64,000 nucleotides of DNA from an uncultured Phycisphaerales bacterium (GTDB lineage Bacteria > Planctomycetota > Phycisphaerae > Tepidisphaerales > Tepidisphaeraceae). This document shows positions 1 to 64,000 of the stretch, piece after piece. How positions within the stretch are numbered: position 1 is the stretch's first letter; every line of letters begins with the position of its first letter. The stretch spans positions 96,001 to 160,000 of the forward strand of contig CAWJPJ010000007.1 of NCBI GenBank assembly GCA_963844715.1. Direction: 5' to 3'. The notes beneath the pieces were generated by a model, which saw only the letters and a program-made list of their open reading frames with translations, did no database searches and was not told the origin of the DNA. Both the position numbers and the translations under genes were made by a program.

Positions 1-480
1 GGCCTCGACGGCGTCGGCGTAGTCGCGCAGAGCGGCCAGGACGCTCCCGAGATTGGTGTGGGCTTCGAAGTAATCGGGGCGGAGAATGATGGCGCGGCGG
101 AGGGCGGCGGCGGCTTCGTCAAAACGGCCGGCGGCGCACAGCGAATTGCCGAGATTGTTGAGGGCCTGGGGATATTCGGGGCGGAGCTGGAGGGCGCGGT
201 TGTAACAATCTATGGCGTCGTCGTGGCGCTTCATCGAGGCGAGGACGGCGCCTAGATTGAAATGGAAATCAGGGCGCTTGGGATCGAGATCGATGGCTCG
301 GCGGAGGGGGGCGAGGGCGGAAGAGGCGTCGCCGGACTTGAAGAGGGCCATGCCGAGGAGATGCTGGGCGTCGGCGTTTTGGGGCTGGTCGGAAGCGAGT
401 TTTCGCAGGATCGCCGCGGCCTGGGGAACGCGGCCGGTTTGCAGAAGTTGCAGGGCTTCCTGGAGGGAGGATTGGGTCAT
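1..480 (-). CDS. TPR-repeat protein, 5' part only (runs off window), 1-nt frameshift near 305
   Basis: Manual translation from ATG at 480: MTQSSLQEALQLLQTGRVPQAAAILRKLASDQPQNADAQHLLG, then after a G-run frameshift RRAIDLDPKRPDFHFNLG...PEYPQALNNLG. ATGA overlap with the upstream gene stop. Absent from the ORF track. Confidence 0.8.
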   Translation of the reverse strand, partial: MTQSSLQEALQLLQTGRVPQAAAILRKLASDQPQNADAQHLLGMALFKSGDASSALAPLRRAIDLDPKRPDFHFNLGAVLASMKRHDDAIDCYNRALQLRPEYPQALNNLGNSLCAAGRFDEAAAALRRAIILRPDYFEAHTNLGSVLAALRDYADAVEA

Positions 481-2111
481 GGTTTACCCTGGACGGCCAA
501 TTTCAATTGGGAGGCGACTTCGGCGACGACTCCTGGCCAATCTCCGCGCGATTGCTGGCGGAACAGACGCATGGTCGGATACCACGGAGTAGTGGGCGAA
601 TGCAACTGCCAGCGCCAGTCGGGGGCGGAGGAGATGAGCGTCCAAACCGGGCGGCCCATGGCGCCGGCGAGATGGGCCATGGCGGTGTCTACGGTGATAA
701 CCAAGTCGAGACTCTCCAAGGCGGCGGCGGTGTCGGCGAAATCTTTCAAATCGGCTGAAACATCGGTCATCCACGAGGGGGCAGCCTCGTCTTTTTGCAA
801 TGAGATCCAGCGAATCGCGCCTAAATCGGCAAGAGGCGCCAGTAGGCCGGAGGAAATGGAATGCACTGAATGGTCGGGGTGAAGCGGATTTTCGGACCAG
901 ACGACGCCGCATTTGAAATCTGGAATTCCGGAGAGCCGTTTCTTCCAAATGTCGGCGCGAGCGGGATCGGCGCGAAGATAAGGCGCGGCGGGCGCGTCTT
1001 TGCTGAGTAAATTCGGCAGGCTCATGAGGGGAGCATGAAGGTCATACTCCGGCGGCGCGGTATCGGATGCGATGATTTTCAAGTCGGAGGAATCCTGGAA
1101 CAGCTTTAGCAATTGGACGGGGACCTGGACGACGACGTTTCCTCCATGGGCGGCGACGAGGGGGACGTAGCGGAAGAATTGGATATTGTCGCCCCAACCT
1201 TGCTCGGCATAGAGAAGAATTCGCCGGCCGGCCAGCGGCGTTCCGTCCCAGGGGGAGCCATGACTGGGATGCGGGAACGTGAGGAATCGTTCGAGCTTCC
1301 AGCGCCATTCGTACTCTTTCCAGCCGGCTTCGAAATCTCCAGTGAGGAGGAGCGCGATGGCGAGATTGAAATGGGCGGGGGCGAAATCGGGATGGGATTT
1401 GATGACGAGGCGATACTGATCGATCGCCTCCTGGACTTTTCCTACGCCGACGAGCGCGGCGCCGAGATTGTTGCGTAATTTCGCGTCTTCGGGGCGTAAT
1501 TCGAGGGCGCGGGAAAGAAAGGGAATGGCCTCGTCAGTTTTTTTTGCCTTTCCGAGGGCGGTGCCGAGATTGAAAACGATCTCGGGGGAATCGGGCCGGA
1601 GGGAGAGGGCTTTGCGGAATTCCTCGACGGCGGCGTCCGCGTGCCCGGCGAGGAGAAGGGCGTCGCCGAGGTTGTTGCGAACCTCGGCGGATTGGGGGAG
1701 CAGATCGGCGACGCGTCGCCAGGCGGAGGCGGATTCGTCCAGTTTTCCGAGTTTTCGGGTTGCGCCGGCGAGATTCTGGTACGCCTCGGCGTACTGGGGA
1801 TCCAACTCGACGGCGCGGCGGAACTCTGCGGCGGCGTCTTCGAGCTTGGCGGCGGCTTGGAGGGCGAGGCCGAGGTTGGAATGGAATTCGGGAGCCTCGG
1901 GGTCGAGGGCGGCGGCGCGTTGCATCAGGTCGAGAGCCGATTCGATATGGCCCTGCTGGAGTTCCAATACGCCCAGAAAATGCACGGCGTCGGGGTGATC
2001 GGGGGATTGGGCGAGGACCTGGCGGTAAAGGGAAGCGGCCTCGGAAACGCGGCCGGCCTGATGGTGCTTTTGGGCCGTTTCAAGCATGGATTCAAGCGAA
2101 TCGGGCTGCAT
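477..2111 (-). CDS. TPR-repeat protein with C-terminal GT9-like (heptosyltransferase-like) glycosyltransferase domain
   Basis: Multiple TPRs followed by YEWRW, EQGWGDNIQF.RY, DLVITVDT..AHLAGA.G.P and WRW...PWYP motifs. Start could be 2111 or 2129. Confidence 0.85.
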   Translation of the reverse strand: MQPDSLESMLETAQKHHQAGRVSEAASLYRQVLAQSPDHPDAVHFLGVLELQQGHIESALDLMQRAAALDPEAPEFHSNLGLALQAAAKLEDAAAEFRRAVELDPQYAEAYQNLAGATRKLGKLDESASAWRRVADLLPQSAEVRNNLGDALLLAGHADAAVEEFRKALSLRPDSPEIVFNLGTALGKAKKTDEAIPFLSRALELRPEDAKLRNNLGAALVGVGKVQEAIDQYRLVIKSHPDFAPAHFNLAIALLLTGDFEAGWKEYEWRWKLERFLTFPHPSHGSPWDGTPLAGRRILLYAEQGWGDNIQFFRYVPLVAAHGGNVVVQVPVQLLKLFQDSSDLKIIASDTAPPEYDLHAPLMSLPNLLSKDAPAAPYLRADPARADIWKKRLSGIPDFKCGVVWSENPLHPDHSVHSISSGLLAPLADLGAIRWISLQKDEAAPSWMTDVSADLKDFADTAAALESLDLVITVDTAMAHLAGAMGRPVWTLISSAPDWRWQLHSPTTPWYPTMRLFRQQSRGDWPGVVAEVASQLKLAVQGKP

Positions 2112-2156
2112 CAATGGGTAGTATGGCACATTCGCGGCTTTTTTCCCGTGTTTGTT

Positions 2157-2268
2157 CCCTCTCCCCGTTCTCCGCTGGTTTCCGAAGGATGGGTGACGGA
2201 CGATTCGCGAAGAAAGAAAAAAGAACCCTCACCCATCCTTCGGAAACCAGCGGAGGACATGGAGAGGG
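2157..2268. repeat. 40-bp inverted repeat (REP/MITE-like hairpin)
   Basis: Arms 2157-2196 and 2229-2268 match at 37/40, with a perfect 27-bp core (2170-2196 / 2229-2255) and a 32-nt A-rich spacer. Confidence 0.85.
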
Positions 2269-2352
2269 GGTGCAAGGCGAAACCAATGCGCGAATTTTTT
2301 TGACTCCTGTTTTTTGCGAACGGGACCTACAATGCCGGATCAGGAGAAACTC

Positions 2353-3411
2353 ATGTCGCTTAAATCATTGATCGCCACGGGTACGAAACTTTGGTTGGAT
2401 TCGATCGAGCCGGAACTGGTGCGCAAGAATCGGGCGCTGGGGGCGTCGGGGGCGACCAGCAACCCGATCATTATCTCCGGCATCCTCGAGGGCGGCGGGC
2501 AGGATGAGAAAATGATGAGCCTGATCGAACAGGGGCATGACGACACGACGATCGCCTGGGAGATGACGGACCTGCTGGTGAAAGAGGCGCAGGAGGTTTT
2601 CCGGCCGGTGTGGGACCAGACGCGCGGGAATAACGGATATGTGAGCTTTGAACTCGATCCGCTTCTGGAAGATTTGGAGCTGGCGCCCAAGTCGATCGCG
2701 GAGCGGTCGAAGAAATATGTTGAGCTGGGGAAAAAATGGTCGGCTGGACATAAGAACCGGATGATCAAGGTTCCGGCGACGGCCGGGGGGCTGGGGGCGC
2801 TGGAGGAGTTGGCGGCGGCGGGAGTCACGTTGAACGTCACGCTGATCTTCTCGGAGCGGCAATATAAGATCGCGCGGGATTCCATTTGGCGCAGGGCGCA
2901 GCGCCGCGCGGCGGGGTTGGATCAGTTCAAGAGCGTGTACAGCATTTTCGTGAGCCGGGTGGACGTTTATACGGAGAAGTTCGTGCCGGGTCTTTCGCCG
3001 GCGGCGCAGGGATTGGTGGGGATTGTGAACGCGAAGCGATTGTGGCAACTCAATCAGCAGTTTTGGAAGGACAAGGGATTGAGATTGCAGCAGGAGATTA
3101 TTTTTGCCAGCACGGGGACGAAGAAGGCGAGCGATCCGCCGGATAAATATGTGGAAGCGCTGGCGGGGAGCGACATTCAGACGAATCCGCCGGCGACAAA
3201 CGACGCGGTGGAGAAGCTGAATAAGAATTACACGCGGCAGGTGGACAAGATGCCGGCTCAGGCGATCCTCGACGAGATCGACGCGAAAGTGGATCAGCAG
3301 AAGATGGAAGATCAGTTGATGAAAGAAGGAGCGGCGAAGTTTGCTGATCCGCATAAAGCGTTGTTGAAGTTGATTGGGGAAAAGAGGGGACATCTTACTG
3401 CGGCGAAGTAA
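2353..3411 (+). CDS. tal: Transaldolase
   Basis: [42 protein letters not shown] and FASTGTK motifs. AGGAG RBS before 2353. Confidence 0.92.
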
Positions 3412-3547
3412 ACCAGAAACCCGAAACCAGAATGACGAATCAAATCCGAATGACCGAATGACCAAATTGGGAGCGATGCGTTTGGGTCATTCGTCATTTG
3501 GGCTTTCGGGTTTGATTCTGGTTTCTGGTTTCGTCATTCGGATTTGG
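3412..3547. repeat. Imperfect palindrome built of heptamer units (AAACCAG/AATGACG/AAATCCG/AATGACC)
   Basis: Left arm of tandem heptamers, short spacer, right arm of their reverse complements, between convergent genes. Confidence 0.8.
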
Positions 3548-4913
3548 CTCGCTGCCAGCTTTTTCGGCAATCCTCGGTGCTAATTTTGGGGAATTGCTTA
3601 CCACTTGTCGGCACGAGCGTTGGGGCATTCAGCTTTGGCAGGCAGTCGCCGTGGGCGGCTATGAGTTCGTCGCAGAGTTCTACGATTTTATCGAGCGTTA
3701 GGGTGGCGGCGGTGAGGGGGTCGAACATGACGGCTTGATAGACGTCGTCGCGGCGATTCTCGGCGGCGGCGCGGAGGAAGAGTTCGTGCTGGGTGACGTG
3801 GGGTTGGATGTAGCCGATGAGCTGCGGGGGGAGGGGGCCTACGGGGGAGAGGCGGGGGCCTTGGGAATCGACGGGGGTGGGGGCTTCGGCGATGGAGTCG
3901 GGCGGGAGATTGGCGATGGTGCCGCGGTTGGGCATGTTGCCGTAGACGAGGGAGGGGCGGGCGGTGACCATGGAATCGATAATCGTTGCGCCGTATTCGC
4001 CGCTGCGGTAAATGGAGACGGGCTGGTCGGACTGGGCGCACTGCTTGAGTTTTTGGAATTCGGCGATGTTGCTCTCACAACGGCGGAGATATTCGTCGAT
4101 TGGAATTGCGTATTGCCGGATGACGTCGGGGCCGTGGGGGATGAACCAGGGGTTGTACTCGGCGTTGTGCTCGGAGCTTTCGGTGACGTAATAGCCGAGG
4201 CGTTTCATGAGTTCGAAGCGGACGGGGTTGGATTTGAATATATCGAATCGCTCCATGGCGGCGAAGAGGCGCGGGTAGAGATCTTCGCGGGATTTTTGGA
4301 GCTTGAGATAGAAGGCCATGTGATTGATGCCGGCGCAGAGGAAATCGCATTTTTCGGGGTCTTCGCCGAGGTATTCCATGAGCTGGTTGAAGGTGTTCTG
4401 GACGCTATGGCAGAGGCCGACGGCGCGGGATTGGCCGGCGTGGGCGATCGTGCGCATGTTCATGCTGAGGGGATTGGAATAATTGAGCAGCCAGGCGTTG
4501 GGGCAAATTTCCTGCATGTCATGGCAGAGTTTCTGGAGCATGGGGAAGGTTCGCAGGGCGCGGAAGATTCCGCCGGGGCCGGTGGTATCGGCGATGGTGA
4601 AACGGAGCCCGTATTTTCGGCAGATTTCGAAGTCGATGAGGGTGGAATCGAACCCGCCGATCTGGCTCATGTTGATGACGAAGTCCGCGCCGGCCAGGGC
4701 CTGGCGCAGATCGAGCGTGGATTCGATTTTGGGGTCGGCCTTAAGAGCGGCGGCGACTTTGCGGCAGATGGCGGTTCCCACGGCGAGGCGCTCGGGATCG
4801 ACATCCATATAGCAGAGCGTGGCGTCGCGCAGGGCGGGGCAGGCGAGGATGTCGCCGGTGAGATTCTTGGAGAAGACGACGCTGCCGGCGCCGACCATGA
4901 CGATTTTAACCAA
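3534..4913 (-). CDS. melA: GH4 NAD-dependent alpha-galactosidase (MelA-like)
   Basis: KIVMVGAGSVVF, ADFVIN..QIGG, DT.GPGG.FRALRT, NYSNP, GLCHSVQ, GINHM, TESSEH. TTG start at 4913 with GGAGG RBS. Confidence 0.88.
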   Translation of the reverse strand: MVKIVMVGAGSVVFSKNLTGDILACPALRDATLCYMDVDPERLAVGTAICRKVAAALKADPKIESTLDLRQALAGADFVINMSQIGGFDSTLIDFEICRKYGLRFTIADTTGPGGIFRALRTFPMLQKLCHDMQEICPNAWLLNYSNPLSMNMRTIAHAGQSRAVGLCHSVQNTFNQLMEYLGEDPEKCDFLCAGINHMAFYLKLQKSREDLYPRLFAAMERFDIFKSNPVRFELMKRLGYYVTESSEHNAEYNPWFIPHGPDVIRQYAIPIDEYLRRCESNIAEFQKLKQCAQSDQPVSIYRSGEYGATIIDSMVTARPSLVYGNMPNRGTIANLPPDSIAEAPTPVDSQGPRLSPVGPLPPQLIGYIQPHVTQHELFLRAAAENRRDDVYQAVMFDPLTAATLTLDKIVELCDELIAAHGDCLPKLNAPTLVPTSGKQFPKISTEDCRKSWQRAKSE

Positions 4914-4967
4914 GCCGATCCTCCGTTGACCGACGTGTATTAGGGTATCGTGGGGCGGGGCGGATGC

Positions 4968-5003
4968 AAAAAAGAAAGCCGGGGGATGAGAATCCCTCGG
5001 CTT
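4968..5003 (-). terminator. Intrinsic terminator downstream of the Tad-adhesin array
   Basis: Minus strand AAGCCGAGGGAT-loop-ATCCCCCGGCTT followed by TCTTTTTT. Confidence 0.8.
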
Positions 5004-5025
5004 ATTTGTCGGGTCCGACGGGGGA

Positions 5026-6689
5026 TTATTGAACCAGGTCGACCTGGAACACGTTGATGGTGATGCCGGTGAAGGCGCCGGTGTTGTTGGCCCATTCCTG
5101 GCCGTCCATGGTACCCAGGTAGAAGCGGCCGGCATTGGCCGGAACTACGATGCTCTGCTGCGCGCCACGGACACCGTTGTTGGTCTGGCCGCTGCCGGTG
5201 TAGAAGACTTGCTGAACGGACGGTCCAATCTGGTCATAGTTGCGGGCGGTCTCGTTAGTGAAGTCATATCCGGGGGGCGCCTTGGTTCCCAACGGTTGCG
5301 GAGCGGTGTTCCCGTCCGTCGGCACCGGCGGCAGAAATACGCCCATCATCGAATTGAGCGGGGCCGCGACGTTAGACAGGTTATTCTCGCTGCCTTGAAT
5401 CACATCGTCATCGCCGGAACTCGTCAAAAGATTCGTCGTCTCGGCTGAAGACTTATTTCCGATGCTGTCTTTCGTCGCATCCCAGGTGTTGTTTGCCTGC
5501 GGATCGTTATTGTAGGCCGCGTATTGTTGCATCGCGCCGGCGTCATTAGTGGGAATGGCGCCGACGTCCTCGTATATTTCGGAAGTGGTGGGGGCGTTGC
5601 CATCGACATAACCGTTGGCATCGGTTGTTACGGGGTTATTTGAGTTGACGACCTCATTAAGAGTCGAGCCGGAGGTTGGCAGAGGGGCGCTAATCTGAAT
5701 TACTTCGCCCGCCTGAAGCGGGATGTCCGCTCCGGAGCCGGTCTCCACCTCCAAGGGCGATTCGGACGTATCGGGAAGACTCGTTAGCGGATTAATCGTA
5801 GTGTACGTGGGATCGCCTTTCGCATTGTTCGGACCTGTAATGTTCCCTCCCACGGGGCCGGCCATGTCGTATTCAAGGGGGTGGGCTATCGCGTCGGCTT
5901 CGCTTGCGTCGTCTTGATAAATTTCGTCTGTTTCGACTGGTAGTTTGTTGACGGTTGTCTGTTGCAGTTTATCGTCTTGATTGAAGTCCTCGGTCGGCAA
6001 CTCAGGAGCGCTTGCGTAGGTTCCCTTCTGGGGGTCAGTGGGGTCAAATGGCGGCGCTCCAGCGAGGTAAGGATTGTATCTGCCCATGACTGTCTGGGGG
6101 GCAACCCCGTTGTTGGAATTATTGTTCGGGCCGTCATTTGGATTGCCATCGGTCAGGTTGGCGACGGCGGCAATGGACGAGCAATAGACGTCGTCGGTAC
6201 TGATTCCGAGAACCGCGGTGAACAAAAGGGGAATCGGATCACTGTTGGGAGTGATTCGGCGCGCCAAACCTGCACGGCGTTCGTCGGTGAACCACCGGCG
6301 ACGAATGTTTGCGTTTGAAAGTTCCAATTGCCGATCTGGAGGTCGCCGCTATTGGTGCTGACGTCGTCGACGTTGAACTTGGTGCTGTCCATGACCTGGC
6401 CGTCCACCGTCGAATTATTCATCACAGCGACGACGGCGCTCACGGCGTCGGTGGTGTCGGTGAAGCCGCCAGTATTGGTCCAACCGCCGCCATCGAGGAG
6501 CGCCGAGGCGCCGGCCCTGGCGGCGGAATCGGCGGCGCGGCGGAGTTCGGACTTGGCGGCCTGTACGCGCCCCATGTCCACGGCCAAACCCATCAGCGCC
6601 ACCAGAACAACCATGCAGACGCTCAGGTAGACGATAACCATCCCGCCCCGGCGGCGCGCACGGTGACTTAATTTGTTGCGACGTGTCAT
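5026..6689 (-). CDS. TadG-like pseudopilin/adhesin A with LecA-like C-terminal domain (frameshift near 6265)
   Basis: RRRGG|MVIVY prepilin-like leader, LAVDMGR...ELRRAADSAARAGA Tad motif. C-terminus FYLGTMDGQEWANNTGAF. Joins ORFs 6153..6704 and 5026..6327. Confidence 0.8.
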
Positions 6690-6828
6690 AAGTGCATACC
6701 CCATCCGAACGGGGAGTATGCACTGCGACTGGCTTACGGTTTAGAAAATTGCGCAGTTTTTGCAGGCTCGGACCGATTGAGTCCGAGAATTTGGGCAGGA
6801 TATATGGGACGTAGGGGAAAAAGGCGGG

Positions 6829-6904
6829 TAGTTGCCAGTTGTTAGTCGCCAGCTGCCGGTGGAGAGAGGGTCTTCGCCGGCAACCGGCAACTCGCAACCG
6901 GCAG
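6829..6904. repeat. Second heptamer-unit palindrome (GTTGCCA-type / CGGCAAC-type)
   Basis: GTTGCCA-GTTGTTA-GTCGCCA-GCTGCCG, spacer, CGGCAAC-CGGCAAC-TCGCAAC-CGGCAG, immediately after the adhesin B stop. Confidence 0.7.
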
Positions 6905-6913
6905 ATGGTTTTC

Positions 6914-8281
6914 TTACTGCACGGTCACGATCTGAAATTGGGTGATGGTGACGTTGAAACCGCCGATGTTGTTGCTCCATTCGTGGCCGTCCATGGTGCC
7001 GAGATAGAGCTGGGTGGCTCCGGAGGGGACGACGATGGTCTGCTGCGCCGAGGTGCTGGTTTGGCCGGTGCCGACGTAGAAGGTTTGGAAGTCCTGGGGC
7101 TGGATGGAGGTATAGTCGCGCTCGGACTGGGTACTGAAATCGAGTCCGGGCGGAACGGTGGTATTGGCGGTGTAGGTTGCGCTGGAGGCGCTGTACGTGT
7201 CGTTGGCCGCGCCGTTCTGGAAGACGCCGACGAGGGAATTGATCGGCGTGTTGATGTTCGACATGCCGTGCTCTTCGCCCTGCGCGTCGGAGGCGGAGCT
7301 GGAATTACCGGCGCCGACGTCGTTGGGTCCGCTGTATCCCGGGGGCGGAGAATAACTATTGGGGTTCGAGTTGGCGCCATAATAGGCGGCGGCGTCGTTG
7401 GCGTAGGAGTTGTAGCTGGGACCGCCGTTGGCGTAGGTATTGGTGGTACCGCCGTCCAGATATCCCTCATTGTTCGATTCATCGCTGGAATCGGTGGGAA
7501 CGGAAATCTGAATGATCGAGTCGGGAGCGACCGTCAGGCTGTAGAGGGACGGAGACGCCCAGGGCTCGTTGTTGGTATCGTCGGTTGATTCGACTTTGCT
7601 GGAGTCGGCATTGACGCTGCTGGAAGTATCGGCGGGGCTGCCATTGGTGGCGCTGGGATTGGCGACGTCGTACTCCCAGGGGTGGGTGGTGTTTTTGTTG
7701 GGGTTGTCGTAGGCGGGATCGGGCACGCTGGCCAGAGTTCCCTTGGGTTCACCGGCGAGCCAGGGATTGGCGTGCGCGGAGACATACATGGTCACAGGCG
7801 CCTGGACGGTGACGAGGGCCGCGGTTGAGGAAGCCCAGACGTCGACGGTGGTGACGCCAATGAGTCTTCCGAAGAGGGTTGAGATTGGGTTGCCGTTGGC
7901 GGTGGTGCGGCGAGCGTAGACACAGACGGCGTTGTTGGGGGTGCCGCCGTTGGTGAAAGTCGCCGTGGTGCTGTTCCAGTTTCCGATCTGGATGTCGGTG
8001 GAGGCGTTGAGCGTGATGGTGGCGCCATCGACGGTATTTTGCGCCGCGATATTGATGGCGGCGTTCTGGGCGGCGGTGGTGCCGCTGCCGAGATTGGCGA
8101 CGGCGGCGCGGGCGGCGGCGTCGGCGACGCGATGGAGTTCGGTCTTGACGGTCTGGGCGCGGGCCATGTCGACGGCCAGGCCAAGCATCGCGATGAGCGC
8201 GGTCATGGTGAGCAGCACGTAGACGTAGACGGCGCCGCGGCGGCCGGTAAACCGGGATGATTTGATTTTCAGTGTGTTCAT
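6914..8281 (-). CDS. TadG-like pseudopilin/adhesin B with LecA-like C-terminal domain (intact)
   Basis: RRG|AVYVY leader, LAVDMAR...ELHRVADAAARAA. C-terminus LYLGTMDGHEWSNNIGGFNVTI. GGGGAG RBS before 8281. Confidence 0.85.
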   Translation of the reverse strand: MNTLKIKSSRFTGRRGAVYVYVLLTMTALIAMLGLAVDMARAQTVKTELHRVADAAARAAVANLGSGTTAAQNAAINIAAQNTVDGATITLNASTDIQIGNWNSTTATFTNGGTPNNAVCVYARRTTANGNPISTLFGRLIGVTTVDVWASSTAALVTVQAPVTMYVSAHANPWLAGEPKGTLASVPDPAYDNPNKNTTHPWEYDVANPSATNGSPADTSSSVNADSSKVESTDDTNNEPWASPSLYSLTVAPDSIIQISVPTDSSDESNNEGYLDGGTTNTYANGGPSYNSYANDAAAYYGANSNPNSYSPPPGYSGPNDVGAGNSSSASDAQGEEHGMSNINTPINSLVGVFQNGAANDTYSASSATYTANTTVPPGLDFSTQSERDYTSIQPQDFQTFYVGTGQTSTSAQQTIVVPSGATQLYLGTMDGHEWSNNIGGFNVTITQFQIVTVQ

Positions 8282-8299
8282 GAATTCTCCCCGGCAGTG

Positions 8300-8325
8300 A
8301 TCGGAATTACGAGGCCGCCGCTTGA
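8300..8325 (-). promoter_or_regulatory. Sigma28/SigD-like promoter of adhesin B
   Basis: TCAAG-N15-TCCGAT, 18 nt upstream of the ATG. Confidence 0.5.
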
Positions 8326-8500
8326 TCAGAATTTGGTCACGCATGGGTTACCATCCTCAGCGCGAGGAATATTATTGGACCGACCGCCGGCCTCGGCGCG
8401 ATCTGTAGCCGCGCTGACGATCAGATACGATTAAAAATTTGCGAAGTCCAATGGATCAAATTTCGCGCGAAAATCGGGTTTTTCTGACGGTTCGTCCGCG

Positions 8501-9683
8501 TCATTGGACGGTGACGACCTGGTAATCGGTGATGGTGACGCTATAGCTGCCGGAGTTGTTGCTGTTTTCGTGGCCGTCCATGCTGCCCAGAAACATGCGC
8601 GTCGCGCCGCTGGGGACGTTGATGTATTGCTGAGCGGAGCCCGCGGCGGAACTGGTGGTTCCGGTGCCGGCATAGAAAGTCTGCTGGAGCTGAGGGGAAA
8701 CGGAGGTGTAGTCGCGTTCGGTCTGCGTGGAGAAATCGAGGGGCGTGGGGGCGGTGCCGCCGTCGGGGGTACTGCTGTTGAGAAAGACGCCGACCATGGA
8801 ATCGCCGGGGACGTCGATGTCGGACATGCCGTGTTCCGAGACGCCGTCGGCCGCTTCGTCATCGTCCATTCCGATGGTGCCGCCTGAGGTCTTATCGACG
8901 CCGTTGGCTTCGCCCTCGTCGTCGCCCGGTCCCTTTAATACGGTGCCGCTGACGCCGGTGAGGGTGATGACGTCGCCGGGATTGACGGTAAAATTCACCT
9001 GCAAAGGCGAAGCATAGGGTTCGCCGGTTGCGTAGTCGGTTGACCAGTTCTTGCTCGAATCAGTCCCGCCATAGGTTCCCGCGAGGTCGTATTTCCACTC
9101 GTGCTGCGCGTCGGCGTATTCGGAGTCGGGCACGCTGGCTGAAGTTCCCGCCGGCTCGCCGGCGAGCCAGATATTCGAGGTGCCGTTGACGGTGCCGGTC
9201 ATGCTATGTTGCAGGACCAGGGCGGCGGTGGAGACGGCCCAGACGTCGACGGTATTGACGCCGATCAATGAGCCGAAAAGCAGCGACAAGGGATTACCGT
9301 TGGCGGTGGTGCGCCGGGCGTAGACTGCGCACTGCGTTGTACGGAGTGGCGCCGCTGGTGAACGTGGAGGTCGAGGTGTTCCAGTTTCCGATCTGAATGT
9401 CGTTGGTGGTGCTGAGCGTGATGGTCGCGCCGTCGACGGTGTTTTGCGCGGCGATGTGGACCGCGGCGTTCTGCGCGGCGGTGGTGCTGGTGGAGAGATT
9501 GGCGACGGCCGCGCGGGCGGCGGCGTCAGCGACGCGGCGCAGCTCGGTCTTTACGGTCTGGGTGCGGGCAAGGTCCACCGCCAGTCCGAGCAGGCTGCAC
9601 AGCGCCGTCATGGTAATTAGCGTGTAAATCATCGCGATGCCGCGACGATTATTTAATTTTCCAGACCCACGGTAAGCTTGCAC
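8501..9683 (-). CDS. TadG-like pseudopilin/adhesin C with LecA-like C-terminal domain (frameshift near 9327)
   Basis: RRG|IAMIY leader and Tad motif. C-domain VNPGDVITL...MFLGSMDGHENSNNSGSYSVTI. Joins ORFs 9294..9683 and 8501..9289. Confidence 0.82.
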
Positions 9684-9707
9684 AGTTAATCCACCTCTGT
9701 CGCCACA

Positions 9708-9733
9708 ATCGGATAAAGGCGGCCCGTGCTTTA
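9708..9733 (-). promoter_or_regulatory. Sigma28/SigD-like promoter of adhesin C
   Basis: TAAAG-N15-TCCGAT, overlapping a GATAAAG..CTTTATC inverted repeat. Confidence 0.5.
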
Positions 9734-9796
9734 TCGTGGTAAGTAATTTTTTAACATAGATAAAGTTAAGATGGGCGGTGTTTTTGCAGAGAATGG

Positions 9797-11677
9797 TTAA
9801 TTGGGCAATTCCTGCACAAATTGCCGGTAGAGCTGGGCGTATTTTCCGTTGGATTCCAAAAGCTGACGATGGGTGCCACGTTCGATAATGCGGCCGGCGT
9901 CGATCACCAGAATGACATCGGCGCGCATGATCGTGCTGAGACGATGGGCGACGATGAATGTGGTGCGTCCTTCCAATAACTTTTCCAAGGATCGTTGCAC
10001 GAAAAGTTCCGTGGCGGTGTCAACGGCGCTGGTGGCTTCATCGAGCATGAAAATGCGCGGGTCGGCGAGGAAGGCGCGGGTGAAGCAGATCAATTGCCGC
10101 TGGCCCAGCGACATATTGGCGCCGCGCTCGCCGACATCGGATTGGAAGCCTTCGGCCAGAGTCATGATTGAGTCGTATGAACCGATGGCCCTGGCGGCGG
10201 CGATGACCTGCTCTTCGGTCGCCGAGGGACGGGCGTAGCGGATGTTGTCCATGACGGTGCCGCTGAAGAGATAATTCACCTGAAGGACCAGGCCCATCTG
10301 GCGGTGGAGGGTATCGCCGACGGCATGGCGGATGTCGAAACCGTCGACGAGGATTTTGCCCTGCTGCGGCTGATAGAAGCGGGCGATGAGGGAGATGATG
10401 CTGCTTTTTCCACTGCCGGTGGCGCCGACGAGGGCGACCATTTGCCCGGGCTGGGCATCGAAGTCGACGTCGTGCAGGACGGGGCGCTGGGGGTTGTAGC
10501 CGAAGGTGACTTTTTCGAATCGGACTTCACCGCGGAGCCGGGGGAGCGTGACGGCATCGGGCAGGTCGTGAACTTCGGGCTCCATTTCGAGCAAACCGAA
10601 GACCCGCTCGGCGCCGGCCATGGCCATCATGAGGGTGTTGTAGAACGCGCCCAGGGTGATGACGGGGTTCATGAACCAGTCCCAGTAGAGATACATCGCC
10701 AGGACGGACCCGACGCCGCGGTCGCCGAGGCGGCGTGACGCCATGAGATAGCCGCCGTAGAGAAGGATGATGAGCCGCCCGCAAAAGCGGATGACCTCGA
10801 GCATCGGCTGGTAGATGCCGTTGAGGCGAGCGGCGGCCATGTTGTTCATGGTGTTGATGTTCTGGAGATTGTTGAAGACGCCGAGGTTGGGGTCCTGGCG
10901 GTTGAAGGCGGTCACAACGCGCATGCCGGTGATGTTCTCGGCGAGATTGCTGGAGACGCGCGTGAAGCCCTCGCGCGCGATCTGATAGATGACGGCGGCG
11001 CGGCGATGATAGTGTCGCGTGAGGACGTAGAGGATCGGGGCGAGCCAGACGACGGAGAGGAACAATCTGGCGTTTTCGTGCAGCATGTAGAAGGCGGCGA
11101 CGAGCATGATGAGCCCGTTGGAGACGATCTGCCAGATGCCCCAGACGTTGACTTCGCGGAGGCTGCTGACGTCGGTGGTGCAGCGGCTGATAATGCGGCC
11201 GAGCTTGGTGCGGTCGTAGAAGTTCATGGAGAGCCGCTGGAGCTGGCGGAAGATGCGTTCTCGGAACTGGAACTGGACGCTTTCGCCGGCGCGGGTGAGG
11301 GTGAGGAGTGAATATCGCTGGAGGACGACGGAGCCGGCAAAGACCAGGGCCCACCAGCCGATGATGGTGGCGACATGGCGGGACGCCGCGGCAACGGAAA
11401 CGCCGGGATCCTTTCCGGCGACGTAATCCAGGCCGTAATTGCTGATCGCCTTGATGAACTGCGGGCCCTGCATGTCGAGCAGGACGAAGCCGATGCCCAG
11501 GGTGATCCCGACGATATATGCCTTACGGAACGGCCGCAGGGAGCGGAGCAGTTTCTTCACCAGCGGCCACTGAATCGGGCGGTAACGGTCCTCATCCTCG
11601 GATTGAATTTGCCCCGACGCGACAACCGCCGCGGTGGCGGTTTTATTGCGTCGCTTTGTCCAATTCAGGACGGTCAT
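9797..11677 (-). CDS. ABC exporter half-transporter (TMD+NBD), subunit 2
   Basis: TM domain, Walker A GATGSGKS, degenerate signature MSLGQRQ, MLDEATS, AHRLST. Confidence 0.92.
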   Translation of the reverse strand: MTVLNWTKRRNKTATAAVVASGQIQSEDEDRYRPIQWPLVKKLLRSLRPFRKAYIVGITLGIGFVLLDMQGPQFIKAISNYGLDYVAGKDPGVSVAAASRHVATIIGWWALVFAGSVVLQRYSLLTLTRAGESVQFQFRERIFRQLQRLSMNFYDRTKLGRIISRCTTDVSSLREVNVWGIWQIVSNGLIMLVAAFYMLHENARLFLSVVWLAPILYVLTRHYHRRAAVIYQIAREGFTRVSSNLAENITGMRVVTAFNRQDPNLGVFNNLQNINTMNNMAAARLNGIYQPMLEVIRFCGRLIILLYGGYLMASRRLGDRGVGSVLAMYLYWDWFMNPVITLGAFYNTLMMAMAGAERVFGLLEMEPEVHDLPDAVTLPRLRGEVRFEKVTFGYNPQRPVLHDVDFDAQPGQMVALVGATGSGKSSIISLIARFYQPQQGKILVDGFDIRHAVGDTLHRQMGLVLQVNYLFSGTVMDNIRYARPSATEEQVIAAARAIGSYDSIMTLAEGFQSDVGERGANMSLGQRQLICFTRAFLADPRIFMLDEATSAVDTATELFVQRSLEKLLEGRTTFIVAHRLSTIMRADVILVIDAGRIIERGTHRQLLESNGKYAQLYRQFVQELPN

Positions 11678-11680
11678 GGT

Positions 11681-13654
11681 TCAATCCAGGGTTGATTCGG
11701 CCTCGATCGCGACGGGAGCCCGGTCGGCTTCGGGCGATTGCAGGCGTTTCATGTGGGACAGCTTTCGGGTTTCGTCGGGCGCGTCGTCCGGCCCATACAG
11801 TTGCGCGGCGGCGATCTGGCGATAATGCCCGTGCTGCTCCATCAATTGATCGTGGGTGCCGATCTGCGTGATGCGCCCGTCCTCGATGACGAGAACGAGA
11901 TCGGCCTGTTTGACGGTGCTGATGCGATGGGCGATGACGAAGGTGGTGCGGCCGTGCATGACGAAACGCATGCCGCGGCGGATAAGGTCTTCGGTTTCCG
12001 GATCGACCGAGGCGGTGGCGTCGTCGAGAACCAGGACGCGCGGATTGGTGACGATGGCGCGGGCGATGGCGAGGCGCTGGCGTTGGCCGCCGGAAAGGCT
12101 GGCGCCGCGCTCGCCGAGGATGGTGTCGTATCCCTTGGGGAGGGCTTCGATGAATTCGTGGGCCTGGGCGAGGCGCGCGGCGGCTTCGATGTCGCCGGGG
12201 CTGATCGAGGGGCGTCCGTAGGAAATGTTTCCGGTGACCGTGTCGCTGAAGAGATAGGTTTCCTGAAAGACGAGGGTGATCTGCGTGCGCAGGCTAGTGA
12301 GGGTGAGGTCGCGAAGGTCGACGCCGTCGATGAGGATGCGGCCCTGTTGGGGGTCATAGAATCTTCCCATCAGGCTGACGAGCGTGCTTTTGCCGGAGCC
12401 GGTGGGACCGACAATGGCGACGACGCTGCCGCCTGGAATCTTGAAGCTCAGATCGTGCAGGACAGGTTTTTCGGGATTGTAACCAAATGTTACATTTTGG
12501 AATTCGACGTCACCGGCGCCGCTGCGCGGGAGGGGACGAGCGTCGGACTTTTCGGGAACAGTGGGCGGGGCCATGAGAACTTCGTAGAGGCGGCGCGAGG
12601 AGACCATGGCGTTCTGATATTGCTCATTGATGGGGGCGACCTGTTGCAAGCGGCCGAGGATGGTGCCCATGGCGCCGCCGAGGATGACGAGGTCGCCGGC
12701 GAGCATCTTTCCGCGGACGATGAGAATGCCTGCGACGAGGAAGAGGGAGAGATGCGAGGCCATGGCGATGGAGCGAATGACCGGCTGGAAGTCAGCGAAC
12801 ATGCGGATGCGACGGAGTTGCCGATCCTTGAAGGTGTCGCAATTGGCGCAATACTTTTCGATTTCCTGATTTTCGGTGGCGAAGGCCTTGATGACGTGCA
12901 CGCCGGCGATGCTCTCGGTGATCAGCGAGACGTTGCGGTCGTCGGCTTCCATCACGCTGCGGGCCACCGGGCGAACGGTGCGGCTGAAGCGAAGAATGTA
13001 GTAGACCCAGATCGGCAGCGGCGCCAGCGAAAGGAAAGCGACCCATTTATTTCGGGTCCAGATCAGAATGATGTTGAACACGACGACCAGGACGATTTCA
13101 AGAGTCACCAGCACGGCCGTCTGGACGAAGGAACGGACATTTTGCAGATCGGATAAGGCGCGGTTGATGAGTTGTCCGGAGCTGATGACGTCGTGGAAGC
13201 CGAAGCCGACGCGCTGGAGCTTGTCGTAGACGGCTTCGCGGATGTAATAGACCATGTTCATGCTCATGTTGGCGTTGGCGATTTCGCGGAAGAAGCGAAC
13301 GACCAGCATGAGGAGGACGAGCCCCGCCAAACCGAAGAGAACGGCGCGGAGGTGGCGGGTCGCGGGGTCGGAAGCGGTGATCCACTGGCGGAAGCCGGTG
13401 GCGACGGCAGATTCGGACTGGCTTATTTTTTGGATGGCGTTGATGCCCTCGCCGGCCTGGCGGATGGTGAGGGTTTCGGTTCCGGTGACGGCGGCGACCC
13501 ACATGCAGGCGAGGAGCACGGCGGGGATCACCGGGCGGATGAAGCGGAACATCCAGCGGAACAGGACCCAGTTGGAAACCTGCGAGGCTTCGCCTGAGAC
13601 AATCGAGTTTCCACTGCGCTCGGAAGCCGAGCGCTCTGGCGATTTAACCGTCAC
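11681..13654 (-). CDS. ABC exporter half-transporter (TMD+NBD), subunit 1
   Basis: GPTGSGKS, LSGGQRQR, degenerate Walker B LDDAT. With the neighbouring gene this is the typical asymmetric heterodimeric pair. Confidence 0.92.
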   Translation of the reverse strand: MTVKSPERSASERSGNSIVSGEASQVSNWVLFRWMFRFIRPVIPAVLLACMWVAAVTGTETLTIRQAGEGINAIQKISQSESAVATGFRQWITASDPATRHLRAVLFGLAGLVLLMLVVRFFREIANANMSMNMVYYIREAVYDKLQRVGFGFHDVISSGQLINRALSDLQNVRSFVQTAVLVTLEIVLVVVFNIILIWTRNKWVAFLSLAPLPIWVYYILRFSRTVRPVARSVMEADDRNVSLITESIAGVHVIKAFATENQEIEKYCANCDTFKDRQLRRIRMFADFQPVIRSIAMASHLSLFLVAGILIVRGKMLAGDLVILGGAMGTILGRLQQVAPINEQYQNAMVSSRRLYEVLMAPPTVPEKSDARPLPRSGAGDVEFQNVTFGYNPEKPVLHDLSFKIPGGSVVAIVGPTGSGKSTLVSLMGRFYDPQQGRILIDGVDLRDLTLTSLRTQITLVFQETYLFSDTVTGNISYGRPSISPGDIEAAARLAQAHEFIEALPKGYDTILGERGASLSGGQRQRLAIARAIVTNPRVLVLDDATASVDPETEDLIRRGMRFVMHGRTTFVIAHRISTVKQADLVLVIEDGRITQIGTHDQLMEQHGHYRQIAAAQLYGPDDAPDETRKLSHMKRLQSPEADRAPVAIEAESTLD

Positions 13655-13779
13655 GTTGATTTATCCGGTAAACAGGCCACTCGCGCCGAAAATCGGTTCT
13701 ACACTTCCATTATCGGCCGTCAACCCCTGAGGGCGCGAAAAGTCGAGCGGCGTGGGTCAAAAGGCCGATAATTATCGGC

Positions 13780-14166
13780 ATGAGCGCGCTGATGGCCGCA
13801 TCCGATCGCATTCGTCAGCTCCGTGTGGCGCTGGGAAAATTCGCCATGGCGCGACGGCGCCGGGCGGGGTTTGCGGCCATGCATCCGCAATGGGAAGTGC
13901 GGGCGGCAATTTGCGAGCGCTGCCCGATGCGGATGATCCGCTGCGGAGTGAGTTACTGCGGGAATCCATATCTGGAACATATCGATCGCGATCCGGTAGT
14001 GGACGGGTGCGGGTGTCCGTGCCGGGATAAGGCGCAGTCGCCGGAAGAACATTGTCCGATCGACGCCCGGCATCGGGCGGCGGAGCGCGGGGAAGCCTGC
14101 ACGTGCAAATGGTGCCGGGCGGCGTTGCCTTCACCGGCTGAGCGCTCTATGGTGCCGGGGAGATGA
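13780..14166 (+). CDS. Small Cys-rich protein (11 Cys; DUF6171-like pattern)
   Basis: R..IC..CP...C...C...GCGCPC..KA.....CP...CTCKWC. ATGA overlap with the next gene. Confidence 0.65.
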   Translation: MSALMAASDRIRQLRVALGKFAMARRRRAGFAAMHPQWEVRAAICERCPMRMIRCGVSYCGNPYLEHIDRDPVVDGCGCPCRDKAQSPEEHCPIDARHRAAERGEACTCKWCRAALPSPAERSMVPGR

Positions 14167-15303
14167 AATCGGGTTTTGCGTCGATTTTTGTGGCGGCGGT
14201 GTTCATGGCGCTGGCGCCCGTGCTGGGTCAAACTACCGAGCCGGCGGCGAGCCAGCCCGAGGCGGCGCATGTCGCGGAGATTCCGCCCGGATACCACGTT
14301 TTGACGGTGGGGACGCGGCACGTCATCTGCCTGCCGTCGGACGATGATTGGGTGCGGAAGGCGGCGGAATCGGTTCGGCCGGCGACGCGCCCGACGACCA
14401 TGCCGTCGGATCTGCTCGCGGCGCTCAGTGAACACCGCGCCGATCTGGACGCGATGGTGCAATCGGATCTGGCGCTGAGCGATACGAAGGACCTGGACGA
14501 GGTGATCGACAAGGCATTGGCGCCGGAGCTGGCCAAGTTCGATGCGCTGAAATCCGAATATTTATTACTTCCCCGTTCCGCGCACCAAGCTGCTCTTGCT
14601 GATGGAAAATGGATGGACGGACCCGCGCTATCACTATCTGCGGTTTGCCCATCAGGTGGATTACTCCGACAACGTGGACATTTCCATCGATCATCCGATG
14701 GACGACCAGGTGATGTGGGTGGACATTCACGACGGGGACACGGCTTCGCAATGCAGCGACGCGCTGGTGGAAGAGATCGCCGACTTTGAGGCGCGGTATC
14801 CGCTGGCGGTATCGCTGTACGCGCAATCCGGGACGAGGAACGTGCTGGCGGATTATGTGCTTAGAAAAGTTTTCGGTCCGATTAAATTGGCGCCGACGGA
14901 GCAGTGGTTTTCCCACAGCGCGGCGGAGTTGTACGCGATCAAATACGCGACGTATCTGTCGGGGTCGTGGCGGCGCGGATTGGTGCTGGCGCTGCTGCGC
15001 GGCGATCCGCGGAATCCGCTGGACTGGCAGCCGCTGGATTTGGTTCACCCGCTCGATCCGACGTCGATGTGGCCGGATTATCTGAAGATTTACAACAACG
15101 CCGTGATGCGCAAGGGTTCGTTCGTGATCGACCAGTGGATGACCAAGGGAGGGGACGAGGTGATGGCCAAGACGCTTCCGGTGATGCGGGAAAATCCTCC
15201 GCAGAACGCGGCGGATTTGATCAAAATGATTCAGGATTCGACGGGGATAGACCTGACGCCGGTGATGCTGCCGTTCTATACGCCTGTTCCGCCGCAGCTT
15301 TGA
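14163..15303 (+). CDS. Secreted hypothetical protein (frameshift near 14570)
   Basis: Signal peptide MKSGFASIFVAAVFMALAPVLG and TTEP/ATRP linker. Joins ORFs 14163..14789 and 14596..15303. Confidence 0.7.
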
Positions 15304-15421
15304 GGGGGGGCGGCTGTTTCCGGGCGGGGTAAAATTTGAAGTTCCAATCAGAATTAAGATAGGCTTCGCCGGCTTGCATGGGGGATGGGACAATGCGCAC
15401 CTCTTTGAAAAGGAGCCGGTT

Positions 15422-15745
15422 ATGGATTTCCTGTTCTTCAATAAATTGATCACGCCCACGGTAATTCAGGTAATTTTCTGGATCTGGCTGGCGGGCATCT
15501 GGCTGGGTGCGTTGGGGTCGGGGATTGCCCTCATGTCGCAGGGCGGGGTCATGATCCTGTTCGGACTGGTTGAATTCCTGATCTTCGGCATCCTGGGGAG
15601 CATTTTCGCCCGGGTAGGGTGCGAACTGATCATTGTCGTTTTTCAAATACACTCTGAACTGGTGGCGATGCGCACGGGAACGGCTCCTGGAACGGGCGCG
15701 GGCTTTCCGGTGACGCCAGCGCCGCCGATGCCGCCGCACGCGTGA
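15422..15745 (+). CDS. DUF4282-family membrane protein
   Basis: FLFFNKLITP.VIQ.IFW...R...E.IIV.F.I...L pattern. AAGGAG RBS. Confidence 0.8.
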   Translation: MDFLFFNKLITPTVIQVIFWIWLAGIWLGALGSGIALMSQGGVMILFGLVEFLIFGILGSIFARVGCELIIVVFQIHSELVAMRTGTAPGTGAGFPVTPAPPMPPHA

Positions 15746-15757
15746 TCCGGAGCCGCA

Positions 15758-16237
15758 TCACCTGCCGATGTCTTCGTTCCACAGAGCGGGGTTTTGGCGG
15801 ATGAAGTCCGCCATCATTTGGATGCAGTCGGGGTCGTGGAGATCGCTGACTTCGACGCCCTGGCCGCGCAGAAAGTCCGGCGCGCCGTGGAAATTGATCG
15901 ACTCGCCGACGATGACTTTGGGAATACCGAATTGCACGACCGCGCCGCTGCACAGGAAGCAGGGCATGAGGGTCGAATACAAAATGGTGTCGCGGTAGGT
16001 TTGCTGTCTTCCGGCGTTGGCGAGGCAGTCGATTTCGGCATGGGCCATGGGATTGCCGTCCTGAACGCGGCGGTTGTGTCCGCGGCCGATGATCTGGTTG
16101 TTGCGCACGAGCACCGAACCGATGGGGAGGCCGCCCTCGCCAAGACCGAGGCGCGCTTCTTCGATCGCCTGGCGGAGGAATGGATCGTCGGCGACGGCGG
16201 CGCGCGGATAGGGCGAGGCGCCGGCGTCCACTTTCAC
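15758..16237 (-). CDS. Zn-dependent cytosine/nucleoside deaminase (yeast Fcy1-like)
   Basis: EGGLPIGSVL, GRGHNRRVQ, HAE, PC..C, WNEDIG. Confidence 0.9.
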   Translation of the reverse strand: MKVDAGASPYPRAAVADDPFLRQAIEEARLGLGEGGLPIGSVLVRNNQIIGRGHNRRVQDGNPMAHAEIDCLANAGRQQTYRDTILYSTLMPCFLCSGAVVQFGIPKVIVGESINFHGAPDFLRGQGVEVSDLHDPDCIQMMADFIRQNPALWNEDIGR

Positions 16238-16464
16238 CGGCGCGGGGGCGCTGCGGGAAGCCCGGCCAGATCGGCGGGGTGAAGCGAGGCGGATTCCACG
16301 TTGGCCTTGTGAATCTGATCGTAGATTTCCTTGCGATGGACGGTGATGTCGCGCGGCGCCTGAATGCCCAGACGGACTTTGTCGCCGCGGATGTCTACAA
16401 CGGTGACGTCTATGTTGTTTCCGATGACGATGGTTTCGTTTCGCTGGCGGGTCAAGACGAGCAT
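16234..16464 (-). CDS. csrA: Carbon storage regulator CsrA
   Basis: MLVLTR...E.I.IG..I.VTV.DIRGDKVRLGI.AP....VHRKEIY. Confidence 0.95.
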   Translation of the reverse strand: MLVLTRQRNETIVIGNNIDVTVVDIRGDKVRLGIQAPRDITVHRKEIYDQIHKANVESASLHPADLAGLPAAPPRR

Positions 16465-16526
16465 TGCGGTCACCTTCCTGGCAAGCGCGCGGCTGGGGGC
16501 ATCCTTCCGTGGGCCGGGGGATTATA
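16465..16526 (-). promoter_or_regulatory. csrA -10 box and leader with three GGA motifs
   Basis: TATAAT at 16526-16521. Leader holds ACGGA, AAGGA and CAGGA, the last overlapping the RBS. Confidence 0.6.
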
Positions 16527-16543
16527 GCCCGACCCTGGCGGAA

Positions 16544-17209
16544 TTACGCGGGGGGGCGCCCCTTTGCGTCGGTGACGGGTCTGGGCCAACTGGGGTGGGT
16601 ATTCGCGATCTTGGGAATGCGGATAATGACGTGGTGTTGCGTGCCGGGTAAATCTACGGGGTGAATTTCGGGGGTTCCGCCCCCGATCCTGGTAATGATC
16701 CGCCGCGCCTGGGCCATTTCTTCGGCGGCTTTGGCGCCTTTCATGGCCAGGGCAACTCCCCCCTTCTTCGTCAGGGGGAGCATCCATTCGGCGAGCCAAT
16801 CGAGGGTTCCGACGGCGCGGGCGACGACCACGTCGAAGGATTCGCGCAGGTCAGAGCGGCCGGCTTCTTCGGCGCGAACGGGGGCGACGTCTACGTTTGA
16901 AAGTTGCAACTCGGCGGCAGTAGCTTTTAGGAAGTCCGCCTTCTTTTTGGTGGCTTCGATGAGGGTGACGTGCGCGTCGGGGCGGGCAATGGCGAGAATG
17001 ATGCCGGGGACCCCCCCGCCGCTGCCGATGTCGGCCAGGCGATGCGCGCCTTTCGGAAGGAACGGCAAAAGCGTGAGGGCGTCGGCGACGTGGAGATTTT
17101 CGGCCTGGGCGCGGTCGACGATGCGGGTGAGATTCATCCGCGCGTTGGCGGCGATGAGGAGATCGAGGTAGCGCTCGATTTTCTGTCGATCGGCGTCTTG
17201 CAGATTCAC
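16544..17209 (-). CDS. rsmG: 16S rRNA m7G527 methyltransferase
   Basis: N..MNLT.I, H..D.L, DIGSGGG.PGI.LAI, E...KK..FL, RAEE, ARAV. Confidence 0.93.
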
Positions 17210-18027
17210 TCCCCGGGAATGTAGCTGATGACGCCTTCGAAGGGACTGCTGGCGGTGGCATAGCGTTTCTTGGGGATGCGCCCGGCTTCGTAGCTGAGGC
17301 GGCCGGCTTCGAGAGCCTGGCGCATGGCGGCGGCCATCTTGACGGGATCTTTGGCGTGGGCGACGCCGGTGTTGAGGAGCACGCCGTCGGCGCCGAGTTC
17401 CATCGCGATGGTCACATCGCTGGCGGTGCCGACGCCGGCGTCGACGATCACGGGATAATTCGCGTCGCCTTCCTTGAGCGTTTCGAGACAGAGCGAAATA
17501 TTCAGCGGATTGAGGACGCCTTGCCCCGAGCCGATGGGGCTGCCGGCGGGCATGACGCTGGCGGCGCCGGCTTCTTTGAATCGCCGTGCGGCTGATCGGA
17601 TCGTCGCTGGTGTAGCACGAGGACGGTGAAGCCTTCCTTGACGAGTTCTCTGGTGGCTTCGAGGGTGCCGACGGGGTCGGGCAGGAGGGTTTTCTTGTCG
17701 CCGAGAACTTCGAGTTTGACCCAATTTGCCGCCGGGATTTCGCTGTTTTTCGAGGAGTTCACGGCCGAGCAGAGAGACGCGGACGGCGTCTTCGGCGCTG
17801 AAGCAGCCGGCGGTGTTGGGGAGAATGATGTATTTGCTTAGATCGAGAAAATCGAGAAGGCTGCGCCCCTGCTTGTCGATGAGCCGCTCGCGCCGGACGG
17901 CGACGGTAACGACCTGGCAACCGCTGGCGGCGAGGGCCTGCTGCATGACTTCGTAATTGGCGTATTTGCCGGTGCCGACGAAGAGGCGATTTTGAATTTC
18001 GAATTTTCCTATTCGAAGAGTTTGCAT
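17206..18027 (-). CDS. thiG: Thiazole synthase (two compensating frameshifts near 17740 and 17600)
   Basis: [28 protein letters not shown]...LLPD lies in the alternative frame 17502..17762. [31 protein letters not shown]. Confidence 0.93.
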
Positions 18028-18033
18028 ATGAGT

Positions 18034-18231
18034 TCATCCTCCGCCGACGAAGGTGACGATCTCGACTTCGTCGCCTTCGCTGAGGGGCGTATCATACTTT
18101 GGAGTGCGCACGAGGCGACGATTAACCTCGACGGCAACTTTGTCGGGCGTGAGTTTCGTTTCGGCGAGCAGCGTGTGAATGTCGCTGCCGTCCGGCAATT
18201 GCCGGTCCTGGCCGTTTACTTTGACGCGCAT
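18034..18231 (-). CDS. thiS: Sulfur carrier protein ThiS
   Basis: 65 aa, VNG...VAVEVN...L.EGD.VEIVTFVGGG. Confidence 0.95.
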   Translation of the reverse strand: MRVKVNGQDRQLPDGSDIHTLLAETKLTPDKVAVEVNRRLVRTPKYDTPLSEGDEVEIVTFVGGG

Positions 18232-18266
18232 ATGACCAGCGTAGGCGGTTTGAGATTTCTCGTCAA
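18232..18266 (-). promoter_or_regulatory. Sigma70-type promoter giving a leaderless thiS-thiG-rsmG transcript
   Basis: TTGACG-N17-TACGCT-N6-ATG. Confidence 0.65.
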
Positions 18267-18337
18267 AAGGATTTATTCTCGGCCGGAATTTGGGGCTGAA
18301 AACCCCACTTTGGGAAGTTTGCCGCTATCATGGCCCC

Positions 18338-18562
18338 ATGAAGCAACCGCGTAAATTCTTTCCCGGCTCGGGTATCGTTGTCGCTTTTGCGATCCTGCTG
18401 GCGGGCGGCGCGGGTTGCCATATTACTTACAATCCGTTGCGGTTCCCGCCCAAATTCAGGCTCGATAGCCCGATGAGTGTTCCGCAATCCGACATTCCGT
18501 CGTCAAACGTCAAGCCGATTTGTGTCCCGCCCGCAGCTCCGTCCCGGAGCGCAGTCGGCTGA
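18338..18562 (+). CDS. Putative small lipoprotein
   Basis: MKQPRK + hydrophobic stretch + AGGAGC lipobox-like site. TATCAT-N6-ATG. Overlaps the plsY 3' end by about 50 nt. Confidence 0.45.
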   Translation: MKQPRKFFPGSGIVVAFAILLAGGAGCHITYNPLRFPPKFRLDSPMSVPQSDIPSSNVKPICVPPAAPSRSAVG

Positions 18563-19165
18563 TGTTCCCGCGATGCTTAAAGATAATCATCCCCGGGACT
18601 AAACACGCGAAAATCAGAAACGGGAGCTGGCTGTCCAGGATCGGCCAGTGGCGCAACATTCCCGCGGCGACGTAGATCAGGGGGAAGGCGGCTGAGCCGA
18701 CGATTGACGCGACGCTGATGTAGCGAAATACGAAGAAGACGAGCACCAGAGGGCCATGGCGATCAGGCCGGGCAGGGTGAAATAGGGGAAAATTCCCAGC
18801 AGGACGCCCGCGCTGGTGGCGACGCCTTTTCCGCCTTTGAATTTGAGGAAGATGCTGGCCATGTGACCGACGAGGGCGGCGAAGGCGACCAGGGCCCAGA
18901 GGAGACAGTCGGTGTGATCTTGAACCGTGAAATTGAGGACGGCCCCGGCGGCGACGGTGGGAATGGCGCCCTTGAGAAGGTCGAGGGTGAAAACAATGAA
19001 GAAGAATTTGCCGCCCAGGAGCCGGCCGACGTTGGTGGCGCCGATGTTACCGCTGCCGGCTTTTCGGGGGTTGACGCCTTTGGCCAAGCCGACGATCAGG
19101 CCGAAGGGGATGGAGCCGATCAAGTACGCGGCGGGGATGAGGACGATCAGCGATTGTCGCGACAT
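18510..19165 (-). CDS. plsY: Glycerol-3-phosphate acyltransferase PlsY (frameshift near 18750)
   Basis: AYLIGSIPFG, GSGNIGATNV.R, D.LKG, GH...F.GGKGVAT, RYISVAS, KHRGNI.RL..GTE. Confidence 0.93.
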
Positions 19166-19243
19166 CGAGCATTCCAGCCCTAGTTTAAACTGGGGTTTCC
19201 GGTCCTGCGAATAATTGGGCAATCGAAAATTCATTCGGCGTCG

Positions 19244-19639
19244 CTAGCCTGAGTACTCATAAAACTCTCGCGGCGAAAGAATGGGAATCGATTGATATTC
19301 CCCAAGTATGAGCAAGTCTTCGTCTCCTGTCACCAAACATTCGGCCGCGCCGGCCACCGCTGTGCCCAAGACCATCAGGTCATTGGGGTCACGGCACGCA
19401 TCCGACGGCACGTCCGCGGGTTTAACGATGCCGGCATGTTCCGCCAGCAATTTGACGTTTTCGCGCACCAGCTTCGCGGGCATCTTGAATTTGCCCGATA
19501 GATGTTCGGCCAATTCATCGAGGATTGCCCGTGACAAAATCAGAACATGGCTTTCAAGACAGACTTGCAAGACGGATTCGCATAAGCCGTGCGTCGCAAA
19601 AGCGGCCAGCAGAACATTGGTGTCCAGGACCACCTTCAC
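19244..19639 (-). CDS. PIN-domain toxin (VapC-like)
   Basis: VVLDTNVL, E, CRDP.D..VL..A, LVTGD.DLL.L, I.SP.EF. Confidence 0.9.
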   Translation of the reverse strand: MKVVLDTNVLLAAFATHGLCESVLQVCLESHVLILSRAILDELAEHLSGKFKMPAKLVRENVKLLAEHAGIVKPADVPSDACRDPNDLMVLGTAVAGAAECLVTGDEDLLILGEYQSIPILSPREFYEYSG

Positions 19640-19851
19640 GAGACGGCCTTGAAGACATCCTCGTCAGTGAAGAAGCGGCGGGATTTAGCGAAGGGCACCG
19701 TTTTGCTGCGCAAAGCCTGAAAGCGCTCGACCGCCACCTGGCGGCGGAGCAGGTCGCGGACCACATCGCTCAGTGGCTGCTGCTTTTGCCGGGAGAGCTT
19801 TTCCAACTCGCGCCGAAGCGGATCGGGGATACGGGTAGTGAGACTGCGCAT
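19636..19851 (-). CDS. RHH/CopG-type antitoxin
   Basis: MRSLTTRIPDPLRRELEKLS....PLSDVVRDLLRR...TDEDVF. GTGA overlap with the PIN gene. Confidence 0.85.
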   Translation of the reverse strand: MRSLTTRIPDPLRRELEKLSRQKQQPLSDVVRDLLRRQVAVERFQALRSKTVPFAKSRRFFTDEDVFKAVS

Positions 19852-19869
19852 GTAAGACATTGTATTACA
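19851..19869. promoter_or_regulatory. Palindromic operator over the TA -10 box
   Basis: TGTAAGACATTGTATTACA is 16/19 self-complementary and contains minus-strand TACAAT 7 nt before the ATG. Confidence 0.7.
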
Positions 19870-19917
19870 CTCTGTCCTGGCGAGCAAATCGCGAAAACCC
19901 CCGATATGATTATCCCC

Positions 19918-20461
19918 ATGAAGATCTACACCAAAACCGGCGATGACGGCTCGACCGGGTTGATTGGGGGCGGGCGGGTGAGCAAATCGGATGGGCGGAT
20001 CGATTGCATTGGGGCGGTGGATGAATTGAACGCGGCGATAGGGTGGGCGGCCGTGGGGGCTGAGGGGGAATTGCTCAAAAGTTTGCGGGCGGTGCAGAAC
20101 GAGCTTTTTGTGATCGGGTCGCATCTGGCCAGTCCGGACGGGAAGGCGACGGCATCGGTTCCGGCGCTGGATGAATCGGCCGTGGGGCGGATGGAGATGG
20201 AGATTGATGCGGCGACGGCGAAGCTGCCGCCGTTGCGGGATTTCATTTTGCCGGGGGGGTGCGAGACGACGCGCCCGGCTGCACCTGACGCGGACGATTT
20301 GCCGGCGGGCGGAGCGGGTTTTGGTGGCATTTTCGCACGATCGGCCGATGTCGCCGTTCATCGTGACATATCTCAATCGGCTCAGTGATTGGCTGTTTGT
20401 ACAGGGGCGGGTGGTAAATCAGCAGGCGAAAGTTCAGGATATTCCGTGGACGAAAAGTTGA
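19918..20461 (+). CDS. PduO-type ATP:cob(I)alamin adenosyltransferase (frameshift near 20270)
   Basis: MKIYTKTGD.G.T.L.GG.RVSK, G.VDELN..IG, FILPGG, R.ICRRAER, YLNRLSD.LF. Confidence 0.9.
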
Positions 20462-20466
20462 ATCGG

Positions 20467-21213
20467 TCACAGCTGGATTCTGGAAAAGAGCCAGGCGGCG
20501 ATCACCAATAGCAGAAATGTCAGCGAGCCCAGGACGGCGGCGTCGATGGCGGGGCCGACGGTGCTGATGCCGCCGAGCGCGCCGCGCAGGCCGTCCATTC
20601 CGTAGACGAGGGGATTGGCGTGAAGGAGCATGCGGAGGGGCTTGGATAAACCCGATAGGGGGAAGAGCGCGTTGGAGAAAAAGAATAGGGGCATGACCAG
20701 GACGTTGGTGACGAGTTGGAAGCCCTGCATGTCTTCCATGACGGAGCCGACGGCTGTGCCGATGGACGTGAAGAAGAGCGCGATCATGAACATGAACCCG
20801 ACGGCGAGTAGCAGCCCGCCGGGGCCGTGGAAGCGCAGGCCGGTGATCAGGCAGATTACCAGCATGAGCAGGCCCTGAAAGACCGCGACGGTGGCGCTGC
20901 CGAGGGTTCGGCCGATGACGATTTGCAATCTGGGGACGGGGGCGACGAGGATTTCCTTTAGGAAGCCGAACTGCCGATCCCAGAGAACTTCGATACCCGA
21001 GAAGACGCCGGTGAACATCACGCTCATGCCGATGACGCCGGGGGCGAGGTATTGGAGATAGTTTCCTTCGCCGGCTTTTTTGAAGATGGGGCTGAATCCG
21101 GCGCCGAGCGCGGCCAGGAACATCAGGGGCTGCATGAGGGACATGAAGATACGCGCGCGTGAGCGGGAATAGCGCTTGAGCTGGCGGAGCCAGAGGATGT
21201 AGATGGCGGTCAT
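20467..21213 (-). CDS. ABC-2 type permease (DrrB-like)
   Basis: Six TM segments, WDRQFGFLKEILVAP, NP..Y..DGLR. Confidence 0.9.
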   Translation of the reverse strand: MTAIYILWLRQLKRYSRSRARIFMSLMQPLMFLAALGAGFSPIFKKAGEGNYLQYLAPGVIGMSVMFTGVFSGIEVLWDRQFGFLKEILVAPVPRLQIVIGRTLGSATVAVFQGLLMLVICLITGLRFHGPGGLLLAVGFMFMIALFFTSIGTAVGSVMEDMQGFQLVTNVLVMPLFFFSNALFPLSGLSKPLRMLLHANPLVYGMDGLRGALGGISTVGPAIDAAVLGSLTFLLLVIAAWLFSRIQL

Positions 21214-22007
21214 CGCCGCCCCCACATTTTTCGGCTTAGGCGCATCTGATCGGAACTGTTGGCCTCCTCCTCACGGATGGCGCGGCCGGTGAGGGAGATG
21301 AAGGCGTCCTCGAGGTTCGCCGCGCCGGCGGCGGTTTTGAGGGCCGCGGGGGTGTCGTTGGCGACGATCCGGCCGTGATCGATGACCGCGATCCGGTCGG
21401 CGACGCGATCGGCTTCTTCCATGTAGTGCGTGGTGAAAAAAACCGTAACCGTTTCGTCCCGGCTGAGTTGCTTGATGAGTCCCCAGATGCGGTTGCGAGT
21501 TTGTGGATCGAGGCCGATGGTCGGCTCGTCGAGGAAGATGATCCGCGGCTCGTGCAGCAGCGCGCGGGCGATTTCCAGGCGGCGCTTCATGCCGCCGGAG
21601 AAGCGCTTGACGAGATCGGTGCGGCGGTCCCAGAGTTCCATGATCTGGAGGAGCATTTGCGTGCGCTGGCGGCGCACGCGGCGCGGGACGCCGTAGAGTG
21701 CGCCGTGAAAATCCATATTTTCGGCGGCGGTGAGATTGTCGTCGACACTGGGATCCTGAAATCCGATGCCGAAGCTTTTGCGGACTTCCTTGGGCTGGCG
21801 GGTGGGGTCGAAACCGTTGACCCGGATCGAGCCGCTGGTCGGGCGGAGGATCGTGGTGAGCATTTTGATGGTGGTGGTTTTTCCCGCGCCGTTGGGCCCG
21901 AGGAAGGCGAAGACCTCCCCCGCTTGCACCTGGAAAGAGACGGCGTCAACGGCGGAGAATGAGCCGAAGCGGCGCGTGAGGTCGGCCACTTCGATGATCG
22001 AACTCAT
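21210..22007 (-). CDS. ABC ATP-binding protein (DrrA-like)
   Basis: GPNGAGKTT, FSGGMKRRLEIAR, LDEPT.GLDP, TTHYMEEA. Confidence 0.93.
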   Translation of the reverse strand: MSSIIEVADLTRRFGSFSAVDAVSFQVQAGEVFAFLGPNGAGKTTTIKMLTTILRPTSGSIRVNGFDPTRQPKEVRKSFGIGFQDPSVDDNLTAAENMDFHGALYGVPRRVRRQRTQMLLQIMELWDRRTDLVKRFSGGMKRRLEIARALLHEPRIIFLDEPTIGLDPQTRNRIWGLIKQLSRDETVTVFFTTHYMEEADRVADRIAVIDHGRIVANDTPAALKTAAGAANLEDAFISLTGRAIREEEANSSDQMRLSRKMWGRR

Positions 22008-23632
22008 CGCTGCACGGGCGGGAGCATGAGGGTCTTGACCCGCAGAATATTGGGGCGGGCCTTGAGACGATTGATCAGGCTCTCCGGGGGCTGGCTGTCG
22101 GTTTTGATGACCATGAGCGCGGTTGCCTTGCCATCCTGGCCGTAGTCGCGGCTGATGACCATATCGGCGATGTTAACCTGGGCGTCGCCGAAGCTGCTGC
22201 CGACGGTGCCGATCACGCCGGGCTGATCCTGATTGACGATGAGGACCATGTTCCCTTCGGGGATCATGTCCATGCTGTAGTTATCGATGCGGAGGACGCG
22301 CGGCAGGCCGTCGGCGTAGACGGTTCCGAGGACGCGATGGGATTGCCCATCGGGCCCGTCGGCGCGGACGCCGATGATGTCTCCGACAAGTCCGGCGGGC
22401 GGGCTGGCTTCCTGGATCGCCACCAGTTCGATTCCGCGGCTGCGCGGCGACGTGCTCGACGTTGATCACATTCACATCGGTATTGAGGTGAGGCCGGAGC
22501 AATTCGACGGCGGCGAGGCGCTGGAGCGTCGCCATCAGCTTGGGAGCGCGCGTGCCGCTGACACGGAGAGTAACCGTCTTGTATCCCGTATCGCACAGCG
22601 GCGCAGGAGCGCGCCGATGCGGCGTGCGAGTTCGGCGAAGGGGCGCTCGTCGGCGGGGAGATCGAGCTTCAAGCCGCCGGCGTTGACCGCGCCGCGGATT
22701 TCCCCGCTCTTGAGATAGGCGAGAATCGCTTTGCAGGCGTCGACGGAAACGGCGGTTTGGGCCTCATCGGTGCTGGCGCCGAGGTGTGGGGTGAGGACGA
22801 CGTTTTCGAGGCTCAAGAGCGGATGATCCTTCGGCGGCGGCTCGACGGCGTAAACGTCGATGGCGGCGCCGGCGATTTTCTTTTCCTTGAGCGCGTCGGC
22901 CAAAGCGATCTCGTCGAGCACCTCACCGCGGGCGTCGTTGACGACGAGGAGATTGGGGCGGCATTTGGTCATGAGGCGATCGCGATTGAGTAGGTGCTTG
23001 GTGCCTTCGCCGCCGGGGACGTGGAAGGTGATGACGTCGATCTGGCCGAGAAATTCGTCGAAATCGCGAACGAGTTTGACGCGGCCGTCGAGGGCCGTGG
23101 GGGCGGTGAAGAAGGGGTCATAGGCGATGACGCTCATCTCCATCGCCAGGGCTCGGGAGGCGACGGTGCGGCCAATGCGCCCCAGGCCGACGACGCCGAG
23201 CGTTTTGCCGGCAAGCTGCGTTCCCTGGTAGACGCTGCGCTTTTTCCATTCGAGCTGGCCGCCTTTTAGGGCCGCATGGGCCTGAGGGATTTTCCTGGCC
23301 AGGGAGAGCATCAGGGCCAGGGCATGCTCGGCGGTGGAAAGCGTGCTGGCTTCGGCGGTGTTGAGGACGAGGATACCCTTGGCGGTGGCGGCTTCGAGAT
23401 CGATGTTGTCGACCCCGACGCCGGCGCGGGCGATGGCCTTGAGCTTGCCCGGCTTGGCGAGCACCTTGGCGGTGACCTTGGCGCCGGAGCGGACGATCAG
23501 GGCATCGTACTCGCCTACGACGGCGGCGAGTTCGTCTTCCTTCAGGCCCACTTTGGCGTCAAATTCCGCCTGGTTTTGTTTGAGGAAATCGAGTCCTTCT
23601 TCGGCAAGTTTGTCGGCGACCAGAATACGCAT
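22004..23632 (-). CDS. serA: D-3-phosphoglycerate dehydrogenase with C-terminal ACT domain (frameshifts near 22590 and 22440)
   Basis: RAGVGVDNID, GKTLGVVGLGRIG, ARG, LTPHLGAST.EAQ. ACT domain NQDQPGVIG...NIA in ORF 22004..22423. Confidence 0.92.
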
Positions 23633-23649
23633 ACATTATCCTTGTAAAC

Positions 23650-25441
23650 GTGAGTGGACCCAATCCTAAAGGTGGGACGGACGCACTTCAAGCGAGGCGG
23701 ATTGCCGCAGCCTTGCTGGGGGTGTGGGGAGCGGGTTTATGCGCGTGGATATGGGGAAGAACGGGCGACATCGCGGGAGATTTCGGGCATGAGCTATATA
23801 TCGCGTGGCAGATGAATTCCGGGCGCGTGCTCTACCGGGATTTGAGCTATCCCTATGGCCCGCTCCCCGCTTGCATCAATGCAATGTGGATGAGACTGGT
23901 CGGGCTGGAGGTGGGATCGGTCCTCATCGGTAATGCGCTGATTTTAGGATTGGCGACTTGGCTGCTTTGGCGAATTTGCAGGCGCTGCGCGGGGACATTT
24001 GCGGCGATTGTTGCAACGGCGTTTTTCCTGCCGGTCTTTGCGTTCAGTTGTCCGACGCGAATCACGGGGTTTAATTTTCTGACGCCTTATGCGCCGGGGA
24101 TTGTGCATGGGTTTGTCTATTGCCTGGCGGCGATTGAGATGCTTTTGCAATATCACGAGCGCGGGCGGCGGGTGTGGGCGGCGCTGGGGGGATTGTTCAT
24201 CGGACTGGCGCTGCTGAGCAAGCCGGAAATGTTCCTGGCTTGTTTCGCGACGTTCTGGACGGGATTAGCGGCATCCTTTTGGATCAAAAGACGCGTGGAG
24301 TGGAAATCGGTCGGGGTTGCGATTCTGGGCATGATCGCCCCGCCGCTGGCGGCGTTTGTTTGGATTGGGCATTTCACGGGCGCAGGCCGCGGCGCTGGCG
24401 GCGGTGTTCAGCGGGTGGCAATTCGCGACCAAGAGTTTCATTCTCGACACGCCGTTTTATCGGCAGTGTTTTGGGACGGATGATCTGCCGCGAAGTTTGT
24501 TCTTGATTGGGAAGACCGCGTGCATCGACGTGGGGGTGATCGGCATGCTGACCGTGATCGCATTTTCGCCGCGAGTGCTCCGGTATGCGCTGGGGGGAAT
24601 TTTCGGTGCGGCGGTTCTGGCCGTGATTATCGGTTCGCAGCAAAGCGCCTATTGGGTTGATGCGGACCGGGGATTGTTGGTCTGGGCGATTGCGGCGGCG
24701 GGAGTGGCGGGTTGGCGGACGATTCGGCGCCGCGGCGAATCGTCAAAATCGCTGGCGCGGCTTTGTCTGCTGATTTTCGGGCTCACTTCGCTGGTGAAAA
24801 TTTTCTTCAACGTGCGGACATATCACTACGGTTTTGTGCTGGCCGTGCCGTGCATGATTTCGCTCGTTTTAGCGCTGGTTCGGTGGCTGCCGGACGCGGT
24901 GGATCGGATGGGGGGAGGCGGGCGCGTCGTGCGGTGGGGAAGCGTGGCGATCCTTGCGGCGTTGGCTTGGAATCGAATGGCGACAACCCAGCGCGTGCTG
25001 GCGGAGCGGACGGTGACGGTTCCGCTGACGTTTGGGGGAACGCTGATGTCGCGAGCCGTGGATGAGCCGGTGATCGAAGCGATGAAAGTAATCTCGCAAC
25101 TCCCGGGCGGGGCGACGCTGGATGTCTTGCCGGATGGGTCGGGGATCAATTATGCGATTGGGCGGGTGAATCCGACGCCGTTTGATCTGGCCGATCCGAT
25201 CTGTCTGCATCTGGACGGGGGGGAGGCGAAGGTGTTGGCCGCGCTGCGGGAAAATCCGCCGGACGCGATTCTGCTGATTCATTTCGATAAATCGGCCTTG
25301 GGTTCCAGAATGTTCGGGGAAACCTACGCACTGTCGATTTATGCATGGCTAGAATCGAATTACGGGCTTAGCGCGACGTTTGGCGACGGCGGCGATGAGA
25401 AACCGGCGAAGCTCTGGCTGCGAAGGAGGGAACATGAATAG
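23650..25441 (+). CDS. Polytopic membrane protein, GT-C/ArnT-PMT-like glycosyltransferase (frameshift near 24370)
   Basis: GDFGHELY..W....G.VLYRD...YGPL first loop, G....A...K motif, many TMs, C-terminal extracytoplasmic domain. Confidence 0.7.
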
Positions 25442-25886
25442 CAAACTTAGCATGCCGTGGGGGCTGATCACCCTGCTGGCGATCGGCGCGCTGTTGATCT
25501 CGATGCTTTACAAGAACCCGGCGGGTGTTGGGTCGGGGGAAAAGTCGGCGATTCCGTGGCAGAAGGATTTTGATTCCGCGAAGTCTTCGGCGGAGGCGGC
25601 GGGGAAGCCGCTCTTCGTGGACGCGTTTGCGACGTGGTGCGGGCCTTGCCAGGAGATGGCGCAGACGACGTGGAAGGACGCATCGGTCGCCAAGGCGCTG
25701 CAGGGTTATGTGCCGGTTTCGCTGGATACGGACGCGAACGGGACGGTGGGGATGAAATACGACGTGAGCGTGGTGCCGACGCTGATGGTGATCGATCCGA
25801 AAACGGGGAACGTGATCAAGCGGTCGGAGGGGGCGTTGGACGCCGAGGCGTTCAAGGACTGGCTGTCAAGCGCGTCGGGCGGGTGA
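25434..25886 (+). CDS. Membrane-anchored thioredoxin-family protein
   Basis: N-terminal TM, W..DF..A...A...GKP...D..ATWCGPC, Y.V..VPT. Confidence 0.88.
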   Translation: MNSKLSMPWGLITLLAIGALLISMLYKNPAGVGSGEKSAIPWQKDFDSAKSSAEAAGKPLFVDAFATWCGPCQEMAQTTWKDASVAKALQGYVPVSLDTDANGTVGMKYDVSVVPTLMVIDPKTGNVIKRSEGALDAEAFKDWLSSASGG

Positions 25887-26303
25887 GGGGACGGGCTCCG
25901 CAGCGCGGCTGGGGACGGGGCGGAGATCGAGCTGGGGGATTTTTTTCATGAGTTCCGGCTTGCCGAGGCGCTGGGCGCAAAGGGTGGTGATGGCGACCAG
26001 CCCGCTACCGTACCAGCGAAGAAGGGCGGGATTGGCGCGGATAGCGGGGGGAACCTGCTTCCAGATGAGGCCTTCGTGAAAGATCGATTTTTCGTGCTTT
26101 TGGCAGAGGCAGGTGAGCTTGTCCTCGTCGCCCTGGGCAGCGCTGGCCGCGGCGGCAAAAAGCTTGTTGCGCAGTGATTCGGGGGTGACAACTTCTTCGG
26201 GAGGGCGGGTGTTGATTCGCCGGACGATGGGAGCCACCGGCTGAAGGCGGGGGCTCATACGGACCGGCTTATTGCGACGCGCTAAAAAATCGAGAAGGCC
26301 CAT
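25866..26303 (-). CDS. Hypothetical protein
   Basis: Fills the gap between genes, AT-rich upstream region, helical globular-looking sequence. Confidence 0.6.
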   Translation of the reverse strand: MGLLDFLARRNKPVRMSPRLQPVAPIVRRINTRPPEEVVTPESLRNKLFAAAASAAQGDEDKLTCLCQKHEKSIFHEGLIWKQVPPAIRANPALLRWYGSGLVAITTLCAQRLGKPELMKKIPQLDLRPVPSRAAEPVPSPARRA

Positions 26304-26452
26304 GCAAATCCATTTCGCATTCCCTCCAGACTTTTATTTAATTAATCTTAGGCCGTCGGATTGCACCCATTCCTGCGGCAAGGGGGATTCTTCACGCCGG
26401 GGCCTTTGCGTCAATGCCGATTTGCGAAAAAACGAAGCTTTTTTGGAGAAAA

Positions 26453-27298
26453 TCAGAATCGGGCAAGAATTGCGCTCTCTGGGTCGGGACCGAACAGACC
26501 GCGTGGGGGTGCATCGTGCGTCCAGAGCCAGGAGGTGGGTCGGTCCTGCTCGGCCAGGACCAGCCGCGATGCGATACGGCGGTCCTGCGCGAACAATTTT
26601 GAGAGCCGGTGAGGGCAATTACAATCGCGGCTGCGATGCAGAAGGACGATGTGGCGCGGGAGCGCGGCGCGGCCGAGTTCGCATCGATCGAGAATCTGGC
26701 GCACGGCTTCGAATGCCTGCGGATTGGAGAGGTGGCCGCTGCCGCCCATGATGCGCCGTTTAAGAAAAAACGGCCGCGGGCTGTTTTCCTCCATGACGGG
26801 ATCGTAGTTGCTTTCGATGGCGAGGAGCTGAAGTTCGCTGAATCGATGGATCAATTTTTCGTCGACGCGGCCGAGATCGGTGGCGTAGCCGATCCGGGCG
26901 CCGGCGTATTCGATGACGAAACCGAACGAGCCGAGCTGGTCGTGCGGGAGATGGATCGGTTCGATCGTCAGACCCGGGAGCGGGGAAAAAGGGCGCGAGT
27001 CGAAAGGGCGCAGACAATTCGGCAAATCCGGCAACTCCGCGCAATGAGATCGATGACAATAAACCGCGATTCCGCGGCGCTGAAGTTCGCGCTCCCAGTT
27101 GGTATTAAAATGATCGCGATCGGTGTGGGTGAGGCAGATCGCCGAGATTTCGTTCGGATGCGCTTCGACTGATTTCAGGCGCGAAGCGGTGACGCGCGGG
27201 CCAATGCCACAGTCGATCAGGATCGTCCCGGCGGGCGAGCGCAGGATCGAGCAATTGCCTCCGGACCCGCTGGCGAGGATGGCGAGCGACAAAGACAT
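26453..27298 (-). CDS. MBL-fold metallo-hydrolase (YycJ/WalJ-like)
   Basis: ILASGSGGNC, LIDCG, THTDRDH, PHD, ATDLG, ESNYD, GHLSN, HRS..CN. Wrongly fused to tkt in the ORF track. Confidence 0.85.
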   Translation of the reverse strand: MSLSLAILASGSGGNCSILRSPAGTILIDCGIGPRVTASRLKSVEAHPNEISAICLTHTDRDHFNTNWERELQRRGIAVYCHRSHCAELPDLPNCLRPFDSRPFSPLPGLTIEPIHLPHDQLGSFGFVIEYAGARIGYATDLGRVDEKLIHRFSELQLLAIESNYDPVMEENSPRPFFLKRRIMGGSGHLSNPQAFEAVRQILDRCELGRAALPRHIVLLHRSRDCNCPHRLSKLFAQDRRIASRLVLAEQDRPTSWLWTHDAPPRGLFGPDPESAILARF

Positions 27299-27318
27299 CC
27301 GTGTCACGACATACGATC

Positions 27319-29272
27319 TTAGATAGCGGCGAGAATCGCCTTGTCGCCGAGCTTCAGGTAATCCAGAACTTCCTGCGGCTCGCGGCCGCTCTTGGGAAGC
27401 TGGCGGACGTAAAGTGATTTGAGCGTGACTTTGGCGCCGCTGGCAGCGATTTGCTCGGCAAGCTCGGATTCCAGTCCGCCGGCGTAGTTGTCCTCGACGC
27501 AGACCAGTTTTCCGCCGCATTTTGCGCGAGGTCAATGATGCCGGCGTCCTTGAGGGGGAGACCGTAGGCATCGACCACCGCGGCTTTCTTGCCGCTCTTG
27601 GCAAGTTCATCGGCGACTTTGAGGATTTCGTGGACCATGTATCCGGCGGCAACGAGGACGAGGTCTTTGCCTTCACGCAGGACGCGGTAGCCGCCGACTT
27701 CGAAGTTGTCTTCCGGCTTGTAGAGCATCTTGGTGTCGGCGCGGAGGCGCGCTGATAACACGCGCCGTCGAGATTGGCCATAAGTTCGGTGATTTTGTAG
27801 CAACTGATGGCGTCGGCGGGGAAGAAATATCGGATGGCGGGCTGGCCGTTGGGGGCCGTGACGTGGCAGAAGCTGCGGAAGAAAGCGACGTCGGGAAGGG
27901 ACATCTGGCTGGGCCCGTCGGCGGCGAGTGTGACGCCGGCGTGCGTGCCGGTGATCTTAATGTCCGCGCCGCTGATGATCGCCATTTCGACCTGGTCGTA
28001 GGCGCGTTCGACGAATTTGGCAAAGGTAGAACAGAAGGGAATTTTCCCGCCGGCGGCGGCGCCGGCGGCGACGGAGATCATGTTCTGCTCGGCGATTTTG
28101 CATTCGAGATATTGAGCGGGGAATTTTTTGGCGAACCATTCGGCGTGCGTCGAGTTTTTCACGTCGGCGTCGAGGCCGATGATGCGCTTGTCGGCTTCGC
28201 CGAGGGCGACGAGCGCTGCGCCATACGCCTTGCGCGGAGCGATCGGTTTTCCGGCGGCCAGGTCCTTGTCCAGCCCGACGGCGGCGAGACCGTCGGCGAA
28301 GGATTTGATCTTGATCGGCTTTTTCTCGCGGGGCGGGGCCTTGGCAGTGATGGGGGCGATTTTCAGCTCGCCGTCGATTTTGTAACCGCTGACGCCCAGA
28401 TCCTTGGCGGTGCGATCGAGTTGGGAGAGGACGTCGTTGAGTTTGTCTTTCTTGACCGGCGTGCCGTGCTTGCCCATGCCCTGTTCGGCGGGCGCGCCCC
28501 AGCCCTTGATGGTGCGGGCGACAATCGCCAGCGGGCGCTGGCCGTTCTGAACCACGCGCAATTCGTCCAGGGCGTTTAGAATATCTAGCGGGTCGTGCCC
28601 GTCGATTATGCGGACGATGAAACCGAAGGCGCGCAACTTGTCGGCCAGGCCCTGGTAACTTTGCTGCGGCGAGACGTAATCGCTTTGCGCCAGGTCGTTG
28701 CAGTTGAAGATGGGGATGACATTGGTGAGGGCGTGATCGACGACGAAATCGGCGGCTTCCCAGATCTGGCCCTCGCGGCTCTCGCCGTCGCCGATAACGA
28801 CGTAGAAATTTCGATCGAGCTTGTCCATTCGGGCGGCCGAGGCGAGGCCGGCGGCGACGGACAGGCCCTGTCCGAGCGATCCGGTCGCGGCATCGAAGAA
28901 GGGGACGCCCATTTGCGGATTGGGGTGCCCGTCGATGGGGCTGTCGATGGCGCGAAGAGTCATGGCATCCGCGGGGGTCATCGGGCGGGCGGCTTCGCGT
29001 CCCTTGCCGAGCGGAATAATCATTCCGCCGAGGTCGGCGTAGGCGGCGTAGATGATCGGGACGGCGTGACCCTCGGAGAGCACCAGCCGATCCGACGCGC
29101 CATTCCACGGGTCCTTGGGGTCCCAGCGCATTTGGTGGTACATGAGCACCGTCACAATATGCGCGAGGGAAAGCGACGTTGACGGATGCCCGCTGCCGGC
29201 AGCGGTGGTCATTTCAACGCTGAGTTTGCCGATTTCGATGGCCTTGGTGTTGACCGCGGATGTAAAGCTCAT
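27319..29272 (-). CDS. tkt: Transketolase, single-chain animal-type (frameshifts near 27745 and 27515)
   Basis: SGHP, DRLVLSEGHA, GHP, ATGSLGQGL, GDGE..EG..WEA, IAEQNM, DGPSQM. Stop TAA at 27319. Confidence 0.92.
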
Positions 29273-29409
29273 GGGATTCTCCAACTGAATTTCCGGGAGG
29301 ATACATTCTGGCGGAAATGGACGCAATTACTGAAAGCTAGCTGAATTCTTGAATGGCGAGGGATGAAATTGATTCACCAAATCGAATATTGCAGGCTTAC
29401 AATGCGGTT

Positions 29410-31187
29410 ATGGCAAAGGCATGGCAAAACACGCGCAGCCGGCAACTCGCCATGCAGGGAACAATGTGGCTGGTGTTTGGGGCGGCAGTGGCGATCGCGA
29501 GTTTGACGGATCGGGAAATTCGCTCGAGCCAGACGGTCAATCTGGGGTCGCCGATTGCGGAGGGGCCGGTAACGTTCCGCCTGCCGGAGCATTGGGCGGC
29601 GACGACCGCCGATGAGTTCGGGACCCGGTTGCTGACCAAGGCGGTGGATCCGTCGGACGAGGCGGGCCGAGACGTCACGGTCATCCTTCAGCGGGTGGAT
29701 CACCTGATGGCGCCGCTGACGTATTTGCAGCGGGCGGATGAGTTGCCGTCGAACGCGGGGGACCTTGTGTTGACGCCGGTGGCGCTCAAGGGGGTTCCCG
29801 GACAGGTCGTGCGCTGGGCGGTTCCGGCGGCCAACGATGAAACGCGATCGGTGGCGTGCTGCTGCTTGATGCTGCCAACCGGACAGGCGCTGACGATTCG
29901 CCTAGAGAGAAACGACGATTTTGACGACTCAGACCAGAGGCTGTTCCAGGCGATTCTCTCTTCGGTGACGATTTCGGGGTCGCCGGTTCTTCGCCGCGGA
30001 ACCATCCATTTGCGCAACGGAATCCTGATCGGTCCGGCGGCGGATTTTGCGATTTACCCGGCTACCGATCCGTTGCGAAGCGACAATGAGCTTGTCAGAC
30101 AAACCACGGGCGGGGGATGGGTTTCGGCACGGTGTGTGCCGATGGTGATGGGAAATCTCCCCGCCGGTTCGCTGCGCGGGGCCCTGCTGGCGCTGGATCC
30201 GGTGGATACGCGCGATACGGCGGCGGCAAATTGGATTTCGTCGGATGCGATTCAGATCGACGCGAACCATTGGCGCATCGACCCGCACGATCCGGCCGAT
30301 GGTTGGGTGCACCGGCGGGCGTATGTTTTGACGGCGCCGTCCGGGCCGGCGATGCTTCTGCTTCTTACCGCCAACTACCCGGCAAGCGACGCGGACCTGG
30401 ACCAGGCTTACGCGGACTTGCACGTCACGATTCCAGCGAAAACCGGGGCAATCGCCGACACCCTTTTGGCCGACGGAGCCGCCGCCTTGGCGGACGTCGG
30501 ATCGGAACGTGGCGGCTCCGGCGAGCAGTGGTGGCTCTGGCAGCGCCAGGGAAACACGGAGGGAACCACACGATCATATCTCGACCCAACCGGGCAATTG
30601 CCGGTACGGGAAACGCTGCGGCGGGATTGGCATGGTTCGGTCTGGCGCGTCACGCAACGCTGGGGGCTGGGGGAATCGACGGCAGGCGCATGGCGCAATC
30701 CGTGCGATACGACGATGTCATGGACCAGGCGACATTCGTTTCCGATATGCGCGTTTCCGATCAGATCGTTACGACGCTCCAATTCAACGGGCAGGAATTT
30801 CAGAACAAGATTCCGAATTCCCCGGCGATGGTGAGCGGGGCACGGCTGCCGGCTTTATTGGCGGGAATGAAAAAGCCGGCCGTGGCGATTTGGACGGATC
30901 ATTATCCGGGATTTGAGGATGAGCCATATCCTACGCCTCTGCTCCTGGTGGTGCGGCGGGTATCGTCGGGGGACTCGGGCTCGGTTGTGGAGGCGGAAGT
31001 AAATGGAACGGGGCAGACGAGCCGATGGTTCTTTGCGCCCGACGGGACGTTCCAGCACGCGGATTTTTGCGGCGGGGTGAGTGTGCAGCCGGCGACGCTG
31101 TCGGAGGTGATTTCCGCGACGCAAAGCGATCCCCGCTTGACGCCGGCGCGGCAGCAGCCGACCATGGATTCCGGCTCGCCGCAGTGA
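29410..31187 (+). CDS. Membrane-anchored hypothetical protein (frameshift near 30690)
   Basis: N-terminal TM then beta-rich domains. Joins ORFs 29353..30834 and the 3' part of 30117..31187. Confidence 0.65.
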
Positions 31188-31219
31188 TATCGCGGATTTC
31201 TTGACCCGAGGTTACGAGG

Positions 31220-32833
31220 ATGAGGATTGCATCCATTTGTCTGGGATTGCTGTCGGCCCTCATGTGCGCCGTGGCGATTGGGGATGACGCGACCACCCAG
31301 CCCGATCTACACCCCACCAATCTGCTCGGCCCGGTTTTCACGAGCAAGCTCTACGGTCTCGAGTTTCGCGCGCCGTCGAATTGCGTGGAGGTGCATCGGC
31401 CGACGGCGGACACGATCGTCGAGTTCGACCGGCAGGAATATGACTGGCGCTTGCGGGCCTGGCGCGTGAAGCTCGAGCAGCCGCTGGCGCTGGCGGGGCA
31501 GCGCGACGCCGATGGAACCATGCACGACGGCGTCATCGAACTGGCGCTGCAAAAACTGAGTGAGGGAATTCCCGATGCGCAAGTTCTTCGCAATGAGGTG
31601 ATCAGCGTCGGAACGCTGCGCGTGGGGATGATCGCGGTGCGATATTCAACCGTCACGCAGGAGCGGCGGTTGACCGAGCAGGCGATCGTCGAGGTGCCGG
31701 ACTCGAACCGGCGGCTGTATTACTTCCTGGATTTGACCGGGCCGGGAAAGCCGGCGAGTGAACCGGCGGACATTGTTAATCCCGCGGAAAAAGCGGCGTC
31801 GGATACGTTCAGCCAGGTTGTCGATTCGGTGGTGCTGCTGGATCAATCGGGGATCGCGCGGGATCAAGTCGAGCGGTTGTACGAGACGCGGGCGCTGTTT
31901 GTCGCCTGGACGGGGGACCATTCGCAGATGCTTCGCAACGCACTGGTGCCGCAGCAATGGATGCGCGTCATGCGGAACGGACAGGACATCGGATACAGCT
32001 ATGTCGAAGAGAGCCTGGAAAATCAGGGTAAGTCGATCGACGACGCGACCATCCGCATCGGAGTGAGGTCGCGGACGGCGGCGAATCTGGCGAGCCAGTG
32101 GGATACGGTAACCTGGCTGACCTGCTCGCTGGATCAGAAGCACGAAAGCTGGTCGACGCTTTCGAAAAATCTGGACGCGCGGGGGAAAGTGATCGACGCG
32201 ATTGGGCAGGTCGCCACGAGCGACGAGCAGACCAAGGCGGTGGCGCTTCAGCCGCAGGTCGACTCGAGCAGCGGCGCGTTGGGGGGCGGGGACAATCAGG
32301 GCGGGCCGCTGGGGCAGGGAAACGTGGACATCGAGAACGTGCGCACGCTGGAGGTGATGACCACGCACGGCCCGGTGCAGCTCAGTCCGATGAAGCAGGA
32401 TGTTCCGGCGTTTTATATTCCGCAGGCGATCGATTTTCTGCTTCCGACCCTTCTGCCGCTGGATCGGTCCAAGACGTACATGTTCGCGGTGTTCGTTCCT
32501 GACGCGCAAAATCCGGCGGGAGGCGGGACGGTGATGGCGCGGTATTGCGACGTCTTGCCGGTGCAGCAGGTGAGTTTCAACAATCAGACGTTCGATTCGG
32601 TGCAGGTTGTGGATCGGGTGGGGCTGGAGGGGGCGCCGACGACGTATTACTTCACGCCGGAGGGGAAGTTCATGGGGAGCCGGTGCGTTTACCAGGATGG
32701 GGATGATCAGGTGACGCTGACGGTTTTGCCGGCTGATGCGGACACGTTGGGGCGGTTATGGAACCAGCCCGATTTGACGATTCCGCGGAATTCCGGGCCG
32801 AATCCGCCGGCGGCGGACCCCGCAAGCCCGTAG
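31220..32833 (+). CDS. Secreted hypothetical protein
   Basis: Signal peptide, ATTQP linker, 537-aa intact ORF with GAGG RBS. Confidence 0.8.
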   Translation: MRIASICLGLLSALMCAVAIGDDATTQPDLHPTNLLGPVFTSKLYGLEFRAPSNCVEVHRPTADTIVEFDRQEYDWRLRAWRVKLEQPLALAGQRDADGTMHDGVIELALQKLSEGIPDAQVLRNEVISVGTLRVGMIAVRYSTVTQERRLTEQAIVEVPDSNRRLYYFLDLTGPGKPASEPADIVNPAEKAASDTFSQVVDSVVLLDQSGIARDQVERLYETRALFVAWTGDHSQMLRNALVPQQWMRVMRNGQDIGYSYVEESLENQGKSIDDATIRIGVRSRTAANLASQWDTVTWLTCSLDQKHESWSTLSKNLDARGKVIDAIGQVATSDEQTKAVALQPQVDSSSGALGGGDNQGGPLGQGNVDIENVRTLEVMTTHGPVQLSPMKQDVPAFYIPQAIDFLLPTLLPLDRSKTYMFAVFVPDAQNPAGGGTVMARYCDVLPVQQVSFNNQTFDSVQVVDRVGLEGAPTTYYFTPEGKFMGSRCVYQDGDDQVTLTVLPADADTLGRLWNQPDLTIPRNSGPNPPAADPASP

Positions 32834-32882
32834 GTTTTTCTCTCCCCGCCCGGCAGCCCGGACCGATAACTACTTGAAGCCG

Positions 32883-33584
32883 ATGGTGCGCGCCCTTTCC
32901 AGAACGATTGTCTTGTTGGTCCTGATCCTGGGCGGATCGGCGGGGCTGCTGTTCTATCACCACCACCTCAGCCAGGAATACCAGATCGAGCAACTCGAGG
33001 CGCAGAAGCAGGAGTTGGAAGACATCATCGGCCGGCTGCAGACCGACCGGCGGGTGGCCAAAATCCTGGTGACGGATCAAAAGACCGTGAACGGGCAATT
33101 GCAGACGACGCTGCTGTTCGAGGAATACCGGCGCGACGGCAGTTCGCTTCCGGCGCGGCAATTTATCATTCCCGGCAATGAAGCCCATATCGACGCGGAG
33201 GTTGTGAAGTTCAAGGATGAGTACGTGAAGGAAGGGGATCCGCTGCGCGGGCAGAGCATTTTGCTTTTTGTGCGGATTTATGGCGCGACGCAGTCGCCGT
33301 CGCAGGGGCAGCCGATCGACACGCCGGGGACGATTCCGGAGATTTATCGAGGTTCGGACCCGCGGGTTTCGGATTTCGAGCAGGGAATCTGGTCGCAATT
33401 CTGGACGCTCTTTAACGACGATCAGGCCCGGGATGCCTTGGGAATCCGCGCTATGCATGGGGAAGGTTTATACGGGCCGTTCGATCGGCAGCATTTGTAC
33501 ACGATCACCGTCCGCCCGGACGGCGCGACGCTTAGCGTCGAGCCGCTCGATCCGATCATTCGCGCTGCGATGGGGGCCGGGTAG
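32883..33584 (+). CDS. Single-TM coiled-coil hypothetical protein
   Basis: N-terminal TM, short coiled coil, globular domain (DPLRG.S..LF.RIYG). Confidence 0.8.
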   Translation: MVRALSRTIVLLVLILGGSAGLLFYHHHLSQEYQIEQLEAQKQELEDIIGRLQTDRRVAKILVTDQKTVNGQLQTTLLFEEYRRDGSSLPARQFIIPGNEAHIDAEVVKFKDEYVKEGDPLRGQSILLFVRIYGATQSPSQGQPIDTPGTIPEIYRGSDPRVSDFEQGIWSQFWTLFNDDQARDALGIRAMHGEGLYGPFDRQHLYTITVRPDGATLSVEPLDPIIRAAMGAG

Positions 33585-33612
33585 CCCCTGAGTCTGCTAT
33601 AATGACGTTATC

Positions 33613-34236
33613 ATGTTTGGCGATGGCGCTTCGAGTTTACGAGAGTTTGCGAAGCGCGAACCGTTGCCGCTTGCGGTGATCCACGACGCGGTTCTGGAGT
33701 TCCTGCGCGGCAGGGAGGATGCCGCGCTGTTCGATGCTCAAGCCGTCAACGCATACGTGGACGAGTCGCGAATGACTCAGGATGTGGACATCCTCTCGAC
33801 GCGCGCAGCGGACCTGGCCGAAGAATTGCGACAGCACCTAGCCGACAAATTCCATATTGCCGCGCGTGTTCGTACCGTGGCCCAGGGATTCGGATTTCGA
33901 ATTTACCAGCTTCGCGAACCCAAAAACCGGCACCTCGTCGATGTGCGGCAAGTCTCGGAATTCCCGCCAACGCAAATGGTCATGGACATTCGCGTGCTAA
34001 GTCCCGAAGAATTGATCGCCAAAAAGTTGATCAGTTCAAGTGAACGCGAAGGTCAGCCCAAGGGTGACACGGATCGACGAGATTTGAAGGTGCTTCTATT
34101 GGCTTATCCGCAATTGAAAACCGAATCCGGCCCCGTGATGCAACGGATTGTCGCCAACGGCGGCGACGAAAAAGCGATCGAGGCGTGGCGGCGCATCGTG
34201 GCCTCGGTTATTCGCGACGATTCTGACGAGTATTAA
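33613..34236 (+). CDS. Nucleotidyltransferase, AbiEii/AbiGii-toxin-like
   Basis: F.AQAVNAY...R.TQDVD, E.LIA.K, R...K...D..DL motifs. TGCTATAAT promoter upstream. Confidence 0.75.
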   Translation: MFGDGASSLREFAKREPLPLAVIHDAVLEFLRGREDAALFDAQAVNAYVDESRMTQDVDILSTRAADLAEELRQHLADKFHIAARVRTVAQGFGFRIYQLREPKNRHLVDVRQVSEFPPTQMVMDIRVLSPEELIAKKLISSSEREGQPKGDTDRRDLKVLLLAYPQLKTESGPVMQRIVANGGDEKAIEAWRRIVASVIRDDSDEY

Positions 34237-34251
34237 GCGGCGCGGGACAAA

Positions 34252-37200
34252 TCAGCGCGAATCCTTCGCTCCATCCCACGTCCAGAGCACGATATTCTTC
34301 ATTAGACTCAGCGCGTAAGACGGTCGATAGCCGGCGATTCCCCAGGCTTCTACACCTAGCAAGCCGCTGGTCATGTCGAGCGGGAGGACGATGACCTGTC
34401 CTTTGCCGGCGCGGAGCATCAAGGGGCGGCCGTTGACGTCGCCGGGGAGGGTGCGGACGAACTCGCGCACGTGCGGGGTGGCGAGGTCTTGCATGCCGTC
34501 GGCGCTGGCGGTCAGGAGGGGATGCGTGGCGTCGATCGGCTCGAGCTGCGAATTGGGGAACGCGCGGACAAGGACATCATCGGTCAGGCTGTGAAGGAAA
34601 TCGCCGGGGGTGCCGCAGGGGTCGATTAATAGCACGCCGCCGTTGGTGACGTATTGCTGAAGGCTTTGTAGCTGGGCGTCCGTCGGCTTGAAGGCGGCGG
34701 TGCCGGTGAGATGGGCCAGGGGCGGATTCGAGGAGGCCAAATCCTCGGCGAATGTCGGCTCCAGGGTCATCCCCAAACTCGTCTGCTGCTGAAACCACGC
34801 GGCGGTGCGCGGCCAGGCGGCGGGCTCGGGGTCCCAGTTGCCGTCATAACGAACGCGGGCCACGCGGATCGACGCCGCGGGCGATTGTCCGGACTGCGCG
34901 GCGGCGACCTGCCGCCCCTCGAGGCGGTTGCGCAGCTCGCTCTTTCCCGCGGCGTAGAGGACGATGTTCACGCCCAGTTGGAGGGAATTCAGGGAATCCG
35001 GCTCGGCGCGATTCTGCCAGAGGTGGCTGATGTCCTGCGGGAAATGCATCATCAGGATGCGCGAGCCGTTGGTGATCACCTGGATGCGCGGGTGATCGGT
35101 GATTTTGTAGGACACGGTCCAGAGCGGATCGTCGGCGGGGAGGTCGGTCCAGGCATATTGCGGGAAAAGACGCTGGCCGAGGTCCATAACGAAATCGGTG
35201 AAATCCTGGCTGTCGCCGTCGGCCTGGGTGAGGAGCATTCCGCCGTTGAGAATGTATTGCTGAATTTTGTTGCGGTCGTCGTCGGTCAAAGCGACCGGGC
35301 GGTGGCTGGCCATGTATAGAATCGGGCTGTCGGTCCAATCGTGCCAATCGTGATTGAGCGGGACGACCTGCCAGTTGAGCGGGCGCTCGAGTTCGGCGCT
35401 GGCAAAGCGAGCCAGGTCGGCCGCATCGCGCGGGCGATTGGCCCAGTCGCCGTCGAAGCGCAGTTTGTTCAGAATCAGCGGATGGCGCCCGCGGGACAGG
35501 AATAGCACGGCGAAAGAGGTATCGACGACGGGGCCGTAAGTCGCGGACCAGGAGCCGTCGGAATTTTGCTGGGCGATGAGGTCGGCGGCGCGCTCGCGAT
35601 ACCAATCGTGCGTGCCGAAATATTTGAATCCGGATGCCAGACCCGCGCGCTCCAGGCCGTACATGGTGTAGAGCCAATCCTCTTCGCCATCGTGGGTGAC
35701 GACGCTGTTGTCGCCGGATTCGAGCCAGTCGAGCGCCTTGGCCAGGGCAGGGGAAAACGGCGGGCGACCGACGCGGTCACCCCAATCCTCGGCGTCGAGA
35801 TAATCCTGTGTAACGAACAGGGACGCTATGCCGGCCAGGGTCATCGAGCGGCGCGGGCTCGCCTTGTCGCCGGTGTAGGGCCACTGGCCGTCGGGAAGCT
35901 GGCAGTCCGTCCAGTGTTGCTGCACCTCGCGCCAGAAATGATCGGGCACGGACATGCCGGTCTCCGCCGCCGACCAGACGCCGAGCAGGCCGTATTGCGA
36001 ATTGGAATTGTCCCAAAAAAATAAATCGCCGTTGCGGGGGAACTGGTCGTTGTAGGTGAACGCCCCGCCCCGCTGGGCGTGAAGAAGCCATTCGACGTCC
36101 TGCTGGATGGCGCGGCGGTCTTCGCGGCGGTTGTAGAGGGAGAGGGCCGTGGAGCGAATCGAGCGGGCATAGGTTTGCTTGGCGTCGGTCATCTCCAATT
36201 GCTTCATCGATTCGATCAAGCCGGTCATGAGTTTGCCATGGTCGTCGAGGCGCGTGTCATCGGTGGCCAGGCCGCTTTGCATGAGGGCATAGACGGCCAG
36301 GCTGTCGAGCCCGTCGTGATAGTCGTCGGTTTCGGAGGTTTTGCGGATTAGTGTGCCGTCGAACTGGGTGAGGAGAAAATCGACACCGTGAGTGATGGAC
36401 GCGCCGATCTGCTGGTCGGTGAGGCCGGTGATCTGCATGGGCGTGGCGCGGGCGGGCGGGCGCGGTTTGCCGGGCGGGGCAGCGGCAATCGCCGGCTCGG
36501 TCGTGGGCGCAAGGACGGAAGGGGAGGTCGTCGGCTCCGGCGGAGCCGCCGGGGCGACGGGTTCGGTGGCGGCGGGTTGGGTTTCTGGAATGACTTCGCC
36601 GCTGGTGAGTTGCTTGTAGAGGCGGTCTTTGTCTTGAAGCGCCTGCTGCATCTCGGCCTGCAGGGTCGGATCGACGATGACGTGGTCGCCGAGTTTCAAT
36701 TCCAGTTCGTCATATTTTTCGACGGCGTCGCGCGGGCGGCCCTGCATCGCCAAATCCTCGGCCTGCTGCTTGAGTTGAAGGAGGTCGTTTCGATTCGCTT
36801 GTTCCCAATCGGAGACGCCCTGGGCCTGCGAGAGGTAGTAGATCAGACCGCCAATGAGCGCGACGGCGGCGACGAGCGCCGCGCCGAGCAGCAGCGGCAT
36901 GGGGAGCGATTTTTGTGGCGGCGGTTTTCTTAAGGCGGGCGCCGTTTGCGGCGCGAACCAGGGAGCTTCTTCATGTCGTGGGGGCGGAGTAATCGGCGAT
37001 AGTGGCGGCGGCGCCCACACGGGGGGCGTGGCCGGCGGGGGGGCGGGTTCGTTCGGCTGGGTCCACTGGACGAGGTCCGACTCTTCCATATCGACGTGCG
37101 ACTCCCCCGCCGCCGCGGCCGCCTGGTGGGTGAGGAGCGATTCCTCGACTTCGGTTGGAACGCGATCGTCGGGGGTTTTGGTCTCGGGCGGCGCGTCGGG

Positions 37201-37320
37201 AAGATCGGCATGGAGAAGGATCGGCGAGCCGCAGGCGGGGCAGATGCTCTGGGTGCCGGCAAGCTTGTCGCTGTAGGAAAGAATTTTCCCGCAACTGGGA
37301 CACTTGGTGGTGAAGAGCAT
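34252..37320 (-). CDS. Zn-ribbon + TM + prenyltransferase/squalene-cyclase-like repeats + two DUF4159-like domains
   Basis: CP.CG...CP.CG, Pro-rich linker, TM, DNSNSQY..LG, Q..DG.W repeats, two YILNGG/YVTNGG domains. Confidence 0.75.
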   Translation of the reverse strand: MLFTTKCPSCGKILSYSDKLAGTQSICPACGSPILLHADLPDAPPETKTPDDRVPTEVEESLLTHQAAAAAGESHVDMEESDLVQWTQPNEPAPPPATPPVWAPPPLSPITPPPRHEEAPWFAPQTAPALRKPPPQKSLPMPLLLGAALVAAVALIGGLIYYLSQAQGVSDWEQANRNDLLQLKQQAEDLAMQGRPRDAVEKYDELELKLGDHVIVDPTLQAEMQQALQDKDRLYKQLTSGEVIPETQPAATEPVAPAAPPEPTTSPSVLAPTTEPAIAAAPPGKPRPPARATPMQITGLTDQQIGASITHGVDFLLTQFDGTLIRKTSETDDYHDGLDSLAVYALMQSGLATDDTRLDDHGKLMTGLIESMKQLEMTDAKQTYARSIRSTALSLYNRREDRRAIQQDVEWLLHAQRGGAFTYNDQFPRNGDLFFWDNSNSQYGLLGVWSAAETGMSVPDHFWREVQQHWTDCQLPDGQWPYTGDKASPRRSMTLAGIASLFVTQDYLDAEDWGDRVGRPPFSPALAKALDWLESGDNSVVTHDGEEDWLYTMYGLERAGLASGFKYFGTHDWYRERAADLIAQQNSDGSWSATYGPVVDTSFAVLFLSRGRHPLILNKLRFDGDWANRPRDAADLARFASAELERPLNWQVVPLNHDWHDWTDSPILYMASHRPVALTDDDRNKIQQYILNGGMLLTQADGDSQDFTDFVMDLGQRLFPQYAWTDLPADDPLWTVSYKITDHPRIQVITNGSRILMMHFPQDISHLWQNRAEPDSLNSLQLGVNIVLYAAGKSELRNRLEGRQVAAAQSGQSPAASIRVARVRYDGNWDPEPAAWPRTAAWFQQQTSLGMTLEPTFAEDLASSNPPLAHLTGTAAFKPTDAQLQSLQQYVTNGGVLLIDPCGTPGDFLHSLTDDVLVRAFPNSQLEPIDATHPLLTASADGMQDLATPHVREFVRTLPGDVNGRPLMLRAGKGQVIVLPLDMTSGLLGVEAWGIAGYRPSYALSLMKNIVLWTWDGAKDSR

Positions 37321-37379
37321 CGGTTAGGAATTGTACGTTGTGGCCATGAACGGCGACAAAATTGTGGGGAAGGCACGAT

Positions 37380-39383
37380 TTATTCGGACCCAGTATCGGG
37401 CCGGACAACCACGCCGCACGCCGGGAGGGCATCCAGGAACAATCGGCCGTACCGCTTGGTTTTGATGCGGCTGTCGAGGATGACGACGATGCCGGTGTCG
37501 GTTTTGCAGCGGATGAGGCGTCCGAACCCCTGCTTGAGGCGCATGATCGCCTCAGGGACGGAATATTGCATGAAGGCGTTGCCGCCGGCGCGGGTGATGG
37601 CTTCGAGGCGCGCCTGCACGAGGGGCTCATCGGGAACGGAGAAGGGGAGCTTGACGATGATGACGTTGCGGAGCGCTTCGCCGCGCACGTCGATCCCCTG
37701 CCAGAAACTGGAGGTGCCAAAGAGGGCGGCATTGGGGGTATTGCGGAATTGCTCGAGGAGCATTTTCCGGCTCACGCCGCGGCCTTGGACGAGCAGGGGG
37801 ATTCCCGATTCCTCAAGCGGCCCGCGAAGGCGCTGGGCAGATTCGGCGAGGGACTGATAGCTGGTGAAGAGGACGAACGCCCCGCCACTGGTTTGCCTTA
37901 CGTATTGCAGGATTTTTTCACACGCGGCGGAGAGAAAATGGCGCTCGTCGCTGGGCTGGGGAAGGTCTGACTCGATGTAGAGCGTGGCTTGCTTGGCGTA
38001 ATCGAATGGGGACCCGAGGGCGAGGGTGCGGGCGCCGTCGCAGCCGAGGCGGGAAATAATGTAAGAGAACGCCGGGTCATTTCCCTCGCCATTCTTTTCC
38101 GACGCGTGACCCGTGCAGAGGGTCGCCGAGCAGAGGGTTACGCTGCGGATTTTCTGGAAGAGATGGGTTCGCAGTCCGGCGGCGACATTGACGGGGGCGG
38201 CGCGAAGCGAGACGTTTCGCCGTGATTTTGACCCCATTTCCATCCAATAGACCGCATCCGGCATTTTCTGCTGAACGATGGCGTCCAGTTCGTCAGCCAA
38301 GAGCGCGGTCTTTTCGGCCATGGCGTTTAACTCAGAAATTTCCTCGGGTTCCTCGACTGAGGCGAGGACCGTCTTGATATGCAGGGAAAGCTGCCGGAGC
38401 TTCGGGGAGACATCATTTTGCACGGCGGCGGGTTCGTGGATGCGTCCGTTGGAGCGGCCGGACGTCTGTTGCCAGTCGATCCAGCGCTCGAAATAGTCTT
38501 CCGTGACGGATTGGAGGTCGACAATATCACCGATGGCGTCATTTGCGGCGGAGCCATGGGTGCTAAGCAGGCCTTTGCCTCGCTTGGTGTCATAGAGAAC
38601 GCGAAGTTGATGTTTCAAAGTGTTTTCGGAGACGCCCAGGCCGAAATGTTCGGCCGCGACGTCTTCGACGGTGTGGGCTTCGTCGAGAATCACCAAGTCG
38701 TACTTGGGCAGATAGTTCACGCCGGAGATGCGCAGGGCCAAGTCTGAGAAAAACAGGGCGTGGTTGACGATGAGCAGGTCGCCGGTTTGCATGCGGCGTT
38801 TTGCGGCCTGCCAGAAGCAGCGGTCGTAAAAATTGCAGCGTTTGCCGAGGCAGTTTCCGTGCTCGGCGCAGACGCGCTCCCAGACGCCCGGCTGCGGGGC
38901 CTGGGGGAGATCGGCCAGGGAGCCGTCGCCGGTGCGCTGGGCCCAGGCGTGAATATCGCGCAGCGATTGGAGTTGCTCCGGCTGATCGAAAAGCATCCCC
39001 TGCCGCCCGCGCGCCTGCTCGAGGCGGCGCTGGCAGAGATAGTTGCTGCGGCCTTTGACCAGGACCGCGGAAAATTCCTGGGGATAGACGGATTGAATCA
39101 GCGGAATGTCTTTCTCGACGAGTTGCTCCTGGAGCGAAATGGTGTGAGTCGAGACGATCACGCGCTTTTTCTTCCGGACGGCGTAATCGATGGCGGGGAG
39201 AAGGTAGGCAAAAGATTTTCCGACACCGGTTCCGGCTTCGACAAGAACATGGCGCTCCTGCTCGATGGCGCGCTCGACGGCCGCCGCCATTTCGAGTTGC
39301 TGGGGGCGGAATTCGTAGAGTTCCCCCATGCGCCGGGCGATGGCGCCGCCGGGGGCGAGGATGGATTGTTGTTCATCAGGCAT
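37380..39383 (-). CDS. DinG/YoaA-family Fe-S DNA helicase
   Basis: R.QQ..MA, EAGTGVGKS, KGRSNYLC, C...C..C, DEAH, SATL, LFTSY, FWQGIDV.G, KLPF, QG.GRLIR. Confidence 0.92.
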   Translation of the reverse strand: MPDEQQSILAPGGAIARRMGELYEFRPQQLEMAAAVERAIEQERHVLVEAGTGVGKSFAYLLPAIDYAVRKKKRVIVSTHTISLQEQLVEKDIPLIQSVYPQEFSAVLVKGRSNYLCQRRLEQARGRQGMLFDQPEQLQSLRDIHAWAQRTGDGSLADLPQAPQPGVWERVCAEHGNCLGKRCNFYDRCFWQAAKRRMQTGDLLIVNHALFFSDLALRISGVNYLPKYDLVILDEAHTVEDVAAEHFGLGVSENTLKHQLRVLYDTKRGKGLLSTHGSAANDAIGDIVDLQSVTEDYFERWIDWQQTSGRSNGRIHEPAAVQNDVSPKLRQLSLHIKTVLASVEEPEEISELNAMAEKTALLADELDAIVQQKMPDAVYWMEMGSKSRRNVSLRAAPVNVAAGLRTHLFQKIRSVTLCSATLCTGHASEKNGEGNDPAFSYIISRLGCDGARTLALGSPFDYAKQATLYIESDLPQPSDERHFLSAACEKILQYVRQTSGGAFVLFTSYQSLAESAQRLRGPLEESGIPLLVQGRGVSRKMLLEQFRNTPNAALFGTSSFWQGIDVRGEALRNVIIVKLPFSVPDEPLVQARLEAITRAGGNAFMQYSVPEAIMRLKQGFGRLIRCKTDTGIVVILDSRIKTKRYGRLFLDALPACGVVVRPDTGSE

Positions 39384-39773
39384 TTTCGAACGCTTCACGT
39401 TCCAGGAAGTTATCTTCGTATGGGCGCTTGCCTCGCACCAGAGCCCAGGTCGACGCGAGCAGATAAAGCGGGAGAAAGATCGGTCCCCAGCGTTCGCATT
39501 GGCGGACATGGATGCGCTCGTGGGAGCGGGTTGTTTCCAGGAGCCATTCGTCGCGCGCCAAGACGATGTGCCCGAAGGTGATGGCCGAGGCGCCGCCGCG
39601 GAGGGTGATACCGACGATCCGGCGCAGAAAAATCGCGCGGCGGGCCCATGGACTTCCAGAACGCCTTGGACACAATGCGCTTCGCCGCCGGAAATGAGCG
39701 TGAGGATGGCGAGCGGCAGACCGACGGCGGTGTTCGGCGAAGCCCAGATATATGCCAGCCAGCGCGAATTCAT
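39376..39773 (-). CDS. Small HEXXH-containing hypothetical protein (frameshift near 39630)
   Basis: MNSRWLAYIWASPNT.VGL then AITFGH.V...HERIH..Q..RWGP.F...Y...PY.DN..E.EA. Confidence 0.75.
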
Positions 39774-39779
39774 CAGGTC

Positions 39780-40100
39780 ATTATGGACAAGCGGTGGAGA
39801 AGTTGCCTTTAACGGAGGATAAACTGTACGCGGGCGGACGCTCTTGCGACAACGTCGCGTCGATGAGGGCATGGGTCTCCACAGAGCACTTTTTTCCGAG
39901 TCAGTTCGCTGACCACTCACTCACATATTATCCACACCCAAGGTCCCATAAGAAACGTCGCATATTTATATCCTATAGCGATTTACGCGCCGGCGCAGTA
40001 AGTTATCCCCAAAATTGGCCGCGTTACTTCTATGACTACTATCCTTTAATATTTCCATATAAGAGAGATAGCGTTAGACTCCCGAGCGGCCAAATGGGGG
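39780..40100. other. Chromosomal replication origin oriC
   Basis: Perfect DnaA box TTATCCACA 39928-39936, 8/9 box 40003-40011, 7/9 boxes at 39782, 39793, 39814, 39875. GC tract then DnaA-trio run TACTTCTATGACTACTAT 40025-40042 and an AT-rich tract. Directly upstream of dnaN. Confidence 0.8.
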
Positions 40101-40119
40101 TCGGCAAGGAAGGGCCAAA

Positions 40120-41223
40120 ATGAAAGTTATCTGCAATCGCGGAGCGTTGTCCGATGCGTTGAGTCTGTGCGGCACGATTGTCGCGGCTCGAACGCCGAAA
40201 CCCATTCTGCAATGCGTGAAACTGGCGGCCGAAGAAAATGCGCTGACCATTTCCGCAACCGATCTGGAAGTGGCGATCCGATATCGCGACGAACAAGTGC
40301 AGGTCGAGCAAGCCGGACAAGCCGTCGTTCCGGCGGACAAGCTGCGCGACATCGTTCGCGAGAGCATCGATGACACACTTTCGATCGAAGTCTCGGGCGA
40401 CACAGCGGACATTCGCGGACAGGATTCGCATTTCAAAATCTACACTCAGAAGGCGTCAGAATTTCCGCAGGTGCCGGATTTTTCGGGCGAAGAGCAGATC
40501 ACGATTCCGGCCGGGGCGCTCAGGCAACTCGTCAATCAGACGCTCTTTGCCGCGGCGCGGGAAAGCACGCGGTACGCTTTCAACGGCGTGTTGACCGTGG
40601 CCAAGGGAAAGAAAATCTCGCTCATCTCGACGGACGGACGACGGCTGGCGATGGCCAAGGCGGATCTGGCAACCGACAAGCTCGACAAGGAAGGCCGAAA
40701 GGCAATCGTGCCGGCCAAGGCGCTGGCGGCGATCGACAAGGTTCTGGACGATCCGGCCGAAAGCGTCGGCATCCAGTTCGGCGAGAACCAGATTATTTTC
40801 CATACCTCGACGGCGACATTGACGAGCAATCTCGTCGAAGGGCAATTTCCGCCCTATGAGGATGTGATCCCCAAGGAGTCGGATCGGAAGATGACGGCTT
40901 CCACGGCGGATTTCCTCTCCGCGGTGCGCCGAGCGGCGCTTTTGACGACCGAGGAGAGCAAAGGCGTGCGATTGGCGTTCAGCAAGAAGGGACTGGTGCT
41001 GACCAGCCGCTCGCCCGGCAGCGGCGAGGCGACGATTAATTTCCCGTGCAAGTTCGAGGGCGCGGATATTGAGATCGGGTTCAATCCGCAGTTTGTGGCC
41101 GAGGCGCTCAAGGTTGTGAACAGCGACGAGATCAGCCTGGAGCTGACCGCTCCGAACCGCCCCGGGCTGCTGCGCGGGGGGCCGAATTTTCTGTACGTGA
41201 TCATGCCGGTCAATTTGCAGTAG
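40120..41223 (+). CDS. dnaN: DNA polymerase III beta sliding clamp
   Basis: PILQCV, ATDLE, EFP, RY..NGV, STDGRRLA, L.EG.FP.Y..VIP, IGFNP, YVIMPV. Confidence 0.97.
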   Translation: MKVICNRGALSDALSLCGTIVAARTPKPILQCVKLAAEENALTISATDLEVAIRYRDEQVQVEQAGQAVVPADKLRDIVRESIDDTLSIEVSGDTADIRGQDSHFKIYTQKASEFPQVPDFSGEEQITIPAGALRQLVNQTLFAAARESTRYAFNGVLTVAKGKKISLISTDGRRLAMAKADLATDKLDKEGRKAIVPAKALAAIDKVLDDPAESVGIQFGENQIIFHTSTATLTSNLVEGQFPPYEDVIPKESDRKMTASTADFLSAVRRAALLTTEESKGVRLAFSKKGLVLTSRSPGSGEATINFPCKFEGADIEIGFNPQFVAEALKVVNSDEISLELTAPNRPGLLRGGPNFLYVIMPVNLQ

Positions 41224-41244
41224 GCATTGCCAGGGAAGGCGCGC

Positions 41245-41652
41245 ATGTCGGGTCGATCGTTTACCGCTATTCGGGAATTGCGCCGGTTGACGCACGCGAA
41301 GAGCGTGCCGCCGGCGGCCCCCCAGGCGCTGGGCGAGCAGATGGTGGAGTTCTTCCGCAAATCGGTATCCAAAAGGCAGACGAAACTAGTGAAACTTGCC
41401 GAGGCGTGGGCGAATCTGGTGCCGGAAACGCTCAGCGATCATTGCGCGCTCGAGGGTTTTAGTCGGGGGACATTGACGGTTATGGTCGACAACTCCTCGC
41501 ACTTGTATGAGCTGAAGCAGGTTTTGCTTGCGGGGCTGGAGGAGCAGTTGCTGATTGCCTGCCGGGGGGCGGGATTGCAGAAGATTGCGCTGAAGCCGGG
41601 GAGATGGTACGACGGGGCGAGTCAGGCGGATGGGCGATTGCGATTCAGCTAG
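41245..41652 (+). CDS. DUF721/DciA-like helicase operator
   Basis: W...V...L..H......G.L.V.V.NS..L.EL pattern, directly after dnaN. Confidence 0.7.
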   Translation: MSGRSFTAIRELRRLTHAKSVPPAAPQALGEQMVEFFRKSVSKRQTKLVKLAEAWANLVPETLSDHCALEGFSRGTLTVMVDNSSHLYELKQVLLAGLEEQLLIACRGAGLQKIALKPGRWYDGASQADGRLRFS

Positions 41653-43623
41653 CGCACCACCGTTTCCACATCTGGCGATAAGCCGCTTCGATATCGCGCA
41701 AAACTTCTGGCATCGACGAGGGGGGATTCCGCGACGCGCTGGCGTAAGCCTGACCGAAGTTTGGCAAGCTCGTCGCGATTTGAGGCCATTTGAGCGGCGA
41801 GTTGCACGTACTGAGTTCGATCTTGAGCGATCAGTTGCGGCAGGCCGACGTTGGAGAGAAGACTGACGCCGACGCGTCCGGCGTGCGTGGTGCCGGCCAG
41901 GACAATCACGGGGACGGACATCCAAAGAGCCTCGCACGTCGTCGTCGTGCCGTTGTAGGGGAATGGATCGAGGGCGATATCAACCTGATCGTAGAGACGT
42001 AGATGATCCGAGAGCGACGGGATTTTGCCGTGAAGGATCAGGCGGTCTGGTCCGATTCCGTGCGCGGCGAAGCGGGCCAGCATTTGACGGCGCGAGAAAT
42101 CGTCGGAGAGGCCATGGCTTTTTAGCATCAGGCGGCTGCCGGGAACGGCGCGCAAAATCTCCGACCAGGTTTCGACGACCAACGAGTTGATCTTGGGGAG
42201 ATAGTTGAATGAGCCGAAGGTGATCGGGGATCGGGTGTTCGCGGGGGAGGGAGTCGTTTGCGACGGCGTATAGCATACGAAGCATTTTGGAAGCCGGAAT
42301 AATTTTTCACTGTAAAAAGGATCGGCGGTTGTCTGGGGATCGGCGTAAGCGTCGGTGAGGCGCCAGTCGATTGTCGATAATCCCGTGGTGCCGGGATAGC
42401 CGAGGTAGGTCACCTGCGCCGGGGCGGGCTTGCGCAAACGCGAGGAGCCGATTTTCCCCCGTGTGCCCGGCCAGATCGATCAGGATGTCGATCCGGTCTT
42501 GCCGGATGATTTCGGCGGCTCGCTCGTCGGATTCGCCTATGAGGGACCGCCACTCATGGGACGCGTCGCGCAGTCTCTGTGTCATGGCGTCGGGGCGGGG
42601 AACGTCGGCGTAGCAATAAATTTCGACCTGTCCTGGATCGTGATTCGCGAATAGGCCGGTGAGGAAATACGCCACGGAATGCTCGCGGAAATCGGGCGAG
42701 ACGTAGCCTATGCGAAGGCGGCGGTTGGGATCGCGATCATTGGGGTGGGGTTTCGCTTCACGGGCGAGATGGGCTGCGTGGAGGCGGTTCCACTGGGCAT
42801 GTTCCCTGTAAATCGCCGCGGCGTCGTAGTTTGGATGGGCGTGCAGCGAGAGCAGGAGATTGTCGTTGGCCTGCACGAGATCGGGCTTGAGTTTGAGGGC
42901 CTGCCGATAGGCTTCGATGGCCTGGTCCAGCTCATCGCATTCCTTGAGAAGATTTCCCAGGTTGGTGTACGCGCCGGGGAAATCGGGGCGCAACCTCAGA
43001 GCGATTCTGTACTGCTCGATCGCTTGCTCGGTTTGGCCTCGGGACTGAAAGCACAGGCCAAGGTTGTTATGGGGATCGGCGTAGGCGGGATTGAGCGCGA
43101 TCGATTTTTCCAGCGCGTCGATGGCGTTTTGCGTCTGGCCGAGAGAGGCGTAGGTCACGCCGAGAAAATTGTGAGTCTCGGGTCTATCGGTGGCGAGTTG
43201 AAGCGCTTTGTGAAAAGCTTCCAACGCTTGCGGCAGCTCTCCCCGATGGCGCAATTGCTCGCCGGTCTCCTCGAAAAGAGTGACGAGATTGAATCTGGCG
43301 TCGCGATGATCGGGCTTGAGTTTCAGCGCGGAGGAAAGCGCCTCCTGTGCCGCGGCCGCATCTCCGGATTGCGCCAGGGCGATGCCCAGATTGGAAAGGA
43401 TGTCGGCGGATTTGGCGCGATGCGCCGCCGCCTGGCGGAGGAGCGGCAGCGCTTCGCTCGTCCGCCCCGTTTGCGAAAGCAGGACGCCCAGGAGATGCAG
43501 GGCGTCGACCTGATTGGGAATCCGCGCCAGGACTGATCGATACCCCGATTCCGCTTCGGGCAGACGGCCGGATTGATGAAGCCGCACGGATTGCCCGAGG
43601 ATTTGCTCGATGGGCTGGGTCAT
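41645..43623 (-). CDS. TPR + GT41 SPINDLY-like protein O-glycosyltransferase 1 (frameshifts near 42435 and 41697)
   Basis: TPRs, RIGYVSPDFREHSV, IDILIDLAGHT, PAP.QV.YLGYP.TTG, FGSFN...KI, LDPFPYNGTTTTCEALWM.VPV. Confidence 0.88.
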
Positions 43624-45694
43624 GAGGGTTTTGTGCACCACTGACGCCACATCTGGCGATAGGCGGCCTCGACGTTTCGCGCGAATTTGCGGCTGTCCAT
43701 CAGCGGCGACTGCTGCATTCTTTGGCGAAGCGATGCGCGAAATTCGTCAGCCGCGGCAGATCACTGGCCAATCCAGTTGCGATCTCGACAAACTGTGAAT
43801 CGTCCCGCGCGATCAGATCGACCAGGCCGAGATTCGTCAGTTGGCTGAGCCCCGTGCGCCCGACCACGGTTTTTCCGACCAGCGTTACGACCGGGACGCC
43901 CATCCATAACGAATCGAGGCTCGTCATGTGCCCATTGTACGGGACGGTGTCGAGCATGATGTCGAATTGGTTATACGTCTGGAGATACTCCAGCCGCGGC
44001 TGACGATCGAGGAATTGGATGCGTTGCGGATCGATGCGGAGGCGATCGATCGCCCACCGGCGCGGGGAACCCGCCGGAAGACGCAGAATCAGCCGCGAAG
44101 TCGGCACTGCGTGGAGAACCCTTGACCAGAGCGAAAAAACGCCGTCGTTCAATTTGCAGACGTTGTTCAAACACCCGAATGTCACGAGCCCATTCCGCGA
44201 AGCCGACGGTGCTTGCACCGGCGGACCCTCGCTCAGCGGATCGTAACACCAAAAACTGTCCGGCAGACGCACAGATCGCTCGCTGTAGAGCGCATCATTC
44301 TGTCCTGGCGGATCAAGGTGCGGGTCGGTGATTCGATAGTCGATGGTCCCCAGCCCGGTCGTGCACGGCGACGCGATCCACGCGACTTGCACGGGCGCCG
44401 GCTTTCGCGCGAACATCGGCAGCCGGTTGTCCCCCGTGTGCATGGAAAGATCGACGAGCAGATCGATCTTGTCGGCGTAAATCCGCTCGGCCAGCGCTTC
44501 GTTCGACTCAGTGATGCAATCGATCCAATGATCGGCGCAGGGGCGAAGCCGTTCGGTTACGGCATCCGGTTTCTTCACGCTGGAATAGCAGTAGATTTCC
44601 AAAGTCGAATGATCGTGATGCTCGAGAAGCGGGACTAGGCAAAAGGCGGTGGCATGCTGACGAAAATCGGGCGAAACATAGCCGAGTTTGATGCGACGGT
44701 TGGGGTCGCGATCGTTGGAGTGCCGCGGAATGAATGGCCGCAGCGGCTGCCCGTGACGGATGTCCCATTGGCGGTGGGCATCAAGGATTTCCTCGATTCC
44801 GGCGGCGGGGTCGTACCATAACGTGAACGCCAAATTGCTCGATGCGTTGGAATTCTCAGGATTGATCTTGATCGCGCGCCGAAACGAAGCGACGGCGTCG
44901 GAGACCCTTCCGAAATTTTTGAGCGCGATTCCAAGCGAGGTTTCGACCACATCGGGCGCTTCGGTGTGATTGGCCAGCGCTCGCCGATAAAAATCGATCG
45001 CCTCTTCCAGGCTCCCGCGTGATTCGAGCGCGCGGCGAGGCCGACCATGGCCTGGGCGTAGTCGGGCTTCAGATCGATCGCCTTTCGAAACGCGTCGATC
45101 GCGGGGTCGAGTTGATCGGCGTCCTTGAGGGCATTGGCGAGGTTGTTGTACGCCCCCGCAAAATTCGGCCGCAGGCGGATGGCGGTTTGGAATTGCTCGA
45201 TTGCCGCCGCGCCTTCAAGGCATAGGCCCAGGTTATTGTGCGCATCGGCATAGTCGGGTTTCAGAGAAATGGATTTTTCGAAGCAGCGGGTTGCGTTTTG
45301 TTTCTCGCCCAGCGCAGGCGTAAGCGACTCCGAGCAGGGTGTGAATTTCCGGGCGGGACGGGTCGAGCTCCGCGGCTTCCTTGAAAGCGGCCAGCGCATC
45401 GGCAGCTTTTCCCTGCCGGCGAAATTGTTCTCCCGCTTGCACCAGAAAGTTGAGCAAATTGCCGCGGACGTCCGCCGAATCGGGTTGGAGCAGCCGGGCC
45501 TGGCGAAGCAAGGGAAGAGCTTCGCGGACGCGGGAGGTTTGCCAGAACAAAACACCCAGGAGATGAACGGCGTCGGGCTGATTTGGGTTTTGGGCGAGGA
45601 TCGATCGATAGATCGGCTCGGCTTCAGCGAGACGGCCGGATTGATGCAATTGCAGGGCCTGCTGCAACGTGGATTGGATCGCGTCGGGAGGCAT
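43620..45694 (-). CDS. TPR + GT41 SPINDLY-like protein O-glycosyltransferase 2 (several frameshifts)
   Basis: Starts MPPDAIQS. TPR fragments in three frames, GYVSPDFRQH, FARKPAPVQ, FGCLNN..K, PYNGHMTSLD.LWMGVP. ATGA overlap with the next gene. Confidence 0.85.
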
Positions 45695-45796
45695 CGGTTT
45701 GACGAATGAATCATAGTGGAAGGGGCGGAAAATGTCCGGCACTTGCGACCACCCGGTTTTGGCTTGGAGAACGATTCCCAATAGGATACTGGGCGA

Positions 45797-47696
45797 ATGT
45801 GCGGATTTGCAGGAGTCGTAACGTGGGATGATCGGTTTCGGATGTCGAGGCAGACGCTTGCCCGCATGGGGGAGGCCGTCGCCCACCGCGGCCCGGACGG
45901 GCAGGACCTCTGGATCAATCACGAAGGGATGCCCACGCAGGACCGCCCGCAATGCGCGCTGGCGTTTCGGCGGCTGGCCATTCTGGATCCGGACCCGCGC
46001 TCGATGCAGCCGATGACCGACGGCCGCCGCTGGCTCGTCTTCAACGGGGAAATCTATAACTTCAGGGAGTTGCGAAACCGCCTGGACGGGATCGAAGCGT
46101 ACCCGTGGAAAACCGCGGGCGATGCGGAAACGCTCTTGCGCGCCTATGCGCTGCATGGGGAAAAATGCCTGGAATTGCTGAACGGCATGTTCGCGTTTGT
46201 GGTCTGGGACGAGGTGGACGGGACGCTTTTTATGGCGCGGGACCGGATGGGGCAAAAGCCGCTTTATTTCACGTTCGCGCCGGGGCGGCGGGCCGTGGCG
46301 TTTGCCAGCGAGCTGTCGGCGCTGCGGGTTCTGAACTGGCCCGATTTTTCGATCGATTCGACGGCGCTTTCCCAATATTTTCGCCTCGGTTACATCCCCG
46401 CGCCGGCGACGATTTACCAGGGCGTCGCCAAACTTCCGGCCGGAAATTGTCTGATGAGCCCGACGGCGAAGGTGCCGGCGGCGCGGGTTTATTTCGATCC
46501 CAACGGCGACAACGAAGCGGGCGACCCGACTTTGCTCCAGCCGCCAAGCGTCGGCGCAGTGCGCGACGGCGTTATCGCGGCGGTGCGCCGGCAGATGATT
46601 TCGGATGTGCCGATCGGTTGTTGGCTCTCGGGCGGGATGGACAGCAGCATCATCGCGGCGACCATGAAAAAGGCCTTGGACCCGGGGCAAAAGCTCAAGA
46701 CCTTTACCATCGGGTTCGACGATCCGCGCTACGACGAAACGAAATTTGCCGCCGAAGTCGCCAGGCATTTGGGGACGGAACATCTGGAATTCACGGTTCG
46801 TCCGGAATTGGCCGAGGATTTGCCGAAGTTGGCGGCCGCTTTCGGCGAACCGTTCGCCGATTCGTCGGCGCTTCCGACTCATTATCTTGCGAGGCAGACC
46901 GCCCAGCATGTGAAGGTTGTGCTCGGGGGCGACGGCGGGGACGAATTGTTCGGGGGATACGATCGGTATCGAGCCATTCGATATGAAATGCCCGTTCTGA
47001 TTCGTCCGCTTCTGCGCGGCCTGGCTTCCGTGGCGCCCGGGCGGCATCCGAAGTCCTTCGGGGCGCGCTTCAAGCGGTTTGCCGCCGTGATGAACATGCC
47101 GCCGCATCGGCGTTATGCGGAGTATCTGGGACTGTTCGAATTAAACATCGTCGCCTGGCTGCAAGACCCGTCGCACAACTTCGGGGTGCGCAGACCTGAT
47201 CGCGGAAACTTACCAAAGGCTTCTCGATCCCCGGGACGTGGTGCAAGCCGCTGTGGCGACGGATCGTCTGACTTATCTTCCTGAGGATTTGCTCACTAAG
47301 GTTGATCGCGCGTCGATGATGCACGGATTGGAAGTGCGCAGCCCATTCATGGATCATCAGTTGGTCCATCTGGCGGCGGGGATGCTCGGGGGGCAACTCG
47401 TTCGCGGCGGGCGCAAGCAAATGCTGCGGAAGGCGTTTGCAGGGGACCTGCCGGCGACAGTTTTCAAACGGCGTAAGATGGGGTTCGCGTTGCCGCTGGG
47501 GGATTGGCTTCGCCATTCGCTGCGTCCGATGATGACCGATTTGCTCACTTCCAAAGATTCATTCGCGGTAAACAATTTGAACGTACCGTACGTGACTCAA
47601 TTGATGGAAGAGCACCAGCGAGGCGATACCGACCGGTCGCAGCGGTTGTATAGCCTGATGATGCTGGAAGCATGGTGGCGGCAGCAAAGGCGGTAA
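45797..47696 (+). CDS. asnB: Asparagine synthase (glutamine-hydrolysing) family amidotransferase (frameshift near 47190)
   Basis: MCG, HRGPD, RL.I.D, FNGEIYN, RDR.G.KPL, LSGG.DSS, GDGGDELF.GY, KVDRASM...LEVRSPF. Confidence 0.92.
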
Positions 47697-47854
47697 ATTC
47701 CGCCACCGCGACCGAGCGATCGTGCCGGACGGGCCAGAAATGCGGTTGGGTGGGACAAGATTTCACTTGGCGGGCTGCTCAACCGATGTTATAGTTTGGC
47801 GGTAGCAAAATTCGTACCATAATTTTGGCGTTTAGTTATAAGTAGATATCCATT

Positions 47855-49381
47855 ATGCAGTTAACGCAATCAACTTCGATGCGTCAGGAGATGCGCCAAC
47901 TCCTGACCCCCCGCATGATCCAGAGTATGGAGATCCTTCAGCTTCCACTGATGGCTTTGGAGGAGCGGATCGACCAGGAAATGGAAAATAACCCGGTTTT
48001 GGAGGTCCGCGACGGGGATCAGGACGCCCCCGACACCAGCGAGCCAATGCCGGTACTTGAGGACCATACCGGGCGGCAGGAAGACCGGTCGGAAGACGAG
48101 CGGGCCCTGGTGGTGAAGGAGAATTCCGGCCAGTCCGAGGATTTCGACCGCCTGACCAAAATCAGCGAGTATTTGGAAAACGAGGAGTTTTCGACCAACG
48201 ACAGCCATTACCGCCCTGCCGCCTATGACGGAGAGCGCGACAAGAAGATGGACGCGATGAACAATACCGCGGCCCGGGGGGTGACGCTGACGGAATATTT
48301 GATGTCGCAATGGGCGTTCGTCGAGTGTCCCCCACAGATTCGCAAGGCGGGCGAGGCGATCATCAACAACATCGACGCCGAGGGGTATCTGCGGGTCAAG
48401 CTGGAGGATGTGCAGAAGGATTCCAAGATTCCGCTTTCAATCAATGATTTGCAGGAGGCGCTGCGGTTGGTTCAGACAATGGAGCCGACCGGCGTTGGGG
48501 CGCGCAGTCTTCAGGAGTGCCTGCTGTTGCAATTGACGGCGATTGAGGAAGACCCCGACCAGGCCGAGGGACATGATTTCGTCCTCGAGCGGTCGCTGAT
48601 CACGGAGCATCTGAAAGACCTGGAGATGAACCGGTATCCGCAGATCAGCCGCAAGCTGGGGAAACCGATCGACGAGATTCAGAGAGCCGTGCGCAGATTC
48701 GCGCGCCTTAATCCCCACCCCGGCAAGCAGATCGGCGGGGATGACTCGCCGCTGATCATTCCCGACGCAGTCGTCTATTACGACGAAGATACGGACACCT
48801 ATAAAATCGACATGACTCACGATCCGGCGCCGAATCTGTACATCAGCGGAATGTACAGAAAAATGCTCAAGGATCGGACGCAGGACAAGAAGACCCGCGA
48901 GTTCCTCTCCAACAACGTCCGCAACGCCCGCTGGCTGATCGAAAGCATCGAGCAGCGGCGAAGCACGATCATGCGGGTCATCCGCGCGGTTGTGGATGCG
49001 CAGCGCGATTTCTTCGACAAAGGCCCGGAATTTTTGAGACCGCTTCCGATGATTCAGGTGGCGGATCAGCTCGGCATTCACGTCGCCACGGTGTCGCGGG
49101 CGGTTTCGGAGAAATGGATTCAAACCCCGCGCGGCGTCTTCCCGCTGCGGCGATTCTTCTCCGGCGGCACAACCAGCTCCGAAGGCCAGGACATGAGTTG
49201 GGACGCCGTTAAGGAAAAATTGAAAACCATCATCGGCGACGAAGACCAGCACAATCCTCTGAACGACGATGAGATCGTCGAAAAGCTTAAAGTGATGGGC
49301 ATCGATCTGGCCCGCCGCACCGTCGCCAAATATCGAAAAATTCTCAACATCGCCACCGCCCGGCAGCGGCGCACGTTCTGA
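47855..49381 (+). CDS. rpoN: RNA polymerase sigma-54 factor
   Basis: Q/L-rich region I, ENNPVLE, P.GVGAR.L.ECL, H..TVSRA, RpoN box ARRTVAKYR. Confidence 0.97.
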   Translation: MQLTQSTSMRQEMRQLLTPRMIQSMEILQLPLMALEERIDQEMENNPVLEVRDGDQDAPDTSEPMPVLEDHTGRQEDRSEDERALVVKENSGQSEDFDRLTKISEYLENEEFSTNDSHYRPAAYDGERDKKMDAMNNTAARGVTLTEYLMSQWAFVECPPQIRKAGEAIINNIDAEGYLRVKLEDVQKDSKIPLSINDLQEALRLVQTMEPTGVGARSLQECLLLQLTAIEEDPDQAEGHDFVLERSLITEHLKDLEMNRYPQISRKLGKPIDEIQRAVRRFARLNPHPGKQIGGDDSPLIIPDAVVYYDEDTDTYKIDMTHDPAPNLYISGMYRKMLKDRTQDKKTREFLSNNVRNARWLIESIEQRRSTIMRVIRAVVDAQRDFFDKGPEFLRPLPMIQVADQLGIHVATVSRAVSEKWIQTPRGVFPLRRFFSGGTTSSEGQDMSWDAVKEKLKTIIGDEDQHNPLNDDEIVEKLKVMGIDLARRTVAKYRKILNIATARQRRTF

Positions 49382-49485
49382 GCCAATTCAGGGCGCTTCC
49401 TGATCATCATCGGGTTTTAAACTCCAAGATCGCTCCCCCCATTGGAAGGGGACGAGCGTAACGAAAATAAAGATCGAACATCCAG

Positions 49486-51257
49486 CTAGGGTTTCGTCGG
49501 CAACCGGTAGTTGATGACAATCAACTGCGAGCCGCCGGCCGGGATGGAGTCGTCGCGGAAGATTTGGATTTGCCCCTTATAAAGCGTGTGGGCAAGCGTG
49601 GGGGGATCGAGGGAAATGAGAGTGGCATTCGGGGGAAGTCGAATCAGATCGATTCGGTGAACGGGCACTTCCATGCCGCGGTGAGGGTTAAATTCGTATG
49701 CGAATGAGCCATCGGGGAGGTTTCGGACGATGCCAGTGATGGTTCCAATGGCAAGCTCTCTGCCGACGTCGCCGGGCCCGATCGGTTCGTTAAGCGTGCA
49801 GTTATATGTGACGTGCCTTCCACTGGGCGTGGGGGTGAACCGGATCGGCCGGTTTCGGTCATCGTAGATTTTCTGGAAGTGGACCATCTCGTCGTCCAGG
49901 AATGAAAACTGCGTGATCGGATGGGCGCCATCGTTGGCGTTCTGAAGCACGGCCCAGAACCGCAAAACGCCGTCCGGCTGAATGTCGCCGATGAAAATCT
50001 GTGTGAGTTCGACCGGCTCGACCGTGATATTTTCAGAAACAGACGCGAGGGTTTTGCCGGCGGCGTCGCTCGCAGCGAGCGTGATCAAATAATCGCCCGG
50101 AGAAGTCAGGTAGGCGTCGAGCGGCTGTGAAACCGCAGGCGCCGGAAGGTGCAAAGTCGTGGCTGCGCTTGACGCGTCCTGTGGGGCGATGGAGATTGAA
50201 TAGCCGGCAAGTTTGGCGGCCCACGACGGGTCGGGCTGCCACCGCGCTTCAGGATACTCCTCGGCGAGGCAGGTTATCGAAGCTGTGGGCTCCTGGCTTA
50301 TTGACAGCTTTAAATCGATGGGGATCCGCAGGCGACAATTAACGAGTTCGAGAAACGGGCTGTCGTATGCGCTGGGAACGGCATCCTCGGCAGGCGCGGC
50401 TTCGCCGGCGCGGGAGGCTGGACCTGAGCGGCCGCGGGGAGGGGTGCGGCCGATCCGTCCGCCAAAGCGCGATTGATAGCCAAAGCGCCCCCGCCCAGAG
50501 CGGCGGCCACAACGGCGACAGCCGCGATAGCGGAGGCGGTCTTGATCTGAGTCCAGAGCATCAGGTGAATCGCTCCTTTGGCCAGCGAGATGTGCGAGGC
50601 AGAGGCGCTTCCTGATGCGCTCAGCGAAGAATTAACCAGCGCTGCGGGGGCGGCTTTGGCGGATTCCTGGGTCAGGGCTGCGGCGAGAACCGCCGCCGAG
50701 AGAGTTACGCCGCGGCGCTGGAAGATATTTCGCAATTTGATCAGGGACCGCGAGACGATTTTTTGGGCGGCGTCGACGGACACGCCAAGCGCCTGCGCGA
50801 CATCCTCCATCGGTTTGTCCTGAAGAAAGCGCAGCGCCAGGGCGGTCGATCTGCGCTGGCGAAGATGAGAGAGGGCTTCGTCCAGGCAGTCGGAAACCTC
50901 GCCATGAGATTCTTCCCGCCCTTCGTCAGACTTTTGAGAGAGCATGGCGGCCTCCTTCTCGTAGCGCAGGCGCCGGGTCTGTTTCTTGATCGCATCCAAA
51001 ACGCAGTAGCGGGTAGCGCGAAGAAGCCACGCGGCAAGGCGGTCAGCGCGAGCCGACGAGGCGCGGCGGGATAGAACGATGAAGACGGCCTGGGCAACGT
51101 CGTCGGCAAGGTGAGAGTCCCGTACTTGCCGTAGTGCGGCGGCGTAGACCAGGTTCGAATAGCGGGAGACGATTTCCGAAAACGCGGTTTGCGACCCATC
51201 GCGCACGTATCGAGCAAGCAACTCAGCGTCGGAAATTCGCGGAGAGGCGATGTTCAT
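49486..51257 (-). CDS. ECF sigma factor with fused TM and extracytoplasmic C-terminal domain (frameshift near 50400-50460)
   Basis: D.ELL.RY...S..AF...V.RY...VY..A.RQ, A.DV.QAVF..L, L..WL, region 4, TM. Manual reading links it to ORF 49486..50154. Confidence 0.8.
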
Positions 51258-51354
51258 GGGCGGAAACTCCCGTCTTTCATGATTATCATGGACGGGAGAA
51301 GAAGATTTCCGCCAAAAATCGGCAAAAACTGGTTTTGCTAATCGGGGTGATTCT

Positions 51355-51846
51355 TCAGCTTTCCTGCACTTGCTCGGGTTCCAGGGTCTTGAGCTTGGTC
51401 AGGAAGCCCTTGAGGGTGTCGTTGGACGTCCGGCTGGTGAGTTCGACGATCTGGTCGTCGCTCAACCCGCGCAAACGCATGAGAATCAGGGACGTTTCCC
51501 AGGCGGATTCCGGCTTGAGCTCGATCGGCTGCATAACCTGCGGGTCGCGGTTGGTCTTGAAATCCTGCTCCTGCTGGTTGTGGAAATATTCCCGAGCCCA
51601 TTCGAGGAGTTGGCTGACGACGAACTCGTCTTGGCTCGCAAAATCGAGCAGTTCGATCAGTTGCCCGCCGGCGTTGAAATTGAGCTTCATGCTCTTGATC
51701 AATTCATAGGAATGGGTGGGGAAATTCCGCATGAAGACAAAGGCTTCACCGGCGCCGACGAAGCGGTCGCGGTGAGCCGTCATCATGACGACCGGCTGGC
51801 CGCGCTGATAGAAATAGCTTCCCTGATAGCAGCGAATAAGCGACAT
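51355..51846 (-). CDS. Hypothetical protein
   Basis: 163-aa ORF with host-like codon use and GAGGAG RBS. Confidence 0.7.
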   Translation of the reverse strand: MSLIRCYQGSYFYQRGQPVVMMTAHRDRFVGAGEAFVFMRNFPTHSYELIKSMKLNFNAGGQLIELLDFASQDEFVVSQLLEWAREYFHNQQEQDFKTNRDPQVMQPIELKPESAWETSLILMRLRGLSDDQIVELTSRTSNDTLKGFLTKLKTLEPEQVQES

Positions 51847-52094
51847 CGCCCGATCTCCTCAAACAACAGAATGTCGAAAGTATCCCCGCTTTGACTATAC
51901 CCCAGGAATCGCGCGAGGCGGCGAAATCCGCAAAGGCGTCGGCCGATTCGGGCCGGACCAGTGTGAAGATGGGTGGGTTGTTTCAAGTGGGCCTAAAAAT
52001 CGGCTGGGAACGGCGTTTTTTTATTCGGTCCACGCGGCCTGTCTGGTTACAATCCCCGCCGAAGTCAGGGGGAAGGGCAAAAAACGAGGAGCCT

Positions 52095-52400
52095 ATGTTT
52101 CAATCCAAATTTCGCCGGCTGCTGACGGTCCCGGGCGCGATTTTCCTGGCGGTGGGAGTTATCGGATGCGGGTCGAAGGTGTCGGGGAAATACATGGCCG
52201 CCGGCGGGATGATGACGGTCGATTTGGAAAGCGGCCAGGCGACGGTCACCTCGCCGGTCTCGCAACCGGAAACCGATCCTTTTACCGTCAGCGGTAATAC
52301 CGTGACAATCAAAACCAAGGACGGGGACATGCAACTGACGATCATGCAGGACGGATCGCTTCAGGGACAGGGAGTCACGCTGACCAAAGCGGCGAACTAG
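52095..52400 (+). CDS. Small lipoprotein
   Basis: MFQSKFRR + hydrophobic + VIGC lipobox, short beta-rich domain, GAGGAG RBS. Confidence 0.8.
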   Translation: MFQSKFRRLLTVPGAIFLAVGVIGCGSKVSGKYMAAGGMMTVDLESGQATVTSPVSQPETDPFTVSGNTVTIKTKDGDMQLTIMQDGSLQGQGVTLTKAAN

Positions 52401-52406
52401 GGCCGA

Positions 52407-52583
52407 CTACTCCTTCATCGTAACGGCTTGGGTCGGACAATTGTCCTGGCAGGCGTTGCAGTCGATGCAGTTATCTTCCTTGACGACGGCGACCTTCTCC
52501 TCAACCTTGATCGCGTCCGAGGGGCAGTTGTCCTGACAGGTGCCACATCCGTCACACTTGCTTGCATCCACAATCGCAGGCAT
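52407..52583 (-). CDS. 2[4Fe-4S] ferredoxin (58 aa, below the ORF-track cutoff)
   Basis: Manual translation MPAIVDASKCDGCGTCQDNCPSDAIKVEEKVAVVKEDNCIDCNACQDNCPTQAVTMKE. Two CxxCxxCxxxCP motifs, AAGGAG RBS. Confidence 0.93.
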   Translation of the reverse strand: MPAIVDASKCDGCGTCQDNCPSDAIKVEEKVAVVKEDNCIDCNACQDNCPTQAVTMKE

Positions 52584-52694
52584 GTTGCGTACTCCTTAGC
52601 GAGATGTCTTCCAAAACTCTACGATTGGCGGGATGGATTTTCAGTCGGCAAAAACCCCTGTTTGCGTGTCGGGGAGAGTGGGCGAAGTCGGGAT

Positions 52695-54188
52695 TTATTT
52701 GCGTAAAACGATGATCCAGCCGGGGATTTTTTTATCGGCATGACGGCGAATCTCGACCCGCTCGGCGGCGGCTTCGCTGAGGCCCGCCGCGCTGGTCTGG
52801 TCGCGGATGTACTGGATCGAATGGGAGAAGCGCTCGCCGTTGTGGAGGAAGAATCCCGGGCCGTCGAAATGCTCGATGGAGAAGACGAACAATCCGCCGG
52901 GCCGCAGCGCCGCCGCGACGGCGGGCATGAGGTCTTTTAAATCCCCGACGTAAATCAGAACGTCGCCGGCCAGAATCAGATCAAAGGAATTGGGGTCCGC
53001 CAGCGCCGTGAGGACGTCTTCCTGGGTCAGGCGGTCGTACACGCCGCGCGAATTTGCCTTGCGGATCATTTTGCCGGAGAGATCGACGCCGCTGAGATGT
53101 TCGACGATGGGGCGGACGGCCTTGCCGCATAATCCGGTGCCGCAGCCGAGATCGAGGGCGCCGGCGAATATTCTCCCCGGGGCCAGCCTGGTGACGGCGG
53201 CCAATATTGATTCGGGCACATGATAGTCCAGCGTCTTGACGAGATGCTCGTCGAAAGATTCGCTGTAGTCGTCGAAAAGCTCGCGGACCCAATTCTCCGG
53301 GATAGTTTGCGCCGAACCGTCGCCCGCGCAGGCGGCCAGCTCAAATTTCCAATCGGCGCGATCCGGAGCGAGCTTGATGGCCCGGCGATAGCTATCGCAC
53401 GCGGGGGCGATCTGCCCGGCCAGGCGGCGCATCCTGGCGAGATTGAAATGCGCCATCGCTTCGGACGGATGCGAAGTCACGACCGTCTGGAAACATTCGA
53501 TCGCCGCTTCGTTTTGCCTGCGCTTGGCGAGCAACTTTCCCAGACTCCAGTTGGCTTGTTTATGTCCGGGCTGAAGCTGCCGGGCTTTTGAATACGCTGC
53601 AATCGCCTCGTCCAGTTTTTGTTCGTCCCACAGGAGATTTCCCAGGCTGTTCAGGGCCTCGGGCCAATTCGGGCGCAGCTCCATCGCCCGCGCGACTGCC
53701 GCGTGGGCTTCGGTCAGACGATTCAGTTCCTGCAACGCCTCCCCGAGACGGAGATGCGCCATGGCCAGATCGGGACGAAGACGAATCGCGGTCCGAAACG
53801 CCTGGGCGGCCGGTTCGAACTGCCTGGCGTCCTTCAGGGCATTGCCTAGAGCGCCGTATCCTTCGGGCCAATTCGGTTGGAGTTGAAGAGCTTTTTTGTA
53901 CGCGCCGATCGCGTCCTCGAATTTTCCCGCGGCCCGCAATGTGTCGCCGAGATCGCGATGTGCGAGTGGATCGCTGTCGTTGATGGCGATGGAGGCGCGG
54001 AGCTTTTGCACGGCCTCGTCGAGTCGGCCGTGCTTTCGCAGGACAACGCCAAGGATGCGCAGGGTCCGCGGCTCACTGGGATTCTGAGAAAGAATTTCCC
54101 GGCAGACGTCCTCCGCGTCTTTAAGCAGTCCGGCCTGCTGAGCGCGATCGGCCAGGGAAAGCGCGGTTTGAATCGTCGGATCGGGCAC
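52695..54188 (-). CDS. TPR protein with C-terminal SAM-dependent methyltransferase
   Basis: TPRs, LFDDY...FD.HL...L.Y, LDLGCGTGL.G, GVDLS..M, DVLIY.GDL, RF.HS. Confidence 0.88.
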   Translation of the reverse strand: MPDPTIQTALSLADRAQQAGLLKDAEDVCREILSQNPSEPRTLRILGVVLRKHGRLDEAVQKLRASIAINDSDPLAHRDLGDTLRAAGKFEDAIGAYKKALQLQPNWPEGYGALGNALKDARQFEPAAQAFRTAIRLRPDLAMAHLRLGEALQELNRLTEAHAAVARAMELRPNWPEALNSLGNLLWDEQKLDEAIAAYSKARQLQPGHKQANWSLGKLLAKRRQNEAAIECFQTVVTSHPSEAMAHFNLARMRRLAGQIAPACDSYRRAIKLAPDRADWKFELAACAGDGSAQTIPENWVRELFDDYSESFDEHLVKTLDYHVPESILAAVTRLAPGRIFAGALDLGCGTGLCGKAVRPIVEHLSGVDLSGKMIRKANSRGVYDRLTQEDVLTALADPNSFDLILAGDVLIYVGDLKDLMPAVAAALRPGGLFVFSIEHFDGPGFFLHNGERFSHSIQYIRDQTSAAGLSEAAAERVEIRRHADKKIPGWIIVLRK

Positions 54189-54204
54189 GGGGGAATATTG
54201 TACT

Positions 54205-55455
54205 TCAATCCGCGGACGAGAGACCGAGCTTCGCCAGCGTCTGGTCCACCGAGGCCTGAAATCGGTCGAAATTAAAATTCTCCACGACGAGACGCCGGCC
54301 GTTCTCCGCCCAGGCGTCGCGCTCCTGCGGGTGAGTGAGCAGATAAATGCACCCCTCGGCAAATTCCTCATCGGTGTTCCCGCGCCAAAGGCTTTGCCGG
54401 TGTTTCAGCACGTCTTCCAGGCCACGGTGACTATGCGGCGTAACGACGCACGTTCTGCCGAACGTGAAGCACTCGACGGCTTTGATTTTGGTTCCCCCGC
54501 CGCGCTGGACGGGAACGATTGTGAAAGCGCAGCGCTGATATTCATCGCGCAGATCCGGAGCGAATCCGACGGGTGTAACACCGGGAATGGCCCTCCAGCG
54601 CGCTTTTCTGGCGTCGTCCATACCGGTGCCGACCATTCGCAAAACCGCCTTCGGGACGGCGGAGCGAATTCGGGGCCAGATGTTCTTCAGGAAATGCCCG
54701 ACAGCCTCGGAATTGGGTGCATATCCCATGCTCGCGACGAGCAGAATAACCGGCTCCTCGTGCTGCGGCGGGCACGGGACTGCGCGGAGAACCCTCCTGC
54801 GGATACGGAATATTCGCCAGCAAAGACCATCGCCCGGGATCGAAATCGGCGGCGTCATTCGCGGCGGCAACCCAAAGATGCGAGGCGCGCCGAAACAGCG
54901 GCAGCGCCGTGTCGCGAATTTGTTTTGTTTGACGGGCAAACGCCAATCGCTTGTAGAGCGGAACTGACGGATGGAGATTCTCGGCCGCTACGATGTGATC
55001 CACGTCGTCCACGTCGATGACGACTGGAATCTCCGGCGGCTGATGAAGGATCCCGGACATCGCCGCCGGATAAAGATGGCGGGTGATGATCAAATCGTAC
55101 TGTTTCGTCGCCAGGGCTTTTTTCACTGCGGCCACAAGTGCCGTGTCGGGCCGGTACCAGACCGCCTGCGTTCCGAACGCCGATGCCAGCCGGTCCACCG
55201 TGCGCGGGGAGAATTTCCGCACCAGGTTCCACGGCGGCAGGCTCCCGCGCCGGGGAAGAGTGACCTCTTCAATCAGTCCATGCTTTTGCTTGCCTTCTTC
55301 GACTAGTTCTTTGGGAAGGGGTCCCCAGCGCCCGACAAAGATGAGATCAGTCGGCGCGTGTTTGGCCAGGCGCGGATCAGCAACGCCGTGCGTTGATTAC
55401 CGCCGATGTTCGGTGGAAAGGGCAGGACGTGGGTGATGCAGAGAATCCGCCGCAT
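54205..55455 (-). CDS. GT4-family glycosyltransferase (frameshifts near 55370 and 54800)
   Basis: Manual N-terminus MRRILCITHVLPFPPNIGGNQRT, middle D.DDV.H, C-terminal Y.PN..A...F...IWP, P...GGGTKIK..E. Confidence 0.8.
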
Positions 55456-55476
55456 ACCGTCCTGTCGGTAGACTGG

Positions 55477-55719
55477 CTATTTCTTTGCGGCCGGCGCGGG
55501 GGCGGTCTTTTGGAAACTGTAGGTTCCCCCGAATTTCTTGCTGAAGCGCTCGACGCGTCCGGCCGTGTCCACGAATTTCTGCTTGCCGGTGAAGAACGGA
55601 TGGCACTGGCCGCAGATGTCCACGTTGATCTTGGGGAGCGTGCTGCGGGTGGTAAACGTGTTTCCGCAGGCGCAGTGGACGGTGCAGGTCTGATAACGCG
55701 GGTGGATTTTCGATTTCAC
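55477..55719 (-). CDS. rpmE: 50S ribosomal protein L31 (Zn-binding type)
   Basis: MK..IHP.Y....V.CACGN.F.TRST...[23 protein letters not shown]. Confidence 0.97.
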
Positions 55720-55858
55720 GGGACGAACTCCTTGCCTCCGGACGTGCGGAAGGCGGTTCGCCTTACGTCAGCCGGGGGAGTATTCATAGTGTCCCCGGCC
55801 TTTAAAATCAACGGTTTAATTTCCGATCCGGCGGCAAACTAGGCATAATGCGGCTCTT

Positions 55859-57790
55859 ATGGCACGGCGAGGCAGGCGCGGAATCACCGGGGAGGCGGAA
55901 CCCAGCGGCGCGGGCGCCCCACCGCCGCAAACGCCTCCACCCGTCAAGGCGGCTCCCGAACAATTGGTCGCCGGACTGGCGCCGCTCCTCTTTGAAGTCG
56001 GCTGGGAAGTCTGCTGGCAACTGGGCGGAATCTACACCGTTCTACGATCCAAAGCCCCGACCATGATCCAGCGCTGGGGCGAACGCTACTGCCTGATCGG
56101 GCCTTACAACCCTCAGACGGCGGCGGTCGAATTCGAGGAGCAGCCGGCGACCGGACTCCTGGCGCGGACTCTGCAAAAGCTTTCCGACCGCGGAACCGGG
56201 TGGCGGTATGGGCAATGGCTCATTCCGGGCCGGCCCCATGTCATCCTTCTCGACTACCGGGCCCGATTCGGGCAACTCGATTCGGATAAATACCTGCTCT
56301 GGAAAGATCACGGCATCGGGACCGTCGCCGGGGACGGGGAAGTGAACGAGGTCATTGCCTTCGGATTCGCGGTGACGGAATTTTTCCGGGTCTTGTGCGA
56401 GGAATTGGACGGGCATCAGCCGGTGATCGGGCACTTTCACGAATGGATGGCGGCGGTCGCGGTGCCGCGGATCGCGCATCTGAAATTGCCGGTGGCGACG
56501 GTTTTTACGACCCACGCCACGCTGCTGGGCCGGTACCTGGCCAGCGACGATGCGGAGTTTTACCAGCATCTTCCCTCGATCCAGCCCGACGAAGCGGCGG
56601 GACGGCGCAACATCCATCCGCGCTTTGCGATCGAGCGGGCAGCGGCGCATGCGTCGACCGTTTTCACGACGGTCAGCCAGGTGACGGGCGTCGAGTCGCA
56701 GGCCCTTCTGGGGCGCGTGCCGGACGTCATTCTTCCGAACGGGCTGAATCTTTATCGGTTCGCGGCGTTGCACGAATTTCAGAACCTGCACCGCCAGTAC
56801 AAGGAAGTGATCCACGAATTCGTGATGGGGCACTTCTTCCCCGGATACAGCTTCGATCTGGACCGAACGATTTTTCTTTTCACGAGCGGGCGCTACGAAT
56901 ACCGCAACAAGGGGATGGACCTCTTCATCGAGGCGCTCCATCGCCTCAACGGCCGGCTGAAAACGCTCGACGACCCCCCCACCGTGGTGGCCTTTTTGAT
57001 CACCAAGGCGGCGACCAAGCATGTCAACGTCGGCGTTCTTCAGAGCCAGTCGATGTTCGACGAACTGCGGCGCCTGTGCGGGCAGATTCAGCAGCAGATG
57101 GGGTACAAGTTGTTCGCCAACGCGGCCATGGGCAAGATCGCCTCCGGCGCGGAATTGATGGACGAGGACGATCGCGTGCGGTTGAAGCAGGCGATTCACG
57201 CCTGGCACAACGGCCGCCAGCCGCCGATCGTCACCCACGACCTGGTCGATGACGCCAGCGATCCGATCCTTCAACATCTGCGTCATCGCGGCCTGCTCAA
57301 CGCGGCGTCCGACCCGGTGAAGGTGGTGTTTCATCCGCATTTTGTGACGGCCGTCGGGCCACTGATCAATCTCGATTACGAGCAGTTTGTTCGCGGGTGC
57401 CACCTGGGCGTGTTCCCCAGTTATTACGAGCCGTGGGGATATACGCCGATGGAGTGCGTCGCCCTGGGCGTTCCCACCGTCACGACCGACTTAAGCGGCT
57501 TTGGCGCATATGTTCAGCAGAACGTGGCGGAGCACCAGGATCAAGGGATTTATGTGCTGAACCGCCGGACGCACTCGTTCGAGGACGCGACCAACGAACT
57601 GGCGGACCATCTTGCGACCTTCGTGCAGCTAGGCCGAAGGCAGCGCGTGGAGTTGCGCAATCGGGTGGAGCGATTAGGCGAAATGTTTGACTGGTCGGCC
57701 CTGATCGTGAATTACAACGAGGCGCACGATCTGGCCCTGACCCGGCTCGCGCAGGGCCATCCCGGGAAGGTACAGGTCAAGGTCGTTTAG
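55859..57790 (+). CDS. Eukaryote-type (GT3) glycogen synthase
   Basis: FEV.WEV...GGIYTV.RSK, HFHEW, FTTHAT.LGRYL, EFQNLH, GRYEY.NKG.D, GCHLGVFPSYYEPWGYTP.EC. Confidence 0.9.
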   Translation: MARRGRRGITGEAEPSGAGAPPPQTPPPVKAAPEQLVAGLAPLLFEVGWEVCWQLGGIYTVLRSKAPTMIQRWGERYCLIGPYNPQTAAVEFEEQPATGLLARTLQKLSDRGTGWRYGQWLIPGRPHVILLDYRARFGQLDSDKYLLWKDHGIGTVAGDGEVNEVIAFGFAVTEFFRVLCEELDGHQPVIGHFHEWMAAVAVPRIAHLKLPVATVFTTHATLLGRYLASDDAEFYQHLPSIQPDEAAGRRNIHPRFAIERAAAHASTVFTTVSQVTGVESQALLGRVPDVILPNGLNLYRFAALHEFQNLHRQYKEVIHEFVMGHFFPGYSFDLDRTIFLFTSGRYEYRNKGMDLFIEALHRLNGRLKTLDDPPTVVAFLITKAATKHVNVGVLQSQSMFDELRRLCGQIQQQMGYKLFANAAMGKIASGAELMDEDDRVRLKQAIHAWHNGRQPPIVTHDLVDDASDPILQHLRHRGLLNAASDPVKVVFHPHFVTAVGPLINLDYEQFVRGCHLGVFPSYYEPWGYTPMECVALGVPTVTTDLSGFGAYVQQNVAEHQDQGIYVLNRRTHSFEDATNELADHLATFVQLGRRQRVELRNRVERLGEMFDWSALIVNYNEAHDLALTRLAQGHPGKVQVKVV

Positions 57791-57804
57791 ATCGGGGAAC
57801 AGGA

Positions 57805-58131
57805 TTAGAAGAATTCAACGCCGCAGTCGAAGCGCCCGTCGTCGCGGGTCCGGCAGGAGACGATGCGGATTCGGCTGGAGGCCCGCAACCCCCCACCGCC
57901 GAGAACCATCCAGTGGATCGCATCGGGTTCGAAGCGATTGTCCGAGACAAAACCGGCCCCGTAGAGCGAGAGATCGATGACGTCGACGTTCCGGCTGGAT
58001 TCGCGCCCGCCGCCGCCGGCCTCGCAGGAAATCCATCCCTTGGCCTCGTATGCCTGGCGGGGAGCGCGGCGGCGTTCCGTTGCTTCAGGAATGACCGCTG
58101 CGGATCCGGACGGATTTGAAGATGGGGCCAT
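57805..58131 (-). CDS. PilZ-domain protein
   Basis: ERRRAPR and DLSLYG c-di-GMP-binding motifs, C-terminal GVEF. Confidence 0.85.
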   Translation of the reverse strand: MAPSSNPSGSAAVIPEATERRRAPRQAYEAKGWISCEAGGGGRESSRNVDVIDLSLYGAGFVSDNRFEPDAIHWMVLGGGGLRASSRIRIVSCRTRDDGRFDCGVEFF

Positions 58132-58141
58132 GGAACTATTC

Positions 58142-58167
58142 ATCGGACCTTACGCCGCGTCCCTTTG
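58142..58167 (-). promoter_or_regulatory. Sigma28/SigD-like promoter of the PilZ gene
   Basis: CAAAG-N15-TCCGAT, same geometry as upstream of adhesins B and C. Confidence 0.45.
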
Positions 58168-58224
58168 GCTCGCCCCGGCCGTGCCGATATACTTGGATTA
58201 TCGGCCTTTGCCCCTGGAGCCCAC

Positions 58225-59700
58225 GTGTCTGAACGCGTCTGCAAATCGTATCGCGTCTTGGTTGGCCTGGAGATCCACGTCCAATTGTCCACCCGATCCA
58301 AGATGTTCACCGGCGCGGCCAATGGTTTCGGCGCCGAACCCAATACACAGGTGGACGAGCAGGTCCTGGGTCTGCCCGGGGTTTTGCCCGTCATGAACAA
58401 AAAGGCGGTCGAGTACGCCATCAAGGCGGGGATGGCTCTTGGGTGCAAAATCGCCCGGCACACCAAGTGGGATCGCAAGAGTTACTACTATCCCGACCTG
58501 CCCAAGAATTATCAGATCAGCCAATACGATCTGCCGCTTTGTTTGCAGGGGGAGTTTGAGCTGGTGCGCAGGGACGGATCGAGCCTGCCCGTGCGCATTC
58601 GCCGGGCGCATTTGGAAGAGGATGCGGGAAAGCTGCTGCACGAAGCGCCTGGCGGTTATGCAATCGACTTCAGTATTGTCGATTTGAATCGCGCTGGCAC
58701 GCCGCTGCTGGAGATCGTCACCGAGCCGGATCTATCAAGCCCGCAAGACGTCGCCCTGTTCGGGCAGGAATTGCAGAAGCTCGTGCAGTTCCTTGGCGTC
58801 AGCGAGGGGCAAATGCAAATGGGACACATGCGCTTCGAGCCGAACATCAACGTGCATATCACGGACGGCGAAGGGAATGTGCACAAGACGGCGATCACCG
58901 AAATCAAGAACCTCAACAGCTTCAGCGTCCTGGAGCGGGCGACGACTTACGAAGTGCAACGGCAAATCCGCGCCTGGGAAGAAACCGGTTCGCTGGGCCG
59001 GAAGAGCACGTACGGCTGGGACGAAGCGGCCGGGGCGACATTCCATCAGCGCGACAAGGAAGAGGCGAACGACTACCGCTATTTCCCCGACCCGGATCTG
59101 GTCCCGATCGAGGTGGATGATAAATGGCTCGCGGAGTTGAAAGGCCAAATCGGCGAATTGCCCGCCGCCCGGCGCAAGAGATATGTCGAAGCGCTGGGAT
59201 TGTCGGCGACGGACGCGGCGATCCTCGCCTCGGACCGCGCCACCGGCGAGTTCTACGAAGCCGCCATCGCCGCCGGCGGCGACGCCAAGCGCGTCAGCAA
59301 TCTCATCCTCTCGCATGGCCGGCGCCTGGCGAACGAGAAAAGCACGGCCCTGGAAGGTATCGGGGTCAGCCCCAGGCGATTCGCCGAAGTGGCGACCCTG
59401 ATCGACTCGAGCAAGATTTCCGCCAGCAGCGCCGGACCGCTCTTCGACAAACTGGCGCAAAAAGACGCCCCGGCTGAAGCCGTCGCCACGGAGCTGGGGC
59501 TGATTCAGGTGAGCGACACCGGCGCGATCGACAAGGCGATCGACGCGGTGATCGCCGCCAATCCCAAGCCGCTACAGGATTATCGCGCCGGCAAGCAGTC
59601 GGCGATGGGCGCGCTGGTGGGCATGGTGATGAAAAACGGCAAGGGTTTGAATCCCAAGATGGTGCAGGAAGCGCTGAAAAAGAAATTGGAAGGATCCTGA
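58225..59700 (+). CDS. gatB: Asp/Glu-tRNA amidotransferase subunit B
   Basis: GLEIHVQL, LPGVLP, RK.Y.YPDLPK.YQISQ, HLEEDAGK, DLNRAG.PL.EIVTEP, EIKNLNS, YRYFPDPDL. GTG start. Confidence 0.96.
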   Translation: MSERVCKSYRVLVGLEIHVQLSTRSKMFTGAANGFGAEPNTQVDEQVLGLPGVLPVMNKKAVEYAIKAGMALGCKIARHTKWDRKSYYYPDLPKNYQISQYDLPLCLQGEFELVRRDGSSLPVRIRRAHLEEDAGKLLHEAPGGYAIDFSIVDLNRAGTPLLEIVTEPDLSSPQDVALFGQELQKLVQFLGVSEGQMQMGHMRFEPNINVHITDGEGNVHKTAITEIKNLNSFSVLERATTYEVQRQIRAWEETGSLGRKSTYGWDEAAGATFHQRDKEEANDYRYFPDPDLVPIEVDDKWLAELKGQIGELPAARRKRYVEALGLSATDAAILASDRATGEFYEAAIAAGGDAKRVSNLILSHGRRLANEKSTALEGIGVSPRRFAEVATLIDSSKISASSAGPLFDKLAQKDAPAEAVATELGLIQVSDTGAIDKAIDAVIAANPKPLQDYRAGKQSAMGALVGMVMKNGKGLNPKMVQEALKKKLEGS

Positions 59701-59706
59701 TTTCCC

Positions 59707-59895
59707 ATGGCCACGGCACGGATGTCGAATCGCAGAGTGAAGCGCCCTTATGGTGGATTTCTGCGCAGCAAACGCCGCAGCGGGCTGGACACGCTGGCGA
59801 TGCTGGAAGCCGCCAAAGGCGATCAGACGCCTCGCCTTCCCGGGTTCTGGGCTACAATCTATTCGGCGGTGAAGCGATTATTCCGCCGCCGATGA
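59707..59895 (+). CDS. Small basic hypothetical protein
   Basis: 62 aa, exactly fills the gap between gatB and the DUF971 gene. Confidence 0.45.
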   Translation: MATARMSNRRVKRPYGGFLRSKRRSGLDTLAMLEAAKGDQTPRLPGFWATIYSAVKRLFRRR

Positions 59896-59896
59896 T

Positions 59897-60223
59897 ATGT
59901 CATTTGCCGCAAACACGCCTCAGAAGCTCGATCTCAAGCGTGATGAGAAACTGGAAATCCTCTGGAAGGACGGCTCGCGCAGCGTCTACCCGCTGCAACT
60001 TTTGCGGTCGATGTGCCCCTGTGCGACGTGCAAGGAAGTGCGAGCCGGGCAGCACGAGCGGAAATCGCTTTTGACGATTTTGCCTGGGAATTACGCCAAG
60101 CCGCTGACCGTCGTGAAGGCGGAACTTGTGGGGAATTACGCCCTTCAGATCGACTGGTCGGACGATCATGGGAGCGGGATTTATTCGTTCGATTATTTGC
60201 GCTCGATCGCGCCGAAGGGCTAA
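59897..60223 (+). CDS. DUF971 (GBBH-N-like) protein
   Basis: L.I.W.DG, LR..CPCA.C, VGNYAL...WSD.H.SGIYSF.YL. Confidence 0.9.
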   Translation: MSFAANTPQKLDLKRDEKLEILWKDGSRSVYPLQLLRSMCPCATCKEVRAGQHERKSLLTILPGNYAKPLTVVKAELVGNYALQIDWSDDHGSGIYSFDYLRSIAPKG

Positions 60224-62193
60224 ATCGTCTCGCACCAGGTACGCCATATCTGGCGGTAGCAGGACTCGATGTTGCGAGCAAATCGCGCGGCGTCGCAGAG
60301 CGGGGAATCGAGGATGCGCTGCCTAAGGGTGCGGCGCAAATCCGCCAGGCGCGGCCGGTCGGCGCATAGATCGATAATTATCTTCACGTACTCGTCAGCC
60401 GTTCGGGCGACCAATTCCGACAGGCCGAGGTTGCCTAACTGGCTGAGCCCGGCCCGGCCGACGGCCGTCTGGCCCGTCAGGGTTACCACTGGCACTCCCA
60501 TCCAAAGGGCGTCCAGACTGGTCGTATGTCCGTTGTAGGGAAACGTCTCCAAGCCCAGGTCGATGCGGCGATAGACTTGCAGGTAGTCGCTGCGCCGCTG
60601 TCGGTCGACCCATTCCAATCGATCGGGCGCGATGTCCCGGCGACGAAGCGTATCGGTGACCCGCTGCCGGGCGCTTCCTCGCGGCCCGAGGAGAATGAGC
60701 CGCGACCGTGGTACTTGGCGCAGAACTTTCGCCCAAAGTTCCAGAACCCCGTCGTTCACCTTGCAGAAATTGTTCAAACAGCCGAAGGTGATGAATCCGT
60801 TTAGCACAGCGGGCGGCGGACCGACAGCGTCGGCCGGCGCCTCCATCGCTTCGGGGTCGTAACACCAGAAACTGTCGGGGAGGCGAATCGACTTCTCGCG
60901 GTGCAAAGAATCGCTCTGGCCGGGCGGATCGAGATGCGGATCGGTCAATCGGTAATCCATCGTGTCGAGTCCCGTTCCAGCGGGGTATCCACCGAAGGTG
61001 ACTTGCACAGGCGCGGGTTTGCGCAAAGACAAGCAAGCGGTTGCCGGCCATGTGCAGCGTGAGATCCACCAAAATATCGATCCGGTCCCGTCGAATTTGA
61101 TTGGCAAGCTCAGTGTCGGAAACGCGGACAATGTCGCACCAGCCGCGTGCGTTCCGACGAAACTCATCGGTGATCCTGTCGGGACGGAGCACATGCGCGT
61201 AACAGAAGATCTCAAATTGCTCGCGATCATGATGCCGGAACAGCGGCAAAAGATTTCGTCCCACGACGTGGTCCCGGAAATCAGCCGAAACATAGCCGAT
61301 GCGCAGGGGCGCTCCGGAGAACGGTCGTTGAAGTGAGCCTGAATGAATTTCCGCAGCGGCTCGGCGTGCTGTCGGCTCCAAAGCTGGTGCTCGGCGGCGA
61401 TCATGCCGGCGTCGCAGCCGGGGAGAAAGTGCAGTGTGTAAACGAGATTGCCGTGGACCCCGGCGAAGTCGGGCTTGAGCGCCACGGCCTTGCGAAAAGC
61501 GGCGATGGCCTCATTGAGCTGCCCCATCTCTTTCAGGGCGTTGCCGAGGTTGCCGAATGCATCCGGGTGATTGGGTTTGAGCAGGATGGCCTGACGATAG
61601 GCGGCAACGGCTTCGTCGTATTGCTCGTTCTCTCTCAGGGCGTTGCCGAGATTGTAGTGGGCGTCGACAAAATCGCCTTTAAGGGCAATGGCGCGGCGAA
61701 GCGCCGAAATGGCCTCTGTGTATTGCCCCATTTCCGTCAGGGCGTTGCCGAGATTGCTGTGGGGTTCGGGGTAATTGGGATTCAGCGCGATGGCTTTGCG
61801 ATACGCGGCGATGGCCTCTTCGAGGTGTCCTTTCGCTTTCAAAGCGTTGCCGAGATTATTGTGAGCGTCGGGAAAGTTGGGATCGAGGGCAATGGCCTGT
61901 CGCAGCGCGGCGATCGCGTCATCGTGTTTTCCCAGGTCGTTCAACACAGTGCCGAGGTTGCCGTAGGCTTGAAAATAATTGGGTTGGAGGGAGATGGCCC
62001 GACGAATCAATTGCACCGCAAGCTCGCTCCGCCCGGTTTGATAGGCAATGACTCCCAGATATTGGATTGCGCCCGCGTGCTGCGGCTGGCGGACGAGTAT
62101 TTGCTGATAAAGCTTTTCCGCTTCCTGGAAACGCCCCGACTGATGGCGCTGCAGGGCAAGTTCAAACGCTTTTTGGATCGAGGGTCCGCTCAT
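60220..62193 (-). CDS. TPR + GT41 SPINDLY-like protein O-glycosyltransferase 3 (frameshifts near 61305 and 61025)
   Basis: TPRs, alternative-frame RIGYVSADFRDHVVG...IDILVDL..H, KPAPVQ, FGCLNNFCK, PYNGHTTSLDALWMGVP. Confidence 0.87.
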   Translation of the reverse strand: MSGPSIQKAFELALQRHQSGRFQEAEKLYQQILVRQPQHAGAIQYLGVIAYQTGRSELAVQLIRRAISLQPNYFQAYGNLGTVLNDLGKHDDAIAALRQAIALDPNFPDAHNNLGNALKAKGHLEEAIAAYRKAIALNPNYPEPHSNLGNALTEMGQYTEAISALRRAIALKGDFVDAHYNLGNALRENEQYDEAVAAYRQAILLKPNHPDAFGNLGNALKEMGQLNEAIAAFRKAVALKPDFAGVHGNLVYTLHFLPGCDAGMIAAEHQLWSRQHAEPLRKFIQAHFNDRSPERPCASAMFRLISGTTSWDEIFCRCSGIMIASNLRSSVTRMCSVPTGSPMSFVGTHAAGATLSAFPTLSLPIKFDGTGSIFWWISRCTWPATACLSLRKPAPVQVTFGGYPAGTGLDTMDYRLTDPHLDPPGQSDSLHREKSIRLPDSFWCYDPEAMEAPADAVGPPPAVLNGFITFGCLNNFCKVNDGVLELWAKVLRQVPRSRLILLGPRGSARQRVTDTLRRRDIAPDRLEWVDRQRRSDYLQVYRRIDLGLETFPYNGHTTSLDALWMGVPVVTLTGQTAVGRAGLSQLGNLGLSELVARTADEYVKIIIDLCADRPRLADLRRTLRQRILDSPLCDAARFARNIESCYRQIWRTWCETI

Positions 62194-62207
62194 GACGTAG
62201 CGGCAAA

Positions 62208-63889
62208 TTATTCCCAATCGCCGTGGCGGCGAGCGACTTTGCCGTCGCGGTTGACCCACAGCATGCGGAAGCCGAAGAAAGCGGCGAACAGATACCCCAT
62301 CAGGCCGAATACGGAAACGCCGTGAATCCGCGGCGGCATGTCGTGGGCGATCAGCACCGCCGACCCGATCAACAGAGAACTGATGAACATCCCCACGACC
62401 ACGCGATTGGCGGCGGATTTGAGATGCTGATGCTCCAGCGAAATCGAAAATTTTCCGCGCTCGAGTCTATCGATTGTGTTCGTGATGGCTTTGGGGATCG
62501 CCTCGGCGGTGCGCTGCCAATCCTGCCAGAGCCGGCGGAAATCCTTCAGGCGCGCTTTCTTGGACAGTCGCATGCGCACGTATTTTTCCCGCCACGGTTC
62601 GAGCAATTCCGCCAGGTTAAATCCGGGGTTGAGCAGGCGGCTGGTTCCCTCGAGCAGCATCAGACATTTAATCAGCATCGAGAAATTCCCCGGCAGGATC
62701 AGGCCGTGCTGATGGAGAATTTCCGTCATGGCGTTGAGCGCGCCGCTGATGTTGAAACTTCCGACGGACTGGACGCCGTAATCCTCGAAGAGTTCGGTTA
62801 GATCGGAACTGAGGGCGTTGCGATTGAGTTCATCGGGCGTGCCGCAGACGCGCAGGACGGCGTCCGTCAGCCGCTGCGCGTCGCGGTCGGCGGCGGCGAG
62901 CAGGATGTCCACGATCTGCCGCCGCGCGTCCTCGTCGATGCGCCCGACCATGCCCGCGTCCAGAAGTCCGATTTTTCCGCCGCGCATGACCACGAAATTG
63001 CCCGGGTGCGGATCGGCATGATAAAATCCGTCGCGGAAAATCATCTCGATAAAAACATTCGCGCCGCGCCGCGCCAGTTCCTCCCGGTCGATCTTCATTT
63101 CTTCCAGGGCCTTGGAGTCGGTCAAGGCGCATCCGCTCAGGCGGCGCATCGTCAGCACGCGCCCTGTTGAAAGCTCGGGATACGGCCGCGGAAAGACGAC
63201 CGTTTCGTCCTTGTCAAAATTCCGCCGGAACGCCTGCAGATTCCGCATCTCGCGGCGGAAATCGAGTTCGTTCAGAAGCATGCGGCTGAATTGGCGGATC
63301 AGTTCCGCCGGCTGGAAGGCGCGCATGCGCTCGTTTTTCTCGGCGATGTCGGCTAGAAATCGCAGGATGTCGAGGTCCCGGCGGATGGTCCCCTCGATGC
63401 CGGGATGTTGGACTTTGACGACGACGTTGCGTCCGTTGCGTAGTTTCGCCCAATGAACCTGCCCGATGGACGCCGACGCCGCGGCGGCGCCCTCAAATTC
63501 GGCGTAACACTCGCTGACCGGCCGGCCCAATTCCGTCTGCACGATTCCCGCCGCGATCTCCGGCGCGTCGGGCGCCCGCCCGCCTGGAGCTTGCTCAATT
63601 CGTCCGCCATCGGCTTGCCGACCAGGTCCGGGCGCGTGCTCAGCATCTGCCCAAGCTTGATGAAGGTCGTCCCAAGATCCGTCAGCGCCAGGCGGAAACG
63701 CGCCTCGAACGGCAGATCGGTCAGCACTTCGCCGGCGTGGCTGCGCAGGGCGTTGTGGATCGGCTCCCATTCGATTTCGGTGAGCCACATGGCCAGACCA
63801 TATTTGGCCAGCACGCGCGCCACTTCCGCGGCGCGGGCCAGATCCCCGGCAAATCGAAACCGGGAACGGATCATCGAGGGTAATTGCAT
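62208..63889 (-). CDS. AarF/ABC1/UbiB-family kinase (frameshift near 63580)
   Basis: LG.TFIKLGQ.LSTRPDL, ASIGQVH, VVKVQ.P, ELDF..E, G.YHADPHPGN, D.GMVG, two C-terminal TMs. Confidence 0.9.
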
Positions 63890-63942
63890 CGCCTGCCCGG
63901 TCGAAGGAACTGAATTTCATCGCCTGCTGATCGCCCGCCGGC

Positions 63943-64000
63943 CTAATTCTTGGGCTTGCGGCGCGTCGCCGGCTTCTTCTTGTCGTTCGTCCCCGCCAAA
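63943..64000 (-). CDS. 3' end of a gene entering from outside the window
   Basis: Minus-strand frame reads ...LAGTNDKKKPATRRKPKN-TAG. Confidence 0.35.
   Translation of the reverse strand, partial: LAGTNDKKKPATRRKPKN

Follow-up and report, generated by a model that had tools for sequence, protein, structure and literature searches.

The window, a 64,000-nucleotide stretch of the genome of an uncultured Phycisphaerales bacterium from soil (G000), carries at 5026..9683 three tandem genes, copies A, B and C, which encode TadG-like minor pilins with predicted LecA-fold heads. The genes and associated features are as follows.

8501..9683, minus strand: TadG-like minor pilin copy C with a predicted LecA-fold head, about 393 codons on the short-read reading
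6914..8281, minus strand: TadG-like minor pilin copy B (P0001), intact frame of 455 aa
5026..6704, minus strand: TadG-like minor pilin copy A with long acidic insertions, about 559 codons on the short-read reading
6929..7798, minus strand: predicted LecA-fold domain of B, residues 162-451, inserted ahead of the last strand of the pilin
8516..9196, minus strand: LecA-fold domain of C, from a model; upstream limit taken from the alignment
6968..6991, minus strand: predicted calcium and sugar loop of B, DGHEWSNN, aligning with the N107-N108 stretch of LecA
8555..8578, minus strand: predicted calcium and sugar loop of C, DGHENSNN, with Asn for the conserved Trp; short-read contigs concur
5083..5106, minus strand: predicted calcium and sugar loop of A, DGQEWANN; same variant in the orthologue L037 of G138
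8234..8242 (B), 9639-9647 (C) and 6642-6653 (A), minus strand: RRG end of a class III prepilin leader, read from the sequence, with putative cleavage
6832..6903, minus strand: long hairpin in the B-A spacer (-50.1 kcal/mol, z -7.2, 0/200 shuffles as stable)
4977..5003, minus strand: terminator-like hairpin with a U-run, past copy A (z -3.5, 3/200 shuffles as stable)

The copies share 31-46% pairwise identity across their C-terminal parts, and their paralogy is well above chance (tblastn E values of 1e-92 and 3e-47). An ABC pair, a family 4 glycoside hydrolase and a transaldolase flank the array. A sugar link with the glycoside hydrolase was considered, as this neighbour is conserved, but was dropped because the terminator-like hairpin separates that gene from the array. 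The long hairpin may uncouple expression of copy A from the array; a counterpart was not seen in the corresponding spacer of the relative G138. A promoter and terminator scan of the array gave matches at the level of shuffled sequence, comparison of 8 spacers revealed no common upstream motif, and the array region had no listed RNA holder.

Pilin modules and the Tad machinery

Each N-terminus consists of a basic RRG leader followed by a hydrophobic helix, a leader pattern present in 79 of 119 homologues. The first-pass annotation had described three paralogues with this leader and a Tad motif, and profile searches bore this out. PF13400 (Tad) matched the N-terminus of all three copies with E values of 1e-11 to 2e-7 (45.2, 31.7 and 32.6 bits, all above the cut-off of 22.3), and PF09977 (Tad_C) scored 26.3, 35.9 and 25.1 bits, likewise all above its cut-off of 22.1. 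Both were found in 116 of 120 homologues, among the matches listed. The model of copy B comprises a helix (residues 15-62) and a sheet, with pilin-fold matches at modest Z (PilX 5.3, TTHA1218 5.4), and its mature helix has Tyr at +5. All three copies are almost certainly TadG-type Tad minor pilins.

The machinery itself had been presumed to lie elsewhere. A genome search indeed located a tad operon on another contig (flp x2, tadV, tadE x2, rcpC, rcpA, tadZ, tadA, tadB and tadC), with no tadG in it. The array copies are the sole PF13400 matches in this genome, whose completeness is 85%, so another tadG could be missing from view. In all four relatives fetched (G112, G111, G010 and G081), a fusion of TadG with the LecA-fold domain lies directly before rcpC. 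Since G111 and G081 have just a single copy, one copy appears to suffice. When TadG-B was modelled as a complex with TadE1 and Ca2+ (score 0.07, mark 0.32, run without controls), the outcome was evidence neither for nor against.

The predicted LecA fold and calcium loop

That the C-terminal domains are LecA-like, as the first-pass annotation had proposed, was supported by Foldseek and VIA-align on predicted models. Models of copy B (pLDDT 89.3) and of the C domain (85.6) were compared with 48,161 chains, and only LecA, PllA and EclA-N reached a Z of at least 8 for both; the next-best chain after the LecA family had a Z of 4.3 for one model and 6.7 for the other. Copy B aligned with LecA (3zyb) in VIA-align with a Z of 9.9 and an rmsd of 2.4 over 117 residues. 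For copy C the Z against LecA was 9.7, and Foldseek gave an E value of 8e-4 at a probability of 1.0. With the full-length B model, Foldseek returned nothing at E<=0.001; the match required a domain model and VIA-align. We hold with high confidence, on the strength of these models, that the heads of the array pilins have a LecA fold. As 110-117 of the 180-290 head residues align to LecA, the inserts could carry function.

Similarity to LecA at the sequence level was not significant alone. Against the PDB, one head-domain profile gave three matches in all, each from the LecA family (E 0.11-0.86), another gave a single weak EclA-N match (E 0.83), and two further profiles gave none. The Pfam family PA-IL (PF07828, cut-off 22.5 bits) had no match at E<=1 among the window proteins, nor any in 62 homologues or at the array in a search of the genome itself. 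Three weak PA-IL matches in this genome (E>=0.1) lay off the array, and the one inspected overlies an unrelated repeat protein. A profile search for bridging proteins found none labelled PF07828 among the best 120 of 1,216. The planctomycete PA-IL member L030 scored just 13.6 bits against the head-domain profile, which leaves the transitive link to PA-IL without significance. In the ESM Atlas, the top cluster was unnamed and mostly from Planctomycetota (0.93); a cluster with 17% PA-IL members (0.78-0.79) is a lead only. The proposed likeness to PA-IL stood for the fold and failed for membership of the Pfam family, the heads being below cut-off, with a shorter loop and large insertions.

The D...NN motif noted earlier is present as quoted in the loops of all three copies, and its residues are conserved in homologues. 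Alignment and conservation matched them to the side-chain ligands Asp100, Asn107/Asp and Asn108 of LecA. Across 374 homologues, conservation of the residues corresponding to these calcium ligands (Asp, Asn/Asp, Asn) is 92-100%, the values for TadG-fused and other homologues being 100% and 97% for Asp, 99% and 92% for Asn/Asp, and 99% and 98% for Asn. D431, E434, N437 and N438 of copy B are invariant across 120 TadG rows. The spacing D-x5-N-N occurs in 164 of 168 TadG fusions and D-x6 in 0; compared with LecA, PllA and EclA, the loop lacks one residue. Beside the calcium ligands, Trp (97%) and Glu (93%) are conserved in the TadG rows. The loop variant of copy C, DGHENSNN, recurs in the orthologues L042 of G138 and P0062. 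A His found in 74% of the non-TadG rows is gone from the TadG rows and the window copies, in a region that aligns poorly. Judged from the alignment, it may correspond to His50 of LecA, a galactose contact along with Gln53. From these conserved residues and the modelled fold, the heads very probably bind Ca2+.

Asp100, Thr104 and Asn107 of LecA serve both Ca2+ and galactose (PMC9321714). Of the three matching solved proteins, two are galactose lectins. We consider it probable that the heads bind a sugar, which need not be galactose. The strongest competing explanation is that they are adhesins other than lectins, the calcium site being structural or serving a non-sugar ligand such as a mineral surface, a phosphate or carboxylate group, or a protein. 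The LecA domain of EclA binds Ca2+, but two glycan arrays revealed no ligand for it (PMC11875179), and the shortened loop, the loss of His in the TadG group, and the large, acidic, Asn-rich inserts of copies A and B would fit such a role. On the other hand, the conserved Trp and Glu suit a ligand pocket, as does the fact that copy-specific changes fall exactly in the calcium loop, and the prevalence of galactose lectins among the matches also speaks for sugar binding. We regard a non-lectin function as unlikely.

The array in relatives and the state of its genes

The LecA-fold domain is strong in 95 of 141 genomes of the same bacterial family; of 300 genomes examined from the phylum's other families, just 3 had it. 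The head domain was matched by 1,913 representatives at 50% identity, and no Pfam or NCBIfam model covers it. Outside TadG it is carried by many PEP-CTERM and other exported proteins. Among 26 long TadG proteins from five genomes, 15 heads were LecA-like, 7 DUF7305 and 1 vWA, with 3 unassigned, so the earlier assumption that vWA is the usual TadG head does not apply in this family. Within TadG, the LecA-fold head swaps with vWA or DUF7305 heads. The design of a LecA-fold head on TadG is common in this family and absent from the family libraries searched. A literature search on the architecture, in a library with few subscription papers, found no description of it, bearing in mind that supplementary lectin-prediction tables could already list such proteins; in PMC11266412, pili, pilus, lectin and Tad are absent as whole words.

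G138 keeps orthologues of all three copies in array order, and A, B and C each cluster with their own orthologue (support 100, 100 and 93). This one-to-one correspondence, the tandem arrangement in one orientation, and the modelling of Tad tips as minor-pilin trimers in the available text of PMC12075869 and PMC11870444 would agree with A, B and C being specialised subunits of one and the same pilus tip, assembling jointly or in series. Against this, the number of copies at the array slot varies across genomes (2, 3, 3, 3 and 4), with independent duplications in G137, G019 and G045, operons with a single copy exist, and G048 and G079 have five copies each, dispersed over the chromosome. Co-assembly thus seems improbable to us, and the tips are probably alternatives, for which the parts of PMC12075869 dealing with interchangeable Tad tips provide a precedent.

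A still less probable role, modelled on the Kil pilus of Myxococcus, is that the tips recognise other bacteria and so serve killing or feeding that depends on contact. The dispersed tadG and tadE-tadG clusters within a genome do look like Kil tip clusters, but the genes flanking the array are not killing genes, and a soil isolate that likely belongs to the family is reportedly cellulolytic (PMC13514998).

In the assembly, copy A is split over two frames near 6263 and copy C near 9326. Both short-read contigs covering the first site (runs X1 and X3) have one extra base at 6263, and the sole contig spanning the second (X2) has one base fewer at 9326, with depths of 3.6-4.4 at the two sites and all runs from one study. 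The orthologues of A, B and C in G138 (identity 68-74% for C and 48% for A) are all in single frames, and tadB and tadC of the same assembly are split likewise. Because short-read contigs restore the frame, G138 is continuous and tadB and tadC are split alike, the splits in A and C are very likely assembly errors. A decaying array, with B the sole working copy and A and C pseudogenes, would account for the frameshifts, and the depth is below 5 at both sites, but with the frame restored in three of three contigs and the evidence from G138, tadB and tadC, we consider this very improbable.

Probable alternative tips and comparison with known systems

The three copies are likely alternative, sugar-gripping and probably calcium-dependent tips for one adhesive pilus, much as had first been suggested. 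For the complete model, in which the LecA-fold TadG trio provides alternative tips of a single Tad pilus and grips sugars via Ca2+, our preference is a cautious one. The RRG leader would be cut by TadV of the distant tad operon and, by analogy with other Tad systems, one TadG would join TadE, start the pilus and remain at its far end. The conserved Asp, Asn/Asp and Asn would hold Ca2+, and the ion could bridge two sugar hydroxyls as in LecA, given the predicted fold. Species-conserved differences (Trp to Asn in the loop of C, Gln/Ala in that of A, and the insertions) may direct each tip to a separate target, which may be a polysaccharide of the soil or a glycan on a cell surface.

On the current view Tad tips bear variable heads, few of which have a testable ligand; for the LecA-fold head, both fold and residues can be named, and variants exist in nature. 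Its unnamed family supplies candidate lectins, whose specificities are possibly new. According to the available text of PMC5394234, dextran is bound to pili-like fibres in two other planctomycetes, the protein being unnamed. The array genes allow a direct test of fibre-sugar binding in a related group. As things stand the head domain cannot explain those two planctomycetes, because of its rarity in other families of the phylum. We tentatively raise a wider possibility, in which exchangeable LecA-fold heads on the lectin-tipped Tad pilus of this family are renewed by repeated duplication, each being matched to its own polysaccharide or cell surface, which the retracting pilus would pull in. They would be candidates for planctomycete sugar-binding fibres. 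LecA would be a small, pared-down branch of a far larger family of calcium lectin modules, environmental and anchored at the surface.

Among known systems, TadG, CpaL and KilN of Tad (type IVc) pili likewise have a prepilin leader, a residue other than Glu at +5 of the hydrophobic helix, and a pilin module with a head, and their position before rcpC is matched in relatives of this genome. The Kil system of Myxococcus has several alternative tips per genome, as here (PMC12075869, in the text available), whereas the array is tandem and tadG-only, without tadE genes of its own. The head of Caulobacter CpaL is a vWA domain (PMC11870444, likewise) and that of KilN an uncharacterised scaffold, in contrast to the predicted LecA fold of the array heads. 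PilC of Streptococcus sanguinis also carries a glycan-binding domain on a pilin module in a tip complex, but it is type IVa, and no paralogue array is described for it in the available text of PMC12075869 and PMC11870444; PilC chains were absent among the listed fold matches of both models. With the LecA/PA-IL proteins (LecA 1l7l and 3zyb, PllA 5odu, EclA-N 6ygq), the heads share a predicted jelly-roll core of 103-117 residues (rmsd 2.3-3.3 Å, Z 8.0-9.9) and the Asp...Asn/Asp-Asn calcium motif ahead of the last strand. They differ in scoring under the Pfam cut-off, in an identity of 18-26%, in some 60 to 170 extra residues, and in the loop that is one residue shorter. Finally, LecA is a soluble tetramer of 121 aa, whereas members of the head family are attached to a pilin or to a PEP-CTERM anchor.

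Three TadG-type genes and their reading frames

The first-pass annotation had described three paralogous pseudopilins with an RRG leader, a Tad motif and a common C-terminal domain. All of these features were seen, along with Tad_C.

9683-8501, minus strand: copy C, TadG-like gene, split once in the assembly
8281-6914, minus strand: copy B, TadG-like gene, intact, 455 aa
6704-5026, minus strand: copy A, TadG-like gene, split once in the assembly

The genes are co-oriented, and their C-terminal parts share 31-46% identity. At each N-terminus a basic RRG leader precedes a hydrophobic helix, and each product matches the Tad and Tad_C profiles above cut-off. Their pilin identity was obtained directly, and A, B and C belong to the TadG class. 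At the split site in A, both short-read contigs covering the site (one soil study) carry one extra base, and at that in C the sole spanning contig (same study) has one base fewer, with a depth below 5 and run X1 possibly representing the source sample. Read as in these contigs, the frames are stop-free over 559 (A) and 393 (C) codons. The splits were taken as very likely assembly errors, since the short-read contigs restore the frame, the orthologues of A, B and C in a relative, G138, are all whole, and two of the seven tad genes compared with another relative, G137, are likewise split in the source assembly (4.55 Mb, 85% complete).

Predicted fold and calcium loop of the head

Full-length B and the head of C were modelled with AlphaFold2 (pLDDT 89.3 and 85.6; alignments of 120 and 92 rows). 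The proposed LecA-like fold was borne out by Foldseek, in which LecA was the top match to the head of C (E 8e-4), followed by EclA-N and PllA. When this head was compared with 48,161 chains using VIA-align, just three reached Z≥5: LecA (Z 9.7, rmsd 2.5, 110 aligned), PllA (9.7) and EclA-N (8.2), the next chain scoring 4.3. Residues 157-455 of full-length B gave Z 9.9, 9.0 and 8.0 for LecA, PllA and EclA-N (next 6.7), and residues 36-159 matched pilin chains modestly. According to the tool's own warning, values below 8 are frequent; the LecA-type matches of both models lie higher and span nearly all of LecA. Profile A3 against 177,635 PDB sequences returned three matches, all to the LecA family and non-significant (E 0.11-0.86). 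The head is predicted from its model to fold like LecA. Because the B model closes with a long final strand, and TadGs with other heads have a similar C-terminal tail, the head seems to be an insertion in the pilin module.

The Ca2+ ligands of LecA include Asn108 and the Tyr36 carbonyl. Galactose is contacted by Asp100, Thr104 and Asn107, the last also being a Ca2+ ligand (PMC9321714; LecA and PllA background in PMC8350385), and the side-chain Ca2+ ligands of EclA-N are Asp114, Asp121 and Asn122 (PMC11875179). In HMMER alignments, the N-N of the head family pairs with LecA 107-108; its Asp lines up with the Asp of EclA-N and with that of a PA-IL member from a planctomycete. Conservation was obtained directly from 168 TadG-fused and 206 other homologues, a query-biased set from our own searches: Asp in 100% and 97%, the first Asn/Asp in 99% and 92%, and the second Asn in 99% and 98%, respectively. 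Conservation of the D...NN residues is 92-100% over the 374 homologues, and the three loops quoted for this motif in the first-pass annotation were all found in the window. A D-x5-N-N loop is present in 164/168 and 181/206, whereas PllA and EclA have x6 spacing. The TadG group additionally has a Glu (93%) and a Trp (97%), and a His kept in 74% of non-TadG rows is missing there. In some TadG subgroups (loci L035, L058, L034, L036 and L052) the loop is altered, having one more residue with WWD, or WDFYEW, which suggests further ligand classes.

In the mechanism we consider, TadV would cut the prepilin leader and TadG would sit with TadE at the pilus tip, a position based on Myxococcus Kil tips (PMC12075869) and Caulobacter CpaL (PMC11870444). 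The head would bind Ca2+ and sugar, and A, B and C would serve as alternative tips. The strongest competing reading is an adhesin that uses calcium but has no sugar ligand: EclA-N binds Ca2+, yet a ligand was found on neither of two arrays (PMC11875179), which weakens a simple lectin reading. Overall, we lean slightly towards A, B and C being alternative Tad pilus tips with predicted LecA-fold, calcium-dependent sugar-binding heads.

The tad operon and the array slot

A, B and C are the only PF13400 matches in the source genome. The Tad machinery, expected outside the window, was located on another contig, C6.

C6:1157222-1167844 (L005:7222-17844): tad operon, complete except for tadG; flp x2, tadV, tadE x2, rcpC, rcpA, tadZ, tadA, tadB, tadC

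Its two tadE paralogues are 39% identical; G137 has a single tadE. The tadB and tadC frames are both broken, and an in-frame start is missing from tadE1; these are probably further assembly errors.

Comparing by eye 150 listed of 338 domain matches with 150 listed of 158 rcpC matches, we found the fusion of TadG module and LecA-fold head 0.5-1.3 kb upstream of rcpC in seven genomes; in one more genome the distance was 2.4 kb. The order flp-tadV-(tadE)-fusion-rcpC-rcpA-tadZ-tadA-tadB-tadC was observed directly in 4/4 of these genomes' loci read. As the fusion sits inside the operon before rcpC in all four, it is a true Tad component. Given that the C6 operon is without tadG and that relatives carry fusions in their operons, A, B and C most likely act in trans to it.

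The array slot beside an ABC pair is kept in G137 (two copies), G138 (three), G019 (three) and G045 (four, one with a DUF7305 head), and the first three also share a family 4 glycoside hydrolase at the opposite flank. A tree without an outgroup was built under LG+G4 from 178 columns of 50 chosen domains; in it, A, B and C each pair with their own G138 orthologue (support 100, 100 and 93). Copies within G137, G019 and G045 form same-genome sister pairs (100, 92 and 100), so that duplication, as judged from the tree, recurs at this slot. Copy-specific loop variants are maintained between species, which is consistent with distinct targets per copy. The spacer separating B from A contains a strong, long and near-perfect hairpin (6832-6903; z -7.2) for which no counterpart was seen in G138 and which could represent a terminator or small repeat element; together with a terminator-like hairpin after A, it hints at separate control. 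Elsewhere in the window, 477-2129 encodes a TPR-repeat protein that weakly matches glycosyltransferase family 9, and starts resembling its own lie near 43623 and 62193.

Distribution of the domain and known systems

Within Tepidisphaeraceae, A3 matched 113/141 genomes, 95 at E≤1e-30 and 18 weakly (E above 1e-9), the latter perhaps through the pilin part only; rcpC was present in 126/141, both tallies counting the unpublished G062. This planctomycete family was the sole taxon named among 120 listed homologues (7 rows), and the source bacterium is likely a soil-dwelling member of it. Outside the family, 300 genomes of the phylum were sampled and nine candidates scored in each; three contained the domain, and no TadG module was detected at the three fetched loci. 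An all-protein search matched 1,913 representatives at E≤0.001. Among 62 non-TadG-looking representatives scanned, 11 carried PEP-CTERM, others PKD, Ig, M23 peptidase or a type IX secretion tail, and none matched PA-IL; no NCBIfam model covered the domain in seven proteins scanned. PF13400 had 28 matches in five chosen genomes; leaving two short TadE-like genes out of the domain scan, the 26 others bear LecA-like (15), DUF7305 (7), vWA (1) or no known heads (3). Modular swapping is thus observed directly, and the LecA-fold module moves between pilus tips and surface anchors.

DUF7305 is the second common TadG head in the family (L038, L041, L043, L044, L045, L050, L051 and L028:7838-9094), with one weak ice-binding-like adhesive match among such heads and a tandem trio in G047. 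The same-genus genome G137 also encodes the LecA-fold domain at L025:9580-10440 (G137:C13), here with no TadG module and in a frame matching a PEP-CTERM-type profile. Planctomycete domains at L029:427-738 (G241) and L030:1501-1860 (G238; PEP-CTERM-like tail at the end) exceed the PA-IL cut-off, have the canonical longer calcium loop and are possible intermediates between LecA and the head family. Several stretches of the large exported proteins P0124, P0125, P0126, P0131 and P0132 match the domain, likely tandem copies for multivalent binding.

A literature search for the TadG and LecA-fold head architecture returned nothing relevant; dextran-binding fibres have been reported (PMC5394234). Unlike LecA, the head is no member of PF07828, and on the basis of its model it is predicted to work as LecA does.
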